Below are positions 1-64,000 of a stretch of DNA of 64,000 nt, one piece after another. Both the position numbers and the translations under genes were made by a program. The DNA is taken from positions 1 through 64,000 of the forward strand of contig JAHRHZ010000018.1 of the NCBI GenBank assembly GCA_024137785.1, written 5' to 3'. The notes below the pieces were generated by a model. The model was not told the origin of the DNA and made no database searches. It was given only the letters and a program-made list of their open reading frames with translations. This DNA comes from Ginglymostoma cirratum (Eukaryota). Positions within the stretch are counted from its first letter, which is position 1, and each line of letters begins with the position of its first letter.

Positions 1-395
1 CCCCCCCACAGTGGTCGAGAACGCCCTCGACCGCGTCTCCCGCATTTCCCGGAACACATCCCTCACGCCCCGTCCCCGCAACAATAACCAAAAAAGAATC
101 CCCCTCGTCCTCACGTACCACCCCACCAACCTCCGGATCCAACGCATCATCCTCCGACACTTCCGCCATCTGCAGTCAGACCCCACCACCAAAGACATCT
201 TTCCCTCCCCACCCTTATCTGCCTTCCGGAGGGACCACTCCCTCCGCGACTCCCTTGTCCGCTCCGCACTCCCCTCCAGCCCCACCACACCTGGCACTTT
301 TCCTTGTAACCGCAGGAAGTTCTACACCTGCCCCCACACCTCCTCCCTCACCCCAATCCCAGGCCCCAAGAAGACATTCCACATCAGGCAGAGGT
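1..395 (+). mobile_element. Penelope-like retroelement (PLE) fragment: RT C-terminus/linker before the GIY-YIG endonuclease
   Basis: ORF 11..457 has RIPLVLTYHP...AFRRDHSLRDSLVRS...PCNRRKFYTC, typical of the PLE thumb/linker and Cys motif; it is followed by the same terminal sequence seen in many short copies. Confidence 0.85.
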
Positions 396-810
396 CAGGC
401 AGACCTATGATGCTGCTTGACCTGCTGTGTTCATCCAGCCCCATGCTTGTTATCTAGGAGTTTCGAAAGCAGCTTCCAGACCAGTACGTACTGGTGGGGC
501 TGAATGGCCTATTTTTGTGCCATATTTCCCCTCCAATATGGAATGTAACATTCCCACAGTGAGGACAAATGACTTTCTCCCGATTGCAATGCCTGAGCTC
601 AGCATGATCACAATGAAACTCATCTCAAGCTTCAAATTCCAATGCTTCCTGTGGAAAATAGTTCCAATATGCCATGCTAGCTGTTTATTTATTGAGACAA
701 TGTGACCCAAAAGAGACCCACTCATTTCAAAAGGACAGTCACTTGCTGAGTAACTGGCGTGAAGTTGTTTAGAGTTATGTTTGGAGACTGTGGTTCATCT
801 GTGGGACTCC

Positions 811-1160
811 TTTATTCATTCACGAGATGAGTGTGTCGCTGGCTAGGCAGCATTTATTGCCCATCCCTAATTGCCCAGAGGGCAGTTAAGAGTCAACCAC
901 ATTGATGGGGTCTGGAGTCACATGTAGACTAGACCAGGTAAGGATGGCAGTTTCCTTCCCTGAAGGACATTATTGAACCAGATCGTTTTTTCCGATAATC
1001 GACAATGGATTCATGGCCATCGTTAGATTTCTAATTCCAGATATTTGCTGGATGCAAATTCCACCATCTGCCATATAGGGATTTGAACCCAGGTCCCAGA
1101 ACATTATCTGGGTCTCTGGACTAACAGTCCTGCCATAATACCACCAGGTCATTGCCTCCC
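811..1160 (-). mobile_element. tRNA-derived SINE (related copies at about 1615-2060, 7340-7470, 8575-8710, 44080-44180, 62440-62680)
   Basis: GGGTTCAAATCC B-box on the - strand; the body gagggcagttaagagtcaaccacattg...ctggagtcacatgtag recurs through the window. Confidence 0.75.
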
Positions 1161-1759
1161 CTGGCCTCCCTCATTGCCGCAGAGGGCTGTGGAGGCCAGG
1201 CCATTGAGTGTCTTTCAGACAGAGATAGATAGATTCTTGATTAGAAAGGGGATCAACAGTTTCATGGAGAAGGCAGGAGAATGATGTTGAGAAACATATC
1301 AGCCATGATTGAATGGCATAATATGCTCGATTAGCCGAATGGCCTAATTTGGCTTGCTTATCTCACGGGGAGATGGAAATATCAGGGTAATTAGGAACCC
1401 CCAGGCGACTATTAGCAGAAACCTCATTGTTGAATGATTGATAATTGAAATGATTGAGCAACTGTCTCTGCTGCTGACTCATGGGAACACAAAATACCCC
1501 ACTCCCTGCTCAGCCAATCGTTGTACCCAATGAAGATGCGGCATCAGCAGTGAATCCTCCCCTCTCCTCTCAAGCTGCCATTTAATATTCATCCCTTATT
1601 AACATTGACTATTTCAGAGGGCAGTTAAGAGGCAACCACATTGCTGTGGGTCTGGAGTCACCTTTAGGCCAGATCATCTTAGGATGGCAGATTTCCTTCC
1701 CTCAAGCGCATTAATGAACCTAATGGATTCTTATTACAATTCGTGGTTTCATGAACTAA

Positions 1760-1972
1760 ACATAAAGTCACCATAGGGCTGCTCTCTTATTAGAGAGAGA
1801 GCGAGAGAGAGAAACAACGAATGGTGGTTTAACCTGAGGGTCACCATGTCTCAGCCGAGGGGAGAGGTTGAGAAGGAGAGTCCTTCAAGGTAACCTCAGC
1901 CTGTGCAGGAATTGAACCCGCGCTGTTGGTGTTACTTTGCATCACAAACCAGCCACCCAACCAACTAAGCCC
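1760..1972 (-). mobile_element. Second tRNA-derived SINE nested in the SINE at 1615-2060
   Basis: Pol III A/B boxes (GCTTAGTTGG, GGGTTCAATTCC) on the - strand, an internal (GA)n tract, and it interrupts the host SINE. Confidence 0.6.
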
Positions 1973-2068
1973 CTAGAATTTTACAGTCCCCGTTACTGAG
2001 GCTAGTACTTTTAAAATTGCAAATGTATTTATGAATTGTATTTAAATTTCCTCAGTTCCCATGTTGAG

Positions 2069-2120
2069 ATGATCCGTGGACCTCTATTTGCTGTGACCCT
2101 GTCCCTCTGTGTTGCTTTGG
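2069..2120 (+). pseudogene. Leader (signal peptide) exon, copy A, of an IgSF receptor: MIRGPLFAVTLSLCVAL-G
   Basis: ATG, 17 mostly hydrophobic codons, phase-1 donor G|gtaagt; the exon plus about 200 bp of intron is duplicated at 16076-16328. Confidence 0.8.
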
Positions 2121-3039
2121 GTAAGTGTTTACTTTGGGGAAGTTTAACTTTCTATAAAACACCTTTCCATGGTTTGTGCTGCTGTGGAGTTTGTGTGAAT
2201 TCTATAAGTTTGAACATTGAGAACTGGAGGGGAGAGTCACAGGGAGAATTTATCACTGTCTGAAGATTGTTTGGTGCAGCTGACACAGAGCTCCACAGGC
2301 TGAGAACACAGACCAGAAAACAAAGTGATCCTCCCAACCTTTTCTGTCATTTATTGAATGGGAGAATGGGTTTGAGAGACAGGCTGCACATTAAGGTGTG
2401 TATTTGGGGTGGATTGGATTAGTTTATGTGTTTACTGGGTCTTGGGTTGGATTTGAAAGACAACCTCCTGTTTTCACAAAGTTGGCGAATTTACAGCTTT
2501 GTGATTCAGAGCGAGTTTCGCCAATGGAGCTATGCTGAGAGTTACATCAATTCTCTGTAATCAATCATATTTAATTTGTTCCACTAAACCATCTCCAGGA
2601 TTTCACAAATTGTGAATCCATTTAAAGTTCTGTATCTGTGCCAGCACTGAACTCTGGGTTTGTTCCACACCGGGAACATTTCCAAAAGATGAATGGGTTG
2701 AAAGACAATTCATGTTTTGTGTGGTGGTGTTAATTGAAGGAAGGATGTTGATAGCCAGGAGACTAAGAGTGTCTCCTGTTCTTTTTCAAATTCTGCTTTG
2801 TGATCTTTAAATCTTCGAATTTGATGACTGAGCACTTTAAGCAACTTCTGATGGAACCAACAACAGAGTGCAATCTTCTCTCTGTTACTGCTGCTTGTAG
2901 CCACTCCTGCCAAGTGATCTGCTGCCTTGGTGCCACACTTGTCTGTCTCATACCAGCCTCACAGACCCATTATAGCTTGACTGAAATCGCTCTGTGGCAT
3001 CCACCCAGTCCACCAGAACATCAAGGACCTCTCAAAAGA

Positions 3040-3935
3040 TTAAGAGAAGAGATAAGACCCCATTATGTTGGAGGTCGTACATTGGTGTGGAATATAGAGA
3101 ATTGGCTAATGGGCAGGAAACAGCAAGTGGGGATAAAGGGTTAATTTTCAGGTTGGCGATCCATGTCCAGTGGGATTCCATAGGGATCATTGCTGGGACT
3201 GCAACCGTTTACAATATATATTAATGACTGGGACGAAGGAAGTGAATGTGGTGTAGAATTATTTCCAGACAACACAAAAATAGGTGAAAAGGCACATTGC
3301 AAGACGGATAAAAACATTCTGCAGAGAGACATTGATAAGTTATGTAGGTGGGCAAAAAGCTGAAAAATGGAGTACATTGTGAGAAAATGTGAAGTTTGGA
3401 AGGGAGAAAAAAGGACAGAATATTATTTAAATGAATAAAAACTGCAGGAAGTTGCAACATAAATGGAGATGTGGTTCTTGTTCACTTGGAGTATATGAGC
3501 AGGGAAGTCTCATTGAAACAGTACAAGGTGCTGGTGAGACCACGTCTGGAGTACTGTCAGCAATATAAGTTATCTTATCAAGGAAATTTATCATTTCATT
3601 CACAGAATGGCAGTTCACAGAATGTTCATGAGGCTGATCCCTGGTTTGGAGGGATTGTCTTATGAAGAAAGGCTAAAAAGGTTGGGACTCTGTTCATTGG
3701 AAATTATAAGAATGAGCGGTGATCTCATTAGAGCTGTGGATGTGCGGGGTGAGAGCAGTGTGTCCTTGTATGTATTTAAGGCTGAGATCTGTGTTTCTTG
3801 ATCAGTCACAGAATCAAGAGTTCCACGGAAAGTGCAATAAATTAGATATGAAGAATGTCAGATCATCCATGATTGTATTGAATGGCGGAACCATTTCGAG
3901 GGGCTGAGTGGCATATTTCTGTTCCTTGTACTTAT
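3040..3935 (+). mobile_element. Decayed CR1 LINE 3' portion
   Basis: WIENWL...QQVGIKG, YKVLVRPRLEYC and LSYEERLKRLGL motifs with frameshifts. Confidence 0.85.
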
Positions 3936-4144
3936 GATCACCCTATTCCCTCATCAGTGGTGTGACCCTTTGATCTTTTACTCGTAAATTCTGTGTCTGA
4001 TACTATCTCTCTCATTAACATCTGAAGAAGGAGTAAGACTCTGAAAGTTTGTGTTTTCAAATAAACCTGTTGGACTATAACCTAGTGTTGTGTGATTTCT
4101 GACCTTGTCCACCCCAGTCCAACACTGGCACCTCCACATCATCT

Positions 4145-4301
4145 ACACATAAACACGCATGCTATACACAAAACACATGCATTCATGTCCAGACACACCA
4201 ACAACACGTACATCTGCAAACATAATACACACAGTCTCATACATACAACACACGAACACTTATGTACACACACATATGCCCACAAAACACACATTCATTT
4301 G

Positions 4302-4346
<45 letters not shown>

Positions 4347-4495
4347 CATACACACTCATGTAAATTCTCTCTCTCTTCCACTCACACACTCATTATACAC
4401 ACAAATGCAACAATATACACACACCAACACAGGCCACATGTACACATACTCTCTCTCAGAAACACAGACACAGAATGACAGACAGAGAGACACAG
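4145..4495. repeat. CA-rich low-complexity tract with a (CA)n microsatellite (similar tract at 5270-5405)
   Basis: Pure (CA)n run at about 4305-4345 within degenerate CA sequence. Confidence 0.95.
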
Positions 4496-4920
4496 GCACT
4501 CAGAGTCATTGAGCCAAACAGCAAGGAAACAGACCCCTTGGTCCAACCAGTCCATGCTGAACATAATGCCAAACTAAACTCGTCCCACCTGCCCACTACT
4601 GGCCCATATCCCTCCAAACCTTTTCTAGTCATATATCCATCTAATTATCTTTAAAATGTTGCAATTGTATCCACATCCACCACTTCATCAGGAAGTTCAT
4701 TCCACATGTGAACCACCACCTGTGTAAAAAATAAGTCTTTTTCAAATCTCTCTCTTCTCACCTTAAAAATGGGCCTCCTATTATTGTAATTCCCCATCTT
4801 AGAGAACAGACAACCAAAGTCCCAGACCAAACTGGTTCATGTAAATACACACATACATACACTGATAAACACACACACACATTCCCCCACATCTGCACAC
4901 GCAGAATCTCACACATACTC

Positions 4921-5262
4921 ATAGAATCCCTACAATGTGGGATCAGTCCATTTGGCCCATTGCATCCACACCAACCCTCTGAAGAGCATTCCATCAGACC
5001 CGTTTCCCTACCCCTATCCCTGTAATCCTGCATTTCCATGGCTATGCCATCTAGCCAGAACATCCCTGGACACTATAGGTAATTTAGCATTGCTGATTGA
5101 CCTACCTGCACATCTTTAGACTGTGGGAGGAAACTGGAGCACCCAGAGGAGACCCAAGCAGAGATGAGGAAAATGTGCAAATGCCATGCAGACAGTCACC
5201 TGAGGGTAGAATCAAACCCAAGTTCCTGGCGCTGTGACGCAGCAGTGCTACCCACTGTGTCA
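4921..5262 (-). mobile_element. HE1-type (V-SINE) shark SINE
   Basis: - strand reads ...GTAGCACTGCTGCGTCACAGCGCCAGG...GGTGCTCCAGTTTCCTCCCACAGTCTAAAGATGTGCAGG, the HE1/V-domain core, with a CR1-like tail. Confidence 0.85.
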
Positions 5263-5909
5263 ACCAATACACAGGCAGACATACATGCCACAACATGCAC
5301 AAACTAACACACAGAACATGAACACACCAATACCTATGCTCTCGCGCACATAAACTCTCACACACACAAAGACACATGCACAGACGCACACACACATATA
5401 CACAAAGGAAACTTTTTGTGTTTTGTCTACATTCAAGCTAATTGTCACAGTTACAAGGTGTTTGTTTAGTTTTACAAAATTTGTGAATCTTATCCGCTAC
5501 CCTTTGGTCATAGAGTTATGCAGCAGGGAAACAGACCCTTTTGTCAAACTCATCCATGCCAGGAGCAGCTGACCAGATATCCTAAATTGATCAAGTCCCA
5601 TTTGGCAACATTTGGTCCATACACGCTAAACACTTTCTATTCATAGACACATCCAGATATCTTTTAAATGTTGTAATTGTATCCACCTCCATCACCTCCT
5701 TTAGCAGCTCTTTCTGTACACACACCACCATTTGCGTGAAAATGTTGCCCTTTACATCCCTTTTAAATCATTCCACTCTCAACTTAAACCTTTTGGCTCT
5801 ATTTTAGACTCCTGTACCCTGGGAAAAAGACTTTGGTTATTCACAATATCCATGCCCCTCATGATTTTATAAACATCTATAAGGTCACCCCTCAGCCTCC
5901 AACGCTGAA

Positions 5910-7000
5910 CAATATGCAATCATCAGTTAACATCCCCATTTCTGACCTTATGATGAAGGAAAGTCATTGATGAAGCAGCTGAAATGGTTGGGCTCCCAGG
6001 AATTCTTGCAGAAATGTCCTAGAACTGAGATGACTGACATCCAACAACCACAACCATCTTCCTATGTGCCAGGTATGAATCAAACCCAGTGTAGAGTACG
6101 TAAATTGATTTCAGTTTTGTTTGGGCACTTTAATGCCACACTCAGTTGAATGTGACCATGATGTCAAGGGCTGTCACTCTCACTTCATGTCTGGAATTCA
6201 CTTCTCTTGTCCACGTTTGAAACAAGGCTCTAATGAGGTCAGGTGCAGAGCGCCCTTGATGAAACCCAAACTGGGCTTCACTGAGCAGGCTATTGCCAAG
6301 CTGTTGACGATACCTTCCATCATTATACTGGTGATCAAGAGTAGATTGATGAGGCAGCATTAGCTGGGTTGGATTTGTCCTGTTTTTTATGCACAGGAGA
6401 GGCTTAGGCAATTTTTCACATTGTCAGATTGCTGCCAGTGTTGCAACTGCACTGGAAGGGCTTTGCTAGGGGTGCAGCAAGTTCTGGAGCACAGGTCTTA
6501 AAGCACTATTGTGGGAATGTTGTCAGGCCCATAGTCTTTGCAGTATTTAGTGCCTTCAACCAATTTTTAATGCCACAGAGTAAATCAAATTGGCTGAAGT
6601 CTGGTATCTGTAATGCTGGGGGCCAATGGAGGAGGCTGAGATAGTCACTCCACTTAGCACTTCTGGCTGAAGGTTGTTTCGAATGCTTCAGCCTTATCTT
6701 TTGCACTGGTGTGCTCGGCTCTTCCATCCCTGAGGATGGGGATATTTGTGGAGACTCCTCCTCCAGTGAGTTGTTTAATTGTCCACTACTATTAATGACT
6801 GGATGTGGCAGAACTGTAGAGTTTATATCTGATCCATTATTCCTGGGCTTGCTTAGCTCTGTTTATCACTTGCTGCTTATGCTGTATGATAGCATCACCA
6901 GGTTGATATCTCATTTTCAATGAATTGATGCTGCTCCTTGTACGCCCTCCTGAACTCTACATTGAACCAGGCATGATTCCCTGGTTTGATGGCAATGGTT
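5910..7000 (-). mobile_element. Decayed CR1/L2-group LINE RT fragment (different family from the main CR1s)
   Basis: LLSEAQFGF...RSAPDLI...VRVTALDI and NHAWFNVEFRRAY motifs. Confidence 0.75.
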
Positions 7001-7489
7001 GAGCAAGGGTTTTTATATTCAACAAAGATCCTTAGACAGCACCTTCCAAACCCATGACCACTTCCATCTTGAAGGACAAGGACAGCAGATTTTGGGAATA
7101 CCACCACCTCCAAGTCACTCACTATCCTGTTTTGGAAATATATCGCCGTACTTTCACTGTCACTGGTCAAAATCCTGGAATTCCCTCGCTAATAACATTG
7201 TAGGTCAACCCACAGCTGGATGACTGCAGCGGCTCAAGAAGGCAGCTCACCACCACCTTCTCAAGGGCAACTAGGGATGGGCAAAAAATGCTGGCCAGCC
7301 AGCAACATCCACATCCCATAAATGAATAAAAAGAAATGAATTCACAGGATGAGGGCTCCACTGGTTAAGCTGGCATTTATTGGCCATCCATAATTGCCCA
7401 GAGAGCAGCTAAGAATCAATTATATTGCTGTAGCTGTTTCCTTCCTTAAAGAACATTATAGAACCAGATAAGAACAGATAAAAAAAACA

Positions 7490-9550
7490 CAAAAGAGAAG
7501 TATGGCACAGGAACAGGCACTTTGGCCCTCCAAGCCTGTGCCAATCATCACACCCTGACTGAACTAAAAAACAAACCTTTTGCCCTTATTTGGTCCGTAT
7601 CCCTCTATTTCTTCCCTTTTCAAGTAAACATCCAGATGCCTCTTAAATGTCGCCAATGTGCCTGCTTCTACCACCTCCTTTGGCAGTGCATTCCAGGCTC
7701 CTACCACTCTGTGCATGAAAAGCCTTCCTCGCACATCTCTCTTAAACTTTTGCCCTCTCAACTTGAACCTGTACCCCCTTGTAATTAAAACTTCAACCCT
7801 GGGAAAAAGCCTTTGACTATCCACCTTATCTATGCCTCTCATAATTTTGCAGACCTCTATCAGGTATCTTCTCAGCTGCCATCTTTCCAGTGAAAACAAT
7901 CCTAGTCTTTTCCGCTCCCCTGATACTGCCAGGCCTACTGTGTTAATCCAGCTCTACACCTTGTTATCTCAGACTCCAGTATCGGCAGTTCCTACTATCC
8001 CTAGTCTGTTTAACCTTTCCTCATAGCCAATATCCTCGAGACTGGGCAACATCCTGATAAACCTTCTCTGCACTCTGTCCAATGCATCCATATCCTTCTG
8101 GTAGTGTGGCGACCAAAACTGCACACAATACTCCAAATGCAGCCTAACAAACATCTTATATAGCTGCAACATGTTTTGCTAACTCTTGTACTCCATGGCC
8201 CAGCTAATGAAGGCAAGCATGCCATATGCCTTCTTAATCACTTTGACCACCTGTGTTGCCAATTTTAGGGAACTGCAGACCTACATGCCCAGATCCATCT
8301 GTATGTTAATGTTCCTAAGGGTTCTGCCATTTACAGTATAATTCACACCTAAATTTGATCCTCCAAAATGCATCACCTCGCTTTTGTCTGGATTAAGCTC
8401 AGTCTGCCATTTCTGTGCTCACGTCGCCAATTTATCTATATCCTGTTTATCCTTTCACAATGATCAGCACTATCAGCAGCCCCACCAATCTTCATGTCAT
8501 CTGCAAACTTACTAATCAGACCACCCACATTTTCCTCCAGATCATTTATATATACTACAAACAATTGGAAATGGTTTCCTGGTAATCACTGGATTCTTAT
8601 TTCCAGAATTTCATCAAACTCAAATTGCACCATCTGCCGTGGTGGAGTTTGAACAAAGGTCCTCAGAACATTAATAGTCTGGTGATAACCACTAGGCCAT
8701 CATCTCTTCCCCAACCCCCACATCCCACCCCACCCCAGATCAATCTAATTCCTCATAGATTCATACAGTATACAAGAACCTTTCAGCCCATAGAGCTTGT
8801 ACTACCAAAAATATATGTCTACATACACTTTCCTGCACTAGGCAAGTTATGAAACTCTCACTCACACAAAGGCATGACTCGACAAGAGCTTATCTAAGTA
8901 CTTTTTGAATTTGTGAGCTCTCCCACCTTAGCTAGCTTCCCAGACAGTACATTCCAGACAACTGCCAATTCCCTCTGAACCTCCTGTTTTTCACTTTATA
9001 GTATGCGCCTTTGTTACTGCCCTGTTGACAAACAGGAGCAGATGTTTTCTAATCACACCGTCTATGCCCCTTATAATCTTATACACCTATATCAGGTTCC
9101 CCCTCCCCAAATCTTCTCTCCTCCAAAGTAAGCAACCAAAGCTTATCATCTCCCTTCACAACAGAAATGCTGCATCTCAGGCAACATCCTGGTGACTCTC
9201 CTTGGCACCCCCTCCATCATAATTCCATCCTTCCCTCAGTGTGGTGACCAAAACTGCACAAAGTACTCCAGCTGTGGCCTAACTAAAGTTCTGTACAGCT
9301 GCAAAGTAACCACCCTGCTCTTATGAACTCTACCACAACTGAAAAATGCAAGTATCCCATATGCCTTCTTAACCAGCATATTAACCTGCCCAGCCACCTT
9401 TAATGATCTGTAGGTGTGCACACTAAGATCACTCTGTTCTTCTCAGTTTCCTAAAGACTTCCTATTCATTAAGTACTCCCCTATCTTGTTACTTCTTCCA
9501 ATGTGCATCATCTCACATTTATCAGAATTAAATTCCATCTATCACTGATC
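7490..9550 (-). mobile_element. Two 5'-truncated CR1 LINEs (about 7490-8565 and 8750-9550)
   Basis: LQLYK..VR.HLEYCVQFWSPH and VVGAWNALP motifs; a short PLE-derived insert at about 7910-8000. Confidence 0.9.
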
Positions 9551-10419
9551 TTTCTTCCTTTCATTTGCCCTGCCTGTATTGCACCTGACTCATTCTTCTG
9601 TCATTCTCTCATTTTCTCTATCTGTCTTCCTCCATCTATTCTCTGATTCACACTCACCCTGCTTGCCCTCTCTTGCTCTTCATTCTGTCTCCTGCTCACT
9701 TTCTTTCTGTCTCTCAATCAACCTTGTTCTTATTTCTTTATCCGTGGTTCTCTCTCTTTCTCTCACTATTTCTGATCATTTCTCCGTGTCTTTTTTAAAA
9801 AATATTTCACCACATTTTATTTTTATATCCCTCCGTCTCTTTCACCCATTGGTTATCTATCTCTGGCCTCCTCGTTCTTTCCCCCTCTCTCTGTATCTCT
9901 CTCTTGTTTTCCCTTTAGAAATGTGTGTTGACAGTTCCTATTCAAAGCAAATTTTCCCATGTAATGACGAATTACATCCCAAGTAGTTGATTCACTGATA
10001 ATCACTAACTGGTCTATAACAGCTGTGCTTAACTTTACAACCTTTTGTCAAAAAGGGCATGATATTTTCGAGCCTCCGTTATATTGGTACCTCTCCTGTG
10101 TTCATTTGGGGGGAGGGGATGCTGACAGCTTAAGGCCAATGTGTCTCCACAATTTCCCCTTTCACTTCATTGAGTATCATTGGATACATCTCACCTGGTC
10201 CTGGTATCTTATCAACTTGGAGAAACGATAATTTGTCCAATAACATCTCCTCATCAATTCTAAATACTTTATCACCTGCATTGTCACCATGCCTCCAGCA
10301 ATAAATTGTGTTGTGACAATGCTGTAATAATTCAACAGAAGGAAGCAGTGTGTTGAATTGTTAAATCGGTTTGTGATAGGCATCACGATACAGTGTTCCC
10401 ATACATAATTATTCAATAT

Positions 10420-10760
10420 TCAACTACATAAAAAGAAAACAATTACTAAAACGTAGTGCGTATGCCAATGGTAGTGAAATTACCCAGTAGTCCTCGCGGT
10501 TGAGAAAGTCCCTATCGTGGCAGCCTACCATGGAGCAAAGATCAGGCGCAAAGTCTGGGGCAAAGCCTGGATAGTGGAGCATGCGCATTGCGGGGGATGT
10601 ACAAGGTTTTGTTTCTCGTCTCCGGATCTTCTTGAATGATTTCGACAATAAAGGCTCGTTTGGGAGGTTGCAGCCAGATGTGAGAAGAAGGCTTCTTTAA
10701 CATCTTGTGCCTTCCGTAAAGCTTTGCAGAGCCGATGTTTGCAACGGAAATAGAATCAGA
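10420..10760. promoter_or_regulatory. Short CpG-enriched, promoter-like segment with ZNF143/Staf-like and NRF1-like motifs
   Basis: TACCCAGTAGTCCTCGCG at 10481-10498 and GCATGCGCATTGCG at 10579-10592; locally many CpGs in a CpG-poor window. Confidence 0.35.
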
Positions 10761-10849
10761 GACAGAAATTAGGAGCAGGAGGGGACCTTTATCGCCTGTT
10801 CCTCCATTCATTACGGTCAGGGCTCATCATCCACGTGTTCTATCCAGCC

Positions 10850-11390
10850 TAGAGTCAAAAGCATGGAAGCGGACCCTTTGATCCAACTCAAACAAAAACA
10901 GAAGTTGCGGGAAAAGCTCAGCAGGTCTAGCAGCATCTGTGAAGAAAAAAATCAGAGTTACCGTTTTGGATCCGGTGACGCTTCCTCAGAACTCCTTTGA
11001 TCCAACTGTTTTGCCTATATTCCCCCAAACCTTTTCAATGCACGTACTTATCCAAATGTCACTGTACGTGTATCCACCTCTTCCTCTCGCAGGCCATTGC
11101 ACACACAAGGCATCCTTTCTGTAGAAGAAGTTGCCCTCATGTCCTTTTTAAATCTTTCACCTCTCAGCTTAAAAATGTGCCTCCTACTTTTTAACTCCTT
11201 CACTCTAAGAAAAGCTTCCTTGTTATTCACCTTATCTATGGCCCTCATGATTTTTTGAACTTCTGTAAGGTTACCTGTCAACCTCCAATGCTCCAGGGAA
11301 AAAAAATCCAGCCTATTTTTATAACTTAAACCCTACATTCCAGACTACATTCTGGAAATCGTTTCTGAACCATCTCCAATTTAATAATGT
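10850..11390 (-). mobile_element. CR1 3' end interrupted by a short PLE-derived insert (10890-10993)
   Basis: CR1 C-terminal motifs; the insert is flanked by the duplication CCTTTGATCCAACT. Confidence 0.8.
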
Positions 11391-11975
11391 ATCAGAGATA
11401 ATAGGTACTGCAGATGCGTAGGAGAATCCGACATAACAAGGTGTGGAGCTGGATGAACACAGCAGGCCAAGCAGCATCATAGGAGCAGGAAAGCTTGAGG
11501 AANNNNNNNNNNNNNNNNNNNNNNNNNNNNNNNNNNNNNNNNNNNNNNNNNNNNNNNNNNNNNNNNNNNNNNNNNNNNNNNNNNNNNNNNNNNNNNNNNN
11601 NNNNNNNNNNNNNNNNNNNNNNNNNNNNNNNNNNNNNNNNNNNNNNNNNNNNNNNNNNNNNNNNNNNNNNNNNNNNNNNNNNNNNNNNNNNNNNNNNNNN
11701 NNNNNNNNNNNNNNNNNNNNNNNNNNNNNNNNNNNNNNNNNNNNNNNNNNNNNNNNNNNNNNNNNNNNNNNNNNNNNNNNNNNNNNNNNNNNNNNNNNNN
11801 NNNNNNNNNNNNNNNNNNNNNNNNNNNNNNNNNNNNNNNNNNNNNNNNNNNNNNNNNNNNNNNNNNNNNNNNNNNNNNNNNNNNNNNNNNNNNNNNNNNN
11901 NNTTCCTCAAGCTTTCCTGCTCCTATGATGCTGCTTGGCCTGCTGTGTTCATCCAGCTCCACACCTTGTTATCTC
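11391..11975. mobile_element. PLE-derived inverted-repeat insertion spanning assembly gap 1 (11503-11902)
   Basis: Arms either side of the N-run are reverse complements; flanking duplication ATCTCCAATTTAATAATGT at 11372-11390 and 11971-11989. Confidence 0.85.
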
Positions 11976-12269
11976 CAATTTAATAATGTCCTACACACAG
12001 TACTCCAGAAGAGGTCCAGTTTTAGTGTTAGAGGGTGTGTTGGTATTCATTGAAGACAAAGTGGCAGCATGGCGTGTGTACAAGATGCAACAAGTAGCTG
12101 ACGGATTATTGGACTGGGGACCAGTTTTCAGTGACAAAGGCCTTCTGCCTTCCAACAACTACATGATTGCTAGCACTTCACCTGATGAAGAAGCAGCATT
12201 CCGAAAACTTGTGATTTCAGATAAGCCTTCCTGACCTGCTATGGCCCACTTGGTGGTGGGACATTTGAA

Positions 12270-12545
12270 AGCATCAGAGCATCAGAGAGTGTCAGAAAGT
12301 GAGATGACAGTGCACTAGGATAAACACCAAGCTGCAAGAAGTGAATGTGCGTTGGTAACAACAGCCCGTGGGAAAAGAAAGGAAAAATTGTTAACTCATT
12401 CCAGAAATAATTCACCAGGAGACTCTTCCAGCTTTCCTGCTTCATTTCAACCTTCCAGAGAACTCTCCAAGAACAGCTTCTTTCTGACCATCACAAACGT
12501 GCAGCCCAGTGATACTGCCATCTCTACTTGTAATTTGTGGGGCTA
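12270..12545 (+). pseudogene. Disabled Ig V-set domain exon, copy A
   Basis: Across frameshifts reads EHQRVSESE/QCTRINTKLQEVNVRW*QQPVGKER/LLTHSRNN...FQPSRELSKNSFFLTITNVQPSDTAISTCNLWG; Cys 12311, Trp 12353 (then TAA), Cys 12529; aligns with the domain at 19644. Confidence 0.85.
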
Positions 12546-12579
12546 CACCCAAACAATTACTGCCCCTCAGTCTGATCTA

Positions 12580-13465
12580 TAAGGCCATAAGATGCAGGAG
12601 CAGAATTAAGCCATTCAGACCCTGCTCTGCAATTCGATCATGGTTGATATGTTTCTCACTCCATCCTCCTGACTACTCACAATAACTCTTGATCCCTTTA
12701 GTAGTCAAGAACCTAACTATCTCTGCCTTCACAGCCCTCTGCAGCAATGAATTCTACAGATTCACCACCCTCTGGCTGAAGAAATTCCTCCTGATCCCAG
12801 TTCTAATGGGTCCTCCCTTCAGTCTGAGGCTGTGCCCTTGGGTCCTAGCCTGTCCTACTAATGGAAACATTTTCTCCATGTCCACTCTATCCAGGCCTCT
12901 AAATATTCTTCAAGTTCAGTTATGTCTCCACCCACATCCCCCTCCCCCACCATTCTTCTAAACTCCATCAAATACAGATCCAAACTCTTCAACCACTCCT
13001 CATATGACAAGATCTCCATCCCCAGAATCATTCTTGTTAACCTTCTCTTGTCGCCCTCCAAGGCAAGCACACCCTTCCTTAGATACAGGACTCAAAACTG
13101 CTTGCAATATTCCAAATGTAGTCTGACCACAGCTTCAGCATTACAACCCTGCTTTTGTATTCTAGCCCCCTTGAATTGAATTGAAACACCAAGCTAGGAC
13201 TCGCGTGTCCCTTTGTGCTTCAGATTTCCAAATCCTTTCCCCATTTAGAAAATAATTCACGCCTTTATTCTTCTTAACAAAGTGTGTAATCTCATATTTT
13301 CTCACATTGTATTCCATTAGCCACTTCTTTGCCCAGCACCTTCCCCTTAATTATGGCCACTACACTCACCTCTGCCCCTTTGACTCTCATGAAGTTGTGG
13401 TCTGTTGCTGATGTCCTCCACCGTGAAAACTGATGCAAAATACCTAATCCCCTTTTCCACATTTT
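12580..13465 (-). mobile_element. Decayed CR1 LINE with internal deletions
   Basis: LALEGDKRRLTRMILGMEILSYEEWL and YFASVFTVED motifs. Confidence 0.85.
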
Positions 13466-13539
13466 GGAAAATTAAACGATAATGCTGTGCTGCTTCTCCC
13501 GGCTTACAGCAGAAACTGAAACGTGAGAATCCAGGGCAG

Positions 13540-14670
13540 AACGTCGGAATAGAGCTGGTCTGAGAGAACAGATGAGCTCCTTGTGCCTGCTTGGAGTTGG
13601 TGGACTGGTCCATATTCAAGAATTCAGAGGCCAAGCTAAATGAGTCTTTCACCACTGTCACTGACTTCAGTAAGTGTGTGGAGGACTGCATACCAAAGAA
13701 GTTAATCAGCGTTTTCCCCAACTGGAAACCATGGATGAACCGGGAGATCTACTCCCTACTGAAGTCCAGGTATGAAGCATTCAAGTTGAGTGACCCTGAC
13801 CTATACCTGGAAATCCAGGTATGACCTTTGCAAAGTCATCAGGATGCCAAGGGACAATACCAAATTAAACAACAGTCTCAGACTAACCATAGAAACACAT
13901 CGATTGTGGTAAGGCTTACACGATATATATAAGTCGAGTAGAATCGCTAACAACATTGCATCCCTCCCCAGCCAGCTCAATGCATTCTATGCTCATTTTG
14001 AATAGAAGGTCAGCAAAATGGTGTCACCTGCCCCGACAACCTCGACTACACATTTACCCACAGTCATATCCGCAGATGTCAGATTGGCCTTCCAGAGGGT
14101 GAACCCATGGACAGCAACAGGCCCAGATGGAGCCCCTAGCCATGCACACAAATCCTGCGCGGACCAGGTAGCAAGAATATTCACTGACATCTTTAACCTC
14201 TACTTACTCCAATGTGAGGTTCCAAACTGCTTCAAGAAGACCACTATCATCCCGATGCCAAAGACAAATCAGGCAGCGTACCTTAATGACTACTGTCTGG
14301 TGGCTCTGACATCCATCATTAGGAAGTGCTTCGAGAGGTTAGTAATGGCATACAACAGCTCCAGCCTCCCAGACTGCCTTGATCCACTGCAGTTTGCCTA
14401 CCATCACAAAAGGACCACAGCAGACACCACCTCCCTGGCCCTACATTTGTCCCTGGAATATGCGGATAACAAGGACACCTGCATCTAACTCCTATTTATC
14501 GTCTTTAGCTCCGCCTTCATCACCATAACTCCAACCAAACTCATTTCCAGATTCCGTGACCTAGGATTCTGCTCCTTACTCTACAGCTGGATCCTTGACT
14601 TCCTGACCCAGATACCGCAGTAAGGATAGGTGACACATTTTCCACAATAATCGTCAACACTGGTACCTCG
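13540..14670 (+). mobile_element. Rex1/Babar-type LINE RT fragment
   Basis: DWSIFK...CVEDCIPKK...FPNWKPWMN, ATGPDG, IFTDIFNL, LNDYCLVALTSIIRKCFERLV, LDPLQFAY. Confidence 0.85.
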
Positions 14671-15206
14671 TAACCCTGGAAAGCTTCACTGTGTTACAGG
14701 CACTCTACAGCTGCATGTTGTTGTTTAATTAGATTTGGGCCAGTCTGCATATCAGCTACTACACTTTGATCTAATATGGGTTTCAATTGTTCCAGATAGA
14801 GACTGGAAAATGATATCATAGACAACAGAGCACAATAGTTGCTGCCTGTGGTTTGGGCACATTTTCTTCCTTTCTATATCTTTGACAATTATTTTTGACA
14901 GAGTATATTCGGCAGGTATTTTAAATCATCCTTTATTTCACTGATGTAACCAATCGCTGAATAAAAGTCTAATTATCTGAACATTAAACTGTGTTTCTCT
15001 GTTCTTGAGCTAATTAGTTTAAAAGGATTGCCAGGAGCTGCTAGCAGCTTGTTCATATTTGAGGTGACAAAGTTTTCACTTCTCACATCACTCTAACTTG
15101 CTGTGTACTCATGTGTAATCAATAACTGCCTTGTAATGATCAGCAACAGAAATGGCAAATGGTTCCTGCCACTTGTTTGAGAGAAGCTGCTGCCCTTGAG
15201 ACATGT

Positions 15207-15280
15207 AAACAATGTAGCTCACTGGCAGCGTGCCTAACTGTAGATCACAAGGTCCAGGATCAAGTCCCACCCTGTGGTAC
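15207..15280 (+). pseudogene. Degenerate tRNA-like sequence (resembles tRNA-Cys; anticodon now GTA) or isolated SINE head
   Basis: A-box TAGCTCACTGG, loop ACTGTAGATC, B-box-like GGATCAAGTCC; acceptor stem does not pair well. Confidence 0.5.
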
Positions 15281-16075
15281 AACACAAACCCACAAACTGC
15301 TGAGAAATAATTTCAATGGTATAAGGGCTGGCTCTGTATTTAACTAATGCTGTGTTCTGCTTGGTGATCTCTGAATGGCCATCTGTAATTCACACATTGT
15401 GATCCCTGGGTCAATTTTCAGCGGTTCTTCAATTAAACCAGTCCTGATCCTCCAATCCTCTCTACTTCGGACCTACCATTTGATCAAGTTTCTGAAACAG
15501 TCACAGTGGACTGGAAACATTTAACTCTGTTTCTCTCTCTGCAATGCTGCCAGCCCTGCTCAGTTTCTCCAGCAATTTCTATTTTTTGAACTGGTTTCTG
15601 GGTTCTTTGTCTTGAGGTCTCATTCCTAGATTGGTAATAAAATTTGTTCATTCCCTCACTTGTGAAAAGTTATGGCATCATTTTACTGAGCACACACTGC
15701 TATATAAATGCCAGTTGTTGTTATAAAGAGGAGGGGATTTTGGCCCAGTGATTTTAAATAAGTGTTTTGACCATATACAGGGCTGTAGCAAATTTGTGAC
15801 TTCTTGAGATTTAAGTGACTGATTGTGAGGAACTTGCACTGAAAAAATAATTACCGTCACTCCTGAAATAAAACTCATTGAGTCAAGTTTAGAAAATCCA
15901 GCCAGTAATGTCCTCCATCAGGAGAGAGCAGCCATTGGTTTATTGTCACTGCTTCCCTTTTACCTTCCTTAAGTCCTGAGAAACGAGACAATAAAGAAGT
16001 TGCAGTTTCCTGGGACACTGTGTTTCTAGACGTACAATAAACTGTGTGGATAAACAGTGTTGTCGCTCTATTGAG

Positions 16076-16127
16076 ATGATCAGTGGAACTCTATTTGCTG
16101 TGACCCTGGCCCTTAGTGTTGCTTTGG
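16076..16127 (+). pseudogene. Leader (signal peptide) exon, copy B: MISGTLFAVTLALSVAL-G
   Basis: Same 52-nt length and G|gtaagt donor as copy A; splices in frame (G+AA = Glu) to the V exon at 19644. Confidence 0.85.
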
Positions 16128-16329
16128 GTAAGTGTTTGCTTTGGAGAAGTTTAACTTGTTAGAAAAGACCTTTCCATGGTTTGTGCTGCTGTGGAGTTTG
16201 TGTGAATTCTATAAGTTTGAACATTGAGAACTGGAGGGAAGTGTCAAAAGGAGAATTTATCGCTGTCTGGAAATTGTTTGGTGCAGCTGACACAGAGCTC
16301 CACAGGTTTGGAGCACAGACCAGAAAACT

Positions 16330-19090
16330 GAGACTAAATAATTATGGCCCCAACACTGATCTCTGTGACCGTCCAATAGCTGCAGGTTTCCATCCTGAAA
16401 ATGCCCCCTTTATCCTCATTCTCTGTCTTCCATTAGTTAGCCAATCCTCTATCCATACTCCTACACTACCTTCAACACAATGGGGGTCTTATTAAGTAGC
16501 CTAGTGTATTGGACCTTATCAAATACTGACTGAAAATTCCTAGATACTACATCCACTGCTTCCTCTTTTCCAAAAAGCAAAATACTGCAGATGATGGAAA
16601 CTTGAAGCAAACACAGAGAATGCTGGAGAATCTCAGCAGGTCTGGCAGTGTTGGCAGAGAGAGAAACAGAGTGAAGATTTCATGTCTAATCTGAGTCTTC
16701 TTCACAAATCTTATGTTACCCTGTAATTGGGTCATTATTTCTGTTATATTGTCCTGTAAGATTGTGCATTCAAGTAAAGAGTCATTAACTTTGCCTTTTT
16801 AACATTTCTTCCCCTGGTGACAGTATTCACTGCTGTTTTTCTGAGTTTGTATCCTCTGTTTGCTCCTGTCCCACTCTGGGTATTGTTATTCAAATAGTTG
16901 CCCTGTAACATTGCTGTCTCCTCTTGCATTGTCACCCTCCAGACCCTTTCTCCTGATCACTGTCCTCTTCTAACTAATTTAAAGCCGTCTCTACAGCCCC
17001 ACAAGGACACTGGTCCCAGCATGGTTCAAGTGAAGTCCATCACAGATGGACAGGTATACCTTTTACCCCAGTACTGGTTCCAGTGACCCACGAACCAAAA
17101 TCCATTCCACCCAGACCAAACTCTGAGCCACATATTGAACTGCTTGACTGTATTTACCCAGTGCCAGTTTGCCTGTGGATCACGCAGTAATCCAGAGATT
17201 CTTACCATGGAGATTCTGCTTTATAAATTAGCTCCAAACTGTTCAAAGTCTTTCAGTGAAACCTCCTTTCTTATGTCCCCAGTGTCGTTGGTCTCAATGT
17301 GGGCAATGATGACTTGACCCTACTCCTCCCTCTCCAAGTTCTTCTCCAGCCCTGTGTAAACCACAGAGAATCTCATTGACATGATGAATGAACCAACCCA
17401 AATAATTAATGTGGGATAAGAGAGTTCTTTTGGACAATCAAAGTAAGATAAATCTCTTTGAGGAAGAGTGAAAATTATTGCATGAATGACATAAAGCCAG
17501 CCTGAGAAACAAAAAGATGCCTTAAATCACTCAAATCAACAGTTTGCTTAGAGGAAAATGGTTGTTAGTTTAGAATGTGTTATGAGTTGGCGCAGCCTTT
17601 CCTGTGCTGTACCGTTCTTTGTTCTTTAATGCCAACATCCCATTTTCCTTCTTCACCGCCTGCTGAACATACACATTTCTTTTCAGCAACTGGTGTATAA
17701 GGACTCCCAGGTCTCATTGCACCACCCCCTCCCACCCCACTTTTCCTAATCTATCACCTTTCAGATAATAATATATCTTCCTGTTTTTGTACCAAACTGG
17801 ATAACCTCACATTTATCCACTTTATCCTCCATCTGCCATGCATCTGCCCGCTCACTGAGCCTGTCCAATTCACACTGAAGGATCTCTGCATCCTCCCCAC
17901 AGCTCACTCACCCACCCAGCTTTGTGTAATCTGCAAACTTGGAGATGTTACGTTTAATTTCCTCATCTAAATCATTAAAGTAAATTTTGACTAGCTAGCC
18001 TAGCATTGTCCTGGCACTAAGATATCCCACTAGTCACTGACTGCCATTCAGAAAAAGACCCCCTTCTCTTTGTTTCCTGTCTGTTAACCAATTCACTATC
18101 TAAATCAGTAAGCTACCTAAATCCCATGTGTTTTAATTTTACATGCTAATCTGTTCTGTGGAGCTTTCTCAAAAGTCTTCAAAAGTTCAAATAAATTACA
18201 CCCCATTACCAACTTTGTGAGTTGCATCAACAAAGAATTTCAGTGGAATTGGCAACCTTGATTTCCCTTTCATAAATCCCTGGTGACTCAGTTTTCCAAA
18301 CGCCCTCTTAATTTTTTTATATAAGGGACTCAAGCATTTTCCCTGCGACCATGTCAGACTGACTAGTCCATCATTCTGTTTTCTCTCTACCTCTACTTTT
18401 TAAATAGTGGGGTTACATTGCCTACCCTCCAACCTATAGGAACTGTTCCAGAGTCTGCAGAACTTGGAAGATGTGGGAGATGTCAGAAAAATGGGATTAG
18501 AGAACCTTGAGTGGTAGTTATTGTCAGTGTAGCCTCGATGGCCTGAATGGCCTTTTCTGTGATGTATGACTCAATGATTCTGTGACCAATGCAGCCACTA
18601 TTGCTAGAGAAACTTCCTTAGGTGCTTTGGATAGATATTATCAGACCCTGGGGATTTATCAGTCTTCAATCCCATCAATTTCTCTAACACCATTTGACTA
18701 CTCATCCTGATTCCTTCAGTTCCTCCCTCTCACTAAAACCTGTATTCCCAACACTTCTCAGATTTTGCTTGTGTCCTTTGTGAAATCAGAAGTGAAGTTT
18801 TTATGTAGTTTGTCAGCCACTTCTTCAACTCCCACATCAAATTCCTTCATGGAGGTCCCTGACAGTCTTCAAAACTCTTTTTTATCACATTCTTACAGAA
18901 AATTTTCCTGTCAATTTTTGTGTTCCCCTCAAGCTTACTCTCGTACATTATTTCCATTCCTTAATCAATCATTAATTAATCACACATTGGGGCTGTTGTT
19001 TCTCAGGTCAATTTGTTTGCCTCTATCTTGGATCTAATACTATCTTGAATTTCCCATGGAAGCCATGGTTTGGCCTCTTGTCCGGTTTTA
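16330..19090 (-). mobile_element. Cluster of decayed CR1 fragments (ORF1 esterase and RT parts) with a short PLE-type insert at about 16575-16710
   Basis: VRISGLL...FNMWLRVWSGWNGFWFVGHWNQYWGK (ORF1), LYLNAQS (start of ORF2), degenerate RT sequence at 17630-19090. Confidence 0.75.
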
Positions 19091-19643
19091 CTTTTGTATC
19101 AGATGACAGTAGCTGTGGTAAAGATCCTGTATCTAGGGAATGGAGGGTGAGACTTCCCATTTCACCCCAATCTAACCCTCAGGACCCTTCCCTGTGGAGA
19201 GGCCTCAATTTGCTGAGGCTGGAAAGGCTGTATCTCTGTTGATCTTTGGGGAAATGCTGCCCCTTTAAATGCTGCCTGGCTGTCATTTCCAATGCAGCAG
19301 ACCATTCCTATTCCAACCCTCACAACTGCTCTGCATTGTGGTGAAGCCTCTCCCACAATGAATAGTTGAGGAAGAGAATTACAGTGTGTGACCAGTCAGC
19401 TTGTGTCAGACAGCGGTTCGACAGAGTGAGATCAACATGTCACTCTAACAGCAACATCTGTATAGCTGTTCGCAGTGACTGATAGCCAGGATATCAATCA
19501 GGAAAAAAATGACCACAACTGGTTCAGTCTGACAACCTGTTCCCCCTTTTTAATGTAGAACTCAGGCTGCTGGGACCCTTCAAATCCTGGCATGAGTTTA
19601 GAACTATCAGACTTATGTCCATTTATTGATTTTTTTTATTTAG

Positions 19644-19990
19644 AAAATGCAAATGCCACAGTCCTTCTCCAGTCTCCGAGCTTGCAACATGTCGCTGAAG
19701 GTCGCACTGTCCGGTTACAGTGCACCGTGAGGTACACTGCAATGACACATACCAATGTTTACTGGTACCGGAAGCAACCAGGACATCAGAGGGAGTGGAT
19801 TTTGGTACATTACTCACTAAATTACACACAACTGTACTCAGGATTCACTGAGTAATTGCTGCCATCCAGAGAACCCTCCAGTAACAGCTTCATCTGGCAA
19901 TCACTAACATGCAGCCCAGTGACACTGGGGTCTAATGCTGCTCAGTATGGGCAACGATCTATACAAGAGGAAGCCAGCTCATTGTAGACA
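19644..19990 (+). pseudogene. Disabled single-exon VJ-type Ig V domain, copy B
   Basis: Acceptor tttatttag|; NANATVLLQSPSLQHVAEGRTVRLQC...VYWYRKQPG...FTE* (TAA 19853) LLPSREPSSNSF/1-nt frameshift/LAITNMQPSDTGV* (TAA 19933) CCSVWATIYTRGSQLIVD; phase-1 donor A|gtaagt. Confidence 0.93.
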
Positions 19991-20654
19991 GTAAGTAGAG
20001 TTTACATGACAATCTCATCCAGCAATAACTTCTTGCTTAATGAAAGAATTGGAGATCAGTTTGTGATCAAGAAGATTGAGGAACTGATGGAGAGTGATCT
20101 CGGGGATGGATTCATTGTGGGGAGGAAGTTGTGCTCAGGATCAATGTCGGTGTTGGGGTATTGGAGGAAGGGTTTTTTTTGTGACAATGGGAGGAGAATT
20201 TTGTGGGAAATGTGGAGCTTTATCCTGGAGAATGAGTGATATTAATTCCATTCGACTCACAAGACTGTCAGTGCCATTGGGTTGGATGAGCAGAGATAGG
20301 GAGACTACTCTGTGAGATGACACATCTGTAGGGGGATCTCACAGTGATTGGGAATGAACCATAGAACACAAAGCGGTATACGCATCTCTCTCCATTTGAG
20401 AGGCAATTGATTCAATCCAAATTAAAGGGAACCGTTCCACATCAAGCATGGGGCAAGGGGATGGACTCACTCTCTATGAACTCCCATGGCTAATATTCTA
20501 ACTTAGGGCCATTCCATTAATTACCATTCGATCTTATTCAGGAGCTCCAGAGAAACCCTACTGTCAAGTTTCACAAGAAAATGTTTTCATAATATCTTTA
20601 AAGCTTCCAAACATGACCAAATTCTGTTTTTTTTTTTTTTTTTTGCAAGCTTAG

Positions 20655-20772
20655 GTTTAACATTTCTTTCTTTCCAAACTATCCCCTGTTCACATCTGGT
20701 CACAATCGGCTTGACGATATTTATTGTGTCCTGCCTCTGCAGTGTTGTTGGGCTGATAGTTTTCATTCATGG
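20655..20772 (+). pseudogene. Candidate transmembrane exon: ...HLVTIGLTIFIVSCLCSVVGLIVFIHG
   Basis: About 23 uncharged, mostly hydrophobic codons after a poly-T tract and cttag| acceptor, in phase with the V exon; donor is only GG|gcaatt. Confidence 0.55.
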
Positions 20773-21088
20773 GCAATTCATTTCTTCCCAAACAATCTGT
20801 CCCAGACTTTATGATTCAAACCACCTTGGACTGTTTCAATTGATCTTGATTTAAATTAAAATTTTAAAACATTAAATTTCCATGTCCCTTAAATTTCAAT
20901 TAAATTTTCTATTCCATGCTTGAACTAATAACTTGAATCATATTCTTTGATCAGTCCCAAATTCAGAAACAATGATGTTCAGGCTTCGTTGTTTGAAGCA
21001 ATGCTTTGATATTAGAGTTTGAAGGTGATCACAGTCAGTTCGTGTTTTTCCTGTTCCCAAAGACTTCCAGGCCTTTCACTGTGTTCAG

Positions 21089-21146
21089 GTACCTGCTTGA
21101 AAGTACAAAAATACAACCCACTGTGACCCTGGAAGAAGCCCAATGG
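21089..21146 (+). pseudogene. Possible juxtamembrane exon YLLESTKIQPTVTLEEAQW
   Basis: tgttcag| acceptor, open in phase 2 after the TM candidate, weak donor gttaat. Confidence 0.25.
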
Positions 21147-23869
21147 GTTAATCTTGTCCAAACATGCCAAAAGAGATAGAAGCAGAATTAGGCCATTCAG
21201 CCCTGTTGCAGCAAACATTATAAATGCTCCACAACCTCATTCTTAATAATAGACTTAAAATCTTACCAACCACTGAGGTCAGGCTAACCACCAACAGCTT
21301 GCTCTCTTCTGCTTCTCTCCCTTCTTAAACAGCAGTGTCACATAAGCCAGTTTCCAGACCCCTATGACTGTCCCCAACTCCAGTGATTCCTGAAAGATCA
21401 TTGCCAATTCCTCCACAAGCAACTTTTCAAAGTTCAACTCTCAAACTCAAACCAAAGATCCACCAAGAAAAGTGAGAAAACTAAAAGAACATGAGTGATG
21501 GTCTCAATATGCCTCCACCCTCAACAATAAAAAACTATCTCAAAAAAGAAATGTGCTTCATGACAAAGTTAGTACCACTGAAATAACAAGCAAGAAACAA
21601 AATTCACAGTTAATCAATTCTTCCTCTCATTAGGGTCTTAATCACAGTACAACTTTCTTGGGAATATTTGTAACTTTTCAACAGCTTATGTTTGGGATAA
21701 ATTGCCAGCAATAACATTTTCTTTCCCTCAGATATGATTAATTTTTATTGCTAGGGATCAGACCCTATCAAAATATTTTAAGAAGGTATCGTAGACCCTA
21801 ACTTTATCTTATTTTAAAGAAAAAATGTGAGGTGCCGTGATCCTGATGCAATGCGGCTGGTCAAACTGCTCAATATCAAGCAAAACACAATTTATTTAAA
21901 CACTGTAGTCAAAACATAAGTAAAGAAAGAGGAATTTAGAATAACCTAACACTATTGGAAAGTTTAACTGAATAACAGATAAAGTAAGTATTCAAAAAAT
22001 TTCAGAAACATTTTTCCGAAGAAGGGTCCTGACCCAAAACTTTAGCTTTCCTGCTCCTCTGATGCTGCCTGGCCTGCTGTGTTCATCCAGCTCCACATTG
22101 TGTTATCTCTGACTCCAGCATCAGCAGCTCTTACCATCTCATTATTATAGAAAGATGGCTTTTTTTTTCAAAACCTTTAGTCTTATTCTATTAGTACACA
22201 ACAATACATATACATTACATTGACTCTCAGCTTACAAGCAATAACTTCTCCATTCTACTTCAGTCTGTTTACTCCTGCCAATGAATGCATCCGTCTTTCT
22301 TCAAAGTTGTGACAACAAGTCGGCAATTACGTTTTCTTGTCCTGCCATGTGTATAATTTTCAAATTGAATGGCTGCAGTAACAAACTCCATCTAAACAGG
22401 TTGGAATTATTGTCCTGAAATTTCTCCGAAAACTTTAATGGGTTATAATTAGTATATACAACTGCCTCAGGCACAGTACTGGCAATATAAATGTTGAAAT
22501 GTTGTATTACCAACAGCAAGCTCCAGGTTTCCTTTTCAATTATGAATAATTCTGTTGATCAGTATACAATCTTCTAGAAAAATACCCAAGAGATATTTCT
22601 ATCTTCTCATCATTTTCTTGCAAGAGTACAACGCTGACACCCGCAGCATTCACATCGATAGCCACTTTGAACGGCTTTGTGCAATTAGGTGTGGCTACCA
22701 CTGGGGCAGTCGTTAACACAGCTTTCAGGCTGTTAAATCCTGCTGACAGCCTGCTGTCCACTGAAATTTTCTGCACTTCTTCAATAAGTCAGTCAGTGGA
22801 GAAACTACAGTGCTAAAATTCAGCATCAACTTCTGATAAAAACTACACAATACCAGGAATTGCAGTGCTTTCCTCTTCTTTAATGGTATAGGAAATTCCC
22901 CAATTACCTTTGTTTACACATTCCGTGGACCTATCTGTCCCTGTTCAATAGGCATGGCCTAGGAGTGTGACTTGGGTTTTTGCAAATTCTCACTTCGCCA
23001 GGTTTAGCACCTAGTCTGCATCCCAAAGTTGATCAAAAAATTCTAATAAATGCTGCAAATGTCCCTTCCATGTGTGACAAAAAATCACCAGGTCACCAAT
23101 GTACATCACACAATTGTTTAATCCAGAAATAACTTTATTAGTTAGTCTTTAAAATGTGGCTGGTACATTTTCATACCAAATAGCACGACTTTGAATTGGT
23201 ACAGTGCATTTTGTATCACAAAAGCTGAAGTTATCTTTGGTCTTTTGGATAAAGGTACCTGCAAGTATCCTCTGAGTAAATCTAACTTAGACATATAAGT
23301 TGCTTATCCCACCTTCTAAATACAGTCTTCTGAATGTGGAATAAAATATGAATCACTCTTTGTAACTTCATCGACTTTGCAATAGTCCACACATAATCAT
23401 TGGCTGCCATCTAGTTTTGGCACCATTGCTATGGGTGAGCTGCAGTAGCTGCAACTCATTATCCAAATGTGGTCTCTTAACTAAAAATATCCATGTTGTC
23501 CGCCACCTGTTCTTGTTTTTTTTCTCGACCATTTGATCAAACGTAGTTTCGGATAAATGTGTTTTAACTTCTTTTATGTTTAAACTTTAGTTTCTCCTCC
23601 AGCATCAAACTGTGGCTTTGTGACATTGTTATCACACTTACATGAAAAATCCCAGGCTATACTTCCTGTAATACTTCAGTTGCCTGATTTTTCCCTAGCA
23701 TTCCAACCAAGTGGGCAGCACTCCCACCTGTGATCCAGCTATATCATTATCAAGGACAAATTGTATTCCTGGAGCTCAGAGTTCCTCCAGTACTCCTCCC
23801 ACCACTTCTCCACTTTTCTCTGGACACTCCAACCTCACTTTACATAATGAAGCACTTCTCATCTCACCA

Positions 23870-26800
23870 TAGAATATAGAACATAGAACATAGAAAATTA
23901 CAGTGCAGTACAGGCCCTTCGGCCCTCGAGGTTGCGCCTACCTGTGAAACCTATCTGAAGCCCATCTAACCTACACTATTCTATTATCATCCATATGTTT
24001 ATCCAATGACCATTTAAATGCCCTTAAAGTTGGCGAGTCTACTACTGTTGCAGGCAGGGCATTCCATGCGCTTACTACTCTCTGAATAAAGAACCTACCT
24101 CTGACACCTGTCCTATATCTATCACCCCTCAATTTAAAGCTATGTCTCCTTGTGCTAGCCATCACCATCCGAGGAAAAAGGCTCTCACTATCTAATCCTC
24201 TGATCATCTTGTATGTCTCTATTAAGTAACCTCTTAACCTTCTTCTCTCTAATGAAAACAGCCTCAAGTCCCTCAGCCTTTCCTCATAAGACCTTCCCTC
24301 CATACCAGGCAACATCCTGGTAAATTTCCTCTGCACCCTTTCCAATGCTTCCACATCCTTCCTATAAAGCGGTGACCAGAACTGTATGCAATACTCCAAG
24401 TACGGCCGCACCAGAGTTTTGTACAGCTGCTACATGACCTCATGGCTCCGAAACTCAATCCCTCTACCAATAAAACCTAACACACCGTATGCCTTCTTAA
24501 CAACCCGATAAACCTGGGTGGCAACTTTCAGGGATCTATGCACATGGACACTGAGATCTCTCTGCTCATCCACACTACCAAGAATCTTACCATTAGCCCA
24601 GTACTCTGTATTCCTGTTACTCCCTCCAAAGTGAATCACCTCACACCTTTCCGCATTAAACTCCATTTGCCACCTCTCAGCCCAGCTCTGCAGCTTACCT
24701 ATGTCCCACTGTAATCTGCAACATCCTTCCACACCATCCACAACTCCACCGACTTTAGTGTCATCCGCAAATTTACTAACCCATCCTTCTATGCCCTCAT
24801 TCAGGTAATTTATAAAAATGACAAACAACGGTGGCCCCAAAACAGATCCTTGCAGTACACCACTAGTAACTGAACTCCAGGATGAACATTTCTCATCAAC
24901 AACCACCCTCTGTCTTCTTACAGCTAGCCAATTTCTGATCCAAATCACTAAATCACCCTCAATCCCATGCATCCGTATTTTCTGCAACAGCCTACCATGG
25001 GGAACCTTATCAAACGCTTTGCTGAAATCCATATACACCACATCAACCGCTTTACCCTCATCCACCTGTTTGGTCACCTTCTCAAAAAACTCAGTAGGGT
25101 TTGTGAGGCATGACCTACTCTTCACAAAACTGTGTTGACTACCCCTAATCAAATTATTCCTTTCTGGATGATTATAAATCCTATCTCTTATAATCCTTTC
25201 CAACACTTTACCCACAACCGAAGAAAGGCTCACTGGTCTATAATTACCAGGGTTGTCTCTACTCCCCTTCTTGAACAATGGGACAACATTTGCTATCCTC
25301 CAGTCTTCTGGCACTGTTCCTGTAAACAATGACGACATAAATATCAAAGCCAAAGGCTCTGCAATCTCCTCCCTAGCTTCCCAGAGAATCCTAGGATAAA
25401 CCCCATCTGGCCCAGGGTATTTATCTATTTTCAGACTTTCCAGAACACTTCCTCCTTATGTACCCCAATCCCGGCTAGTCTAATGACCTGTATCTCAGTA
25501 TTCTCCTCAACGACATTGTCTTTTTCCTGTGTGAATACTGACGAAAAATGTTCATTTGGCGCCTCTCCTATCTCTTCGGACTCCACGGACAACTTCCCAC
25601 TACTGTCCTTGACTGGCCCTAATCTTACTCTAGTCATTCTATTATTCCTGACATACCTATAGAAAGCTTTAGAGTTTTCCTTGATCCTACCTGCCAAAGA
25701 CTTCTCATGTCCCCTCATGGCTATTCTTAGCTCTCTCTTTCGGTCCTTCCTGGCTAGCTTGTAACTCTCAAGCGCCCCAACTGAGCCTTCACGCCTCATC
25801 TTTACATAAGCCTCCATCTTCCTCTTGACAAGAGGTTCAACTTCTTTAGTAAACCATGGTTCCCTCACTCGACCGCTTCGTCCCTGCCTGACAGGTACAT
25901 ATTTATCAAGGACAAGCAGTAACTGATCCTTGAACAAGCTCCACATTTCAATTGTGCCCAGCCCCTGCAGTTTCCTTCCCCATCCTATGCATCCTAAATC
26001 TTGCCTAATCGCTTCATAATTGCCTTTCCCCCAGCTATACCTGTTGCCTTGTGGTATGTACCTATCCCTTTCCATCGCTAAAGTAAACATAACCGAATTG
26101 TGGTCACTATCACCGAAGTGCTCACTTACCTCCAAATCTAACACCTGGCCTGGTTCATTACCCAGTACCAAATCCAATGTTGCCTCGCCTCTTGTTGGCC
26201 TATCTACATACTGTGTCAGGAAACCCTCCTGCGCACATTGGACAAAAACTGACCCATCTAAACTACTTGAACTATAGCATTTCCAGCCAATATTTGGAAA
26301 GTTAAAGTCCCCCATAAAACTACCCTGTTCCTTTCGCTCCTATCCAGAATCATCTTTGCAATCCTTTCCTCTACATTTCTGGTACTTTTTGGAGGCCTGT
26401 AGAAAACTCCCAACAGGGTGACCTCTCCTTTCCTGTTTCTAACCTCAGCCCATACTACCTCAATAGATGAGTCCTCATCAGATGTCCTTTCTGTCACCGT
26501 AATACTGTCCTTGACTAACAATGCCACACCTCCCCCTCTTTTACCATCTTCCCTGATCTTACTGAAACATCTAAACCCCGGAACCTGCCACAACCATTCC
26601 TGTCCCTGCTCTATCCCTGTCTCTGAAAATGGCCACAACATCGAAGTCCCAGGCACCAACCCATGCTGCAAGTTCACCCACCTTATTCCGGATGCTCCTG
26701 GTGTTGAAGTGGACAAAACCACCTTCAAACCACCTTCCTGCCTGCCGGTACACTCCTGCGACCTTGAAACCTTATTCATGATCTCACTACTCTCAACCTC

Positions 26801-27775
26801 CTGTCCACTGGAGCTACAACTCGGGTTCCCATTCCCCTGCTGAATTAGTTTAAGCCCTCCCGAAGAGCATTAGCAAATTCCACCCCTAGGATGTTGGTAC
26901 CCCTCTGGTTCAGGGGTAGACCATCCCATTTGTAGAGGTGCCACCTACCCCAGAATGAGCACCAATTATCCAGATATCTGAATCCCTCCCTCCTGCACCA
27001 TCCCTGTCATCACGTGCTCAACTGCTTTCTCTCCCTATTCCACGCCTTGCTAGCATGTGGCACGGGTAACAAACCAGAGATAACAACTCTGCTTGTCCTA
27101 CCTCTAAGCTTCCACCCTAGCTCCTTGAATTTCTGCCTTTCATTGCCATCCCTTTTCCTACCTATGTCCTTGGTGCCTATGTGGACCATGACTTGTGGCT
27201 GCTTCCCCTCCCCATTAAGGATTCCAAAAACACAATCCGAGACATCACGGACCCTGGCACCTCGGAGGCAACACACCAACCGTGAGTCTCTCTTGTTCCC
27301 ACAGAATCTTCTATCTGTCCCCCTGACTATGGAGTCCCCAATGACTAATGCTCTCCTCCTCTCCCTCCTTCCCTTCTGAGCAACAGGGACAGACTCTATG
27401 CCTGAGACCCATACCCCATGGCTTACACCTGGTAAACCGTACCCCCCAACAGTATCCAAAATGGTATACTCGTTATTGAGGGGAACGGCCACCGGGGATC
27501 CCTGCACTGTCTGCCTGTTCCCTTTCCGTCCCCTGACTGTAACCCATCTATCTTTTTCCTGTACCTGAGGTGTGACTACCTCCCTGTAACTCCTCTCAAT
27601 TATCCCCTCGGCCTCCCGAATGATCCGAAGTTCATCCCAGCTCCATCTCCAGTTCCCTAACGCGGTTTCCGAGGAGCTGGATTTGGGTGCATTTCCCACA
27701 GATGAAGTCAGTGGGGACACTAGTGGTGATCCTTACCTCCCACATTCTACAGCAGGAGCCATGAATTCCACACGT
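23870..27775 (-). mobile_element. Near full-length CR1 LINE (ORF1 SGNH esterase-like + ORF2 APE endonuclease-RT), broken by a few lesions
   Basis: ORF1 ALVIGDSIVRG/VMVHIGTKDI (27010-27720); ORF2 pieces with MGDFNFP, SDHN, YMDFSKAFDKVPH, SKFADDTK; (TTCTATG)n 3' tail at 23870-23895. Confidence 0.95.
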
Positions 27776-28081
27776 TACCAATTTTTCCGGCAATACTCCT
27801 TATGAATTACGTATCTGCTCATCATCAAAGATTGACATGCTCCCGCATGTCTTAAAATTGTAGTTTTTTACCTGCTCCTTCTGGCATATACCAAGTAAAC
27901 TTTACTCTCACAAGAAAAGTCCTGAAGAAGTTCTGGCACTTTCGTCTCAACCAACCCCTGACCAGGTTGTATACTCTGGTGCTTCCTTTTAGCTTCCATT
28001 ATGGTTCCTTTACCACTTCAGCAAAACTTACTGGCTTTTGCTGTTTTCCCACATCCGTCTTCCTAGTGCTTTTTCTAAACC

Positions 28082-28213
28082 TCTGGTACTTTTTGGAGGC
28101 CTGTAGAAAACTCCCAACAGGGTGACCTCTCCTTTCCTGTTTCTAACCTCAGCCCATACCACCTCAGTAGACGAGTCCTCATCAGATGTCCGTTCTGCCA
28201 CCGTAATACTGTC
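28082..28213 (-). mobile_element. Isolated internal CR1 endonuclease-region fragment inside Gypsy gag
   Basis: Matches 26378-26509 with five substitutions counted by eye; no CR1 3' tail. Confidence 0.9.
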
Positions 28214-29189
28214 AACACTGTGACGTCATGTGGTCTACTTTATTGCAGTGAAAACATCTGAGATTTTTTTACTTCTTTTTCCCCCTCACGGTTTCCTTTT
28301 CACCCAATGGTAAACAATCTTTACTATCTTCAATGAGATCTCCTTTTCCTTATTACCTAATGTTTTCTCTACTTAATGACCGAAAGAGCCATTACAAGGC
28401 ACACCCTGTTTAAACCAGCGGAATTTAACGCCCGAAACAAAAGAAACTACAACATACCATTTGCACCCTTTGAGTCCAACAATCCTAAACTGAACCTGGG
28501 GTTCTGGATTTTGATGCAGACAAGAGACCCCCAATTTGTTATAGACCAGACTAGACCCTGTCAAAATATTTTAAGAAGGTAGTCTGATGTTAACTGTTTC
28601 ATGTTTTAACAGCAAATGTTAATGCCTATTCCAGATGCAATCCAGTGGGTCAAATTACTCAATGTTAAACAAAACACTATTTGTTTAAATATGAATTAAA
28701 ATACAACCAAAGAAAGAAAGAGGAATTTAAAATAATTTAAAATAACTCCATTGGTAAACTTAACCAAATAATAGATTACTTATTAACTGTCCCAATATAG
28801 TTGCATCCATGAACACTTCGCTTGGCAAAAAGAAGAAAATTCAGACATAGATTCTCACGTAGAGTTCTCCAGTCCACAAGGAAAAATCACCAAGAGAAAA
28901 TCCTGAGAGAATAACAGCCAGGAGACTATCACTGAAGCTGCAACTCTGTTGAGACCCCAATACCTTCTTATGTAACTGAAAACCCAGAAATTCGAATATG
29001 TGATAACTGTTCACACCCATTCAGGCTGTTTTAGGAAAAAAACCAAGGCCTCCCAAGTCACTTATACAAGTGATCTTACGTCAACAGTTCAATACCTCGG
29101 CCTTACAAACACTCTTCCAAAAAAAATGACAAAAAAGGACCTTTTAAAGTGACAGCATTGTTACATCACGCTAAAAGATTGAAGTAACA

Positions 29190-30240
29190 AACTCCAACTA
29201 AACAATCATTGCATTTTAATCTTAACTTTCTCAATAAAAGTTCATGAGTTGCAATCAGTATAAACCATTGTTTCACAGTTTCAGTGTCAAACATAAACTT
29301 CAAAGTGTTGAAGGATTGCCAATCCTACAAATGCCGCTTTTTCTTTTGTGGAATATCTTTTCTGATGTTGACCCAACTTCTTGGAAAAATAGCCCACTGG
29401 CTTCCCTTTTCTGGCCATGTCACCCAGTGCTCTAATCTCAAACTAACTGACCGCCATTGCGAGTTTAAAAGATTTGGTAAAGTTCTATGTTGTTAATACA
29501 GGGACATTTGTGAACATTTCTTTCAGCTTTTTAAAGTCTTCCTGCCATTTTGTTGACCAGGCCATCTTTGTCCATTTTTGTTAGCTGTCAGTGAAGGATA
29601 CAGTTATTCCAGTGAAATTAGATATTAGCTTCTGATTCAATATGCACATTCCCAAAATCCTCATGATATCTCATTTTGCCTTAAGGCTGGGGACGTCAAT
29701 AAAAAATCTTACTTTTTTCATTCTGAGTGACATTTGACCTTGCTCCACAATATCTCCCAAATATGTCACTTTCTCTTTTGCAAATTCACATCTTGCTTCA
29801 TTCACCAGGAAGTTGCCTGGGATGGAGCAGTTTGCTTATGAAGAGATGATCAGGAGTCACAGTTAAACATGTCACCTGCTTAATCCTTGAAATACTTTGT
29901 CGGGAACCAATGAATTTTGTTTTTAATGGCTCACTTTGTAAAGGTAACATTTCCAAAACCCTTATCTGCTGCTTTGCAATTTCTAGTCACCCCATGTTTT
30001 TCTGCCCACACTGTTATTTTATTTTATTCAGTTTTCAGATACCCCTGTGTTCAGCTCCAGCTAGATGGTCTTGTGACCCTCTCTAGAAATGTGGCCACAT
30101 TCTCTAACATTGAAGACTCATTTTATTGGCTGAGAAATTTGTCTGAAATCTGTTTTAATGATCCTCTTCTTTCATGGCCATCAACTAATTCAAATGGACT
30201 GAAGCCAGAGGATTCATCTGTGGAACTTCTAGTGGGCAAA
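29190..30240 (-). mobile_element. Older Gypsy pol remnant
   Basis: - strand RCEFAKEKVTYLGDIVEQG (end of RT) and degenerate RNase H-linker sequence. Confidence 0.55.
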
Positions 30241-30319
30241 TAAGAGAAAATCTAACCCTTTTTCCCAATCCTTTCATCATTCCCAGAAATAGGTTTTGAT
30301 CGTGGTTTCTTTAGAGTCT

Positions 30320-31855
30320 TCTTAACCACCCGGTCTACATATGACACAAACTTCAAGCAATTATGTACATGAACACTTAGGTCTCTCTGTTCTGCAACTC
30401 CACCCAAGGCCCTAAGTTGAATTGAATCAGTCCTTCCCTTGTTTGTTTTACCAAAATGCAATACCTCATATTTATCCAAATTAAACTCCATCTGCCGCTC
30501 CTCAGTCCATTAACCCAATCGTTCAAGATCTCTTTGTAATCTTAGATGACCGTCTTCACTTCCTCTATACCATCAATTTTAGTGTCATTTAGTGCTGACT
30601 ATGCCTCCTAAATTCTCATCAAAATTATTTATATAAATGTCAAACAAAAGTGAATCCAGCACTGATCCCTGTGGAGCACTGTTGGTAATAGGCCTCCAGC
30701 CCAAAAAAAAACCTCTACCATCACCCTCCATCTCATCCCATTAAGCCAACCTTGTATCAAATTGACAAGTGAGCTAACTTTACAAATTAGTCTACCATGT
30801 GGAACCTTATCAAGGGCTTGACTCAAGTCTAAGTAAACAATGTCCACCACTCTGCCCTCATCAATCTTCATAGTTACTTCTTCAATAAAACTTAATCAAG
30901 TTTGTCAGACATGATTTCCCTCGCACAAAACCATGCTGACTATCTCTCATCATTCCTTGCCCCTCCAAAAGCATATAAATCCTATCTTTCAGAATCACCT
31001 CCAACAACTTACCACCAAAGTCAGACTCACAAGCCTATAGTTCCCAATCTTCTCCTTATATCCCTTCTTAAACAAAGGCACATTAGCCACCCTCCAGTCA
31101 TCCAACAACTCACCCATAGTTATAGATGATAAAAATATTTCTGCAAGGGGCCCTGCAATTTCCTCCATAACTTCTCACTAAGTCCTGGGATACACAAGAT
31201 CAGGTCCTGGAGATTTATCTACCTTTATGTTTTCTTCAGCACTTCATCTTCTGTCATGTGAATTGTTTTCAAAACAGCAATATTTATTTCCCTGAGATTC
31301 CTAGCCTCCATTTCTTTCTCCACAGTAAAAACTGATGTAAAATATTGACTTAATATCTCATCCATCTCCTAAAGTTCAGTTCAAAGATGACATGTTTGAT
31401 CTTTAAGAGGGCCTACTCTCTCTCTAGTTATGCTGTCACTCTTAATATACTTATAGAATCTCTTCTTATTATCCTAAACATTATTTGCAAAAGCTGTCAC
31501 ATATCCTCTCTTTGCCTTCCTGATCTCCTTCTTAAGATTACCCCTGCACTTTTTATACGCTTCAAGACAGTTCAACATGGCATTTGAAGCCATTTGTCTA
31601 CATCTAATATATGATTTTTTTTTGTTCTCAACTAGAGCCTCAATATCTTTATTTATCCATTGTTCCCTAATGCTACTAGCCTTACCATTCACTCTAAACA
31701 GGAACGTAATGCCTCTGAACTCTCATTATCATACTCTCGAAAGTCTCCTACTTGTCAGATGTCCCTTTACCTGCAAACAGACTACACCAATCAACTTTTA
31801 AAGTTTTTGTCTCATACCACTCTAAGTTACCTTACTCCAATTAAAAACAACTTTT
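30320..31855 (-). mobile_element. Decayed CR1 ORF2 fragment
   Basis: VDIVYLDLSQALDKVPHGRL and MEFNLDKYEVLHFG motifs. Confidence 0.9.
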
Positions 31856-31859
31856 AGAG

Positions 31860-33410
31860 AAGGTTAAGGTAGTTCCCCAACACCGCACCGCCCATTTCTG
31901 TCTCCTTCCCAAAATCCACAAACCTGACTGTCCTGGCCAACACATTGTCTCTGCCTGCTCCTGCCTCACTGAACTTATCTCCACTTACCTTGACCCTGTT
32001 TTCTTCCCCTTGATCCAGGAACTCCCCACCGACATCCGGGACACTACCCATACCTTCCACCTGCTCCAAGACTTCCAATTCCCTGGCCCCCAACATGTCA
32101 TCTTCACTCTTGACATCCAATCCCTGTACAGTTGCATTCCCCATGTAGATGACCTAAGAGCTCGCCGCTTCTTACTCCCACAGGCCCAACCAGTCCCCCT
32201 CCATTGACACCGTCATCTGCTTAACCAAATCCATCCTTACCCTTAACATATTCTCCTTTAACTCCTCCCACTTCCTACAGACTAAGGGGATGGCCATGGG
32301 AACCTGCATGGACCCAAGCTTTGCCTGCCTCTTTACAGGATACATGGAACAGTCCTTCTTCTGCTGTTACACTGGCACTACCCCCACCTCTTCTTCTGTC
32401 ACATTGATGACTATATTGGCGCTACCTCTCTCTCCCACGAGGACCTTGAACAGTTCATCAACTTAACTAACACCTTTCACCCCAACCTCAAGTTCACCTG
32501 GACCATCTCTGATACCTCCCTCTCCTTCCTGGACCTCTCCATCTCCATCTCTGGGTGCCGCCTTGAAACCAACATTTATTTCAAGCCCACCGACTCCCAC
32601 AGCTACCTGGACTACACCTCCTCTCACCCAGCTTCCTGCAAAAATGCAATAACCTACTCCCAATTCCTCCATCTCCACCGCATCTGCTCCCAAGGTGGGG
32701 TGTTCCATTCCCGAACACCCCAGATGCCCTCTTATTTCAAGAACCGTAAAGTCCCCCCTTCAGTGGTCGAAAATACTCTCAACTGCATCTCTTGTGTTTC
32801 CCGCACCTCTGCCCTCACATCCCCTTTCCACCAGCAAAAACAAAGACAGAATCCCCCTTGTCCTCAAATATCACCCACTAACTATCATATCCAACGTATC
32901 ATTCTCCGTCACTTCTGCCACCTACAATCCAACCCCACAACCAAAGATATGTTTCCCTCCCAACCCCTATTAGCCTTTTGTAGGGACTGCTGTCTCTGCG
33001 ACTCCTTTGTCCGCTCCACACTGCCCACTAGCCCCGCTAGCTTACAGCCCAATGGCCTAAATGTGGATTTTACCAGTTTCAAAATCTCCCCACCCCTAGC
33101 CTCATCCCATGATCACCCCTCCCTCTCATCCCTACCTCCTTGAACTGACACAACCTGTCCATCTTCTCCCCCAACCATCCTGTCCTCCCACCTCAGTCAC
33201 CAATCTCCACCACTGCCTACCTGTACTCACCTATCACCATCCCACTCATCTTCCCCAACCCCACCCCTCCTCTCTCTATTTATTTCAGAGCTCCCTTCCC
33301 CCTCCCCCATTTCTGAAGAAGGGTCCAAAGCTAAAATATCAGCTTTCCTGCTCCTCTGGTACTGCCTGGCCTGCTGCGTTCCTCCAGCTCCACACTGTGT
33401 TATCCCAGAG
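31860..33410 (+). mobile_element. Penelope-like element: RT core, linker and 3' terminal repeat, internally deleted
   Basis: IRDTTHTFHLL...FTLDIQSLYSCIPH, KGMAMGT, HIDD, RIPLVLKYHP; tail homologous to 63480-63654. Confidence 0.9.
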
Positions 33411-33904
33411 CAATGGGCATGTGGATGGCAGCAGGTGAATCCCAAATCCTGGAGTGACTGGCCGACCGAAGCAGGGGAATTCCAAGTTGTGGAGTGGCAT
33501 GAGGTGAAGTGAATCTCGGTACAGCACAACTTCACCTTGTTGCTGCTGAGTGCCGGTGAGGAGCGGACTGGGGGCTGGAGCCATGTGGGGAAAGTTGCTG
33601 GACTTGGGCCTGGTACCATGAGCTGAGATAGGGCTGTTTGGAATTCTTTACTGGACTATAATGTAAATGCTTTTCACTATATTCTAACTACCTAATTTCT
33701 ACTTTATTCTTAAACACTAAATAATGCTACTGTTTTCCTTTTAATCCTCTTTTGTATAACAACACATTTTTTCATTCTATAAGATTTGGAAGTCGGTGTT
33801 TGTACCTAAAATTGTACCATTAAAAGGCAGCCATTTTAAAAATGTTTCACTATTCCTGTACTTTGGTACTGCAGTGACATTAAAGGATATTCACTTATTC
33901 ATTT

Positions 33905-34790
33905 TCACACCCCTCTCCAATCGAATCCTGAATGTTGACATTGATTCTACACCTGCCATTAATCTGAAGTGACTCCCAGAGCCTCCCCACCCTCTGGGTG
34001 AAGGGATTTTCCATGTGTCAGTACTCAGTTTTTCTTGTTGCATTTTGTATCCATGACCCCTCATTCTTCACTCCCTCAATAGTCTGTTTCCATCTCGGTT
34101 ATTGCCCCTTGAAAGGGTTTGAAAGACTTTGATCATAAACTAGTAGTGTGTGTCCTTCCAATGATACAAAGGTATTCTGAAGTCTGTCATTGTGTTTGTA
34201 TGTGCTTATCCCAGACAACATCCCTCTGAGTTGCTGTGGTTCGCTCCCTCAGTATTTTCTCAGTCTGAACAAGCTGAAAGTGCAGCAAGTCTCTCGAAGA
34301 AATCTCTCTCTTCCACAATCGGAAACAAGAACAACTTGGACAAGTTTCTCAGCAGGCCCACTCGTTTCAAATTTTTCCCTTTGTTGGTCACACAAATTCT
34401 GCTCTTTTTAGTAAATGATCCAAGTTTCTAGATCATCCTTTTTCATCTTTTTGCTCAAAGTGTGTGGTGAAAAATGTAAAATCCATCAGCCCCGTGAGTG
34501 TGAAGATTATGGCATACTTCTGTGGTGAATGTGCAATAAATCTACCGTGTGGCATTTATTTAGAAGCCCTGTTGAAGATCAGAACACTGTGTATGCGATA
34601 GTAAATGGTAAGCAAGCTAATTCAATCATTATCACAACGTTTAGCAGGACTTACACTCTGTTCCAAGTATCCCCTTTACATGGTTAGATTCCTGATGTGA
34701 TAAATACGCTAAAAAATAGAACAGGTCATTTGTCTGATTGACACAATTTACCATCATGGTCACTCAATGAGGCATATTCAGACAAGGCTG
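33905..34790 (+). repeat. Segment duplicated in inverted orientation at about 55390-56262
   Basis: Colinear reverse-complement similarity, e.g. tgtgtttgtatgtgcttatcc, cctgttgaaga, ggttagattcctgatgtg; includes an old CR1 3' remnant and a 44-nt exon. Confidence 0.9.
34564..34607 (+). pseudogene. Cytoplasmic exon SPVEDQNTVYAIVN with ITSM-type motif TVYAIV
   Basis: tttatttag| acceptor, G|gtaagc donor, 44 nt, phase 2 to 1; paralogue of the same length at 55580-55623. Confidence 0.75.
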
Positions 34791-36007
34791 CGGATGTTCT
34801 CTAACAATGGAACTTAATTTTATTTCATCAAAGAGAGAAAACGAAAAACACACCAGATTGGGTGTGTGTATATTTATTACAGTGAGAAGAACTTTTACAC
34901 ACTCATTAAAATAATGTTCCACTCATATTCCTTTCACTATCCATTACAGAATCATGGATCTAGAGAAATTGTACTCCACTCTCACATCTTCAATTTCGTG
35001 ATGAACTGACTCCTGTTCATTTTCTCTGTTTTGAACTGTCAGAACAAATTCATAATGTTCCTCCAAATCCAATTGCATGAAGCTATCACTGTTCTAATAG
35101 CTCAACTTTTTCAATTCGAACAATCTGAAGATTACTGTCCCAAATTCTCCTTGCTTAGAAAAATTCACAAACTGGAAAATACATGGCTACTGTGGTGACT
35201 GGTTTCTTCTGCACTGAAACTCCAGCTCAGAGAGAAACTCAAACTTCATTCTGAATTCAAATTTTGGGTTGTTTTCAACATAATCTCTGGTCTTTATTGT
35301 AGTGAACTCAAAATAAAATTAAAAGCTTAATGTATTTACTCTGCCTGTCACAAACTCAAAAGTACAAGCAACATATTTCTGCAACACGCCAGAGATTCTA
35401 CAATCTCCCTGATGACAGTCACTTGTCTTCTCGGAATGACTGCATTGAATCACTGATCCAGAATGACTTTCTGACCTTTTAAAAGAATCACCACAGTGCT
35501 AGCACATGTCCATATTTGTCTCTTTATAAATCATTCCAAATTTCAAAAATGATATATTCTACATACCATTCATCACACAAAAAGCTAGAGTGGAGAAAAG
35601 GAGGAATGTTTTCACTGGAGAGAATTGCTGGATCTGGAACACAGGACCTGAAAATGTGTTTGAAGCTGATTTCATTAGGAATTTGAAGAGAGTTTCAGAC
35701 AGGGATTTGAGGATGAGGGATGCAGTGGGTCATTGATAAAGAGCAGAGCTGCAGAGTTAAGCACGATGACACTTTCAAGATTTAATATGGGTGTGATTGG
35801 CTGATGGTGCTCTCTCTGTGCAGCGTTTGTCTGATTGACATGATGAATGTTCTAACAGAAAGCAATGCCCAGGATTCCCACCATCTGCCTTCCCTGAAAA
35901 CTGCCCAAAGTGACACTGGCATTTTTCCCTCACTGTCTTTCCCAGTTTAAAAAGCTTGATTGTGACTTGGCTCCATTCTGAAGTGGTCTCATTGTATTTT
36001 CTTTCAG

Positions 36008-36051
36008 ATTGAATATGGACCAGAGAGCTAGCAGCTGTTCGTCCTGCAGTG
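36008..36051 (+). pseudogene. Cytoplasmic exon D*IWTRELAAVRPAV (in-frame TGA 36010-36012)
   Basis: Strong acceptor ttgtattttctttcag| and donor G|gtaagg; the phase 1 to 0 frame links the flanking exons but contains a stop. Confidence 0.6.
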
Positions 36052-36729
36052 GTAAGGAAATGAGACACTGCTATTGGTTTTTGCTGCATTTTTAACACAA
36101 GGGCTTTGAGAAATGGGAGCCACATCTAGGAAGAAATTCGTTAGCACCAGAACGATTACAAAACATAACTTTTAACAAACAGAAAGTTTCTGTTCCACAA
36201 TAGGCTCTGACTAAAAATAATCAAAGAGAAATCAATCATTTCTTTCTTTTGGATCTTGTGAGGTTTCATGGACAGAAATGTCCACAAAGTTCCAGTGCCT
36301 GGGAAATGCTGCCACACTTTGTGGGGTTGCGATCACGGACAGAATGCCCTCGGGTCTATGTTCCTCCTAATAGTTTGTTCAGGATTAGGGGAGCCTCTGA
36401 GGGCTGAGATTAAGAAGGGGGAATGAGCCAGAGCCTGATCCTTGACTAAGGCCATATGGCTGCAATTCAATCTTAGCTCCAACTTCCTTCACTATCCCCA
36501 ATGTTCTTCATTCCCTCTGTATCCAAGCAATTCCTTTCTGGTGTCTTTGAGGAGCTGAAACCCATAACAAGCCCTGGGTCAGGAAGATTCAATCTGTGCT
36601 CTGCTCCAAATGAGCTGACTGCAGTTGGGGGGAGCGAGGAGCTTACCTTCGTTGACCTCAGAAGGGGGAATGACCCAGGGTTCCAGCTTTCCACTGATGG
36701 ATCATAATCCAGGCATCCTTCGATACCAA

Positions 36730-37055
36730 CTAGGGGTCAGTAGAGACACTCTTGCTGCTCAATCATATGGATGTCGATTCAAACCTCACTGCACAGATTT
36801 GAGATTTTGGGGTGACTGTCCAGTGCAGTACTGAAAGAGCGCTGCTCTGTAAAAGCTGCCCCACTTTTGGACAAAGATTTAAACCTGGATCCTCTCCGCT
36901 GTCTTGGATGGATGTAACACATTCCAGGGCATTACTTTGGCAGAGAGCAGAGAGATTCTGTTGAACTCTCTGGGTGATGTGTGTCACTTCCCCAACATTC
37001 ACCAAAACCGAGCATCTGCTCAGTGCTGCTGCTGGGATCTTGCTGTGTACAAATA
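36730..37055 (+). mobile_element. Deu-domain SINE (SacSINE1-like); another fragment at about 45830-45980
   Basis: cagtgcagtactga...gctgc...tggatgtaa...gggatcttgctgtgtacaaat core. Confidence 0.65.
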
Positions 37056-37111
37056 AGGAACTCCTGGTGTTTCTGAGAAAATTAATGAGTGACGTTTCTC
37101 TTCGATTCCAG

Positions 37112-37234
37112 CTGGCTGAAGGGGAATGTCTTTATGCTGAGCTTCACTTTCACCAACAAGGAACCAGCCGGCCGACAGTGACAGCTGCTGAAAGTAACTC
37201 GGAGTATGCAGTTGTAAAACCGGCAAGAAACTGA
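37112..37234 (+). pseudogene. Terminal cytoplasmic exon LAEGECLYAELHFHQQGTSRPTVTAAESNSEYAVVKPARN* with two ITIM-like motifs
   Basis: tttctcttcgattccag| acceptor, phase 0; CLYAEL and SEYAVV with tyrosines 24 residues apart; the exon itself is intact. Confidence 0.85.
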
Positions 37235-37263
37235 AGTTCAGCAAGACCCTTTCAGTCTGCAGC

Positions 37264-37905
37264 TGTGACAATGCAGTCACTTTTTAGAGATAATGTTGTC
37301 CTTGTTATTTTTGAAGTGATGTGCTGAGGCAGAGGCATCGAGCCATCTCTGAGAAAGTAAACAATTTGTGAGACTTTGGCATCTCTTTTGAAAAGTTGGA
37401 ACAATTGAAGCAGCCTGGCTGTGGCCAGTTCTCTCAGACCAGGCTTTCTAGCTTATTTTTAACTTTTATGTTGACTTAAAGCCAAAGCCTTTGGGGTCTC
37501 AAAAGAGTTGGAGCTCCAGTGAGTGTCTCCTAGATGTTATTCTCTTTGAATAGTCTCTTGATGGCTTTTGCTCCTGGATTGATAACAGCATGTGAGAATC
37601 TGTGTCTGAATTTGCCTTTTTGCAAGGGGTGTGTTTAGGGGATGTACCTATATTGACACAGTTAATTAGTATCTATATTACCGTATCGATCATTCTGTTA
37701 TGTTTTCCAATAGTTAAGTTGTTCTAAATTCCTCTTTCTTCTGTTTGGATTTTAACTGTAGTATTCAAATAAATTGTGTTTTTCTTAATGTCAAATAGTT
37801 TGACCAGTCACATCGGATCTGAAACAGGGCATTTCCCATCTACAAAAAGTAGGGTCTCGGCTACCCTCTTAAAATTTTGGAAGGGGTCTGATTTGGTTGA
37901 TAACA
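37264..37905 (+). mobile_element. Solo LTR related to the Gypsy LTRs at 28537-29165 and 21749-21990
   Basis: Starts TGTGACAATGCAGTCACTTT, ends ATAACA, reverse-complement similarity to those LTRs; AATAAA at 37768-37773. Confidence 0.8.
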
Positions 37906-38010
37906 AGCAAGGAGCAGTCAAGAGCAACTACTTGAACAGAACCATCTCAGTTTCTTCTTCACGTTCACCCGGATTCAGGCTTCCTCACTAACTGTCCCAT
38001 TTCCATACAT

Positions 38011-38103
38011 TCCCAAACCCTGAGATTTCTGGGCACTTAGACCCTCCCAGACCCTGAGATTACTGGGCACTGAGACCCTCCCAGACCCTGAGATTACTGG
38101 GCA
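38011..38103. repeat. 34-bp tandem repeat, about 2.7 copies
   Basis: Unit tcccagaccctgagattactgggcactgagaccc. Confidence 0.9.
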
Positions 38104-41100
38104 TGAGGACAGTGCAGCAGGTCAGCATGGGGGTGAGTTTTTTTTATTCATTTGTGGGATGTGGGCATCGCTGGCTGGCCAGCATTTCTTGCCCATCCCT
38201 AGTTATCCTTGAGAAGGTGGTCATGAGCTGCCTTTTTGAGCGGCTGCAGTCTTCCTGCTGTGGGTTGACCCACAATGCTATTAGGGAGGGAATTCTAGGA
38301 TTTTGATCCAATCATGAAGTTGTATAGAATTTCATGAATTGGAAGACAGGAAGCTAGAATGTGTTTGTGAAAATAATATGGAAGGAAAATATATGATCCC
38401 TTTAAGGGATAGAGTGCTTTTCTTAGTTTGGAGATTCATACAGGAAAATGTGTCTGCAAGCAGCTGCAGATTAGAGAGATCGTGATCCTAAATGTGCATT
38501 GAAGGATTATACTGTTAGTAGGCAAAGCAGAAATTTTACCAAAACAACAGGTTTTTGAATTTCGCCAATTAATTTAAACCATGCTCTAGATACTGATATT
38601 AATTGAATTTAAATCTGATGGTGTTGACAACCTGGGACCAACCTTCAAGGGTATAAGAAAAAAGGCATTTGGAAAATTAGCAGAGAGCAAATTACCATCT
38701 GAGGAAAGAGCCAAGTGCCATCTAAAACGAAAGCAAATCCGCCACCTGAAACATAAACCTGGCTTTCACACAAAATCATTAAGCTTTTGAAATATCCCCA
38801 TCAAAGGTGCCATGGAATTTTTAGTTCAAAGCCCTCACAGAAGAAATTACAGAGAGAATTGTAGAAAGAGAAGACGTTCCTGACAGAAGATCAACAGAGA
38901 AGATGGAACTTTCAGAAAGGCACATTCTTGTGAACTTGCAGAGATTAAATTTTAATTTATTGTTGTCTATTTAATTAGGTTTATATAAGTAGGATGTGTA
39001 CTTATTTGAAAAGCATTCCATTTGCATTTAGTTCAGTTAGCGAATAGGTTGTATTCGGGGGGATTTTTTTAGTTTGTTCATAATTGTTAATTTGTTCATC
39101 ACTAAGGTTAAATAAATAAATTGTTACTTGTTATCTATAAGGTCAAAAATCACACAAAACCAGGTTATAGTCCAACAGGTTTATTTGAAGACACAAGTAC
39201 TGGGGCTCCCATTAGCATTGAGTAGAATAACAGTAGGGACAGTGTGGCAACAGTTAGAATTGCAAGTTCTCTCCAGGTCCCAGCCCATCACGACTTGTAA
39301 TCTCAGCCTTTCCTTCATCAGTGCTGGGTCTGCTTATTGGAATACCCTAGTTAACAGCCAGCACCAGGTCAAAGGACAGCCCCAGGCAGAGCTGAGATTG
39401 ACCAGAATGAGGCAAGCCATGCCTTACATTGGATATATTTGTCACATTGTTTGGAAAAATAATGCTTAACAGTTTGATCATTAAGGTTTGAACATCCCCA
39501 GAACACTGTCTGGGTCTCTGTTTTAATCATCTTGTGATGATCCCACTTGGCCATTGCCTGCGCTCAGTATGATTGGCTTGGCTCCTGTTTTCATTGATAT
39601 TTTAATATTGCCTGGTCATCTAGTTTGTGTTGTTTGTATTTTGCCAATCATTTTCAAATTGTTGTCCTCGTTTTTCTGACACAGGAGATAGAACCAAGAA
39701 TGACCATTCCTTCTGAGATAATAGGTACTGCAGATGCTGGAGAATCCGAGATAACAAGGTGTGGAGCTGGATGAACACAGCAGGCCAAGCAGCATCATAG
39801 GAGCATTCCTTCTTCCTGCCCACATATCCATGCTATCCCATCTTTGTTCTTTTCATTTCTTACCCCCCATGTTTTCCTCCTCACCGTTTCCCTTCCCTCT
39901 GTGTATTCCCACCCTTCTTTCAAACTCTTCCCTCTTCCACCCTTTCCTCAAACTTATTTGTCTCTCTGTGCCCCTCACTCTCCCATTATTTCCGGCCCTC
40001 TCTGTGGTGGCCATTCCCCCCACTGCCACCGGCCTCAATATTTTCCTCAAGCTCTGTCTTGCTGTGGCTTTAATGGGTGGCCAACCCATTGGCCTAAATG
40101 GGTGGGAAAAATCTCGTGTCAGACTCACAATGTATGCCCCTCACCCTGGCCCTTCCTTTTCCCCTCCCCAGCCAACTCCTTCTTCAACCTTGCTTCTCCA
40201 GAATTCTCAATACATCCAGAAACCGGGACACACGCCCTAAGCCTGATTGGTGAGGCTTAAACATCTCCTGGGATCAATCCTTGGGATCTGATTAGGATCC
40301 AGTCAATGAGGGAGAAAGAGGAACACCAGATTAGGTCAGTACACACATTGGTGAAGCAGCTCATTGGCTTCACTGTGAGCCTCAGGAATGTTGGACCTGG
40401 CTGGGGGATTGGGAAGTTCAAGGGTCAGTGGTTTCCCTGCCCCTGGTCCTGTTTGACCAACCTTCCTGCCTTTGACCCTGTCGACAATGGCCTGGAACAG
40501 TCCAGGCCTGTGGGAGTGTAAATGGATGGAATGTGCTCTTATGTAGCTCAGGCCTGGAGTGGGTCTTGATGCTGCTGACTCAGGGACCTGAGCTGAAACA
40601 CAGACCTCTCTGGTCTCTGCTCCTGCACACTCACATCGACCCCAGCAGCCACTTCCCTCCAGAATGACACAAACATGGCGAGAGAGGGGAAGTTAAACTG
40701 CAGGCAGCTGCCTCAGACAAGGTGTACAATTGAACAATGAGGTGAATTGGAGCCTGTGACCACAGACTATTTGACAGCTCACCATAAGAGGAAGGATTTG
40801 ATGCCATGACTGTGGCTGCAGTTCCCTCTCCACAACGGCTCTGTAACACTTAGCCCCGTAACCACTTTCAGGGACAAATCTCTGACATTGATGGTGAACA
40901 TTCAATGCAGATGGGTAAATCATCAGCTGCAAACCTACTCCTGAGCATATCGCTCCCTTTAGCCAGATAACTGACTGACAGTCCTTTGTATTCTTTCTAT
41001 ATTGCAAACATGTCATTGACCAAGGACATCAATCAATTCTAAGTTGGTAAAGGCCTGTTTTAGCATCAAGGTCTCTCAAGTCAATCCTCACAGGGATTGG

Positions 41101-41777
41101 TGCAGGTCAAACTCGCTTTCAGGAATGTGCCCCAAATTCCTCATGACTGTTTCTTGTATTGGTCCATGCAACAACATTCAGTCAGCAAACTCTGAGTCAG
41201 GCTTGAACCCACACATTGAGGTCTGGCAAACCGTTCAACCTGAGTCTCGTCACTAGTGGTTCTTTCCTGCCGAAGCATGCACCTTCCAGGATGTGTCAGT
41301 GGATAAAACAAGGAAATTAAAGAGACCTCAAGATGATGAAAGATCTCTCAGGGGAATGAAAAGAGGAACTATTAATACCGTGGTTGGGGACACTCTGACC
41401 AACATGGCACAGAGATTGAAAATGAGAGCCTTTGTCGGTATCAGTCAAAACTGTATCAACACCCAAGTGCAGCTTAAAAAAGAAACACATTGTGAAATGC
41501 CTGCGTGTGTGTCACAGTGGATTTCAAATCATTGAAACAGATTTGCGTTGGTGTTTCCCCCTCCAGGATAAAGGGAGATGAGAATGGAGGAGAGCTATGT
41601 GTTGGATGGGACTGCAGCTCATGTTGCAGTTGGATAGGACTTTAGTTCGGTCACATTTGGAATATTGTGTCCATTTCTGGTCACCACACTATCAGAAGGA
41701 TGTGGAGGCTTTGGAGAGGTTTTGTCGGTGCAGGGCTTCAATTTCAGCTTCACAAACACAGAGAGTACTGAAACTGA

Positions 41778-42294
41778 GATAACAAGGTGTAAAGCTGGAT
41801 GAACACAGCAGGCCAAGCAGCATCGGAGGAGCAGGAAAGCTGACNNNNNNNNNNNNNNNNNNNNNNNNNNNNNNNNNNNNNNNNNNNNNNNNNNNNNNNN
41901 NNNNNNNNNNNNNNNNNNNNNNNNNNNNNNNNNNNNNNNNNNNNNNNNNNNNNNNNNNNNNNNNNNNNNNNNNNNNNNNNNNNNNNNNNNNNNNNNNNNN
42001 NNNNNNNNNNNNNNNNNNNNNNNNNNNNNNNNNNNNNNNNNNNNNNNNNNNNNNNNNNNNNNNNNNNNNNNNNNNNNNNNNNNNNNNNNNNNNNNNNNNN
42101 NNNNNNNNNNNNNNNNNNNNNNNNNNNNNNNNNNNNNNNNNNNNNNNNNNNNNNNNNNNNNNNNNNNNNNNNNNNNNNNNNNNNNNNNNNNNNNNNNNNN
42201 NNNNNNNNNNNNNNNNNNNNNNNNNNNNNNNNNNNNNNNNNNNNTACACCTTGTTATCTCAGATTCTCCAGCATCTGCAGTTCCCACTTTTTCT
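41778..42294. mobile_element. PLE-derived inverted-repeat insertion spanning assembly gap 2 (41845-42244)
   Basis: Inverted arms; duplication GAGTACTGAAACTGA at 41763-41777 and 42295-42309. Confidence 0.85.
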
Positions 42295-44699
42295 GAGTAC
42301 TGAAACTGATTGGGTTGGGTTCAGAGGTCTGTACTTGAATTGTCTCACTCTGTAAATAAATGTAACACTGAGTAAAGGTTCACTCCCGTTTCCTCTTTTA
42401 CCAACAGGGAGATTTCTGAAATTGAACAGTGGGACTTATTGGATATCCTGATCGAACAGCTAACATCATCACAATGGACCAAAGGGCCTCCTTCTGTGCT
42501 ATATTGTTTTACAGTTAAACATGTTCTTTCTTTCTGTCTGAGACAGTTTCCTGTCCCATTCTCACTTCTCCGCACTTTGACTTCTCAGCCCCTGGGGAGG
42601 GAAAACATGGAGCATGCACTTGACCCTAAACCCAAGCATTTTAGGCTAGCTGGGATTGGAGGCCCAGCTGGGCAGGGGAGGGAGGAGGCAGGAGGTTGGG
42701 GGAGGACGGACAAGAGAGAGATGGTCATCGGGGGGCCATGTGACACTAGGCACAGGGCACTCCCAAAGCAGGTACTCCACAACCTCTCCTCCATTAGGGG
42801 CTAGGAAAGAAGGCAATGGGCAGAATGTTTACTTTATTTACTGTGTCACACCCAACTTTAAATATAACGTGGTGGCAGGTTGTCATAAACCCACCCCTCA
42901 GAAAAGAGGCACATTTGAAATAATTGGATGTTTTAAAGGGTTAATGTGTGGACAGTAAGTTCTAGAAACACTCAGATAAAAAGTGGCATGGATGCTTATT
43001 TGAGGGGACACTCACATTGTTTCTCCAAAGCCTGACCAAGAAAACCTTTAGCAGTAAGCTCAATCGGAGGAGGGGCTGGTTCAGGATCTTCTCTTTGACC
43101 TGAGATTCTTAATCTGTCCTTGAAATTGCTAATGTTAGTCTGATCAAACCTGTTTCATTGCAGTTAAATAAATTGCACACAGTGTTTGGAGGTGGTTTAA
43201 AATAAACTCAATTAGAAGTATTCTTTATGTGGCAAACAGCGAGACTCATATCCAATCTGAATATTGAACATTTCAAGAAATACAGTTGTTATCTTCAATG
43301 AAAAGCAGAAACAAGGGGCCAGACATTATACAGTTACAGACACAGGACAGTGACCACAGACTATAACACTGTCCAGTTGCAGAGGTTGTGAGAAACTATC
43401 ACCCATTGCCATGTGGGCCATGTGATCTACAACACAACATTTCTTTAAACATCACAACAACACTCAAGAAGCTTGACACCATCTAGGACAAAGTAGCCTG
43501 TTTGATTGGCACCACATCCACAAGCATCCACTTTGTCCACCACTGATGCTCAGCAACAGCAGTGCCTATCTTCTACAAGATGGGCTGCAGAAATTTACTG
43601 AATATCCTCAGACAATACCTGACAAACACATGACCACTTGCATCTAGAAGGACAAGAGGAGCAGATACATGGAAATACCACCCCTGCAAGTTCCCCTTCA
43701 AGCCAATAAGAAAATAATAAAAGGAGTTAGCCTGATGTCTGCTGGGGGAAAATGCTGGAATCCATTACCAAGGCTGTTATGGCAAGAGACTTCGAAATCT
43801 CAATGTAGACAGGCAGAGTCACTGTGGTTTTGTGGAAGTGAAAATGTGTTTGACTGATTCATTATCTTGTTGACAAAACAGCAAGCAATGTGGAGAAAGG
43901 GTGATCTGTCGATGTGTTACATTTGTATTTTGAAAGCACATCAAAGGTTATGTCATACAAAAGAGTTCATGTTGAAGGGAGGATCATATTATCATGAATA
44001 GAGGGTGGATTCTCAAAAGGAAACAGAGAGTGGGATAAATGAATCCTTTTCGGGCCATAACTCGTGAAGTTTTCCTTTGATTTGTTCATGGTTATTGGGC
44101 ATCACTAACTGGGCAGCATTTATTGCCCATTCCAAAGTGCCCAGAGGGAGTTACATTAGGCCAGACAAGGTAAGCATCAGAGATTGTCACAGGGTCAGTG
44201 TTGAAGCCTCAACTATTTACAATCTCTCTCAATGAGTGTGCATGGTCTGGGAAGGCTGTCTTGCAGTCAGTATCTGTTAATCTTAATGTTCCAGGTCCCA
44301 GGCATCCCACGGAAGGATTGCTTCTGTAGGTTAGGTTTCAGGAATTTATTTAGGGCCGGTCCAAACAAAATTAAAAATATTATTAGTTTACAACATTAAT
44401 CTTCTGACAAATGCAGCCACAAAACAGGATTTCAGATGCTCAGTTTATCCAGAAAGTAACTCAGTGATTCCTGCCTGGAAGCTCCCAACCTCTCTCATTA
44501 GGCAGTGGTGAATGTATGTATCCCAGACACAATGTCAGTCGAGGCTGCATTTGGTCCTAACATGTTGGAGCTATGAAGGGAAAATGACCAATAATGGCCT
44601 GTTATCACACCGCACTCACTGCCGCTTTTAATTCCATTTCATTGGTTACTGTGTTCAGTCTTAAAGTCAGTGGGTCACGGTAGCTTTCTGAGACTTGGA

Positions 44700-45240
44700 G
44701 GACTCTTTGAATGGCAGGACACAAGGAAGCTCAGAGGGACAAGGCGATCTTGGGGAGCTTGTCCACAGATCCCTGAAGGGGGCAGGAGATGTTAATAGGG
44801 TTGTTACGAAGGCATATGGTCCACTTGCCTTTGTCGATCAAGCCAAAGATTATCAGTGCAGGGAGGTTATGTTGGAACTGTACAGAACGTTCATCAGGCA
44901 ACAGCTGGAGTAAAGTGAGCAGTTCTGGTCAGCACACTACTGGAAGGATCTGATTGCACTGGAGGGGGTGCAGAGGAGATTCATCAGGACATTGCCTGGG
45001 ATGGAACAGTTTAGCTAAAAAGAGAGTTTGGGTAAATTTGTGTTGTTTTCTTTGGACCAGAGAAGGCTGAGGTGGATCTGAGTGATGTGAGTAAGATGAT
45101 GAAGGGTATGGATAGGGTGGATTGAAATCAGCTGTAATAAAGGAGGGAACATATGGTAAGACCTTGGGGAGTTGTTATACAGAGAAATAGACTCAATGGG
45201 CTGAAGGACATCTTTTTGTACTGAATGATTCTATGATTCT
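44700..45240 (+). mobile_element. Decayed CR1 3' fragment (another at about 43880-44230)
   Basis: DLGELVHRSLKGAGDVNRVVTKAYG...REVMLELYRT. Confidence 0.85.
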
Positions 45241-45584
45241 ACATGCTGATGACATCACTACTGGATCACAGCCTGTGATCTGAGAGTACAAAGATCACAG
45301 ACTTCATCTTGCATCAGATCACATGAAGCATGAGACTCGTCTGGAAATAATCCTGCTCTCTGGACCCAATCGCGAATATTAGCCCAGACATTGACATGCC
45401 TGAGGAAGATCATGTTGGTCGATTATAGGAGCTTCCTCCATTTCTGAAGTCGCTGTACATAATTGTAGCCTTTAGACTCATTAAAGACACAATCCCCACA
45501 CCTAGATTCTCATGTTATAGGAGATAGCATAAACATCGCTGCATCAGGTAAAGTACTCTGTTGGAGTCAAAACTGGAAACATAC

Positions 45585-45627
45585 CTTTAAGCTCATTTTA
45601 AAGAGAATGATCCAGATACTTCATTGT
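45585..45627 (-). pseudogene. Cytoplasmic exon TMKYLDHSL*NELK, second half of an ITAM-like motif
   Basis: Strong acceptor tttctctttttcctttcag| and donor AAG|gtatgt; 43 nt, phase 0 to 1; TAA at 45598-45600 sits where Y of YNEL is expected. Confidence 0.65.
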
Positions 45628-46609
45628 CTGAAAGGAAAAAGAGAAATGTTAAAAAATGTGGTCTATAACATTGACACAATGATGGCTTATTTAGAATTAT
45701 TTCACATTCTAACAATATATACTGTTTATGGGTAAAAGGGATTTCTCTCCCTGGAAGCAGATCCATGTTAACAGCCTCCTTCACTCATTAGTATCGGCTG
45801 AGAGGAAAAATCATTTGTTTTTGAGACTGGAGATTTTGGATTGAAAGCCAAGTCCTGACATTTGATCATACCATCCAAGATGGTCCCTCAGTGCAGTACA
45901 GAGGCAGTGCAGCATTGTCAGCAGGATAGGCTTTTCAATGAGATGACAAACTGAAGCCCTGTCTTCTCGATCAAGGGGACAGATGAATTTTTTGAAAGAA
46001 ATTTCTTTCCTCAAACTGCTAATCTTTGGAATTCTCTCCCCAACACAGTTGACAAATTTCCAGCTTTGAGAGCATCTTTTGTTGAAATGGACAGGCCTCT
46101 GGCTTTTCTGAGAATTTTTGGGACATGAGGAGCAGGTGGAAAAGTGGAATTGGGGCAGATTATCCTTCAGGATTGTATCTAATGGTGAAGCAGCTTGGAG
46201 GCGCTATCGGCTTTACACTTGCTCCTATTTCTTATGTTCTCATATTCCAAAGCAGCATTGTTATCCCAGTGACCTTGCTGCATTTAAACTGATCCCTCCT
46301 TTTGGAGAACAGTGACCACGGTTCTAAAGGACTTCATTTGTTGCAAAGTCTACCAGGCCATGTTGAGGCTGTGAGAGGAGTGATATAAATGGAAAAAGTT
46401 ATTTCTTTATGAGAATTGTGGAATGCAGTGATGACCACAGCTTACTACTGAGGTTGGAAGTGACTGAGGAGACCAGAGTATTATGTATGGGAGAGGAAGG
46501 GACAGCAGAGAGTCTGTGAAGTTGATTGGAAGAGGATGATAATTGAACTTAGGGTTTCCAGGATGGGGCTCAAGGGCTGATGGTCTGAACCTGGGACTGG
46601 AAAGCAATG

Positions 46610-47880
46610 ATATCAGAGAGTGGAGACAGTAAAATGAGAGCTGACCAGGAAGATCCCAGTAATCAAGTTGGGAATCCATCATGGTGGACAATCTGGATTC
46701 TAGTCACTGACCACATTCCCACTAGTGATCATTGGTGGATAGAGATGTCAGTCAGATGATGGGGCCAATTGAAACTCAGGAAGAGGACTGTTTGGGAATA
46801 GGGTGAATTTTGTAAAATTCGGATGTTAATTGCAGCGTGAGATATTTACCATATATGTTGAATCAGAATCTGCTGGAGAATCTTTCACATTCTGTAATAA
46901 GACGGAAACAACAAAGATGGGGTTAATTAATCATTGTGAAATGAGAGACAATTGAATGCTGATTAGGCAGAGCAGAGAATTATAGTTTTGAAACATTTCT
47001 ATTTCCATGAAAGTGGCTGATTTGCCAAACAGTTTCTGAATCCTGGTTGTAGGCAGCTGACAGTACAGCCAAGTGGAAGAGGAATAGAACTCCTGGAGAG
47101 AAGCAGATCCCAGAGGGAAAATCAGGAACAATATCAGCAATATTTTGACCTGAACATCCCAGTCAGATTGAACCCTTATTGTGAATTACACAAGGCAAGT
47201 TGGATCAGTATGTTTCATTTGCCAATTTTAGTGTTTTATTTTCCTGCTGAAGGATTAGTCACTGGTCACCATGAGGGCAAATTAAAGATGAACCATACTA
47301 AGCTGCTCTCAAATAGCCCCAAATGAGTGTGTGAGAGATTATGCAGAGATCTGGGATCAGATCTCCTGCTCTGTCTCTATGTCAGCAAGTAATGAACTAG
47401 CGACACAAGCTGTCATGGAGCGGAAATGGTTTTATCATTTGTATTTTTGATTGTGGACCGAAATGGGAAATTCACTGTTCTATAAACCAAGAATTGTTGA
47501 GGTATTATTGCACTGTCTGAAATCAAGGAAACTGACTCTCATTGTTGAGGCAGTATTGGGAGTGTGTTTACAGACCAGATGCAGCTGGAGAGTGGAGAGG
47601 GAGAGGGGTGTAAGAGGGGGTGTCAAAATATCATTCTAATTGGCAACACATAGCTGATTGGTCTGTGAACACATGATAGCAAATGCCTTCTCCTCCCAAT
47701 AATGATGTGAGTGTTTCACAGGGAGCTGAACAATTTTGGGCGTGTGAACAAGATACAGTGAAGCCAACAGTTCTCCACCAGGTCAGGAGCTGTCTCTCTG
47801 TTCTCTGCAGCAAAACAGTACTTTGAGCCTGAAGAAAGTCTGCTGATTTCTTCTTCAGCATTTCCCGTAAGCTGGAGGTT
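46610..47880. repeat. Unit 1 of an approximately 1.3-kb direct duplication (unit 2 at about 51095-52360)
   Basis: Colinear similarity, e.g. atcagagagtggagacagtaa, gggaatagggtgaattttgtaaaa, gcagctgacagtacagcc, cctgaagaaagtc. Confidence 0.92.
46850..46891 (-). pseudogene. Cytoplasmic exon NVKDSPADSDSTYM, first half of the ITAM-like motif, copy 1
   Basis: tcttattacag| acceptor, ATG|gtaaat donor, 42 nt, phase 0 to 0. Confidence 0.7.
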
Positions 47881-50815
47881 ATAAGACCATAAGACCATAA
47901 GGCATAGGAGCAGAAATTAAGCCATTTGGCACATCGAGACTTCTCTGCCATTCAATCATTGCTGATAAGTTCCTCAACCCCATTTTCCTGCTTTCTCCCT
48001 GTAACCCCTGATCCCCTTGATAATCAAGAACCTATCGATCTCAGTCTTAAATGTACTCAATGACCTCGCCTCCACAGCCTTCTGTGGCAGTGAATTCCAT
48101 AGATTCACCACTCCCTGGCTGAAGAAGTTTCTCCTTATCTCCATTCTAAAAGGTCTTCCCTTTACTCTAAGGCTGTGCCCTCGGATCCTAGACTCTCCTA
48201 CCAATGGAAGCATCTTCCCAACATCCACTCTGTCCAGGCCATTCAGTATTCTGTAAGTCTTAATTAGATCACCCCCCCATCCTTCTAAACACCAATGAGT
48301 ATAGTCCCAGAGTCCTCAAACTTTCCTCATATGTTAAGCTTTCCATTCCTGGGACTATTCTCATGAACCTCCTTTGAACTCGCTCCAGGGCCAGTACATC
48401 CTTCCTGACATATGGGGCCCAAAACTGCACATAATACTCCAAATGTGGCCTGGCCAGAGCCTTATAAATCCTCAGTCGTACATCCCTGCTTTTATATTCA
48501 AGTCCTTTCAAAATAAATGCCATTATTGCATTTGCCTTCCTGACTACTGACTCAACCTGCAAGTTTAACTTGAGAGAACAAAAACAAAATTGTTGGAGGG
48601 GCTCAGCAGGTCAGAGGAAGTGTCACCGGACCCAAAATGTTTACTCTGTTTTTCCCTTCACAGATGCTGTCAGACCTGCTGAGCCTCTCCAACAATTTTG
48701 TTTTTGTTCCTGATTTACAGCATTCACAGTTCTTTCGGTTTTTACCTTGAGAGAATCCTGGACGAGAACTCCCAAGTCTCTTTGCACTTCAGACTTCTGA
48801 ATTGTCCCCATTTAGAAAATAGTCCATGCTTCTATTCTTCTTACCAAAGTGCATGACCTCACACTTTCCCACTTTGTACTCCATCTGCCACTTCTTTGCC
48901 CATTCTACTAACCTGTCCAAATCCTTATGCAGTTTCGCCACCTCCTCAATACGACCTGTCCCTCCACCTATCTTTGTATCATCTGCAAACTTAGCCAGAA
49001 TGCCCACAGTCCCTTCATCTAGATCATTAATATATAAAGTAAAAAGTTGTGGTCCCAACACTGACCCTTATGGATCACCACTTTACACCGGCTGCCATCC
49101 TGAGAAAGACACATTTATCCCCACTCTCTGTTTTCTATCAGATGGCCAATCTTCTATCCATGCTAGCATCTGGCCTCTAACACCATGGACCCTTATTTTA
49201 CTCACCAGCCTCCTGTGTGGCACCTTATCAAAGGCCTTTTTGAAGTCCAGGTAGATAACACCTATTGGGTCTCCTTGGTCTACCCTGCTCATTACTTCCT
49301 CAAAGAATTCTAGCAGATTTGTCTGCTAGGTAACCTCCCCTTGATGAAACTGTGCTGACTTTACCCTATTTTACTATACACTTCTAAATATTCGGAAATC
49401 TCATTTTTTACAATGGACTCCAAAATCTTACCCATGGCCGAGGTTAGGCTAATCGGCCTGTAATTTTCCATCTTTTGCCTTACTCCCTTTTTAAACAGGG
49501 GTATCATGTTAGTGATTTTCCAGTTGTCTGGGACCCTCCCTGACTCTAGTGATTCCTGAAAGATCACCACTAACTCTTCCACTATCTCTTCAGCTATCTC
49601 CTTTAGAACTCTGAAGAGTAGTCCATCTGGTCCAGGTAATTTGTCCACCTTCAGGCCAATCAGTTTTACTAGCACCTTTTCCTTGGCGATGGCCACTATA
49701 CTCAACTCTGCCCCATGACTCTCTTGAATTTTTGGGATATTACTCGTGTCTTCCACCGTGAAGACTGAATCAAAGTAATTATTCAGCTCCTCAGCCATTT
49801 CCTTGTTCCCCACTGTTATTTCTCCACCGTCATTTTCCAGTGGTCCAATGTCCACTTTTGCCTCTCTTTTGCCCTTTATATACCTAAAGAAACTCTTACA
49901 GTCTTCATTTATATTACTGGCTAGTTTACCCTCATATTTAATTTTCTCCCTCCTTATTTCTTTTTTTGTTGCCCTCTGTTGATCTTTGTAAGCTTCCCAG
50001 TCCTCTCGTTTCCCACTGCCCTTTGCCAAATTACATGCTTTCTCTTTTGCTTTTATGCTATCCCTGACTTCCTTGGTCAGCCGTGGTTGCCTCATCCTCC
50101 CTGTACCATGCTTCTTTTTCTTAGGGATGAATTTTTGCTGCATCTCCTGAATTACTCCCAGAAACTCCTGTCTTTGCTGTTCCACTGTCTTTCCTGCTAG
50201 GATCCTCTTCCAGTTAATTCTGTCCTGATCTTCCCTCATACCTCTATAGTCGCTTTTCTTCAGCTGTAATACCATTACCTCTGATTCGATCTTCTCCCTG
50301 TCAAATTGCAGTGTAAATTCTATCAGCTTATGGTCACTGTTTCCTAAGGGTTCCTTTACCTTAAGCTCCCTTATCAAGTCTGCCTCATTGCACAACACTA
50401 ATTCCAGTATTGCCTGTTCCCTTGTGGGCTCCACCACGAGCTGCTCCAAAAAGCTATCTCAGAGACATTCCACAAACTCCTTTTCTTGCAATCCACTACC
50501 AACATGATTTTCCCAGTTCACATGCATATTGAAATCCCCCATGATCACTGTGACTTTGCCTTTCTTACACACCTTTTCTATCTTCCTGGTACATCTCGCA
50601 TCCCAGCTCCTGACTACTGTTTGGAGGCCTGTACACAACCCCAACTATGGTTTTTTTTTTACCTTTGAAGCTCCTCAATTCTACCCACACAGATTCTACA
50701 CCATCTGACCCTAATTTGTTTCTTCCTATTGATTTAATTTCATTTCTCACGAAAAAGGCAACCCCCCCCCCCCTTGGCCCACCTGCCTGTCTTTTCGATA
50801 GGATGTATATCCTAC
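47881..50815 (-). mobile_element. 5'-truncated CR1 LINE with most of ORF2, containing a small inverted PLE-type insert (about 48579-48745)
   Basis: IMGDFN, SDH, YLDFKKAFDKVPH, AKFADDTK; (TCTTATGG)n tail at 47881-47901; insert flanked by CTTGAGAGAA. Confidence 0.95.
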
Positions 50816-51045
50816 TGAATCAGCATGAGTGCTATAAGTGTGAATCAGTCAGAGAGCTGCTATTAGTGTGAATCTGTCAGGGAGCTGCCAAAAATGTGAA
50901 TCATTCAGGGAGCTACAACAAGTATAAATCTGTCAGGGAGATGCCACTAGTGTGAATCAGTCAGAGAGTTGCTATTCATGTGAATTAGTCAAAGAGTTGC
51001 CATAAATGTGAATCAGTCAGGGAGCTGCTATAAGTGTGAAGCAGT
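50815..51045. repeat. About 28-29-bp minisatellite (roughly 8 degenerate copies; 2-3 more at 52368-52432)
   Basis: Unit gtgtgaatcagtcagggagctgctataa. Confidence 0.9.
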
Positions 51046-51331
51046 CCCCCTGTGCCCCCTGTAAACTAGTGAAAGCATCTGGAGAAGGAATGGGATCAGA
51101 GAGTGGAGACAGTAATATGAGACATGAGCAGGAAGATCCCAGTAATTGAATTGGGAATGCAGCATGAAGGACAATCTGGTTTGCTAGGCACTGAGCACAT
51201 TCCCACTGGAGGCGATTAGTGGATAGAAATGTTAGTCAGATGATACGACCAACGGGAACGCAGAAAGAGAACTCTGGGAATAGGGTGAATTTTGTAAAAC
51301 CCAGATGATAATTGCAATGCGACATATTCAC

Positions 51332-51373
51332 CATGTATGTTGAGTCAGAATTTGCTGGACAATCTTTCACATG
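51332..51373 (-). pseudogene. Cytoplasmic exon HVKDCPANSDSTYM, copy 2
   Basis: tcttattacag| acceptor, ATG|gtgaat donor, 42 nt; synonymous differences from copy 1 at the Asp and Tyr codons. Confidence 0.7.
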
Positions 51374-51930
51374 CTGTAATAAGATGGAAACAAGAAATAT
51401 TACATTCAGTTATCATTGTGAAATGAGAGATGACTGAACACTGATTAGACAGAGTCAGGAATTACAGCGTTGAAATGTTTCTATTTCCATGGAAGCAGCT
51501 GATTTAACAAACAATTTCCAAATCATAACTGTGAGCAGCTGACAGTACAGCCGAGTGGAAGCGGAATAGAGTTACTGCAGAGAAGCAGATCCCAGGCCTG
51601 AACATTCTAGTCAAACTGAACCCTCATTTTGAGTTACACAAGGCAAGTTGGACCAGTATATCTCATTTGCCATTTTGAGTACTTTTTTTTCTGCTGAAGG
51701 TTCAGTCACTGGTCACCATGAAGGCAAATTGGAGATGAGTCATGATGAGCTGCTCTCCAATAGTTCTGAATGTATGTGTGAGAGGCTATGTAGAGACCTG
51801 GGATCAGTTCGCCTGGTCTCTCTCCATGCCAGGGAGTAATGAGCTAGAGACATGAGCTGTCATGGAGTGGAAATGTTTTCATCTTTTGTATCTTTGATTG
51901 TGGACTGAAATGGGAAATTCACTGATTTAC

Positions 51931-51962
51931 CAATCAAGGATTGTCAGGGATTGCCGCACTTT
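51931..51962 (-). pseudogene. Possible 32-nt cytoplasmic exon (E)SAAIPDNP*L; paralogue at about 47488-47516
   Basis: ttgatttcag| acceptor in both units, TTG|gtaaat donor; phase 1 to 0 would bridge the 55580 and STYM exons; contains TGA. Confidence 0.4.
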
Positions 51963-52509
51963 CTGAAATCAAGTCACCTGACGCTCATTGTAAGTTTTGC
52001 TTACACAGCTGCCTTTTAGGGCAGAAGTGGGAGAAGATTTACAGACCAGATGAAGCTGAATGGTGGAGAGGGAGGCGATGAGGGGAGGAGGACATGTCAA
52101 AATGTCTTTCTAACCAGCAACATGTCATTGATTGGTCTGTGAACCCGTGACCAGTTACTGATAACAAATGCCTTCCGCCTCCCAATAATGATGTGAATGG
52201 TTCACAGGGGGCTAAACAACTTTGGAAGTGTTGACAAGTTACAGAGAAAACATTAGATCGCCACCAGCTCAGGAGTCATCTCTGTGTTCTCTGCAGTAAA
52301 CAGCACTTTGACCCTGAAGAAAGTCGACTGATCTCTCCTCAGCATTTGTGTAGGCTGCAGCTTTTAATGAATCAGTCAGTAAGCTGTTATAAATGTGAAT
52401 CAGTCGGGGAGCTGCTATAAGTGTGAATCAGTCCTTGTGTGCCTCCTGTAAATGAGTGAAAACATTTGGAGAAGGAAGATTGAGAAGCAGCGTCTGAGCA
52501 GCACAAGAA

Positions 52510-54360
52510 TCATATAGAAAAAGTTTCTATAAATACATAAAACGAAAAAGAGTGGCTAAAGTAAACATTAGCCCTTTAGAGGATGAGAAGGGGAATTTAG
52601 TTATGGGATATAATGAAATGGCCGAGGCATTGAACAGGTATTTTGTATCAGTCTTCACAGTGGAGGACACTGATAACATGCCAGTAATTGACAAGAGACG
52701 AAGGTAGGTGAAGACCTGGAAACAATCATTATTACGGAAGAGGTAGTGTTGGGCAAGCTAATGGAGCTAAGGATTGATAAGTCTCCTGGCCCTGATGGAA
52801 TGCATCCCAGGGTACTAAAATAGATGGCAGGAGAAATAGCATGTGCACTGGCGGTAATTTTCCAAAATTCGCTGGGCTCTGAGGCAGTCCCAGCAGATTG
52901 GAAAATAGCAATTGTGATGCCACTGTTTAAAAAAGGATGTAGACAAAAGATGGGGAATTATAGACCGGTTAGCTTAACCTCTGTAGTGGGGGAGATGCTT
53001 GAGTCTATTATCAAGGAAGAAATAGCAAGACATCTCGATAGAAATTGTCCCATTGGGCAGACGCAGCATGGGTTCATGAAGGGCAGGTCATGCTTGACAA
53101 ATCTTTTGGAATTCTGTGAAGACATTACGAGCAAGGTGGGCAATGGGGACCCAGTGGATGTGGTGTACCTGGATTTCCAAAAGGCCTTCGACAAGGTGCC
53201 GCACAAAAGGCTGGTGTATAAGATAAGGGTGCATGGCGTTAGGAGTAAAGTATTAGCATGGATAGAGGATTGGTTGACTTACAGGAAGCAAAGAGTGGGG
53301 ATAAATGAGTGCTATTCTGACTGGCAATCAGTGACTTGAGGTGTGCCTCAGGGATCGGTGTTGGGACCGCAATTATTTACTATTTATATAGATGACTTGG
53401 AGTTGGGGACAACTTGTAGGGTGTCAAAGTTTGCAGATGACACTAAGATATGTGGCAGAGCAAAGTGTGCAGAGGACTGTGAAATCTTACAGAGGAACAT
53501 AGATACATTGAGTGAGTGGGCAAAGGTCTGGCAGATGGAATACAATGTAAATAAATGCAAAGTCACACATTTTCGTAGGAGTAATAGTAAAAAGGATTAT
53601 TACTTTAATGGTAAAAAGTTGCATCATGCTGCTATGCAGAGGGACCTGGGTGTCCTTGTGCATGAATCACAGAAGGTTGGTCTGCAGGTACAACAAGTAA
53701 TTAGGAAGGCAAATGGAATTTTGTCCTTCATTGCTAAAGGGGTTGAGTTTAAAAGCAGAGAGGTTATGTTGCAGCTGTACAAGGTGCTGGTGAGGCCACA
53801 CCTGGAGTACTGTGCGCAGTTTTGGTCTCCTTACTTGAAAAAGGATGTACTGGCACCGGAGAGGGTGCAGAGGAGGTTCACTAGGTTGATTCAGGAGTTG
53901 AGGGGGTTGGCTTATGAGGAAAGACTGAGTAGATTGGGATTATATTCATTGGAATTCAGAAGATTGAGAGGGGATCTTATAGAAACATATAAAATTATGA
54001 AGGGAATAGATAAGATAGAAGTAGAGAGGATGTTCCCACTGGCAGGTGAAACTAGGACAAGAGGGCATAGCTTCAAGATTAGAGGGAGCAGATTTAGGAC
54101 TGAATTGAGAAGGAACTTCTTCATCCAGAGGGTTGTTAATCTATGGAATTCTCTGCCCAGTGAAGTAGTTGACGCTACTTCAGTAAACGTCTTTAAAGCT
54201 AAGGTAGATATCTTTTTGAACAATAAAGGAATTAAGGGACACGGTGAGAGCGTGGTTAAGTGGATCTGAGTCCACAAAAAGATCAGCCATGATCTTATCG
54301 AATGGCGGAGCAGGCTCAAAGGGCCGGACATCCTACTCCTGCTCCTAGTTCTTATGTTAT
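52510..54360 (+). mobile_element. Young 5'-truncated CR1 LINE (RT region almost intact)
   Basis: ORFs 52824-53339 and 53343-54269 are in the same frame, separated by one stop; YLDFQKAFDKVPH, PQGSVLGP, SKFADDTK. Confidence 0.95.
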
Positions 54361-55579
54361 GTATCTCAGAAAATCCTGTCGACAGGGAACTCTGAACTAT
54401 CTTCCCAGTTTTTCCCTCAGTCCATAACACCCATGTTTTTATCTATGTCAGTCTTTATGTTGGAAAGCAGGAGTTTATAACAGGGCATGAGTTTTAACTG
54501 GTACTTTTGTATCTGAATCCCTCATCATTGTTTTCCTGTAACTAGATTCTATTTCTTTGTAATAAACAGGAACTCTTGTTCTGGAGAGAAACCTGGTTTT
54601 GCTTTCTGGCCACCTGGGTCTGAAAGACAGGGAAATGGGGGACTTGCATATGGTTTATTAAATCTTCAAATTTTGTGACAACTCCAGAAATAGCTGGGAT
54701 CCATTTTAACTGAGGTGTAACAAGGGGCTTAAGACAAGAGGTTGGCTGTGGAGGAGAAGTTGATTTGAAATCATAAATTGACGATGACATGAGCTCATCT
54801 CCTTGGTTGTTTACTGTTCCAGGAATGTGTACAGAAAAAAAAACTGTGAAGCTCACCCATCTGTGTCTTGTCAAAGGAGGGATTCTGTAATCTCCAGGCA
54901 GATGCTGGACACCAGTTGCTATCAATGAGTCATCTGTGAGACAAATCATCAAACATCATGACCAGGCAGCTGGAATGTTGTTTAAGACCATTTCCCTAGA
55001 AAGGCCACATTATTCTGGGATCAGACTTGTCAAGCAGTCTCCTCAACTGGGATCAGAATACTTTCTGCAATGAACATAATTCCTTGATCTCTGATTATTA
55101 TCACAAATTTGACAGATAATACCTTTTCCTGACTCACTCCATCAAAACCCGTAACTTCTTGAAAACCCCATTCGATCCCCTGTCAGCATTCACCGATCTG
55201 AGGAATGGTTCTGAAAGAGACAATATTACATATTTACAAAGGTCTGTCTGTGTCAGCTGGTGGACTACAGAATGCCATTTCTATGTCTGAAGGTCCATCC
55301 ATTTTCAGGGCCATCCATTTTCAGGGCCATTCTTTACACCATTGCTATCCTGAGGGGCAGTCACAAGCTGTAGCTAAAGCCCAGGGGCGTCCTATAACCT
55401 TCATTCTGTCAGCTATGGGTTCGTCACCTTTCATGGTCAGTTCTGTTCATCAGACAAATGCCCTGGCATACCCATTAGCTAATTAAACACATCAGGAATC
55501 TAACCGTGTAAAAGGGATATTTGGAATAGTGAGTAATTCCTGCTAATTGTTGCGATAATGATTAAATTAGTTTGCTTGC

Positions 55580-55623
55580 CACTTACTGTTGCATTCACAG
55601 CACTCTGGTCTTCAACAGGACTC
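55580..55623 (-). pseudogene. Paralogue of the ITSM exon: SPVEDQSAVNATVS (Tyr to Asn; donor GT to GC)
   Basis: cttatttag| acceptor, 44 nt, aligns with 34564-34607. Confidence 0.7.
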
Positions 55624-56437
55624 CTAAATAAGTACCACACATTAGAATTATTGCACATTTACCACAGAACGACATTGTCATCTTCATACTCTCAGTGCTG
55701 ATGGATTTTACACGCTGCACCATGGACATTTCAAATCAACTTAAAGACAAAAAGGATGATGTAGAATTTATGTGAACAACAAAGGAAAGACTTTGACAAA
55801 ATTAGATGGCATGCTGGCAAACTTTGCCAAGTTGTTGTTATTTCCAACTTTGGATGGGAGAGATTTCTTCAAGAAACTTGCTGCACTATCAATTGGTTCA
55901 GACCAATAATACACTGAGGGAGAGAACTGCACCAACTCAGCAGAATGCTGCCCAGGATAAGCACATACAAACACAATGAAAAACTTCAGAATGTCTTTGT
56001 ATCATTGGAAGGACCCAGACTTCAGGGCTATGATCAAAGTCTTTAAAACACTTTTAAGGGGCAATGAACAGGATGGAAACAGACCATTGAGGGGATGAAG
56101 AATGAGGGGTCATGGATACAAACAACAACAAAACAGATTCAGTCTAGATGCTTGGGAAATCCCTTCCCCCCAAGGGTGGGGAGGCTCTGGGATTCACTCC
56201 AGATTAATGGCAGGTGTAGACTCAATGTCAACATTCAGGATTCGATTGGAGAAGGGTGTGAGGATAAAGGGGATTGAATGGATGAGGGAACAGGGCAGGA
56301 AAATGTAATTTGGACGTTCTTGCAGATGTCAAAGTGAAATGCCAGCACGGTCTATTGGGCCAAATAGTCTGGCACTCGCATGGCTTTCCCAGCAGGAGGT
56401 GCTGTGCTGCCAGTGAGCTACCAACACTAAGGCAAAC

Positions 56438-56557
56438 CCTGACACTGGGCTTGGTGGGTAATGATCTGGTATCCACTGGGGATCCTGCAGGTGATGTCTA
56501 ATGCTTGTCCCATTCAAAGCTTTCTGATTGTCACCAGCAGATGCCTGTGGCCTGGTA
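56438..56557 (-). pseudogene. Probable juxtamembrane exon starting TRPQASAGDNQKALNG (3' boundary uncertain)
   Basis: Pyrimidine-rich acceptor ...atgtcctccag|; open in phase 2 after the TM exon; donor GG|gtttgc would keep phase with the 55623 exon. Confidence 0.4.
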
Positions 56558-56768
56558 CTGGAGGACATGTGACACAAGAGATGGAGCAAAATGGCAGCGA
56601 TTGGGCATCTGGACGTGTGGGATGGTCTCGACAGTCACTGATCCACCATTTACAATGGATCTATATGCTGCAGTGGGAATATCAGCACTTACTAAATATA
56701 ATCACTCCAATGTCAAAAACAATAAATGTGCAGTGACAGAATCAAACCCAAGATGAAATGGAATTTAC

Positions 56769-56919
56769 CCTCGTGTGGAGTCCTTTACTGATGAGCACAG
56801 ATTTTGTTTCTGAAGGAGCAATGTGAGCAAGACAATGCAGATCACAACAGTGAAACCCAGAATGATGCCAATGATTAGAATGGGATCTGAAATCCAGCGA
56901 ATACCATGAGAAGATTCTT
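56769..56919 (-). CDS. Transmembrane exon ESSHGIRWISDPILIIGIILGFTVVICIVLLTLLLQKQNLCSSVKDSTR of a type I receptor (gene probably disabled downstream)
   Basis: ctgatattttacag| acceptor, phase-1 start as expected after an Ig exon, 23 uncharged hydrophobic residues then QKQ, donor GG|gtaaat (alternative at 56789). Confidence 0.85.
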
Positions 56920-58999
56920 CTGTAAAATATCAGAATGTTACACACATAGTCATTTCAGTCTGAGCAACGTCTAAAATTGACAATAAATTTTGTGTTCCTC
57001 AGGACAGTAACCCTTCTCCTGGCTCCTCAAAGCTGTCCACTATCCACAAGGCACATTTCAGGAGTGTGATGGAATACTCCCCACTTCCCTGCTTGGATAG
57101 CTGAACATGATTGTGGAAACCCTGGACCTTGGTGAGGGTGCCATTCACAAACTGGCTTATCACCCACTCCATGTTGCTGCCAGGTCACTGGTAGTGCAAC
57201 TGGACATCAGTGTCAATCACACTGGCATTGTACATGGTACACTGGAACTCAACAGTTTCACCCTCTGGTACCTTGCTGACCACTCGATACTGAATGAGGA
57301 CTGGATCAGCCAATGGATCTGTTCATTTTGAAGAGAAAAAAAAATGTAACTTGAATTGCAGCATTTTAAAAAATCTCCTCCTGGTTAAATGATGATTTGC
57401 AGAGGATCAACTGAAGCTTCTTGTGTGGCTATTGCTGTTTGTGATTTGAGAGGGAATAATTTGAAATATATCCATCAGCTGAAAGCTTTCTAATTTGCTG
57501 CTTTGATTTATTTTGAGCAGGGTCCTGCCACAGAATAATCTATCGAGAGGAGAATCTCACAATGTGCACAGCTGACTGATTGGAGGAGATCAAATAGCAA
57601 TTTACAAAGTTTCATTCTCACCAAAAACCGAAAGGAAGCAGTTGAAAGTTTCAAACCGCCTGCAATTGATCCCTCCTGACCACATGCTGTAATGATTCAT
57701 TGTTGCTGTATCCTATTCTCTCTCCCAACGGTATGCGGGGACTTGAGGAGAAAGCAGGGCAATGGCAGTCAGGAATGATGCTTCATTTGAAGTTTCAGTG
57801 CAGATAGGATGGGGCTGAATGATCTCCTTCTACACTGGAACATTTCTGTGATTCTCTAATCCTATCCCTGAGTCAGCTATCCCCTGACTGCTCTTGCCTG
57901 GAATTGCATCAGCAATGGGGAAAATGAGGACCTTCTGATTGGAATCTCAGACTTTCTCCTCCATTCCTGACCAAGGTTATCATCCCAGGGTCGGGAAATG
58001 TTTGGGGTTGAGACCCAAACACAAACCTGTGCCATTGGGCTCACTGTTAGAAAGGTCTGGGACCCAAACCGGCCTCACCTGCAGTCACATCCTCCTGTCC
58101 CTGATCCATGACTAATCTCCAATTCCCTAATCCAAGTGGTGTGAGCATCCTCTGGAGAAAGGTTTCCAAGGAACTTTCCCCTTCTCTGTTGTGACACAAT
58201 GTTTTCATCTTAGACTCCAGCTCCTCAATTTGGATCTAAATTTTCTTGAGCTGCGAATACTTACTCCGGATGTGTTCACTCTGGATCCTCCTGGGTTTAA
58301 GGGGACTTCTTTGAAACAGATGTGATCCTTAGGGGGCTTGACTTGGTGGACATGGAAAGTATGGCTCCTTTTGTGGGACCTTTGAGAATTAGGGGGCCAA
58401 GTTTAAAAATGAGGAAGTACACATTTAAGACAAAGATGAGGATTTTTTTTTTCTCAGAAAATTTTGAGTGCTTGGAATTTCCGTCATCAAAAGGCAGTGA
58501 ATGTAGAATCTTTAAATATTTTTAAGGCTGAGAGAGGGAGTTTCTTGATTACTCAGGGCGTGCAAAATTAACAGGAGTGTTTAGGAATGTGGAGTAGTGA
58601 TTAAAATAGGATTATCCATCATTTTATTTAGTCAAGGAGCAGGCTTAATGGGCTGAACGGCCTACTCCTGTTCCTGTCTGTCTGTGTCTCTTGAACTAAG
58701 GGAATGAAAGAGGGCCTCAAGAAGGGGAGTAACCAGGGTGGGTGTGAGGAATGGTTTAGCTCAGGACAAGGACATCAGAGGTGGAGGTGGGAGTGTCATT
58801 GAGCAGAACAGGAGCTGCAGCGGATTGTGGGGAATGACGGCCTAAAGATTCGAGAGCTGAGAATGTGAAATTTCCTCGATAAGTTACTCACATCTTAGTG
58901 GGTTACACTGGAGCCCAATTAACCTTAAGTTTAAATGATGTTGAGATACAGATCAGCCATGGTTCATTTGAATGTGGAACTAGCTCATGGTGGTGAATG

Positions 59000-61830
59000 C
59001 CATAGAGTCATAGAGTATACAGCACAGAAACGGATCCTTTACTCCAATCAGTCCGTGCTGAACCTAATCCCAAACTGAACTAATCCCACCAGCCTGTTCT
59101 TGGCCCATCTCCCTTCAAACCTTTCCTATTTATGTACTTATCCAAATGTCTTTTAAACTTTGCAAGTCACCCCTTCCTCAGGAAGCTCATTCCACATGCA
59201 ACCACCTCCTGTGCAAACAATTTGCCCTTCATGTCTTTTTAAAATCTCTATCCTTTCACCTTAAAATGTGCCCCCTAGTCTGGAAATCTCCCATCCTAGA
59301 GAAACTACAACTACCGTTAACTTTATCTATACCCTTCATTATTTTATAAACTTCTATCAGGTCACCTCTCAACCTCCTCCACTCCAGTGAAAGAAGTCCC
59401 AGCCTGTCAAGCCTTTCTTTATAACCCAAACCTTCCATACCTGGAAACATCTTGGTAAATCTCTTCTTAACCCTCTCTGGCTTAATAATATCCTTCCTAT
59501 AACTGGGCAACCAGAACTGGACACTGTATTCCAGAACAGACTTTACCAATGTCCTGTACAACCTCAACATGACTTCCCAATTCCAATTTTCAAAGGACTG
59601 AGCAATGAAGGCGAGCACAGCAAATACCTTTTTAACCATCCTGTCTATATGTGACGCAAGCTTCAAAGAATTATGTACCTGCACCCCTAGGTCCCTCTGT
59701 TCTACAACACTACCCAAGGCCCTACCATTAATTGTATACGCCCCACCTTTTTTCATTATATGAAAATGCAATACCTCGCATTTATCCAGATTGAACTCCA
59801 TCAGCCATTTGTCAGCCATTGATACATTTGATCAAGATCCCTTTGTAATCTTAGAAAACCTTCTTCCCTGACTACTATGCCACCAATGTTGGTGTCATCC
59901 GCAAACTCACTAACCATGCCTTCTATATTCTCATCCAAATCATTTACATAAATGACCAATAAGAGAGGACTCAGAACAGATCCCTGTGGATCACTGCTGG
60001 TGACAGGCCTCCATTCCAAAAAGCAACCCTCCACTCCCACTGTCTCTCTCCTGCCATTTAGCCAATTATGTATCCATTGGCAAGCTCACCTTGGATCCCA
60101 TGTGATCCAACTTCACTAATTAGTCAACCGTGTGGAACCTTGTCAAAGGCTTCACTAAAGTCCAAATAAGCAATGTTTGCTGCTGTACCGTCATCAATCG
60201 TTTTGGTAATTTCCTCAAAAAACTCAGTCAAGTTTGGGAGACATTATTTTCCTCACACAAAACTATGCTGACTATTCCTAATCAATTTTTGCCTCTCTAA
60301 AGGTCCATCAATCCTATCTTTTAAAATCATCTCTAACAATTTACCCACAACCAAAGTCAGACTCATGGGTCTACAGTTCACCGGTTTCTGCTTACAACTT
60401 TTCTGAAATAAAGGTACAACGTTAGCTACCCTACAGTCATCAGGCATCTCAGCCATAGCTACAGATGATGCAAATATTTCTGCAAGGGTTCTCACACTTT
60501 CCTCCTTTACTTCCCACAATGTTCTGGGATACATTAGATCTGGTCCCAGAGATTTATCCACATTTATATCTCTATTCTTGGACTTCCTTTCTGTAATGTG
60601 AACTGTTTTTAAAACATCAAAATTTATTTCCCTGTGTTCTCAACCTCCATTTCTTTTTCCAGAGTAAAAACTAAGGCAAAATATTCATTTAGTATCTCTC
60701 CCATCATCTAGGGTTCAACACAAAGGTGACCTCGTTGATCTTTAAGGGGCCCTACTCTCTCTCTAGTTAACCTCTTGCTCTTAATACATTTGTAGAATCT
60801 CTTTTATTCATGATTAGAACCTCAATATCTTTATTCATTCATTGTTCCTTAAACCTACCAGTCTTACATTTCAGCTAGCAGGAACATAATACCTCTGAAC
60901 TTCCGTCATCACGCTCTTGAAAGCCTCCAATTTGTCGGCCGTCCTTTTACCTGTGAACAGTCGACTCCACTCAACTTTCAAAAGTTGTATCAGAGATAAT
61001 AGTATGATGCTGCTTGGCCTGCTGTGTTCATCCAGCTCCACACCTTGATAAGCTTTCCTGCTCCTCTGATGCTGCTTGGCCTGCTGTGTTCATCCAGCTC
61101 CACACCTTGATTTCTCCAACTTTCAAAAGTTCTTGTCTCATACCGTTAAAAATTGCCTTATTCCAATTAAAAACTTTAACTTTTGTGGAAGGCTTATCCT
61201 TTTCCATAACCATCTTGAAACTTAATTTATGATTGCTAGGGCCAAAGTGCTCCCTCACTTGTACTTCAGTCACCTGCCCTGCCTTATTGCCCAAAAGAAA
61301 GTCTAGTTTTACCCCTTCTCTAGTAGGAGCATTGACATATTGATAAATAAAATTTTCTTGAACACATTTAACAAATTCTTCACCATCTAAACCTTTAATA
61401 CTATGGTAGCCTCAGTCAATGTTTGGAAAATTAAAATCCCCCATTATTACAAACTTATGCTTACATATATCTGAGATCTCCTTCCATATTTGTTTCGGAG
61501 TTTCCCTCTGACTATAGTACAATCCCAATAAGGTGATCCTTTTCTTTTTCATTTCTAATTTCTACCCATGTATTTTCACTGGACAATTTTTCAGAAATAT
61601 CTTCTCTAGATACAACAGAAATGACTTCCTTAATCAGAAACACCACACCTTTCTTTCTTGCCTTATGTCATATCCTTCCCGTAGCATCAAAAACCCAGAA
61701 AGTTGAGCTGCCAGTCTTGTCCATCTCTCAGCCAAGTTTCTGCAATAACTGTGACTTCCCAATCCCACATTCTTTAACATGCCCTAGGTTTATCACCTTT
61801 ACCTGTCAGACCCCTCGCATTGACATAGTG
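59000..61830 (-). mobile_element. Decayed CR1 LINE ORF2 with a short PLE-derived insert (60987-61116)
   Basis: EFADDT, WLMEFNLDKCEVLHF, ANVVPLFQK; insert flanked by CAACTTTCAAAAGTT. Confidence 0.92.
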
Positions 61831-63217
61831 AAACAATTAAAGGAGTACAGAGTGAATTTAAGAGGTTAGGTGGAAGATTAAAAAATAGACCCCTAAATGT
61901 AGTAATCTCTGGTGAAAGGAGATAAGGCAATGGCTGAGAGCTGGTGGTCAGGAATTCAGGTTTTTGCACAATTGGAATGGCTTTTGGGACAGAAAAGACC
62001 TGCTCAAACAGGATGGGTCGACCCTGAACTGTCTACAGAAGGCAATAGCTTCCTATAAAAAGAAATCCCTTTGTAATCTGTTAAACTCTCAAATCTCTAT
62101 TATTACAGATAAATACAGGCTGATGGAGTAATAGTGAGATAACATTACTGTGTGCAGTCTTGGCACTGAATCCTTCATTACAAGAACATGTTGTTAGATA
62201 ATTACAGAGTCACACCTTATGCCACCCAGGCCTCTCATGGGCAACAGCTTCTTCCAAACAAGGCACCAACCATTTTCCTGCTCCTATGATGCTGCTTGGC
62301 CTGCTGTGTTCATCCAGCCCCATGCCTTGTTATCTCTCTCACCAACCATTTGCCTATTTATTGACTTTAGTTACAAATAGTTGTAACACAATAATACCCA
62401 ACAATTCCAGGCTAACTGATGGCTGGAAACAGGTTACCTTAATTCCTGATGTTCCCATCAGTTGTTGTAAAAACCCATCTGGTTCACTAATATACTTCAG
62501 GGAAGGAAATCTGCCATGCTTACCTGGTCTGGCCTACATGTGACTCCAGACCCACAGCAATGTGGATTATTCCTGTTGTCTTCTGAAATGGACAGACAAG
62601 TGACTCAGCTTGAGGGCAATTAGGAATGAGGAAGAAATTCTGGCCTTGCCAGCGGTACTCACATCCCATCGGAAAATAAAGAAAAAATTCTCCAATGTGC
62701 TACATCCTGGGACCCTCCATTGGCCTGTCCATTAACTGGAGCAGTGTAACAAATACTGTGGCTACAAGAGCAGGCTGAGGTGAATAACTCACACTCTGAC
62801 ACCCACAGCCTGTCTACCATCTATCAACAAAGCAGAAGTTAGGACGGTAGTGGAGCCACTTGCCTGGATGAATGCAACTCCAACAACATCAAGAAGCTTC
62901 ACACCATCCAGGACAAAACAGCTCGCTTGAATGTTTTGGTGCCAACTGCTTCCTGTGGCAGAGAATTTCACAGGCTCCCCACTTTCTGGGTGAAGATGTT
63001 TCTTTTCAATGGCCATTCGAGATGAACAACAAGTGCTGACCCAGCCACTGATGACCACAATCCAGGAATGAATGAAACAAAACCAGATAGAGACTGGAGA
63101 ATGTTAAATACAACACTGAGAACAAATGAGACGGAGAAGCAGAAAGACAGAGAGAAGAGAAAGAGTTGGAGATTGAGGAACTAGTCCAAGAGGAGAAACC
63201 ATTTATTCTTGAAGAAG

Positions 63218-63654
63218 AGATAACAAGGTGTGGAGCTGGATGAACACAGCAGGCCAAGCAACATCATAGGAGCAGGAAAGCTTGACGTTTCGGGCCTAAA
63301 CCCTTCATCAGAAATGGGGGAGGGGAAGAGGGTTCTGAAATAAATAGGGAGAGAGGGGGAGGCGGGTAGAGGTTGGATAGAGGAGAGGATAGTTGGAGAG
63401 GAGACAGACAAGTCAAAGAGGCGGGGATGAAGCCAGTTAAAGTGAGTGTAGGTGGGGAGGTAGGGAGGAGATAGGTCTCCCCCACTCTCCCTATTTATTT
63501 CAGAACCCTCTTCCCCTCCCCCATTTCTGATGAAGGGTCTAGGCCCGAAACATCAAGCTTTCCTGCTCCTGTGATGCTGCTTGGCCTGCTGTGTTCATCC
63601 AGCCCCACAACTTGTTATCTCAGATTCTCCAGCATCTGCAGTACTTATTATCTC
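63218..63654. mobile_element. Complete PLE-derived inverted-repeat element, each arm carrying a hammerhead-ribozyme core
   Basis: - arm about 63218-63475, + arm about 63480-63654; duplication TTATTCTTGAAGAAG at 63203-63217 and 63655-63669. Confidence 0.9.
63284..63311 (-). ncRNA. Minimal hammerhead ribozyme motif (second copy on + at 63527-63554)
   Basis: CTGATGA-AGGGTTTAGGCCC-GAAAC-GTC: conserved core boxes around a short stem II. Confidence 0.7.
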
Positions 63655-63679
63655 TTATTCTTGAAGAAGTTCTGTTTTT

Positions 63680-64000
63680 CTCTCCAACTGGATTTCCATT
63701 CCAATCGTTTTTCTTGTCCACCGACATTAATCTCAGTGTTGCTCCTGGTGTTTGACTAGGTATTTGCAAAAACCTGTTTCCACAACATATCACATTCCTC
63801 GGTGACTGCCTCCTGCTGAGACTCAACTCATGTGGATTCCAACTCAAGTTTGGGCTTTGAATCCACCCAGGATCACAAGTATCTTGACATGTTCAACATT
63901 TCACAGACAGGTGTCCTCAACGCATCCTGAGACCCACACATACCTGAGCTCTTTCTCCAACATCATCACATCATGCTGGCTTAGGGTTGCATCATTACAT
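63680..64000 (+). mobile_element. Decayed N-terminal region of a Penelope-like ORF
   Basis: FLGDCLLLRLNSCGFQLKF-like segment resembling PLE N-termini. Confidence 0.5.

What the first reader, a model, noticed from the sequence alone, without database searches (positions are those of the whole stretch)
45585..46891. ITAM-like motif split by a phase-0 intron, with the second Tyr mutated to stop
Joining 46850-46891 to 45585-45627 gives DSDSTYM|TMKYLDHSL*NELK, i.e. YxxM-x7-(Y)xxL if TAA derives from TAY. A phase-0 intron inside the first YxxL is the known layout of CD3, FcR-gamma and DAP12 ITAMs. Neither exon appears as such in the ORF track. The first half is YxxM, which is also a PI3K-binding consensus.
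Basis: partly seen in the sequence, partly recalled or inferred. Interest (0 to 1): 0.75.

Follow-up and report, generated by a model that had tools for sequence, protein, structure and literature searches.

The report
Broken shark activating immune receptor copy
Two small spliced exons encode the activating signal motif (ITAM) of a shark immune-receptor family, but in this copy the second tyrosine codon is a stop, most likely one of several lesions in a decaying gene copy rather than a new signalling design.

Summary
Observation confirmed. Exons A (46891-46850) and B (45627-45585, minus strand) are real: strong splice sites, best matches in the window to the ITAM tail of a shark multi-V-domain receptor family, and joined exactly, TAA included, in one low-depth public contig with no mismatches. 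18 of 19 stored ITAM-tail records have Tyr at the stop's position; 5 of 5 contigs in each of two runs of a close relative read C there, giving TAC. So TAA is a recent Tyr-to-stop change. But the neighbourhood is a graveyard: the upstream V exon has a stop, a lost Trp and no second Cys; another exon has a GC donor; the opposite-strand paralogue and both other V exons are broken. The host is not CD3, FcR-gamma or DAP12 but an unnamed shark family of paired receptors with ITAM or ITIM tails. Best reading (0.68): decay of a redundant activating copy. Not excluded (0.15): a live receptor that skips the broken V exon and keeps YMNV and YMTM motifs. The family and this unannotated tail subtype are more interesting than the stop.

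The parts
46850..46891 (-). Exon A, 42 nt, phase 0-0; ends in Tyr-Met, first half of the split tyrosine motif
   Evidence: spliced to exon B in a contig of X12
45585..45627 (-). Exon B, 43 nt, phase 0-1; rest of the ITAM, second Tyr codon is TAA
45598..45600 (-). TAA at the place of the second ITAM Tyr; 13 nt before the exon B donor
   Evidence: C at 45598 (minus strand) in 5 of 5 contigs of X1 and of X7; TAA in one zero-difference contig of X12; distance
51332..51373 (-). Exon A2, tandem copy of exon A (37 of 42 nt alike) inside a 1.3-kb duplication; A2 spliced to A would give a YMNV motif
   Evidence: order X, A2-like, A-like in a contig of X23
54857..54933 (-). Exon X, 77 nt, phase 1-0, open frame with one Tyr (YRIP); not found in annotated proteins
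   Evidence: 29 of 29 nt match to the loose end upstream of an A2-like piece in X23
55580..55623 (-). First cytoplasmic exon of the ITIM-type genes, here with Tyr replaced by Asn and a GC donor where the paralogue has GT
56769..56919 (-). Intact transmembrane exon of the type that carries ITIM tails in annotated relatives; no charged residue in the membrane stretch
57095..57319 (-). Broken V-set exon: Trp to Leu at 57199, TGA at 57187-57185, likeness to homologues ends near 57095 before the second Cys

Best explanation
Exons A and B are the spliced ITAM module of an activating member of a shark multi-V-domain paired-receptor family, and the TAA is a recent change of a Tyr codon that most likely fixed without selection in a copy that was already decaying. 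Shown: the exons, their splicing, Tyr in relatives, the other lesions. Inferred: in intact relatives both tyrosines would be phosphorylated and would recruit a Syk/ZAP-70-type kinase directly, without a DAP12 or FcR-gamma adaptor (uncharged membrane stretch); this copy, which lacks an intact V exon in the window, would make no working receptor and is still weakly transcribed; other copies with TAC would carry the function.
For: Family tail has the same register and Tyr in 18 of 19 stored records, the other being an alternative-acceptor isoform. The sawshark record P0075 also has Tyr-Met before the split and ends the motif YSELK. 5 of 5 contigs in X1 and in X7 read C at 45598, including the one closest to the window. 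Upstream V exon: stop, Trp to Leu, no second Cys. Exon 55623-55580 has a GC donor. Both plus-strand V exons and the paralogue's exon at 36008 hold stops or frameshifts, one of them also TAA at a Tyr position (19933-19935). No leader or other V exon was found in the 6.7 kb upstream. One X12 contig (depth 3.6, weak) reads C at 45598, so organism B may hold an intact copy. Loss of activating partners is known (PMC12447643, PMC2110893, passages).
Against: The chain TM, cyt1, X, A2, A has compatible phases and no stop or frameshift over about 350 nt up to the TAA. The A-B intron is still spliced. V exons are phase 1-1, so the broken one could be skipped if intact ones lie beyond base 64000, which I could not see (no genome held). 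Only 2 of 51 single-base routes to a stop in these six exons lie in this codon, about 4% for a pre-named codon, though the codon was picked after the fact.
Confidence: 0.68

Rival explanations
1. A live, tail-truncated receptor: upstream V exons outside the window would splice past the broken V exon to the intact TM, and the stop would turn the ITAM tail into a co-stimulatory one that keeps YMNV (Grb2-type) and YMTM (PI3K-type) but cannot bind both Syk SH2 domains.
For: Open, in-phase exon chain to the stop; A-B splicing with TAA in X12; the ITIM-like Tyr in cyt1 is lost as an activating tail would need; the stop is 13 nt from the exon end, so it would escape nonsense-mediated decay if the next exon is the last, as in relatives (50-nt rule recalled).
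Against: The only X12 contig keeps intron sequence on both outer sides and has depth 2.4. GC donor in cyt1, with a strong out-of-frame GT donor 7 nt upstream that puts exon X into stops. 0 of 11 stored proteins with this TM type carry an ITAM. All 3 V exons in the window are broken.
Confidence: 0.15
2. A null allele: the gene (or the X-A2-A-B module, served by another 5' part) works in the species with TAC, and this individual or haplotype carries a TAA variant.
For: One X12 contig reads C at 45598 beside the TAA contig; relatives are only about 5% away and all read C.
Against: That contig has depth 3.6 and also differs at 45596, like the paralogous contigs of organism A, so it looks like a paralogue rather than an allele; the V exon is wrecked independently of the stop.
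Confidence: 0.12
3. The TAA is a sequencing or assembly error in an intact Tyr codon.
For: The window has N gaps, as draft assemblies do; raw genomic reads of this organism were not available to lay.
Against: A contig from run X12 matches the window with no difference across the codon; it may be the same individual, but it is a separate read set.
Confidence: 0.03

Closest known systems
Unnamed shark multi-V receptors in RefSeq/UniRef (e.g. XP_043552678.1, XP_060686747.1, XP_072436345.1, UniRef100_UPI00398F1CC7 with ITAM tails; XP_059504819.1, XP_043551185.1 with ITIM tails)
   Same: V domain 52-78% identical; same TM type as the ITIM members; exons A and B match the ITAM members in length, register and Tyr positions; isoform pairs place introns at the same points.
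   Different: Here the ITAM module follows an ITIM-type TM, has exon X instead of the YENV exon, a doubled exon A, Met in the first motif and a stop in the second. None of 83 stored family proteins has this tail.
ITAM-bearing CEACAMs paired with CEACAM1 (CEACAM3; dog CEACAM28)
   Same: Ig receptor with its own ITAM on small exons, first YxxL split by a phase-0 intron, paired with an ITIM partner sharing its ectodomain; some members lose the ITAM by early stops (PMC2110893, PMC2832619, passages).
   Different: No homology shown or tested; CEACAM N domains lack the disulfide and J-like end (recalled); mammalian.
Teleost NILT receptors
   Same: Clustered V-type receptors with ITAM or ITIM tails and pseudogenes in the cluster (PMC3022915, passages).
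   Different: NILT V domains carry an extra CX3C/CX6C/CX7C pair and number one or two; the shark proteins read here have three or more V domains ending in a J-like motif.
CD3, FcR-gamma, DAP12, CD79 signalling subunits
   Same: ITAM on two exons split in the first tyrosine module, 7-residue spacer (PMC4536121, PMC4034164, passages).
   Different: These have an acidic TM residue and pair with a ligand-binding chain; the TM here and in the ITAM relatives is uncharged.
NCR3/NKp30, UrIg and CD28-family single-exon V genes of sharks
   Same: Non-rearranging V exon with a J-like end (249 of 258 motifs); YxN and YxxM motifs recall CD28-family tails (PMC11599192, passages).
   Different: UrIg has C1 domains (PMC12227049); CD28-family members have one V domain; no direct sequence comparison with shark NCR3 was run.

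Membership tests
Classical ITAM | Acidic residue three before the first Tyr and 6-8 residue spacer | tested here: met
   D-S-T-Y and a 7-residue spacer; consensus from PMC4536121 and PMC2832619 passages
Classical ITAM | First module YxxL/I | tested here: not met
   YMTM; relatives have YTTL, YSTL, YMAL. Fits only the looser ITAM-like Yxx(L/M/V/I/F) of PMC2832619
Classical ITAM | Second YxxL/I | tested here: not met
   TAA in this copy; Tyr in 18 of 19 family records and C at the third base in 5 of 5 contigs of each organism A run
Classical ITAM | Two exons, boundary inside the first tyrosine module | tested here: met
   Phase-0 joint seen in a contig; isoform P0024 against P0039 puts the family's intron at the same point
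Classical ITAM | Phosphorylation and Syk/ZAP-70 binding | not testable with these tools
   needs a cell assay
Shark multi-V paired-receptor family | V-set exon homologous to the family's membrane-proximal V domain | tested here: met
   30 hits among 47 candidates, 52-78% identity, all sharks; falls in the carpet-shark branch, support 97/98
Shark multi-V paired-receptor family | Intact leader, V domains, TM and tail in one reading frame | tested here: not met
   V exon broken, no leader or further V exon in the 6.7 kb upstream; sequence beyond 64000 unseen
Paired activating/inhibitory receptors | Near-identical ectodomains with opposite tails in one cluster | tested here: met
   In a 24-row tree the V domains do not sort by tail type (shuffles as low: 292 and 500 of 500) and supported branches follow shark lineage; ITIM paralogue in this window
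Paired activating/inhibitory receptors | Shared ligand, opposite signals | not testable with these tools
   no ligand known
CD3 / FcR-gamma / DAP12 adaptors | Acidic residue in the TM | tested here: not met
   TM exon and family TMs are uncharged
NILT | Extra CX3C/CX6C/CX7C pair in the V domain | tested here: not met
   read by eye in the 12 sequences printed
CD28 family | Single extracellular V domain | tested here: not met
   3 or 4 V-set stretches in 5 of 5 relatives scanned
NCR3/NKp30 | Orthology and MHC linkage | not tested
   no shark NCR3 sequence or synteny in hand; an NCR3-like cluster was only one of many V-set neighbours

The most novel reading that the evidence does not exclude
A shark receptor gene built by joining an inhibitory-type ectodomain and TM to an activating tail, then re-tuned by exon doubling (adding YMNV) and a stop at the second ITAM Tyr into a CD28-like co-stimulatory receptor (YxN plus YxxM), inside an undescribed family of germline VJ-type paired receptors.
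Probability: 0.12. Interest if true: 0.7.

Novelty: new member of a known kind. Interest (0 to 1): 0.33.

Why it matters
The stop itself is probably ordinary decay. What matters more is what it marks: sharks have a cluster of receptors made of tandem non-rearranging VJ-like domains with either ITAM or ITIM tails, present from carpet sharks to a sawshark, which carries only automatic names and which my ten literature searches did not find described. Single-exon VJ genes are sought as relatives of the antigen-receptor precursor (PMC12227049, passage), and such paired families are candidates for shark NK or myeloid receptors. The X-A2-A-B tail is a subtype that annotation has missed and that appears spliced in a relative.

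Tried and rejected
No genome is held for the window, so sequence beyond 64000 and the exon after B could not be checked; no convincing last exon was found between 45585 and the N gap near 42250. A search with exon X plus flanks found no protein (1 candidate, none scoring), a weak blank. The representatives search with the P0031 tail gave 4 hits, one family member and three unrelated-looking proteins. No run was on record as RNA: no RNA holder listed; X12 and X23 are taken as RNA only from their joints. Two apparent matches to the family's other TM and YENV exons (near 47328 and 46265) were rejected: profile scans found no spliced exon of either kind. I first placed the ITIM last exon (37115-37231) in this gene; it is on the plus strand. 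I first read a J-like end in the broken V exon; homology stops near 57095, and what follows matched nothing else in the window. The ESM Atlas and PDB gave only generic V-set and antibody neighbours. Three look-ups of earlier findings were empty. Literature searches and an accession search (72, 0 papers) found no description of this family; the library lacks most subscription journals, and I read no supplements.

Full report
Observation. The minus strand holds the two exons exactly as described: A at 46891-46850 (42 nt) and B at 45627-45585 (43 nt), both between AG and GT, with a phase-0 intron between them and TAA at 45600-45598. On a coarse score of my own the four splice sites lie at or above the 97th percentile of all minus-strand AG or GT sites. 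Against profiles built from five family tails, each exon is the best of 126,155 six-frame positions in the window; A clearly, B narrowly. One contig from run X12 (249 nt, depth 2.4) matches the window without a difference over 46960-46850 and 45627-45507 and skips exactly the predicted intron. It keeps intron sequence on both outer sides, so I read it as a partly spliced RNA; the run's kind is not on record.

What the gene is. The broken V exon 10 kb upstream finds 30 shark proteins among 47 candidates at 52-78% identity, with automatic names only. They are chains of V-set domains (3 or 4 stretches in 5 of 5 scanned); 249 of 258 DxxxYxC motifs are followed by a J-like GxGxxLxV. Their tails fall into ITIM/ITSM types and an ITAM type. 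In a rough pattern census of 83 stored family proteins (isoforms included), 18 have an ITAM, and 0 of the 11 with the TM type found in this window do. In a 24-row tree of the membrane-proximal V domain, tail type is not clustered, supported branches follow shark lineage, and the window's domain falls among carpet sharks on a fairly long branch. That is the pattern of paired receptors. That the window is from a carpet shark is an inference from these homologues.

The stop. In 18 of 19 stored ITAM-tail records the residue aligned with the TAA is Tyr; the 19th is an isoform that starts the exon three codons later, which also places the family's intron at the same point. These records come from four species. 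The sawshark record has Tyr-Met before the split and YSELK after it, like the window. In two runs of a close relative (organism A; best contig about 50 differences in 1060 bases), all 5 contigs covering 45598 read C on the coding strand, including the one that agrees with the window at neighbouring sites. No row was listed for the codon's first two bases, but only 40 of 419 rows were shown, so TAC is well supported rather than read out.

The rest of the locus. In order on the minus strand: V exon (57319 to about 57095) with Trp to Leu, a TGA and no second Cys; an intact TM exon (56919-56769) of the type that has ITIM tails in relatives; its first cytoplasmic exon (55623-55580), with the Tyr replaced by Asn and a GC donor where the plus-strand paralogue has Tyr and GT; then likeness to that paralogue ends at 55433. 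A loose end in run X23 (RNA by guess) led to a further exon, X (54933-54857): 29 of 29 bases match, and that contig runs X, an A2-like exon, then an A-like exon whose two differences from the window are both silent. A2 (51373-51332) is a tandem copy of A. Spliced in this order the tail would hold YRIP, YMNV, YMTM and then the stop. All phases fit and no other stop occurs. No annotated protein with exon X was found, a weak blank. Organism A has about 9-11 A-like and 5 B-like contigs, which suggests a small subfamily with a doubled exon A; alleles may inflate these counts. On the plus strand both V exons and one cytoplasmic exon of the inverted ITIM paralogue are broken, one by TAA at another Tyr position.

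How it works. Shown: exon structure, splicing, ancestral Tyr, lesions. From the literature: an ITAM's paired phosphotyrosines dock Syk (PMC4034164, passage on CD79a). Inferred: intact relatives are activating receptors that signal through their own tail, since the TM has no charged residue. For this copy I favour decay (0.68): all 3 V exons in the window are broken, the one in this gene is broken three ways, and activating partners are often lost (PMC12447643; PMC2110893, passages). Against this, the chain from TM to the stop is clean, phase 1-1 V exons can be skipped, the stop lies 13 nt from the exon end and so might escape decay of the message (rule recalled), and only 2 of 51 stop routes in the six exons hit this codon. 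With about 5% divergence from the relative, a clean 350 nt is not surprising either way. A live truncated receptor (0.15) and a null allele (0.12) remain; an assembly error is unlikely (0.03).

Comparison with what is known. The layout is standard: PMC4536121 states that the classical ITAM is always split in its first tyrosine module; PMC2110893 and PMC2832619 give phase 0 for CEACAM ITAMs; PMC4034164 gives phase 0 for the last two CD79a introns. It works like ITAM-bearing CEACAMs or NILTs but is not shown to be homologous to either, fails the NILT cysteine feature, and is not a CD3/FcR-gamma/DAP12 adaptor. The motif assignments YxxM to PI3K and YxN to Grb2 rest on PMC11599192 passages and recall. 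For all papers cited I saw the listing and matching passages only (PMC12227049: also outline and abstract); PMC13668506 and PMC6795676 passages added nothing decisive; no supplements were read. Ten searches found no paper on this family, within a library that lacks most subscription journals.

Verdict. Real feature, correctly read, most likely a lesion in a dying copy of a paired-receptor gene. Interest 0.33, mostly for the unnamed VJ-type family and the unannotated tail subtype.

Noticed in passing
P0002-P0087 (homologues); window 2069-37234 and 45585-57319: An unnamed shark family of receptors made of tandem VJ-like V domains with one ITAM tail type and two ITIM/ITSM tail types; V domains sort by lineage, not by tail. 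No paper found in ten searches.
   Followed up: partly
window 54933-54857, 51373-51332, 46891-46850: An ITAM-tail subtype with a new exon X and a doubled exon A (A2 to A would give YMNV); spliced in that order in a contig of run X23; absent from the annotated proteins retrieved.
   Followed up: partly
window 55210-55194, minus strand: A candidate 17-nt mini-exon (good acceptor, GT donor) whose length would link the TM exon (phase 2) to exon X (phase 1) in frame, bypassing the GC-donor exon. No transcript evidence.
   Followed up: no
window 55433-54933: Likeness to the ITIM paralogue ends here and the ITAM module begins about 500 bases on: a possible recombination joint between an inhibitory and an activating gene.
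   Followed up: partly
window 16076-37234, plus strand: Inverted ITIM-type paralogue: leader 16076-16127, broken V about 19650-19990, no TM exon found, cytoplasmic exons 34564-34607, 36008-36051 (in-frame TGA) and an intact last exon 37112-37234.
   Followed up: partly
window 2069-2120 and about 12260-12560, plus strand: A third relic: leader exon and a heavily broken V exon.
   Followed up: no
P0036, P0037, P0040, P0043, P0044: Annotated isoforms of the ITAM genes that skip the TM exon and would be soluble yet keep the ITAM; gene models only.
   Followed up: no
window about 11500-11903 and 41844-42243: Two N gaps (800 bases in all); the exon expected after B was not identified before the second gap.
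   Followed up: no
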